This document shows positions 1 through 13,336 of a stretch of DNA of 13,336 nucleotides, piece by piece; positions within the stretch are counted from its first letter, which is position 1; each line of letters starts with the position of its first letter. Source of the stretch: Chlamydiales bacterium. Lineage in GTDB: Bacteria; Chlamydiota; Chlamydiia; Chlamydiales; JBDQID01. Location: positions 1 to 13,336 of the forward strand of contig JBLFWS010000094.1 of NCBI GenBank assembly GCA_047611865.1. Direction: 5' to 3'. The notes under the pieces were generated by a model that worked only from the letters and a program-made list of their open reading frames with translations, was not told the origin of the DNA and did no database searches. The position numbers and the translations under genes were made by a program.

Positions 1-80
1 CTGTTAGAATTTAGTAAGAATTCTATTTTACCCCGGGTATATCGAGTCTGGTATAAATAACCTGGGGTTTCAATATCCTC

Positions 81-2261
81 CTAAGAGTGCTCTGTGTGCT
101 TTTTTAGGAGGATTGTTTTTTCAGAAGAAATTGTGTATTTCCAGTGCCAGCTGGGTAGTATAAGTTTTTCTCGTTTGATCTGGAGATCTCCATCTTTTTC
201 GCTAACTACTAGACGTTCGCCGTTTTTGACTTCAAAAATATGGCTTCCATTGAAAGTAACATCGGAGGCATGAAATTCTGCATTACCATGTAGAATGATT
301 TGTAAGGCTTCATGTCTGGAAATATCATTTCTCCAGTAGGTATTTTTAGCTTGGGATTCAATACCCTCATTAATAATTCGAACGTTGTCAAGGGTACATT
401 TACCAGACTCTTCGCCATATTCTATGAGCATATCTTTATTTTTTTTGCCAAGTACATCTTGGCTTTTGATAAGAAGACTTCCGTCCAAAAACAACCTTTC
501 GATATCCAGCTCTGCAATTTCTAGCTGTAGCTCAGATCCGGAAGTTAGTCTTCCTCCGCGAATTTTTTGCCCGATGACGGAGTAGAGAGGCCCAAGAGCT
601 GGATGAAGAAAGCAGGTATAGTCGGGAGAATCATAACTAGTGGGGGCTGTGATTTTGCAGAAATTAGTGAGTAAGTCATGAATATTTTTCATTACGTCTG
701 TGTGACAGCCCTCTGGAGTTTCGAGTGGAGGGGAGTTTGGAGAATAGGAGCGTTTAGTACAGGATATCGTTTTGCATCTTTCATTGAAGGTTAAAAAGAT
801 TTTTTGCAATTTTCTTTTGCCTTCAGGGAGTGGGGTGGGGTAAGCATCGGAAATGTAATCGGAAATATTCTGCATGGTTGATTCAAGCCTGCCCGCCTTA
901 ATTTCTGAAACTTTTCCATCTGGAGCAATGTAGGGGGCTGTATTTTTCATATTGATTAGCATTCCTGGGATCGGATGCTCCTCAGCAGTTTTCTCCAGTG
1001 TTTTAAGATCTGCGAACAGAATGTTGGTGTTGGAGGGGAATCGGGAATACGTGGAGCCAGGAGTTACAGGAGAATCTTCGATATTTAATTTGGCAAAGTC
1101 AGTGTACTCTATATTGGAGATTGTATATTCATAGCCTTTGCCTGTTTTCGTTTCTTTGATGACGTTGACCCCCTCTGCAGCACCAACGGTTCGGTGGCAT
1201 GAAGCAAAACCAAAGTCCATATCTTCACTACAACCGATTCCAGTAAATGCTAAAAGCGTATGGTCTGTACCAGCGACGGGATTGTTGATCTGCCTGACAA
1301 GAGTTTTTTTTCTTTTATGTAATTGTAGCCATTCAAATATCAGGTTGTCTTTGGCAAATTTCCAGATGCTGCCATGGCCACCTGGTTTTAGATTTAAGGT
1401 AAGGGGTGCCAGCATGGACCAATTTCCCTCTTCATTAATTACCGGAACTGAGGATTGGGTAAAGAGCCGGAAGGAGTCTTTGTCTCTTCCGTACCAGTTA
1501 TTGGTTTCCAAGAGGGTAGTTATTCTACTGTGGTTGTGTTTTTCTAAAGAGGTCATGAGGGCAATAGGAGTTGCTAGCTGTTTGCCAAAGAGCTTGTAGT
1601 GCAGGTATTCTCGGGCTTGCAAATCACGAATCAATCCTTCAAGTAAGGTTCTACCTCCAAAGAGAAGCATCGCGGCGGGGAGGGGTTCTCCGGTTTGCTC
1701 GTCGGTAAGACCCAGTCTGTCTCCAGCTCCTCCCAAAGGATAGAGTTCCGCAATTTGAGGGAGTGTAGTGATGCCGTCGATAATAGCTTGCCGAACGATA
1801 TCAGTATCTTGTTGGCTTAGGTCCACTCCCTCAGGTTGGTAGAAATGAGACTCTTGAGAGGGTGATTGCTTGGGGCCCTTATGAGATTCCTGAATTAAAT
1901 TTAGGATAGTAGCGTGATACCCTACGATACCTCCAATAGAAGAATAAAATGTCTCGATCTTTAAAAGGGACTGAAGTAGAACACGTAAGCGCTCGAACTT
2001 GTCTTCAAGAACATCAGGGATGTTGAAAACGACAGGACCCTGTCCGATAGCAAGAATGGATTTAATGGCATATTCACATTCAGGAGAGAGTCCTGCAAGA
2101 AAGGTACGAAGAGGCGCTGATTTTTGAATCGCATTTTGAACAATAGTTAGTTGGTCAAGTAGTTCGAGTTTTTCTTCAAGAGAGTCTGCAGAGGTGAGTT
2201 TTTCAACAAGAGAGTTGCAAAAAGAGTTGTCGTTTTTTAGCGATATTTCAGAAGTATTCAT
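81..2261 (-). CDS. UTP--glucose-1-phosphate uridylyltransferase, UDPGP family, plant UGP3-like
   Basis: 726-aa ORF with nucleotide-binding loop YPLGGAGDRLGL, GRTLLEGLIRDLQAREYL, KPGGHG, RQINNP, NIEY and FPSNTNILF. These motifs match what I recall of plastid UGP3 and its chlamydial homologues. Confidence 0.85.
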   Translation of the reverse strand: MNTSEISLKNDNSFCNSLVEKLTSADSLEEKLELLDQLTIVQNAIQKSAPLRTFLAGLSPECEYAIKSILAIGQGPVVFNIPDVLEDKFERLRVLLQSLLKIETFYSSIGGIVGYHATILNLIQESHKGPKQSPSQESHFYQPEGVDLSQQDTDIVRQAIIDGITTLPQIAELYPLGGAGDRLGLTDEQTGEPLPAAMLLFGGRTLLEGLIRDLQAREYLHYKLFGKQLATPIALMTSLEKHNHSRITTLLETNNWYGRDKDSFRLFTQSSVPVINEEGNWSMLAPLTLNLKPGGHGSIWKFAKDNLIFEWLQLHKRKKTLVRQINNPVAGTDHTLLAFTGIGCSEDMDFGFASCHRTVGAAEGVNVIKETKTGKGYEYTISNIEYTDFAKLNIEDSPVTPGSTYSRFPSNTNILFADLKTLEKTAEEHPIPGMLINMKNTAPYIAPDGKVSEIKAGRLESTMQNISDYISDAYPTPLPEGKRKLQKIFLTFNERCKTISCTKRSYSPNSPPLETPEGCHTDVMKNIHDLLTNFCKITAPTSYDSPDYTCFLHPALGPLYSVIGQKIRGGRLTSGSELQLEIAELDIERLFLDGSLLIKSQDVLGKKNKDMLIEYGEESGKCTLDNVRIINEGIESQAKNTYWRNDISRHEALQIILHGNAEFHASDVTFNGSHIFEVKNGERLVVSEKDGDLQIKREKLILPSWHWKYTISSEKTILLKKHTEHS

Positions 2262-2610
2262 AATATGACCTGTATTAGCTTCTATGCAGCAAAATTTTAA
2301 TTGCGTTTCTCTTTACTTTCTTTTGCTAACGACGAGTGAAGGGATTCGGATTTAGACTGCCATTTACTACGGCTTTTCGGCAAGGTTATGTTGGGGATTC
2401 TTCTCTGATTTACTTGTAAAAATCTATTTTTCTAGCTGAAAAAGAAAAAGTATGATAACCGGAGGGACGGTATTGTGGGGAAATGTGATAAATCAGGCTT
2501 ACATAGACAATTTACTTTGACTATAAAAGCTCTTGAAAGATAAAACAATCCCTATTGAAACAACTATGTGATGCTAATATGCGCATCACAAACCTCAGAA
2601 GGAGTCAAAA

Positions 2611-2892
2611 ATGGCTGAAAAGAAAAAGAATACTGCGTTTATGAAGCCTGTTAATCTTAGCCCTGAACTCGAAGCAATCACCGGGCCTGGTCCAATGCCA
2701 CGTACTGAAGTGACAAAGAAGCTTTGGGAATACATTAAGAAGCATGACAGACAAGATCCAAAAAATAAGCGCAACATTGTTCCTGATGAAAAATTAGCTA
2801 AGTTGTTTGGTACCAAAAGTGCAGTTAACATGTTTAAAATGACAAGCCTAGTTAACAAGCACATGGAAGCTCAGCCAGCTGCTGCCAAGTAG
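2611..2892 (+). CDS. Stand-alone SWIB/MDM2 domain protein (CT460-like)
   Basis: AFMKPVNLSPELEAITG...PRTEVTKKLWEYIKKHDRQDPKNKRNIVPDEKLAKLFG is a typical SWIB domain. SD AAGGAG at 2599-2604. Confidence 0.93.
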   Translation: MAEKKKNTAFMKPVNLSPELEAITGPGPMPRTEVTKKLWEYIKKHDRQDPKNKRNIVPDEKLAKLFGTKSAVNMFKMTSLVNKHMEAQPAAAK

Positions 2893-2912
2893 TTCCTTGC
2901 TTATTTCGTTTT

Positions 2913-2952
2913 AAAAGGCCTTTCTGAAGAGTTTGTTTCGGAAGGCCTTTTT
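2913..2952 (+). terminator. Intrinsic terminator after the SWIB gene, probably bidirectional
   Basis: AAAAGGCCTT(TCTGAA)...(TTCGG)AAGGCCTTTTT inverted repeat with an A-tract before and a T-tract after, 20 bp downstream of the stop. Confidence 0.8.
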
Positions 2953-3108
2953 GTTTCTATATTATCTATGGTAATTATCTTTAAAAAGTGCTAAGATACA
3001 GTGATTTATTTAATTATCCTGTACGAGCAATTTCTTCTGTCTCTTATAAAATTTTTAATTTATATTGTTCCTTTTTAGGATGGAAATCTCTTTAGAAGAG
3101 TCATAACA

Positions 3109-4092
3109 TTGAAAAGAAAAATTTCTCATATACTCGCAGATGTTTTGTGGGATTTGTGGTGTGTGCTTTCCGTTATAGGTATATGGCCCCGCTTTATTGA
3201 ACCGCGCTTGGTGGTTACCACAAAAATGGACCTTGAAGTTAAGCAGCTTCCTAAAGATTTGGAAGGGTTTAAGGTTTTACAATTTAGCGATCTTCATTTT
3301 CATAAAAATGTGCCTCAAAGTTTTTTGGATAAGGTTGTGCGTAAGATCAAAGCTATGTCACCTGATATGATCGTATTTTCTGGGGATATGATTTGTTATT
3401 CCCGTCTAGAGGATGAGGTTCGCCTAACTGAGTTTCTTAATTTGCTGAAGGCTCCATATGGCAGCTACTTTGTTTTTGGTAATCACGACTATGAAAAATA
3501 CGTCAGCTTTACTGGAGAAGGGAAATACGACGTAGTGGAGAAGAAACAGAATTCTTTTATTATTGAAGGTTTTAGAAAAATGTTTAATCCCCGAAAGGAA
3601 ATTCGAGGGATCGGCGAGGAAGCCCGCTTGACGAATAGGCATGCTGGACTCTGCACTTTATTGGGAAAAACGCCGTTTGAGATTCTTGAAAATCAGACAA
3701 AAAAAATTAAGGTAGGTAGTACTTGTCTCAATGTCTCAGGTCTTGGAGATTATTGGCTGGGTAGGTGTGATCCGTCCATTACATTTGAAACCTATGACAA
3801 AAACTATCCTGGACTCGTACTTTCCCATAACCCCGATACTTTTACTCAATTACAGGAATGGCCTGGAGAAATGGTATTATGCGGGCATACTCATGGTGGA
3901 CAAGTAAACCTGCCTTTTTTGTGGAACAAATTCATCTATATAGAAAATATGAAGTTTGTCCGAGGCTTGGTACAAATAGGTGATAAAAAGCTCTACGTTA
4001 ACAGAGGGCTTGGAAGTCACAGGCCCTTTCGATGGTTTTCTCCACCTGAATTGTTGCTACTTACTCTAAAAAATCAAAAGGCAGATTGCTAA
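3109..4092 (+). CDS. lpxG: Calcineurin-like metallophosphoesterase, probable UDP-2,3-diacylglucosamine hydrolase (LpxG/CT461-like)
   Basis: Motifs SDLH, GD, GNHD, SHNPD and GHTHGGQ, with an N-terminal hydrophobic anchor (LWDLWCVLSVIGIWPRFIEP). It lies between SWIB and ispD as in Chlamydia. TTG start. The gene symbol rests partly on synteny. Confidence 0.78.
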   Translation: MKRKISHILADVLWDLWCVLSVIGIWPRFIEPRLVVTTKMDLEVKQLPKDLEGFKVLQFSDLHFHKNVPQSFLDKVVRKIKAMSPDMIVFSGDMICYSRLEDEVRLTEFLNLLKAPYGSYFVFGNHDYEKYVSFTGEGKYDVVEKKQNSFIIEGFRKMFNPRKEIRGIGEEARLTNRHAGLCTLLGKTPFEILENQTKKIKVGSTCLNVSGLGDYWLGRCDPSITFETYDKNYPGLVLSHNPDTFTQLQEWPGEMVLCGHTHGGQVNLPFLWNKFIYIENMKFVRGLVQIGDKKLYVNRGLGSHRPFRWFSPPELLLLTLKNQKADC

Positions 4093-4766
4093 TGAGTGTT
4101 GCGGTTATTTTACTCGCTGGGGGAAAAGGTCTGCGTATGGCTTCATCTACTCCCAAGCAATATTTACCTTTGAAAGGAAAGACTGTTTCTGAACACAGCT
4201 ATGATCTTTTTTTAACGATGGAAGAAGTTCAGGAAATAGTGGTGGTATGTGCAACTGATCGCAGAAAAGTTTTTGATCGTGCAGGAGGCCAGAAAAGAGT
4301 GACTTTTGCACAGCCTGGTGAAAGGAGGCAAGATTCTGTGTTTAATGGGCTACAGAAGATTTCTGAGGGAATAGATTATATATGTATTCATGATTCTGCA
4401 AGGCCGTGTTTGAATGAAGAATTAGTGCGTGATGTGATAAGTGCTGGAAAAGAGTACGGGGCAGCAGCATTGGGACTTCCCGTTAAGTATACCGTAAAAG
4501 AAACAGAAGCCTCCGGTTTAGTTAAGAGAACTTTGAAGAGAGAGAATATTTGGGAAGTGCAAACCCCACAAGTGCTTTCTCTAGAGTTGTTGAAAAAGGG
4601 GTTTTTGAAAGCTTTGTTGGAGAATTTAACTGTGACGGATGATGTTTCATTGGCAGAATTACTTGGTTCTGCAGTTAAGCTAGTTAAAGGTTCTTCGAAA
4701 AATATCAAAATCACTACACCCGATGATCTAGTAGTGGTAGAGAGCCTTCTTGAGTGTGAGAGATAG
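4092..4766 (+). CDS. ispD: 2-C-methyl-D-erythritol 4-phosphate cytidylyltransferase
   Basis: LLAGGKGLRM, PKQY, RQDSV, IHDSARP, QTPQ, TDD and NIKITTPDDL. Start moved to the ATG at 4092, which overlaps the upstream stop (TAATG). Confidence 0.93.
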   Translation: MSVAVILLAGGKGLRMASSTPKQYLPLKGKTVSEHSYDLFLTMEEVQEIVVVCATDRRKVFDRAGGQKRVTFAQPGERRQDSVFNGLQKISEGIDYICIHDSARPCLNEELVRDVISAGKEYGAAALGLPVKYTVKETEASGLVKRTLKRENIWEVQTPQVLSLELLKKGFLKALLENLTVTDDVSLAELLGSAVKLVKGSSKNIKITTPDDLVVVESLLECER

Positions 4767-4768
4767 TA

Positions 4769-5518
4769 ATGAAGTTTAAACTAACTATAGCTTACGACGG
4801 TACAGCATACAGTGGGTGGCAGGTTCAACCAAATGCGTTGACGATTCAAGAGTTGTTGGAAAATGCTTTGAAGATACTGCTACGGCAGGAGGTGAGAGTA
4901 ATTGGGGCAGGGCGTACTGATGCCGGAGTACACGCGCGAGCGCAAGTGGCTCATTTTATCGCTGATCAAAATCTAGATGTCTCTTTAATTTTGGCAAGCG
5001 TAAATGGGATACTCCCAAACGATGTAACAGTCCTTGATCTAGAAGAGGTGTCGGATGAGTTTCATGCGAGGTTTGGAGCAAAAAGAAAAATTTATCATTA
5101 TCACCTTTCTCTGAATCGCTTTCAAGATCCTTTCCGGAGACGGTACAGTCATCATGTTCGCCATAGGCTGGATGTGGATCTTTTACGTGAAGCTGCAAGG
5201 GAGTTTGTAGGAACTCATAATTTTAGGTCGTTTGCTAATGAGGCCTATGCAGGAAGTGCAGCAAAAAATCCTATCAGAACTCTGAGTAGATTAGATGTAG
5301 TGGAAGAGCCGGATGGCTTTATTCGCCTTGAATTTGAAGGGGAAAGTTTTCTCTACAAAATGGTACGCAATATTACAGGTACGCTTTTAGAAGTGGCTAG
5401 CGGAAAACGGCCTGTAACAGAGATTCGTGAAATAATGGAAGCCAAAGACAGGAGGCGTGCTGGTCGGGCTGCGCCAGCACTGGGGCTATTTATGGTTTCG
5501 ATTCATTACGCAACGTGA
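4769..5518 (+). CDS. truA: tRNA pseudouridine(38-40) synthase
   Basis: YDGTAYSGWQ, GRTDAGVHA (catalytic Asp), FHARF, FLYKMVRNITG and APALGL. Confidence 0.96.
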   Translation: MKFKLTIAYDGTAYSGWQVQPNALTIQELLENALKILLRQEVRVIGAGRTDAGVHARAQVAHFIADQNLDVSLILASVNGILPNDVTVLDLEEVSDEFHARFGAKRKIYHYHLSLNRFQDPFRRRYSHHVRHRLDVDLLREAAREFVGTHNFRSFANEAYAGSAAKNPIRTLSRLDVVEEPDGFIRLEFEGESFLYKMVRNITGTLLEVASGKRPVTEIREIMEAKDRRRAGRAAPALGLFMVSIHYAT

Positions 5519-6189
5519 TTGATAAGAAAGTCGCTTAACTTGTCGTAGAGCGCTGTATTGCCCTCCAGAATGGACTCCATGTTGTCGTAGCGAATGTCCG
5601 TAACTAAGATGGCTTTTGCTTGAGTGGCTTTGAGGGCGCTAAGACCTCTTGGAGAATCTTCGAAACCGATGATACGGTCATTTTCATTGGCCATTTCTTT
5701 TATAGCTATCTCATAACATTCAGGATCAGGTTTAGGCTTAGAATAATTCTCTCTTGTAAACCAGACGGGGATGCTATCGAGGAGGGGGTTTTGCTTACGA
5801 ATATTCTCAATTTGTTCTAAAGGGGAATGGGTGACGACACACCTTTTGCGGCCAGCATCTTGTAAAGCCAACAAAAACTCTTCGGCACCTGGCATTAGCT
5901 TTACAGCTCCTTCGTTCAGAAGTTTCATATAAGCATCTTTCTTTTCTTGATAAAGAACAGTCCAGTCGGGTTCCATTTTGTAGAGATCGGGAAATTCTGC
6001 ATAAATTTGATCGCGTAGCCCTGTGGACTCAAAGTGAGCAGCTTTACAATAGCGTTGGAAATCCCAGGTTAGATAAAAGCCTCGACGTTTGCACATTTGA
6101 TTATAGGCTTCACGGTGTAGTTGTTCTGTATTAACAAGGAGACCATCGAAGTCGAGTAGAAATAGGTCGTATTCTTGAATCATGCTCAT
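5506..6189 (-). CDS. HAD-superfamily phosphatase (CT464-like)
   Basis: Motif I DFDGLLVNTE, motif II VVTHS, KPKPDP and motif IV FEDSPRG. Convergent 13-bp overlap with truA. The start could be 6189 or 6183. Confidence 0.9.
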   Translation of the reverse strand: MSMIQEYDLFLLDFDGLLVNTEQLHREAYNQMCKRRGFYLTWDFQRYCKAAHFESTGLRDQIYAEFPDLYKMEPDWTVLYQEKKDAYMKLLNEGAVKLMPGAEEFLLALQDAGRKRCVVTHSPLEQIENIRKQNPLLDSIPVWFTRENYSKPKPDPECYEIAIKEMANENDRIIGFEDSPRGLSALKATQAKAILVTDIRYDNMESILEGNTALYDKLSDFLINHVA

Positions 6190-6288
6190 GCCTCTTCCTC
6201 TTTATGAAAAAACGAGTATAATAGCAGGACAAGGGGCTGATTGCCACGCTTTATTTTTGTTTTGTTAAGGTATGGAAGGGTTGTATTC

Positions 6289-7131
6289 ATGGGCATTTAT
6301 TTCAAGAGTGTCTTAAAGTTATTTATTTTTATTTTGTTTCTAAGCTCCTGTTCAGGGGGGGATCTACCAGGAATAGACAGTAGCCGTAAACAAAATGAAA
6401 AAGGGGAGTTTCTCTATCGGGAGTCCGATGAATTTTTGCATAGATTGTCTCCGCCTGAACTTCGGCAAATAGAGAAGTATCCTTGGGAGGGGAAGATGGT
6501 TGGTAACTTCCCACGGATTACGAAAGAGTTCTTCCGTTGCAAGGGGAGCTCTCTTAATCCATTGAGGGTCGAGGTGAAGGAGGATGGCGAGCTGGTGAAA
6601 TATGAGGATTGTAATGGTAGGCATAGTCTACCTCTTCATGACAGCAAGGAATTTATTTACCCCATTCTTCATGAGTTACTAAATCATGTGCAGAAGAAAA
6701 CAGGAAAGCGAGTGGTGGTCACAAGTGGGCATAGCTGTCCTAAACACAATTCGTATAGGGATCCATCTAAATATAACAGAACTTCCAAGCATATGATCGG
6801 TGCAGAGGTAGCTTTTTACCTTCAGGGAATGGAGGGGCAGCCTGAAGAGGTTGTAGAGTTGCTACGTTCGTTTTACAGTGAATCATCCTCCTATAAAGAT
6901 AAAGGGGAGTATCAGGAGTTTTCAACGTATGACGGACCAATAGATGTCCTATCTATCCCAGTGCGGAACAAGGAAGTATATATAAAGATTTTCAACAAAG
7001 AAGAGGGGCGTGACTTTGACAACCGCCATCCCTATCCTTATATCAGTGTACAGGTGCGCCATGATCGCGAGGAAGATAAAGGAGTTTTTTACACGTGGAA
7101 CAAAGCTTATAATCACTATTTTAGATATTAG
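6289..7131 (+). CDS. Conserved chlamydial hypothetical lipoprotein (CT465-like) with a degenerate peptidase-M15-like motif
   Basis: ATG 6289 follows GGAAGG and gives MGIYFKSVLKLFIFILFLSSC (signal peptide plus lipobox). Internal TSGHSCPKHN...SKHMIGAEVAF resembles M15 TSGYRCxxHN...SxHxxGxAxD. The ORF track's TTG start at 6241 is less likely. Confidence 0.7.
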   Translation: MGIYFKSVLKLFIFILFLSSCSGGDLPGIDSSRKQNEKGEFLYRESDEFLHRLSPPELRQIEKYPWEGKMVGNFPRITKEFFRCKGSSLNPLRVEVKEDGELVKYEDCNGRHSLPLHDSKEFIYPILHELLNHVQKKTGKRVVVTSGHSCPKHNSYRDPSKYNRTSKHMIGAEVAFYLQGMEGQPEEVVELLRSFYSESSSYKDKGEYQEFSTYDGPIDVLSIPVRNKEVYIKIFNKEEGRDFDNRHPYPYISVQVRHDREEDKGVFYTWNKAYNHYFRY

Positions 7132-8840
7132 GTAAAATACTGTGCAATAGGATTTTCCTTTCGAAAAAAGCATTCCTGGATTATAGTAGTGCTTCTTATT
7201 ATGCCGAAGTGGCGAAATGGTAGACGCGGTAGATTCAAAATCTGCTTCCGTTCGCGGAGTGCCGGTTCGAGTCCGGCCTTCGGCACATCACCGGAGACTT
7301 TTTCAGAAATGATTGAGTTCTCCGGTCTTTCTTTTTTTAAGTCCTTGTTTTTCTGTAAGATAAGAGCGAGTGCTGAGTTTAAGGCATCGGTTCGATATTT
7401 CCCGTCCTCAAAAGTCAGCTTAAGTGGGAAAACCGAACCAAGTAATTTTTTCTTTATTTCTAAAGAAGCTTTATCAAAGTAGTGGTCAAGATTCGCCAGG
7501 ATGTTCATTCCGAACGTGCAGTATTTCTCGAAGGCAGTGTCGGAGGCTGTGAGCTCCTGGATGGTCTGCTCATTTGTTGCGATTTCTGACAAGGTGTGAC
7601 TCTTAAGCCTTTTGTACGAATCCGCTTCTAAAGATTCTTCGACAAATCTTTGCTGATCGAACTTGAGAAGGTTTGCATTGTGTCCATGTATGAGATTTTG
7701 CAGCTTTTGGATTTGTTCCTCGCGGCAGCCTTCTTTGGCTTCGAATAACTTTTTCATCATTGCGAGGTAAAGCTCGACTACTTCTGGTGGGGACTGCAAG
7801 CCTTTTAGGAAGTCCCTGAAGGCATCATTAGCTTCAGAAGCATTTGCCCTTGCCTTACATCTATTGTCACAGTGGTAGTAGGCATATTTGCCTCCGTTGC
7901 CCCTGGAAATACTGCCGGTCCAATTTTTTTTACATTTAGGGCATAGGAGGAGCCCACGGAGAGGGAATTCTTCCCTGAGCTTTTCTTTTGTGGAAATGTG
8001 GGAATTTCTTTCTGCACGGCTATTGAGGATTTTTTGAACTCTGTAGAAGGTATCTTGGAATACTATGCCTTTGTGAATTCCTTCTACAAGTTGGCTTGGC
8101 TCATCTTTGGTTTCCGGAACAAAGATTTTACCCATATAGATTGGGTTTCGCAGCATCAATCCGAACTGAGTTCTTTGTAGACGAAGGCCCGTTTTCCAAG
8201 AAGCCTTACGAACGTCTTCGATAGCGAAGGCATTTGTAGCGAAAAGTTCGAAGGCCTCTTTGACAAGTTCCGCTTCTTCACTGTGTACAAGTAATGGTGT
8301 TTTCGATGAGCTTCGGTCTTTCTTGAACCCTTTAGGAGTTTGTCCGTACGGATAGTGGCCTTCTTTGAGAGCACGGTAGACTCCTGCCTTAGTATTACGA
8401 GCTCTGATCCTATTGTCGATTTCGGGAAGGGTCATGTGGATCATTTTGAGAAGAAGGCTTTCAGGATTGTCTGAGTCATCCTGAAAGTCAATTGACTTAA
8501 CTTCCGTACCGTATTGCTGGAGCTCCCTGCACATCATGATGGAGTTTTCTACATTGCGTGAGAACCGGCACCATTTGGTAACAAACAGATAGTCGACTTG
8601 TTTTTTGTGTCTTTGGAGATACGAGATGAGGCGTCGAAAGTTGGGGCGTTTGAAATCTTTAGCACTGAAGCCGTCATCTTCGAAATGTTCGATGACTTGG
8701 ATTCCTTGTCTGGCACATTCCTTTCGTAGGGTGTCTTCTTGATGGGGCAGGCTGAAACCTTGTTCAGCCTGTTCATCCGTTGATACTCTAGTATAGATTA
8801 CGGCAGTTTTCCGAATCTTTTTCTTGCTGAATGATTTCAT
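7128..8840 (-). CDS. Large serine recombinase/integrase (resolvase + recombinase + Zn-ribbon + coiled coil)
   Basis: IYTRVSTDEQ (catalytic Ser20 from ATG 8840), GFSAKDFKRP, KWCRFSRN, recombinase domain (PKGF...EEAELVKEAFELF...LRNPIYMG...HKGIV) and Zn ribbon (FPLRGLLLCPKC...YYHCDNRC). The ORF continues antisense through the tRNA and stops at 7128-7130. Confidence 0.93.
   Translation of the reverse strand: MKSFSKKKIRKTAVIYTRVSTDEQAEQGFSLPHQEDTLRKECARQGIQVIEHFEDDGFSAKDFKRPNFRRLISYLQRHKKQVDYLFVTKWCRFSRNVENSIMMCRELQQYGTEVKSIDFQDDSDNPESLLLKMIHMTLPEIDNRIRARNTKAGVYRALKEGHYPYGQTPKGFKKDRSSSKTPLLVHSEEAELVKEAFELFATNAFAIEDVRKASWKTGLRLQRTQFGLMLRNPIYMGKIFVPETKDEPSQLVEGIHKGIVFQDTFYRVQKILNSRAERNSHISTKEKLREEFPLRGLLLCPKCKKNWTGSISRGNGGKYAYYHCDNRCKARANASEANDAFRDFLKGLQSPPEVVELYLAMMKKLFEAKEGCREEQIQKLQNLIHGHNANLLKFDQQRFVEESLEADSYKRLKSHTLSEIATNEQTIQELTASDTAFEKYCTFGMNILANLDHYFDKASLEIKKKLLGSVFPLKLTFEDGKYRTDALNSALALILQKNKDLKKERPENSIISEKVSGDVPKAGLEPALRERKQILNLPRLPFRHFGIIRSTTIIQECFFRKENPIAQYFT
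7203..7285 (+). tRNA. tRNA-Leu(CAA)
   Basis: Acceptor GCCGAAG/CTTCGGC with discriminator A, D-arm GCGAAATGGTAGACGC, anticodon arm GTAGA-TTCAAAA-TCTGC, long variable arm TCCG-TTCG-CGGA and T-arm GCCGG-TTCGAGT-CCGGC. CCA is not encoded (followed by CAT). Confidence 0.97.
7290..7338 (+). terminator. Hairpin plus T-tract directly after the tRNA, inside the recombinase CDS on the opposite strand
   Basis: ACCGGAGA (7290-7297) pairs with TCTCCGGT (7319-7326), with an inner TCA-GAAA-TGA stem-loop, followed by CTTTCTTTTTTT. Confidence 0.65.
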
Positions 8841-8952
8841 ATTCAATGTTACAAATCTCTTCTAAATATTTTTTGATGACCTTTACTTCTGCCAAATTAT
8901 ACTGTTTATCTCCGGAGTTGAGAATCTCCATTGCGGACTTTTCAGAAAGCAT
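8788..8952 (-). CDS. Small 54-aa protein overlapping the recombinase start (not in the ORF track)
   Basis: Manual translation: MLSEKSAMEILNSGDKQYNLAEVKVIKKYLEEICNIEYEIIQQEKDSENCRNLY*. ATG at 8952 is preceded by GAGGTGGCA (SD), and TAG is at 8788-8790. It overlaps the recombinase ATG frame by 53 nt. Confidence 0.7.
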   Translation of the reverse strand: MLSEKSAMEILNSGDKQYNLAEVKVIKKYLEEICNIEYEIIQQEKDSENCRNLY

Positions 8953-8954
8953 TG

Positions 8955-9041
8955 CCACCTCATGTGAGGTAGAAGACCCCGAACAAGGTCTTTGCTCGTC
9001 GTCTTAGGTGCTTATGTTGCGATGTTCAACCGCAGATTATA
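8955..9041 (-). promoter_or_regulatory. Putative -10 box and structured 5' leader of the small-ORF/recombinase unit
   Basis: TATAAT on the minus strand (9041-9036) with no clear -35. It is followed by hairpins UGCGGU/AUCGCA (9034-9018), AAGACCUU-GUUC-GGGGUCUU (8992-8973) and CUACCUC-ACAU-GAGGUGG (8972-8955); the last contains the SD. Confidence 0.5.
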
Positions 9042-9053
9042 TTGTATAAAGCC

Positions 9054-9938
9054 TTAAGCATTGTTATTTATGTATTTTGAAACAGTTCGTTTTTTTGCAA
9101 CAACCCGGCCTTTCTTGATGTTGCTTTCGAGCTTTACATCATCGTAGTTAGTTGTGAGATCGTAATCAGAAATTGAGGCATCATTGAAATATTTAATCAT
9201 TTTCAGTTGGGATAGTCCATCTGCTGAAGTTTTGTAGACGACCAGTTGATCAAAATCTTCATTTTTGATGGCATCTACAACTTCATTTTCTTTTATGGAA
9301 ATGGAACGGGTGAGAGGTGGTTCAGCTTGGATGTCTCTTTCTAAGGTTTCATTCAGGAGGTTGTTTATATTTATAGAAATGTGGTTTAGGCATCCTGTTA
9401 TATAAGGGACTTCAATTGCCGGAATAAATTCGTTAAAGCTTAAGAATTCAGCCTGACCTTCAGGGAGAACGATAAAGTAGACTGGTTGTTTGAAAAGGAT
9501 TGCAGCAATGAAGTAATACTCGACAAAAGAGATACGGCACTTTTTTGAGATTTCTTCAAAATAGAATGGTTTGAGCTTTCCTATTGTCTCCAATGAAATT
9601 CCAAACTTTCTCAGATCTCGAATAATTTTTAACCATATACATTCGGTGACATTAAATTTTCGCCACCCTCGATTTCCCTCACGCTCACATTCGATAAGAC
9701 CTAGAGAATCCCAATGGTTCAAGACTCGTGAAGAGGTGTCACTTGGGCTTATTTTTAGGTTTCGTTTTCGAAGGTTGTCAACTAGGCGAAGTGATAATTC
9801 AGAATCTAAGATTTTTGAAAGGTTGAGGGAGAAGGTTTCTCCACGAAAGAGTGTAGGGCCTACGCTTTTACGGTTTAAAGGGTTGGGGGCTCTCTTCTTG
9901 TCTTTTAGTGAGCTTTCTGTGGTGGTAATTTTTGGCAT
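9054..9938 (-). CDS. MerR-like winged-HTH DNA-binding protein with an uncharacterised C-terminal region
   Basis: SSRVLNHWDSLGLI...GWRKFNVTECIWLKIIRDLRKFGISLETIGKL is a MerR-type HTH pattern. The ATG at 9938 has SD AAGAGGT and is preferred over the track's TTG at 9956. Confidence 0.75.
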   Translation of the reverse strand: MPKITTTESSLKDKKRAPNPLNRKSVGPTLFRGETFSLNLSKILDSELSLRLVDNLRKRNLKISPSDTSSRVLNHWDSLGLIECEREGNRGWRKFNVTECIWLKIIRDLRKFGISLETIGKLKPFYFEEISKKCRISFVEYYFIAAILFKQPVYFIVLPEGQAEFLSFNEFIPAIEVPYITGCLNHISININNLLNETLERDIQAEPPLTRSISIKENEVVDAIKNEDFDQLVVYKTSADGLSQLKMIKYFNDASISDYDLTTNYDDVKLESNIKKGRVVAKKRTVSKYINNNA

Positions 9939-9955
9939 TTGAACCTCTTTTTGCA

Positions 9956-9981
9956 AAAAACTTACATTTATGTAAGTTTTT
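9956..9981. promoter_or_regulatory. Perfect 12-bp inverted repeat, candidate operator
   Basis: AAAAACTTACAT-TT-ATGTAAGTTTTT, 17 bp upstream of the MerR-like ATG in a divergent intergenic region. Confidence 0.6.
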
Positions 9982-10210
9982 GGGAAAGGAATCTTTCTGA
10001 AAAGGTTTTTTGTGGTGTAGAAGTTGGTAAAATTCTAGTAAGGAAGTGGTAGGGTCTTTTCGTGAGTTAAAGAGTCTTCAGCTTCTTCGAAGAAAGTTTT
10101 TACTGTTCCTGTATGGTACTCGATGCTTTGCACCTCTTGATCTAACTTTTTCTGTGGTTTTAACTTTAATTACTAAAATGTAAATGTAGAGAGGTACAAG
10201 GAGGTAGAGC

Positions 10211-10870
10211 ATGCTATGGGAAACGAGAAGTAAAGCAGAAAAAGAGTTTAGGGAAGATTTAAAAGAGGTTTATGAAGCTCTTTCAGATGGAGTTTCGTTG
10301 TTGGATAAAGCAATTGATGAATTTGAGAGGTCTTCAGACAAGGATTTGTTTTTTCGCTTGTGTGCATTAATTTCTCTTAAATCTAAGAACTTAGTTTTGG
10401 CCTTGCTATCCCTTATAATGGAGGGGCTGGCTCAAGAGGGAGGGGCAATACTACGTCCGCTTGTAGAGTGTACAGAGATGTTAGCATATCTTCGTTTACA
10501 TTTTGATAACCTAGATGAAGTAGCCGAAAAGATTATGAACAGGAAGATTACTGCAGGAAAAATTGGAAAGGAAATTGAAGGAGACTTTAAGGACTTAAGG
10601 AAGTATTTGAATGAGAATGCATCACACCTTAGCTTGTCTTATGATAGTTTGAGACACTGTCTTGATATGAAGACTCTGAAACTAAATAAGGTTCAAAAAT
10701 TTAACAAAAAAACTTTTCTGAAGAACTTGGAACTACTCTTTTCGTTTTTAACTTTTTTATTAAAAGAGTGTTCAAATTGTCTGGAAAAATATGGTAAGGG
10801 GGACATTTTGAAAATGCGAAAAGTTGTTATGAATAAAGGAATTGAAGCTATAAGAAGTATAGATAAATGA
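10211..10870 (+). CDS. Hypothetical all-helical protein, possibly DUF5677/HEPN-like
   Basis: 219 aa with a strong SD (AAGGAGGT, 10198-10205). The patterns G..QEGGAILRPLVE......Y and RKYLNENASH recall DUF5677-type proteins. The family call is tentative. Confidence 0.55.
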   Translation: MLWETRSKAEKEFREDLKEVYEALSDGVSLLDKAIDEFERSSDKDLFFRLCALISLKSKNLVLALLSLIMEGLAQEGGAILRPLVECTEMLAYLRLHFDNLDEVAEKIMNRKITAGKIGKEIEGDFKDLRKYLNENASHLSLSYDSLRHCLDMKTLKLNKVQKFNKKTFLKNLELLFSFLTFLLKECSNCLEKYGKGDILKMRKVVMNKGIEAIRSIDK

Positions 10871-10891
10871 GCTAACAACGTTGAGGGTTCT

Positions 10892-12130
10892 ATGGAAGTT
10901 GGGATTGAAAGAGGAGAAGAGACTGACAAGATTTTTGTAGTACTACTGTCTTTCGAGTTAAAGATACTGAAAAATGATTTGTTGGGCGTAGAAGGTGTTT
11001 TCAATTGGGTTAGCGATATATTTAGTCAAATCGGAGCTTCTTTCAATACTAATAGAACAGAAGACAACGGTAAAATCATATTATTTTACGACATCCCGAA
11101 AATTGAGGGGACTTATGACAAAATTGAAATGAGGGGAAAAAAACTGAAAGAGAAGATTGAAAACTGTAAGATTAGAATGTTTTCTACTTGGGATAGTACC
11201 ATATGGAAACGTTCTGGAGCGATACCTGAGGAGGATGAAGATCATGTTGATCGAATCACTAGCCAGGAGGATTACAGAGACCGTGAAACAAGAGAAAGTG
11301 CGCTTGATGAAATATTCGAAGAATTCAAAACTTGTTTCAAAGAAATTAACGATAGGTTTCCAGATCAACGTATTGAAAAAGATGATACAGAGATTTCAGT
11401 GGAATTAGATCCAAACCTTGTGGATCAGATTCAGCAGTTTGAAGGTTTGTTAGGCAATGCTTGGCTAGAAAAAAGTGAGGAAAGTGGTGAAAAGGGTAAT
11501 CCGTTACCTGATTATTTGAAACGAATTGATGTGCAAAAGTTTTATGAGCTTTTGCTAGAAAATAAAGGAGATACAAGGGAAATACACGAATCTTTGATTC
11601 ACACCCTTTTTGATATCAAAATGCAGCTATTTTTTATCCTTGAAGTGGAAATGCGTAGTTATAATCGAATACTTCAAGAAATTAAATCGTTAGCGGACCT
11701 AAAAAAGAAGCCCTATTTGGCATTAAGGAAGCTCTCTATAGATCAAAGCTTAATAGTGAAAAACCGGATTCTTTGGGAACGAGTAATGAACTTTGTTTAC
11801 TGCTTGGGAAATGAAGTGAAAGAATTTAAGGTAAGTAAAGGGGGGTCAAAACTTGGTAAATTTTTTGAAAAAATTAAGGGAACAAGGTGGGAATTTTTGA
11901 AATTCTATAAGTCATTGGCTGAGAATTTGAATAACAGATGGAGAACAGGTGAGGTTCACAAGGGTTCTGTTTTGAGAGGCATCTTTATTAGAGGGAGAGT
12001 TGCAGATTTTTATGAAATTAACGAGATTACCAATGTTGTCCTCGCAGTTCTTTGGCCTAATTTACTCCTAATTCTGCAAGGAGGAAATCCTCAAATACCT
12101 TATGTGTCGACTTCAGGGTATCGCAGGTAA
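10892..12130 (+). CDS. Hypothetical protein with a C-terminal HEPN-like domain
   Basis: 412 aa with SD-like GAGGG at 10883-10887. The helical C-terminal half has RILWERVMNFVY and an R-x4-H motif, RTGEVH (11942-11959). Confidence 0.6.
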   Translation: MEVGIERGEETDKIFVVLLSFELKILKNDLLGVEGVFNWVSDIFSQIGASFNTNRTEDNGKIILFYDIPKIEGTYDKIEMRGKKLKEKIENCKIRMFSTWDSTIWKRSGAIPEEDEDHVDRITSQEDYRDRETRESALDEIFEEFKTCFKEINDRFPDQRIEKDDTEISVELDPNLVDQIQQFEGLLGNAWLEKSEESGEKGNPLPDYLKRIDVQKFYELLLENKGDTREIHESLIHTLFDIKMQLFFILEVEMRSYNRILQEIKSLADLKKKPYLALRKLSIDQSLIVKNRILWERVMNFVYCLGNEVKEFKVSKGGSKLGKFFEKIKGTRWEFLKFYKSLAENLNNRWRTGEVHKGSVLRGIFIRGRVADFYEINEITNVVLAVLWPNLLLILQGGNPQIPYVSTSGYRR

Positions 12131-12170
12131 AAGTTTTTAGAAATTCATCGGGCTTTTATAAGTTGTAGAC

Positions 12171-12270
12171 TTGCAGGCCTGACCCCCGTGTGACTCCAGT
12201 GACTCAACAGGTCGTAATTCCCGTAAAATTCACGGAATTCCCGGGAAATGATTACGGGTGACAGTAATTA
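12171..12270. repeat. Cluster of short degenerate direct and inverted repeats between convergent cargo genes
   Basis: TGACCC/TGACTC/TGACTC at 12180, 12191 and 12200. AATTCCCG/AATTCACG/AATTCCCG at 12216, 12227 and 12236. Palindrome TTCCCGGGAA at 12238-12247. Inverted pair CCCGTAA (12220-12226) / TTACGGG (12252-12258). Confidence 0.55.
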
Positions 12271-12302
12271 AAGTGTTGAATTTCGTTGAACATGTGCAAT
12301 TT

Positions 12303-13336
12303 CTAGCGTTTCATGTAAGCAGTTTTTTTAGGAAAAAAGGGATCTTCTGGGCAAACAGCGAAGCTAACGATAATGTCTGGTTTAAGGTCTTTTGCTTTTT
12401 CGTCTAGGTAGAAAAGAAGGTGCTTTTCAACATTTTCTAGAGGCATATCATTGACACAGACGGCCATTAGAAGTTTGTTTTCCTTCATGATTGACACTAC
12501 TCTTGCTTGTTCAGGTTCTAATTGTGTGGTTTTAAATTCCAAGAGCTTTTTATGTAGTTGATGGAGAGCATCTAGGCCAAATTGGACCAGTTCCGTTGCT
12601 ATGAAGTGGCAGATAGGGTCTTCGTCTGATTTTAAGCTGCTTATAATATTTTGAATGCCAATGGGTAAATTCAGTTTAGCTTTTTGATTTTCTTCATTAA
12701 AAGAATTTTGGAAATCGTCGATTAGAATCAAATTACCTTCATCATGTAATTCCCCATCAAAAAGTCCCAAATTCCAAGAGTCAAAGAAATCCAATTCATC
12801 TGTTGTATGAATGTGAGCAGGAGAGCAAACGAGATTAGATTTTTCTATTAAATAGGAAAGAAGTATTTCAGGCTGCTTATGACATCGCTCTAGAATAATT
12901 TCGAAGTCAAATATATTACTTATAATGGGGTAGTCTGTTTCGCGGATAACTCCAAATTTTTTCAAAGGTGAAACGTCGCAGATTAGAGAATGCAGAGGCT
13001 TTAATGTAATAGCCAGAAGTATGATGCGCAATGGTTTATCGATTTCAATATTATTTGTACCAGTTTCACTTTTAATGGAAAAAATTGGTTTTTCTGAATT
13101 TGTGAAATACTTTTCGGCTCTTTCTCCTTGTCTCCAAGCCTCACGAATTACTTTTGTTAGATGCTTGCGTATTCTTTTTTTGTTGGGTTTGGTAGATTCC
13201 GAATTTTTTAGTTTCAGAGCAATTGAGTTCCAGTCAATTTGACCAGCCTTTGCTTCAGTACATATTAAGGTGTTCCCCCAATGGATTAGAACATCGAGCT
13301 CCGCAGTACTATTTGGTTTTTCAGGGTCAGGATATG
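12303..13336 (-). CDS. NERD/PD-(D/E)xK nuclease-like protein, 5' end beyond the window
   Basis: The frame stays open from the track's 13031 start to the window edge: YPDPEKPNSTAELDVLIHWGNTLICTEAKAGQ...IREAWRQGERAEKYF...IILLAITL...DELDFF. ELD...EAK plus a downstream Q...Y helix is the NERD-type pattern. Confidence 0.7.
   Translation of the reverse strand, partial: YPDPEKPNSTAELDVLIHWGNTLICTEAKAGQIDWNSIALKLKNSESTKPNKKRIRKHLTKVIREAWRQGERAEKYFTNSEKPIFSIKSETGTNNIEIDKPLRIILLAITLKPLHSLICDVSPLKKFGVIRETDYPIISNIFDFEIILERCHKQPEILLSYLIEKSNLVCSPAHIHTTDELDFFDSWNLGLFDGELHDEGNLILIDDFQNSFNEENQKAKLNLPIGIQNIISSLKSDEDPICHFIATELVQFGLDALHQLHKKLLEFKTTQLEPEQARVVSIMKENKLLMAVCVNDMPLENVEKHLLFYLDEKAKDLKPDIIVSFAVCPEDPFFPKKTAYMKR

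Follow-up and report, generated by a model that had tools for sequence, protein, structure and literature searches.

A large serine integrase gene that runs antisense into a tRNA gene, its probable target, and the same overlap among its relatives

The gene of a large serine recombinase (LSR) runs antisense into and through a tRNA-Leu(CAA) gene in the 13,336-nucleotide stretch of DNA analysed here (the window), and this overlap of open reading frame (ORF) and tRNA is real and family-wide. The window very probably holds the integrase-proximal junction of an island that an LSR placed at the tRNA's 3' end, with an attachment site overlapping the 3' end of the integrase gene (int). The coordinates of the features are given in Table 1. 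Homologues start at an ATG at 8840, two codons into the ORF, and this is the likely integrase start. The tRNA is the only one called by ARAGORN in the window. The last 52 codons of the integrase (V521-T572) are derived from 7286..7131, with 28 codons antisense to the whole tRNA and 24 to its upstream flank, and the stop lies 47 codons past the codon for the conserved Gly525. Within the tetranucleotide TTAG (7128-7131), TAG closes the convergent ORF and TTA, read on the complementary strand, gives the stop of the integrase. A sequence-only reading of this DNA had described an ORF with no stop before the tRNA, a 52-residue antisense end and overlapping TAA and TAG codons; the coordinates and the ARAGORN call agree with that description. 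Genes of housekeeping type (ispD, truA and a HAD hydrolase) adjoin the 5' side of the tRNA, and the integrase gene adjoins the intact tRNA at one island end, a signature feature of Islander-type elements.

Table 1. Positions of the features discussed, in window coordinates
Feature	Position	Strand	Details
Convergent host ORF	6241..7131	+	Weak Peptidase_M15_3 match, under the Pfam threshold; stop codon TAG overlapping the integrase TAA
Integrase ORF, 572 aa	7128..8846	-	Pfam Resolvase, Recombinase and Zn_ribbon_recom; PHROG integrase
Host DNA 5' of the tRNA	7131..7202	-	Final 24 codons of the integrase, up to TAA 7128-7130
tRNA-Leu(CAA), probable integration target	7203..7286	+	ARAGORN; antisense gives integrase residues 521-548
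Probable crossover region	7283..7285	.	Top of the acceptor 3' strand and discriminator, tRNA nt ~71-73; host to the left, element to the right
Hairpin, then T-rich run, probably element-borne	7290..7337	+	Hairpin 7290-7326, -18.4 kcal/mol; equivalents in relatives
300-aa protein with MerR-type HTH	9054..9956	-	MerR_1 E 1.2e-8; directly upstream of int, same strand
Element interior	10211..13336		ORFs 10211-10870 (+), 10892-12130 (+) and 12303-13334 (-, open at the window end)

By its domains and fold, the window protein is a large serine recombinase. Pfam Resolvase, the N-terminal catalytic domain that carries the nucleophilic serine, covers residues 15-164 (E 2.9e-29), and the Y-x-R-V-S-T block (Y18, R20, V21, S22, T23) is invariant in 20/20 aligned sequences. 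A Recombinase domain (190-277) is followed by a zinc-ribbon domain with a coiled-coil insertion: Zn_ribbon_recom matches at 295-330, Cys302, Cys305, Cys326 and Cys330 are invariant in the aligned integrases, and the structure model places long helices, the inserted coiled coil, at 354-434. The folded part of the model stops near residue 501. Residues 502-572 have pLDDT values below 50, and this tail is predicted to be disordered.

The tail is encoded antisense to RNA elements, a hairpin and the tRNA. Residues ~504-520 (KKERPENSIISEKVSGD) come from the antisense of the hairpin and the T-rich run behind it, which together are likely the terminator of the tRNA. A hairpin is found downstream of the tRNA in 60/60 relatives, each sequence folded alone, with a conserved consensus. 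RNAalifold returned no consensus on the ungapped trailers of the relatives because stem lengths vary among the sequences, and a simple terminator scan did not pick up the hairpin of the window because its loop is longer than the scan allows.

The layout was surveyed in 81 LSR genes, made up of 79 loci, a second gene in one of them (L047) and the window. The ORF runs into a complete antisense tRNA in 62/81 of these related genes, with 21 anticodon types represented; the stop lies inside the tRNA in 44 of the 62 and beyond the whole tRNA in the other 18. No complete tRNA is present in 12/81 genes, eight of which (8/12) read into tRNA 3' fragments, while 2/81 stop before the tRNA and 5/81 are not assessable. 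Counted over genes with a complete adjacent tRNA, the ORF enters it in 62/64. Five loci (L030, L038, L042, L057 and L032) have no overlapping tRNA, and in three others (L034, L050 and L075) the ORF stops right at the tRNA edge. Most of the surveyed loci are MAG contigs, and misassembly of tRNA-flanked repeats can occur in these.

The ORF enters the tRNA far more often than chance would allow. The 60 nt leading up to the tRNA contain a stop in the integrase frame in 0/62 genes, versus 29/62 and 53/62 for the two alternative frames. Relative to the T-loop, 55/62 overlapping genes use one and the same frame, a count that overstates the number of independent events because the seven off-frame cases are confined to a few sub-clades and related genes are not independent. 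Long read-through past the tRNA, on the other hand, does not exceed chance: the median distance from the T-loop to the first stop is 9.7 codons for the integrase frame versus 11 and 17.3 for the others, and integrated tails, which span 0 to about 125 codons, are not longer than those of the control frames. Among database homologues, antisense-T-arm ends were found in 95/120 (89 in the main frame and 6 in other frames); together with the 62/81 loci, this bears out the earlier proposal that homologues end in antisense-T-arm peptides followed by unrelated tails. A tblastn search with the integrase through 50,697 phage and 72,556 plasmid records met distant serine integrases only (<27% identity), with no attP-form relative among them.

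The far end of the window's element lies outside the window, and its attP is placed here by comparison with relatives. A displaced repeat of the tRNA 3' end, anticipated by the sequence-only reading, was sought within the window and yielded only the self-match, even with 3 mismatches allowed; the element extends beyond the window end at 13336. Repeats were also sought in the 10-kb flanks of the 79 loci (exact matches of at least 14 nt, or 16 nt with one mismatch), and this search gave only L047, L064 and L070, plus unrelated repeats in L048 and L058. L070 was dropped as evidence on the crossover, its neighbouring element carrying a tyrosine integrase; the tRNA fragments in L004, L010, L076 and L079 likewise belong to neighbours with tyrosine integrases. 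Such tyrosine-integrase elements are inserted at the same tRNAs beside LSR elements, with fragments of 15 to ~55 nt.

Two tandem arrays of such elements allow different types of joint to be compared. The first, L047, contains a complete 7.6-kb LSR element (6751-14335 of that locus) between 19-bp direct repeats (6732-6750 and 14317-14335). The inner element's own LSR reads into a tRNA-Glu, and the upstream LSR crosses the repeat and enters the left end of the inner element. At 42% identity, the two proteins align precisely as far as ...LVTPRG and no farther. The second array (L016/L026) has two elements that are 91.6% identical over 4.3 kb, up to a point inside the T-loop. Past the shared tRNA 3' end, the ORFs of both arrays read either the antisense of the tRNA or the far end of the next element, and the integrase tails therefore differ between the two types of joint. 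Only the tRNA 3' end (19 nt) is duplicated, and the complete tRNA lies at the host end. By comparison, the arrays support the earlier inference that excised and integrated forms encode different C-termini. The related claim, which places the att site in the 3' end of int, is upheld for the relatives in these arrays and extends to the window's element by inference.

The crossover probably falls near acceptor nt 71-73, at the extreme 3' end of the tRNA. Across 65 anchored junctions, a conserved P arm is seen and a dyad has its centre at acceptor nt 72|71, and the non-tRNA (attP-type) tails described below diverge after codon +2..+4; the placement rests on this symmetry and on one clean LSR-LSR array. 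A crossover in the T-loop had been considered from the right-hand repeat edges and was displaced by the dyad analysis and the early divergence of the attP-type tails. With a crossover at the extreme 3' end, the element would supply only the discriminator, trailer and terminator, and the earlier picture of attP would need correcting, since the whole T-arm would not be included. The published account of LI integrase (PMC3783163) gives an offset of 5 bp between attP and attB for the zinc-ribbon-domain motif. In L047, the distance of a T-loop-like heptamer from the centre is 5 bp greater in the element arm than on the tRNA side, and on these predicted sites it would match the published serine-integrase offset, as expected. 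The S-N codons of six attP-type tails occupy the same position as this heptamer. The displaced motif of L016/L026 agrees with a shift of 4 bp, not 5, and no more than half of it matches.

These observations suggest the following mechanism. In this LSR clade, the attachment site of the element would overlap the 3' end of int. A long terminator hairpin would make up the P arm together with a few bases of trailer and the terminal bases of the tRNA; read antisense, this arm would specify the C-terminal 20-25 residues of the integrase. Recombination would occur close to the top of the acceptor 3' strand. In the integrated state, the ORF would continue into host DNA, through the rest of the tRNA in antisense and then upstream of it, and end wherever the first stop happens to occur, whereas in the excised circle it would run into the other end of the element. 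By analogy with relatives that end in ...SGDVPxxGQL-stop, the excised integrase of the window's element would have ~528 amino acids. The most economical view of the integrated tail is that it is a tolerated, disordered by-product of an attP placed within the gene. A pure by-product view does not predict a conserved frame or an ORF held open to the joint.

It is rather unlikely that the exchange of tails is a functional switch, in which integration replaces a defined excised C-terminus with an arbitrary extension and so changes activity, stability or directionality. In some lineages the excised C-terminus would be a conserved LSNQF-acidic-Leu helix, in others the protein would stop immediately after ...GQL, and the integration state would be marked as in a serine-integrase counterpart of Mx8 IntP/IntX. 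In Mx8, int acquires a new 3' end on integration and the integrase changes its properties, according to a review (PMC6070905). The frame that crosses the joint is consistent with such a role, being shared by 55/62 genes and closed before the joint in none (0/62 versus 29 and 53/62). Integrated tails, however, are neither longer nor shorter than control frames (0 to ~125 codons), and L034, L050 and L075 are natural variants that stop at the tRNA edge.

Further evidence on the excised form comes from the 11/120 database homologues with non-tRNA tails (P0019, P0037, P0044, P0059, P0061, P0063, P0080, P0089, P0095, P0101 and P0120), which could derive from circles, tandem arrays or something else. 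Five share the conserved LSNQF peptide and six stop after ...GQL. Six attP-type tails resemble each other at 18-50% identity over their first 17-20 residues (bodies 36-47% identical, one pair 84%), and the conserved part reaches past the ~25-bp half-site, a point in favour of the switch. Yet P0095 and P0101, with bodies 84% identical, have only 6/17 tail residues in common, and the S-N-Q of the motif is accounted for at the DNA level by a putative integrase-binding motif. Six attP-type proteins finish three residues beyond the shared part, so a long tail is not universal. The attP-type tail of L047 is modelled by AlphaFold with helices at 524-539 and 547-564, but at pLDDT values of only 47-64. 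A separate 95-amino-acid ORF is 70% identical to this tail over 43 residues, which again favours a functional tail; phmmer against 1.84 billion representatives gave one true match and two low-complexity false ones, and a word-based search returned only the query itself. No ssrA-like (-LAA-like) end occurs in any of the integrase tails listed, a point against the switch. The stability or directionality switch put forward in the sequence-only reading is thus favoured in part, by the conserved frame and one conserved excised-type tail, and opposed by integrated tails that look unselected and disordered.

A broader form of the switch is also doubtful, and we hold it only tentatively: a large clade of LSRs specific for tRNA 3' ends, mainly from Bacteroidota and with attP in their own ORF, would exist in two covalent forms that report the state of the element and tune stability or the balance of integration and excision. 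If this is true, the excised form would carry a C-terminus encoded by the far end (the LSNQF helix or an immediate stop) and the integrated form an arbitrary antisense-tRNA extension, and a memory of directionality would be built into a serine integrase. Serine integrases are otherwise thought to depend on separate directionality factors, and a functional exchange of tails would be a new way of controlling their directionality.

An improbable and speculative alternative is that the tail is open but never made. Because of collision or processing, the int mRNA would reach no farther than the convergent tRNA gene, and ribosomes would run off the stop-less message; the tagged and degraded product would lower the amount of integrase when the element is integrated, whatever the tail sequence. 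Transcription of int is head-on to the tRNA gene, and 18/62 relatives have no stop until past the whole tRNA, both as this alternative would have it. In the int direction, an A-run precedes the hairpin and no U-run follows it, so the hairpin is not an int terminator, and an end by collision or processing would fit that arrangement. The 44/62 ORFs that meet a stop within the tRNA argue the other way.

It is very unlikely that the tRNA is cargo of the element or a mere neighbour and that the recombinase site lies elsewhere. The far end of the element is absent from the window, and five relatives (L030, L038, L042, L057 and L032) lack an overlapping tRNA, two points in favour of this reading. The tRNA is nevertheless abutted on its 5' side by ispD, truA and the HAD hydrolase, the arrays repeat only the 3'-terminal 19 nt and keep the complete tRNA at the host end, the geometry is always identical across 21 tRNA types, and tyrosine-integrase elements also occupy the same tRNAs beside LSR elements. 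Least credible of all is an accident of one sequence (a lost stop, or a sequencing or assembly error) in an integrase that really ends before the tRNA: the folded domains do finish near residue 501 and the A-run with which the tail begins is prone to slippage, with homologue P0007 a frameshift variant from there, but the same layout recurs in 62/64 relatives with a complete adjacent tRNA and 95/120 database homologues, and the integrase frame has a stop in the 60 nt before the tRNA in 0/62. Homologues stopping before the tRNA had been named at the outset as the sign of a lost stop, and the 62/64 that enter it contradict that case.

An LSR island inserted at the tRNA 3' end, with its att site overlapping int, can be set beside several known systems. 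Characterized LSRs (phiC31, Bxb1, A118/LI, SPbeta, TnpX and CcrAB) have the same three-domain build with a long coiled-coil insertion. Short dyad-symmetric att sites would also be common to both; at the predicted site of L047 the element-side motif is 5 bp farther out, as in the account of LI integrase, and at that of L016/L026, with its partial match, 4 bp. The clade described here differs from them in targeting tRNA 3' ends (21 anticodon types in the sample) and in having the att site and terminator hairpin inside the integrase's own ORF. Tyrosine-integrase islands at tRNAs (Islander/TIGER type, and NBU-like and other elements of Bacteroidota) likewise place the integrase beside an intact tRNA and restore the tRNA 3' end, with a displaced 3' fragment at the other end (here seen in the relative L047) and tandem arrays at one tRNA. 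The enzyme family differs, and the segment duplicated by the LSR is very short (19 bp in L047) and confined to the extreme 3' end. In archaeal integrases of the SSV1 type, the att site also lies inside the gene, which becomes split in two and inactivated as a whole; the exchange proposed here would affect just a non-catalytic tail past the fold. The target of Mx8 is a tRNA-Asp locus. A review on Mx8 (PMC6070905) places attP within the int coding sequence, describes integration as creating a recombinant gene with a new 3' end, and reports altered activity for the prophage form of the integrase. The likeness lies in the att site inside int (relatives L047 and L016/L026, and probably the window), but Mx8 uses a tyrosine recombinase and the window encodes a serine recombinase, which makes this an Mx8-like layout and not a member of that system.

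Integration-dependent immunity in mycobacteriophages, as described in PMC9262239, combines an attP in the repressor gene with a tRNA target and ssrA-like tags. There too an ORF crosses attP at a tRNA and integration alters the C-terminus of a protein; by that account, however, the repressor is rewritten, by a tyrosine integrase and with degradation tags, whereas here it is the integrase itself and no such tag is seen. The same paper describes the mycobacteriophage tRNA sites as used by tyrosine integrases, and according to the Islander paper (PMC4383910) no serine integrase is known to target tRNA genes. An LSR clade that targets tRNA 3' ends contradicts the latter statement, that tRNA use belongs to tyrosine integrases only (PMC4383910). 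A literature search found no paper on serine integrases that target tRNA genes or on serine integrases with an ORF crossing attP, and the layout is apparently undescribed.

Large DNA is inserted into genomes mainly with serine integrases, enzymes whose natural target sites are usually placed within protein-coding genes. The relatives collected here are enzymes built on a common scaffold that have changed specificity across at least 21 tRNA types, the T-arm being the shared part of the site and the acceptor stem the variable part, and they should be useful for studying how specificity is reprogrammed. Island-finding software that links tRNA fragments to tyrosine integrases alone will overlook these islands or assign them the wrong type; ICEs at tRNA-Leu-CAA reported without an integrase are an example. 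The layout with an ORF across attP also leads gene callers to give integrases spurious host-encoded tails.

The remaining genes on the element side include one candidate for control of the integrase. The three interior ORFs had no match in Pfam, PHROG or NCBIfam. The protein with the MerR-type HTH is a candidate regulator or directionality factor, and by tblastn a MerR-like protein is kept just upstream of int in 10 loci (L001, L002, L004, L006, L008, L014, L024, L039, L052 and L077).

The overlap between a large serine recombinase ORF and the tRNA that it crosses antisense, as described in the sequence-only reading, proved correct in every detail when the ORF, tRNA, C-terminal tail and stop-codon overlap were re-derived. 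By Pfam, the integrase contains Resolvase (residues 15–164), Recombinase (190–277) and Zn_ribbon_recom (295–330) domains; its top PHROG match is an integrase family, and alignment places the start used by homologues at an ATG two codons inside the ORF. The integrase frame is open as far as the TAA at 7128–7130, so residues 521–548 are the antisense of the whole tRNA-Leu(CAA) and residues 549–572 that of its upstream flank; the TAA overlaps the TAG of a convergent ORF (6241..7131). In the AlphaFold model, built with a 20-sequence alignment, the fold ends near residue 501 and pLDDT is below 50 over residues 502–572. Ordinary chromosomal genes lie to the left of the tRNA (encoding IspD, a TruA-type pseudouridine synthase, a HAD hydrolase, a metallophosphoesterase and a UGP3-like protein). 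Searches of Pfam, PHROG and NCBIfam gave no family matches for the right-hand genes of the window save a MerR-type HTH protein. Relatives of this protein were found by tblastn at the same position in 10 of the loci carrying related integrases (L001, L002, L004, L006, L008, L014, L024, L039, L052 and L077); a role as regulator or directionality factor of the element is possible.

Features at the integrase–tRNA junction of the window
Feature	Position	Strand	Source
Integrase ORF, 572 residues	7128..8846	-	translation
tRNA-Leu(CAA), sole tRNA in the window	7203..7286	+	ARAGORN
Hairpin then T-rich run, between tRNA and integrase body	7290-7326 (to 7337 with T-rich run)	+	folding
300-aa protein with MerR-type HTH, immediately upstream of int	9054-9956	-	Pfam, tblastn

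The best 120 database homologues (36–68% identical where full-length) were classed by C-terminus. Homologues had been predicted to end in antisense T-arm peptides followed by unrelated tails, and 89 of the 120 do so in one frame (V/A-x-x-x-G-[LIVF]-[EK]-P, then short unrelated tails), with six more reading antisense tRNA in a different frame. Five tails run on into a shared peptide with LSNQF or a near variant, six proteins end directly after ...GQL or ...RQL, six have other tail types and eight are C-terminally incomplete.

Scanning a single genome per species yielded 79 loci (31–61% identity, mainly in Bacteroidota genomes and MAGs), giving 81 genes with the second integrase of locus L047 and that of the window. 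In 62 of these 81, the ORF overlaps a complete opposite-strand tRNA oriented with its 3′ end toward that of the integrase; the stop lies within the tRNA in 44 and past it in 18, window included. A complete tRNA is absent for 12 genes, the ORF is closed before it in two (L032 and L064), and five could not be judged owing to contig ends. Among the 12, eight read a tRNA 3′ fragment (L004, L010, L016, the first gene of L047, L051, L070, L076 and L079) and the remaining four (L030, L038, L042 and L057) form a sub-group that ends earlier, without tRNA. The overlapped tRNAs represent 21 anticodon types, with Arg, Leu and Asn foremost. Within the 60 nt ahead of the tRNA, none of the 62 genes has an in-frame stop, vs 29 and 53 in the other two frames, and 55 share one frame with respect to the T-loop; these counts are not independent events, since the genes are related and the seven off-frame cases are confined to a few sub-groups. 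The median distance from T-loop to stop is 9.7 codons in the integrase frame vs 11 and 17.3 in the others. The stop counts and medians indicate that the ORF is kept free of stops as far as the tRNA and into it, its later length being seemingly unselected. Judged from these counts, the layout is a family trait and not an accident.

Several loci have features of their own. The integrases of L064 (7546–7610) and L051 (about 11515–11590) enter tRNA-Met-like remnants that lack the D-arm and have a GC-rich hairpin in place of part of the anticodon arm; 75 nt beyond the remnant of L064 lies the intact tRNA-Met, behind its own hairpin. At L048, 81-nt tandem repeats (11599–11787) begin in the 5′ part of tRNA-Asn and run upstream, matching themselves exactly over 108 nt at an offset of 81 nt. 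A few loci (L001, L006, L044, L047 and L066) stem from MAGs labelled Verrucomicrobiota, Parachlamydiales, Bacillota, Planctomycetota or Hydrocarboniphaga, nearly all the rest being Bacteroidota; the host range could be wider, or these MAGs mis-binned. The two relatives closest to the window, L001 (61%) and L006 (41%), belong to these few.

A difference in tails was seen directly, without joining any sequence, at L047, which holds two integrases of the window's family with 42% mutual identity. The second (12773–14359) enters a complete tRNA-Glu(TTC), and the first (to 6894) enters a 19-nt copy of the tRNA 3′ end (6732–6750) and then unrelated DNA. This copy is identical to 14317–14335, and the 7.6 kb between the repeats encode a HerA-like ATPase, a DUF488/SocA_Panacea protein and the second integrase; L047 thus holds a complete element with 19-bp direct repeats, inserted beside an earlier one. 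Both ORFs cross the repeat in the same frame and their alignment stops exactly at ...LVTPRG, past which the integrated ORF continues as LEPLLQE-stop and the other gains 47 residues encoded by its neighbor's left end, which the second integrase would likewise read in its own excised circle. L016 and L026, overlapping pieces of a single contig, carry two elements spaced 14.7 kb from each other that have 4.3 kb in common (91.6% identity); identity stops within the T-loop, and the tails differ from there. As to the L047 cargo (element 6751–14335), the HerA-like/DUF87 ATPase has 625 aa and the DUF488 protein an antitoxin-like SocA_Panacea domain, which suggests a small defence or toxin–antitoxin cargo. 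P0122, a 95-aa ORF of the representative library, carries a copy (70% identical) of the excised-type L047 tail after unrelated sequence and looks like a gene call spanning the far-end junction of an integrated element, an orphan 3′ integrase piece.

The fragments at L070, L004, L010, L076 and L079 were dropped as crossover evidence: a Bacteroidota-type tyrosine integrase (Arm-DNA-bind_5, SAM_5 and Phage_integrase domains) follows each about 100–250 nt past the fragment, so these are mixed tandem arrays whose fragment lengths are uninformative on the serine enzyme. Tyrosine-integrase elements inserted at the same tRNAs, adjoining serine-integrase elements, leave tRNA 3′ fragments of 15 to about 55 nt, and these tRNAs are therefore shared hot spots.

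Alignment of 65 junctions, anchored at the acceptor top, revealed a conserved element arm comprising, in order, an A-run, a long hairpin (often on GGGACAAA...TTTGTCCC, elsewhere on covarying stems), a few bases and the tRNA end. A conserved GTCC in this arm is mirrored by its complement, located where T-stem meets T-loop in the tRNA, with the center of symmetry between acceptor nt 72 and 71. The L047 element site has the same symmetry center, and its far arm carries a T-loop-like heptamer 5 bp further from the center than the real T-loop of the tRNA; the S-N codons of all six LSNQF-type tails fall at that heptamer position, seven codons past the discriminator codon. Placement of the zinc-ribbon-domain motif 5 bp further outward in attP than in attB is described as a hallmark of serine-integrase sites (PMC3783163). 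Several tails of the attP type, a class of non-tRNA ends seen in 11 of the 120 homologues that would be encoded by an element's far end, depart from tRNA antisense immediately past the tRNA's second codon, arguing for crossover at the extreme tRNA 3′ end. The L016 junction fits more poorly, with a 4-bp shift and half of the motif only. Collectively, the alignments support a crossover at the acceptor end of the tRNA, probably near nt 71–73.

The window hairpin (−18.4 kcal/mol, z −2.6) and the T-rich run after it look, on the tRNA strand, like the tRNA's terminator, and the hairpin lies within the integrase ORF, encoding residues about 504–520. When the trailers of 60 loci were each folded, all 60 formed an 8–18-bp hairpin (median −20.2 kcal/mol), followed in 46 by at least five T within the next 9 nt. 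Such hairpins are longer than usual for a terminator, and the same GGGACAAA...TTTGTCCC stem underlies them in many Flavobacteriia and Chitinophagia loci. The hairpin is near enough to the element-side half-site of the integrase that it may do more than terminate transcription. In the integrase sense the T-run is an A-run (7331–7337 in the window), and homologue P0007 is, relative to P0004, a frameshift variant starting exactly there; slippage at the A-run would alter the whole tail.

The earlier structural interpretation, with attP inside the integrase 3′ end and different C-termini in the two states, was backed by these comparisons and refined by the acceptor-end crossover and the terminator inside the ORF. 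In the likeliest mechanism, the element's attachment site would lie within the 3′ end of its own integrase gene; the element would contribute the tRNA discriminator, trailer and strong terminator, and the host would retain nearly the entire tRNA. Integration would fuse the ORF to host tRNA sequence read antisense, and excision would rejoin it to the element's far end. The window integrase would be element-encoded to about Gly525 in both states, with its next 47 residues host-encoded; strictly, the divergence points of other attP-type tails suggest that only V521-P522 is reliably element-encoded in both. The ...SGDVP... context is common to the window's closest sub-group, some members of which end ...GQL-stop (e.g., P0019, 50% identity), so by analogy the excised form is probably about 528 residues.

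Whether tail exchange is also a functional switch, altering integrase stability, activity or directionality, is a separate matter, and we consider it unlikely. In favor of a function, the frame is kept and the reading is open up to the joint; against it, the integrated tails, of no set sequence or length, are predicted to be disordered, the ORF stops at the tRNA edge in L034, L050 and L075, and six attP-type proteins end after three residues. Also in favor, the LSNQF tails are 18–50% identical across 17–20 residues, their bodies being mostly 36–47% identical, and the conserved part reaches past a 25-bp half-site; against this, the S-N-Q is explicable as an enzyme-bound DNA motif. Two further points in favor are P0122, the likely far-end ORF with 70% identity to the L047 tail, and the two low-confidence helices that AlphaFold places in that tail.

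The layout resembles that of myxophage Mx8, where attP lies within int and integration creates a new 3′ gene end with changed properties (PMC6070905), but Mx8 Int is a tyrosine recombinase and the window enzyme a serine recombinase. In the reported integration-dependent immunity of mycobacteriophages, the protein rewritten at a tRNA site is the repressor, and degradation tags are employed (PMC9262239); none of these tags were seen in the integrase tails. The Islander paper describes serine integrases as not known to target tRNA genes (PMC4383910), and a 2026 provirus survey reports RNA loci as preferred by tyrosine integrases (PMC13626063). Elizabethkingia type II ICEs are described at tRNA-Leu-CAA, with serine recombinases in two strains and others without a detected integrase (bioRxiv 402107, PMC13019914), and 27 of 937 tRNA-associated Prochlorococcus elements reportedly carry a large serine recombinase (bioRxiv 2020.12.28.424599). 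In the literature searched, neither the clade nor a serine integrase whose reading frame spans its att site was described; cases may exist in bioRxiv supplements and in TIGER/Islander data. The serine integrase, the tRNA-targeting island and an attP inside int are all of known kinds, and they are combined here.

Follow-up and report, generated by a model that had tools for sequence, protein, structure and literature searches.

A small gene overlapping the start of a large serine integrase gene belongs to a widely conserved family and is a candidate directionality factor

RESULTS

Genes at the Integrase End of the Island

The window (the whole 13,336-nt stretch of DNA that was analyzed) contains an integrase gene that overlaps a small ORF at its 5′ end and a tRNA gene at its 3′ end. 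The features considered here are as follows.

7128..8840, minus strand: large serine recombinase (LSR, integrase), 570 aa, assigned from Pfam domains and structure matches
7203..7286, plus strand: tRNA-Leu(CAA), the putative integration target on the attL side, entirely enclosed by the 3′-terminal part of the oppositely oriented integrase ORF
8788..8952, minus strand: small gene of 54 codons plus TAG, with its ATG at 8952–8950 and its stop at 8790–8788
8788..8840, minus strand: 53-nt overlap of the small-gene 3′ end and the integrase 5′ end, in different frames
8955..8961, minus strand: Shine–Dalgarno (SD)-like GAGGTGG before the small-gene ATG, as read from the sequence
8957..8970, minus strand: short putative palindrome or hairpin containing the SD, a lead only
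9054..9956, minus strand: MerR-type helix-turn-helix (HTH) protein gene of ~300 aa (MerR_1, 1.2e-8), directly upstream of the small gene

The ATG at 8840 is the correct start of the integrase, with M1 aligned to M1 in 31 of 31 homologues. The catalytic domain matched PF00239 (Resolvase) with an E-value of 2.8e-29 and the TP901-1 integrase catalytic domain with 4.5e-14, and S20, in a Y-T-R-V-S-T motif that holds the serine nucleophile, is invariant across 32 sequences. DBD1 and DBD2 were recognized as PF07508 (Recombinase, 1.7e-8) and PF13408 (Zn_ribbon_recom, 6.8e-6), respectively, and a further match was obtained to the C-terminal structure of the A118 integrase (4.6e-8). In the AlphaFold2 model, long paired coiled-coil helices span residues 352–432 between the zinc-ribbon strands and the second part of DBD2, and residues 498–570 have pLDDT values below 50. 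Judged by these matches and the model, the gene at 7128–8840 is predicted to have all of the parts of an LSR, namely a catalytic domain, DBD1, DBD2, and a coiled-coil insertion. Its best NCBIfam match was XisF, far under the cut-off (90 bits versus 375).

Integrase residues ~519–570 are encoded antisense to and beyond the tRNA-Leu gene. The integrase likewise ends antisense within a tRNA gene at 63 of 79 related loci, an arrangement that is unusual among serine enzymes. A search of positions 7000–13336 for tRNA-derived repeats found none, and the far end of the element (attR) lies outside the window. Close relatives of the integrase were sought in phages and plasmids, where all 359 and 223 records, respectively, fell below 60% identity and those listed reached at most 27%. 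Full-text literature searches returned no paper on the small family described below or on tRNA-targeting serine integrases, and the word "tRNA" occurs 0 times in the main text of Durrant et al. (PMC10083194).

The small ORF had been picked out in a sequence-only reading of the window, as a 54-codon frame with a good SD that ends 53 nt inside a recombinase gene lacking a convincing SD of its own. Each of these points was confirmed: GAGGTGG (8961–8955) precedes the ATG at 8952, with 5 nt between GAGG and the ATG; the TAG at 8788 lies 53 nt within the integrase gene in a separate frame; and no GGAGG-like motif occurs within 15 nt upstream of the integrase ATG. An in-frame GTG at 8958 would give a 56-aa product, but the ATG at 8952 is supported as the probable start because M-L-S are the first three residues in many relatives. 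The integrase ATG is formed from the codons for Tyr38 and Glu39 (TAT-G) within the conserved I-E-Y-E motif of the small protein. The SD ahead of the small gene is not universal, being AAGGAG in one relative (L049) and absent from another (L010). In the window, the 124-nt leader folds with a z score of −2.47 (2 of 200 shuffles were as good), with the SD inside a 7-bp stem.

A Conserved Family of Small Genes Upstream of Large Serine Recombinases

The small ORF is unremarkable by itself, since 73 ORFs in the window reach at least 40 aa; it is homology at the same position, not ORF length, that exceeds chance. When the peptide was searched by tblastn against the 79 related loci, matches fell at the integrase start, either overlapping it or immediately ahead of it, the best being 44% identity over 54 aa (L001, E 2e-11), followed by 37% (L010, 3e-7) and 35% (L002, 1e-4). 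An iterated profile search against 13,652 six-frame ORFs from the 79 loci and the window gave 72 members, every one of which lies upstream of an LSR on the same strand, with 0 on the opposite strand and 0 downstream; 8 of the 79 loci had no match. The small gene abuts or overlaps an LSR start in 70 of the 72. Sixty-seven members stop between −62 and +143 nt relative to the integrase ATG, three more end 4–11 nt inside the leading gene of a tandem LSR pair, and at two loci the small gene is more than 200 nt from the integrase. Apart from these last two, junctions vary between overlaps of up to 143 nt and gaps of up to 62 nt.

Judged by record titles, the family is found mostly in Bacteroidota, with further hosts among the Verrucomicrobiota, Parachlamydiales, Planctomycetota, and a few others, which bears out a remark in the sequence-only reading that similar small ORFs precede this type of recombinase in other phyla. 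A profile search of representative proteins returned 2,767 small relatives at E ≤ 1e-3, 340 of them at E ≤ 1e-10; the 150 listed are 46–143 aa long, and the named relatives are called only "hypothetical" or "uncharacterized." A word-index protein search with the peptide found the query itself only, a null result that reflects a limit of sensitivity rather than absence, because the tblastn and profile searches did give relatives.

The conserved core, residues 1–41, lies upstream of the integrase start. Beyond about residue 41, the tail varies in length among relatives and mirrors an alternative frame of the conserved integrase N terminus, and the integrase frame limits change in the last 17 codons. 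In the non-overlapping part, dN/dS was 0.29, 0.50, 0.21, 0.08, and 0.13 in five pairs with dS below 0.5. Conserved position and dN/dS below 1 were among the checks that had been proposed for this ORF, and both gave the anticipated result. These observations strongly support the small ORF as a genuine, widely conserved, and unnamed protein-coding gene. Together, the conserved position, the purifying selection, and the confident fold described below argue strongly for a previously overlooked gene dedicated to this type of recombinase as its partner.

Two other readings of this segment were tried and rejected. A conserved antisense or other-frame gene is not indicated, as the core is open throughout in the sense frame only, with each of the other five frames open in just 1–11 of 71 loci. 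A promoter for the integrase alone within the small gene, analogous to lambda pI, was considered from a 10-of-12 sigma-70-like site in the window, yet the 3 sites found compare with a shuffle expectation of 3.2. Such a promoter is also not conserved: of the 10 relatives scanned, two (L001 and L004) have weaker 8-of-12 sites and the remaining 8 have none, although the scan is not valid for Bacteroidota promoters.

Predicted Fold and Comparison with Known Families

AlphaFold2 predicts the small protein to consist of two helices, residues 4–11 and 20–51, with a mean pLDDT of 90.4, which bears out an earlier guess of two helices. Residues 1–3 are coil, the helices are joined by an 8-residue, Gly-containing loop, and there is no strand. 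The second, long helix is amphipathic, and conserved columns along it are mostly hydrophobic (I26, F29, L30, Y31, L33, A34, I36, Y38, and F41). No matching family was found in Pfam, NCBIfam, PHROGs, or PDB. Scans of the 71 members gave scattered subthreshold matches, with at most 5, 2, and 4 of 71 members per family in Pfam, NCBIfam, and PHROGs, respectively, and a best Pfam E-value of 0.0014. The 16 longer family members (106–143 aa) have no informative Pfam domain, and the small domain was fused to 0 of 120 integrase homologues of at least 300 aa. Foldseek against PDB gave 0 matches at E ≤ 0.001 (best 2.2), and the best ESM Atlas score was 0.79, below the lead level of the tool and to unnamed "hypothetical protein" clusters.

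PDB profile matches were mostly to troponin C, myosin light chain, and centrin, although the best (E 0.022) was not significant. In the EF-hand, calcium is bound by a 12-residue loop in which the acidic ligands are conserved and position 6 is Gly. The small protein likewise has a helix, a Gly loop, and a helix, but its loop is shorter and has no Asp/Asn/Glu calcium-ligand pattern, and setting G15 at EF-hand loop position 6 places loop position 1 on the hydrophobic column I10. EF-hand families were also absent among the Pfam matches listed.

Features of the locus also invite comparison with small DNA-binding proteins, in which case the product would act as an autoregulator of the operon or as an architectural excisionase on att DNA, not on the integrase. 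In the lambda-type xis-int arrangement, a small gene lies immediately upstream of a tyrosine integrase gene, on the same strand and overlapping its start, in an element inserted in a tRNA gene. The layout seen here is the same in its small gene overlapping the integrase start and its tRNA-gene element, whereas the recombinase is a serine enzyme, the small protein has no winged-helix fold, and no internal integrase promoter is conserved. DNA binding is conceivable because the core carries a net positive charge in 24 of 71 members; it would also fit the palindrome overlapping the SD and the archaeal histone-like and bHLH DNA binders that appear among the non-significant fold matches (E 2.2–8.7). 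Against it, the median core charge is −1 (39 members negative and 8 neutral), and the window protein is acidic. The model contains two helices only, with neither the HTH or wing of MerR-like excisionase (Xis) proteins nor the N-terminal β-strand of ribbon-helix-helix proteins, and no excisionase, HTH, or ribbon-helix-helix family was among the Pfam matches listed. LSRs are, moreover, described as needing no architectural cofactors (PMC12286644). On balance, a role confined to DNA is considered rather unlikely.

A Possible Interaction with the Integrase

The small protein was co-folded with integrase residues 1–530, giving a score of 0.54 (0.57, 0.54, and 0.53 in separate runs) against 0.00 for the best control. 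At least 96% of contacts were the same between runs, and the pLDDT of the partner was at least 72; no interface was returned. Of 157 solved complexes, 116 reach the mark used, as do 2 of 215 mismatches, but the band at or below 0.60 holds 18 of the 157 solved complexes and both of the passing mismatches, and the tool grades a pass of this kind as "weak support," which is wrong in most cases where the guess was not already likely. Direct binding of the small protein to the integrase is weakly supported by these models.

Partial Mantel tests over 63 loci, with integrase domain limits checked on the AlphaFold2 model, showed small-protein distances following those of the coiled-coil region (r = 0.38, reached by 0 of 499 permutations) and to a lesser degree with DBD1 (0.24) and ZD (0.19), whereas they did not follow those of the catalytic domain (−0.09, 462 of 499). 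This pattern points to the integrase coiled-coil but is confounded, because the slowly evolving catalytic domain yields less signal than regions that evolve fast and because all of the genes are linked.

Island Context, Junctions, and Translation

The small gene could instead serve some other function of the island, such as maintenance, transfer, or immunity, or act with the MerR-type protein, its place beside the integrase reflecting only a shared conserved end module. Homology gives no function, and island cargo is varied, including AbiE, type I restriction–modification, and methylase genes and the conjugative genes TraM and RteC; PADLOC and NCBIfam searches of the other ORFs on the island found nothing. 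The MerR-type gene is the first of a three-gene module that occurs in a subset of relatives, and the MerR-type gene or a homologue is the immediate upstream neighbor of the small gene at 21 of 79 loci as well as in the window. However, some 50 loci have the small gene without it, and the small gene keeps its place at an LSR start (70 of 72 cases) regardless of its upstream neighbor, directly preceding an LSR even where two LSR genes stand in tandem. The co-fold and Mantel signals, too, point to the integrase, and an unrelated island function appears improbable.

A further question is whether the ORF is a leader only, in which the act of translation, and not the product, sets integrase translation by coupling or occlusion. 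In the window, the integrase ATG has no SD and lies inside a small ORF that has one, and of the 72 junctions, 12 are overlaps of 1 or 4 nt, which are typical of coupling, and 26 are gaps of 0–62 nt. The remaining overlaps (32 of 72) extend for 8–143 nt, however, such that terminating ribosomes would stop well past the integrase ATG, and the RNA around the integrase start in the window has no stable structure (z = +1.09). A freely varying leader peptide is, furthermore, at odds with a sequence motif and fold conserved across phyla and with dN/dS of 0.08–0.50. A pure translational coupler is unlikely given the conserved amino acid sequence, the variable junction geometry, and the lack of any RNA structure masking the integrase start in the window, and the probability that the ORF is a leader and nothing else is judged to be slight. 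The ORF had originally been proposed to encode an RDF (directionality factor) or partner protein or to couple integrase translation; position, selection, and fold uphold the dedicated partner, whereas the conserved peptide and variable junctions speak against pure coupling, which may still be a secondary role of the small gene. A programmed frameshift joining the small ORF to the integrase was rejected, as at 28 of 72 junctions the small ORF stops ahead of the integrase ATG and leaves a gap, and no fused forms were found.

That the ORF is a chance product or an artifact of conserved integrase 5′ DNA, as the number of ORFs in the window, the word-index result, and the constrained last 17 codons might suggest, is effectively refuted by a conserved core upstream of the integrase start, 72 homologous ORFs with 2,767 database relatives, and dN/dS below 1 outside the overlap with the other frames closed.

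DISCUSSION

The reading preferred here, held with moderate confidence, is that the small ORF is a real gene, the near-obligate upstream partner, in the same operon, of one clade of tRNA-targeting LSRs, and that its product is most likely an RDF-like accessory protein that binds the integrase. The small protein would be made from the same transcript as the integrase, would bind the C-terminal DNA-binding and coiled-coil part of that enzyme, and, once bound, would modulate which pair of att sites can synapse, as an RDF-like accessory subunit. The integrase would be made at a lower level than the small protein, because in the window an SD precedes the small gene but not the integrase start, which falls within the small gene.

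In the strict sense, an RDF enables attL × attR recombination and suppresses attP × attB recombination. Several properties of the small protein agree with those of known RDFs. It is encoded on the same mobile element as the integrase, adjacent to or overlapping its gene in the window and in 70 of 72 members. Like TP901-1 Xis/ORF7 (64 aa) and A118 gp44 (72 aa), it is small, element-encoded, and without a catalytic motif, and it is predicted to be all-helical, as are some known LSR RDFs. Published LSR RDFs bind the DBD2/coiled-coil junction and may be all-helical (PMC12286644). No similarity to TP901-1 Xis or A118 gp44 was detected by hhalign (probability 0.07 and 1 aligned column each), although this is not decisive because known RDFs are described as mutually unrelated (PMC12286644). 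The small protein is a good candidate for a directionality helper in LSR excision.

Some considerations count against this assignment. Known LSR RDFs are described as lacking conservation of sequence and as not being syntenic with their integrase genes (PMC12286644), whereas members of the small family occur across phyla with conserved sequences and are encoded at the integrase start. An RDF that is always co-transcribed with its integrase would also be expected to hinder integration, and a promoter for the integrase alone was not conserved within the small gene in the relatives scanned. The 8 of 79 loci with no profile match count against it as well.

A serine recombinase system with neighboring accessory genes offers another comparison. 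Anabaena XisF is a large serine recombinase with adjacent small accessory genes, xisH and xisI, that control excision. XisH and XisI are larger, are encoded downstream, and belong to Pfam families of their own; none of the 71 members matched such families among the Pfam families listed.

A stronger form of the accessory-protein interpretation is put forward tentatively, as a possibility somewhat more doubtful than otherwise. The small proteins may constitute the first conserved, syntenic directionality or accessory family of LSRs, in which a helix-loop-helix of ~45 residues, encoded at the integrase start, would clamp the coiled-coil; tRNA-targeting islands with such a pair would number in the thousands across Bacteroidota and the PVC group. 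They might act jointly with the C-terminal tail of the integrase, which would depend on integration state, given that the reading frame runs across the att site and on into the tRNA gene.

The small family is an unannotated addition to the catalogue of gene families, and sub-60-codon genes that overlap integrase starts should escape filtering. Identifying the cofactor that reverses a serine integrase is a recognized bottleneck for reversible genetic switches, and a whole clade of integrases with the same small gene at the start codon would mean that a candidate cofactor is known beforehand for each member. If these genes do form a conserved RDF family, the view of LSR RDFs as lacking sequence conservation or synteny would be overturned, and a large supply of ready-paired integrase and cofactor modules would be at hand.

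Overlap of a small gene with the integrase start

The integrase gene is preceded on the same strand by a 54-codon ORF that extends 53 nt into the recombinase gene in a different frame and whose codons for Tyr38 and Glu39 supply the integrase ATG.

8788-8952, minus strand: small ORF (ATG 8952, 54 codons, TAG 8790-8788)
8961-8955, minus strand: SD-like GAGGTGG, its GAGG 5 nt from the small-ORF ATG
7128-8840, minus strand: large serine recombinase (LSR), the integrase, 570 aa (ATG 8840 to 7128)
7203-7286, plus strand: tRNA-Leu(CAA), crossed antisense over its whole length by the integrase ORF
9054-9956, minus strand: gene for a MerR_1-HTH protein, directly upstream of the small gene

The integrase matches the Pfam families Resolvase, Recombinase and Zn_ribbon_recom as well as solved TP901-1 and A118 integrase domains. 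Its Met1 was aligned with Met1 in all 31 homologues, and ATG 8840 is therefore taken as the true start, within 15 nt of which no SD was found. The sequence-only reading had described the ORF position, its SD, the 53-nt overlap and the SD-less integrase ATG correctly.

Conservation of the small gene upstream of related integrases

A word-index search with the peptide returned only the peptide itself. Comparison was then made with 79 genomic loci (L001-L079) encoding integrase relatives at 31–61% identity, and 31 collected homologues were aligned with the window enzyme. By tblastn, the peptide matched L001 (Verrucomicrobiota; 44% identity over all 54 residues, E 2e-11), L010 (Parachlamydiales; 37%, E 3e-7) and L002 (35%, E 1e-4), and many Bacteroidota loci gave weaker matches that likewise lay just upstream of the integrase start, so that the position was conserved, as the earlier reading had anticipated. 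An iterated profile search of 13,652 six-frame ORFs of at least 25 codons from the 79 loci and the window converged at 72 ORFs, every one of them upstream of the integrase on the same strand. Sixty-seven of the 72 end within −62 to +143 nt of the integrase ATG and three more (L058, L066 and L068) overlap the start of the first of two tandem LSR genes by 4–11 nt, giving 70 that adjoin an LSR start; the remaining two are farther upstream, at 208 and 333 nt. The junctions comprise 32 overlaps of at least 8 nt, 12 overlaps of 1 or 4 nt, 26 gaps of 0–62 nt and 2 gaps of more than 200 nt, classes that are approximate because integrase starts were picked heuristically. No profile match was found in eight loci (L020, L023, L028, L030, L031, L038, L065 and L075); at the same place, five of them have a small ORF in which part of the motif is recognisable by eye only, and the L075 contig starts 167 nt ahead of the integrase.

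The tandem LSR pairs (L058:2127-5632, L066:1841-5743, L068:2081-5665) are reminiscent of paired recombinases, with the small gene before the first LSR only and the tRNA after the second only.

Sequence and predicted fold of the small-protein family

An alignment of 71 members shows conserved columns spelling approximately C-K-K-I-L-N-x-N-G-x-x-Y-[TS]-D-E-E, and then a helix conserved at positions I26, R27, F29, L30, Y31, L33, A34, I36, D37, Y38 and F41. With this alignment, AlphaFold2 predicted a helix (4–11), a loop and a second helix (20–51) at mean pLDDT 90.4 and pTM 0.61. Residues past about 41 vary in length and mirror an alternative frame of the conserved integrase N terminus, and for these reasons are probably not functional.

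No Pfam, NCBIfam or PHROGs family matched more than 5, 2 or 4 of the 71 members, respectively, and Foldseek found no match in the PDB at E ≤ 0.001. A PDB sequence profile search gave only non-significant matches, mostly to EF-hand proteins (best E 0.022). These weak matches, over profile residues 9–37, are dominated by EF-hand proteins, with troponin C, myosin light chains and centrin among them; unlike EF-hands, the family has no calcium-ligand pattern. For an unpaired EF-hand-like unit, pairing with another copy of itself or with a partner helix would be expected. Among 1.84 billion cluster representatives, 2,767 proteins matched the profile at E ≤ 1e-3 and 340 at E ≤ 1e-10, with sizes of 46–143 aa among the 150 matches listed. 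The 71 matches in an annotated collection carry no precomputed Pfam domain and, where named, are "hypothetical" or "uncharacterized." No informative domain fusions were found among homologues of the small protein or integrase.

tRNA genes and neighbouring cargo

With no stop codon ahead of the att site, the integrase ORF runs antisense through the tRNA gene and 75 nt past it (7128-7286). Homologues share a C-terminal G-L-E-P-A-type motif, which we infer to be the antisense translation of the tRNA T-arm, as the window coordinates support. An opposite-strand tRNA gene lies at or just past the integrase 3' end in 63 of 79 loci, the types including Arg, Leu, Asn, Met, Pro, Lys, His, Glu, Asp, Phe and Val. 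These enzymes are a predicted clade of serine integrases targeting tRNA genes, whose C-terminal tail would have to be different in the integrated element and in the excised one; residues 498–570 are disordered in the AF2 model. Full-text literature searches found no description of tRNA-targeting serine integrases, and the main text of Durrant et al. (PMC10083194) makes no mention of tRNA.

The window includes the tRNA-side end of the element, and the far end lies outside it.

10211-13334: island ORFs of 219 aa, 412 aa and at least 343 aa (the last runs off the window)
81-7131: host flank, with UGP3-like protein, metallophosphoesterase, IspD, TruA and HAD hydrolase
2611-2892: SWIB/MDM2-domain protein, host flank
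within 81-7131: lipoprotein-like ORF with a weak M15 peptidase match, host flank

The nearest integrase relatives are from Verrucomicrobiota and Parachlamydiales, which, combined with the bacterial SWIB protein of the flank, suggests that the host belongs to the PVC group. No close relative of the integrase was found in phage and plasmid collections. A MerR-type gene (about 280–330 aa; e.g. L001:2958-3782 and L010:2936-3790) directly upstream of the small gene forms a three-gene module with it and the integrase in 21 of 79 loci and the window; loci without it still contain the small-gene/integrase pair. Its product has a MerR_1 HTH and a C-terminal two-thirds without assigned domain, and is a candidate alternative regulator or excision factor.

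Expression of the small gene and integrase

Within the small gene, one good sigma-70-like site was seen, and in the window only (TTCTCA, 17 nt, TATAAT; 10/12; 8896-8924, minus strand); it stands 55 nt ahead of the integrase ATG. A comparison with 10 relatives showed no conservation of the site, and such sites occur in the region as often as expected by chance. No RNA structure was found at the integrase start. Because the internal site is chance-level and unconserved and the integrase start unstructured, the two genes are most simply read as one operon. The 124-nt leader (8930-9053, minus strand) folds somewhat better than shuffles (z = −2.47).

A palindrome, ACCTCA-CA-TGAGGT (8957-8970, minus strand), places the small-gene SD within a predicted 7-bp hairpin, which may serve as an operator or in translational control.

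Predicted function

Since homology was uninformative, function was tested by predictions. Co-folding of integrase residues 1–530 and the small protein, each with its alignment, scored 0.57, 0.54 and 0.53 (median 0.54) versus 0.00 in three of three controls, with at least 96% contact agreement between runs and partner pLDDT of at least 72; no interface was reported, and the tool's verdict was "weak support." Among solved complexes 116 of 157 reach the mark, as do 2 of 215 mismatched pairs; with a score of 0.60 or lower, it is reached by only 18 of those 157 complexes and by both of these mismatches. Over 63 loci, distances for the small protein correlated (Spearman) with those for the integrase coiled-coil (0.46), DBD1 (0.37), zinc domain (0.30) and catalytic domain (0.14). 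Partial Mantel values were 0.38, 0.24, 0.19 and −0.09, reached by 0, 0, 0 and 462 of 499 permutations, respectively. This pattern fits an RDF-like contact and is confounded by unequal evolutionary rates and linkage.

The protein might instead be a DNA-binding regulator or architectural protein. This is improbable, and a dedicated DNA binder is not favoured by the core net charge (median −1; 39 negative, 8 neutral and 24 positive members). Somewhat less probable again is service in another island function. The flanking cargo of relatives includes AbiE, type I restriction-modification, methylases, RloB, conjugative TraM and RteC, and defence genes such as the first three are the equivalents of the three island ORFs, which gave no Pfam match at family cut-off and no NCBIfam or PADLOC match at E ≤ 0.01. 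A pure leader ORF is very unlikely. The length of the ORF alone is not unusual among the 73 ORFs of at least 40 aa in the window, and chance can practically be dismissed. Within the 41-codon core the sense frame is open in 71 of 71 aligned members, by construction, and each of the other five in only 1–11, so no overlapping alternative gene accounts for the conservation. The dN/dS below 1 that the sequence-only reading had proposed as a check was found in five pairs with dS <0.5 (0.29, 0.50, 0.21, 0.08 and 0.13, hence 0.08–0.50; codons outside the integrase overlap), more distant pairs being saturated in dS and uninformative.

The layout is similar to that of lambda xis-int, and the small protein is like small LSR RDFs in size and helical nature, with no similarity to TP901-1 Xis or A118 gp44. 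RDFs are described in PMC12286644 as lacking sequence conservation and synteny, whereas the small-protein family has both conserved sequence and a fixed position. Full-text searches returned no description of the family, and the predicted RDFs in the supplementary tables of that paper might include a relative. Strict RDF activity of the candidate is possible, on balance doubtful; what chiefly speaks against it is the constant transcription of the gene together with the integrase, which would sit badly with a factor needed for excision only. Published RDFs act, according to PMC12286644, on the coiled-coil/DBD2 part of the integrase. It is there that the small protein is predicted to act as an integrase-bound accessory subunit, which is the best reading, and one about as likely as not.
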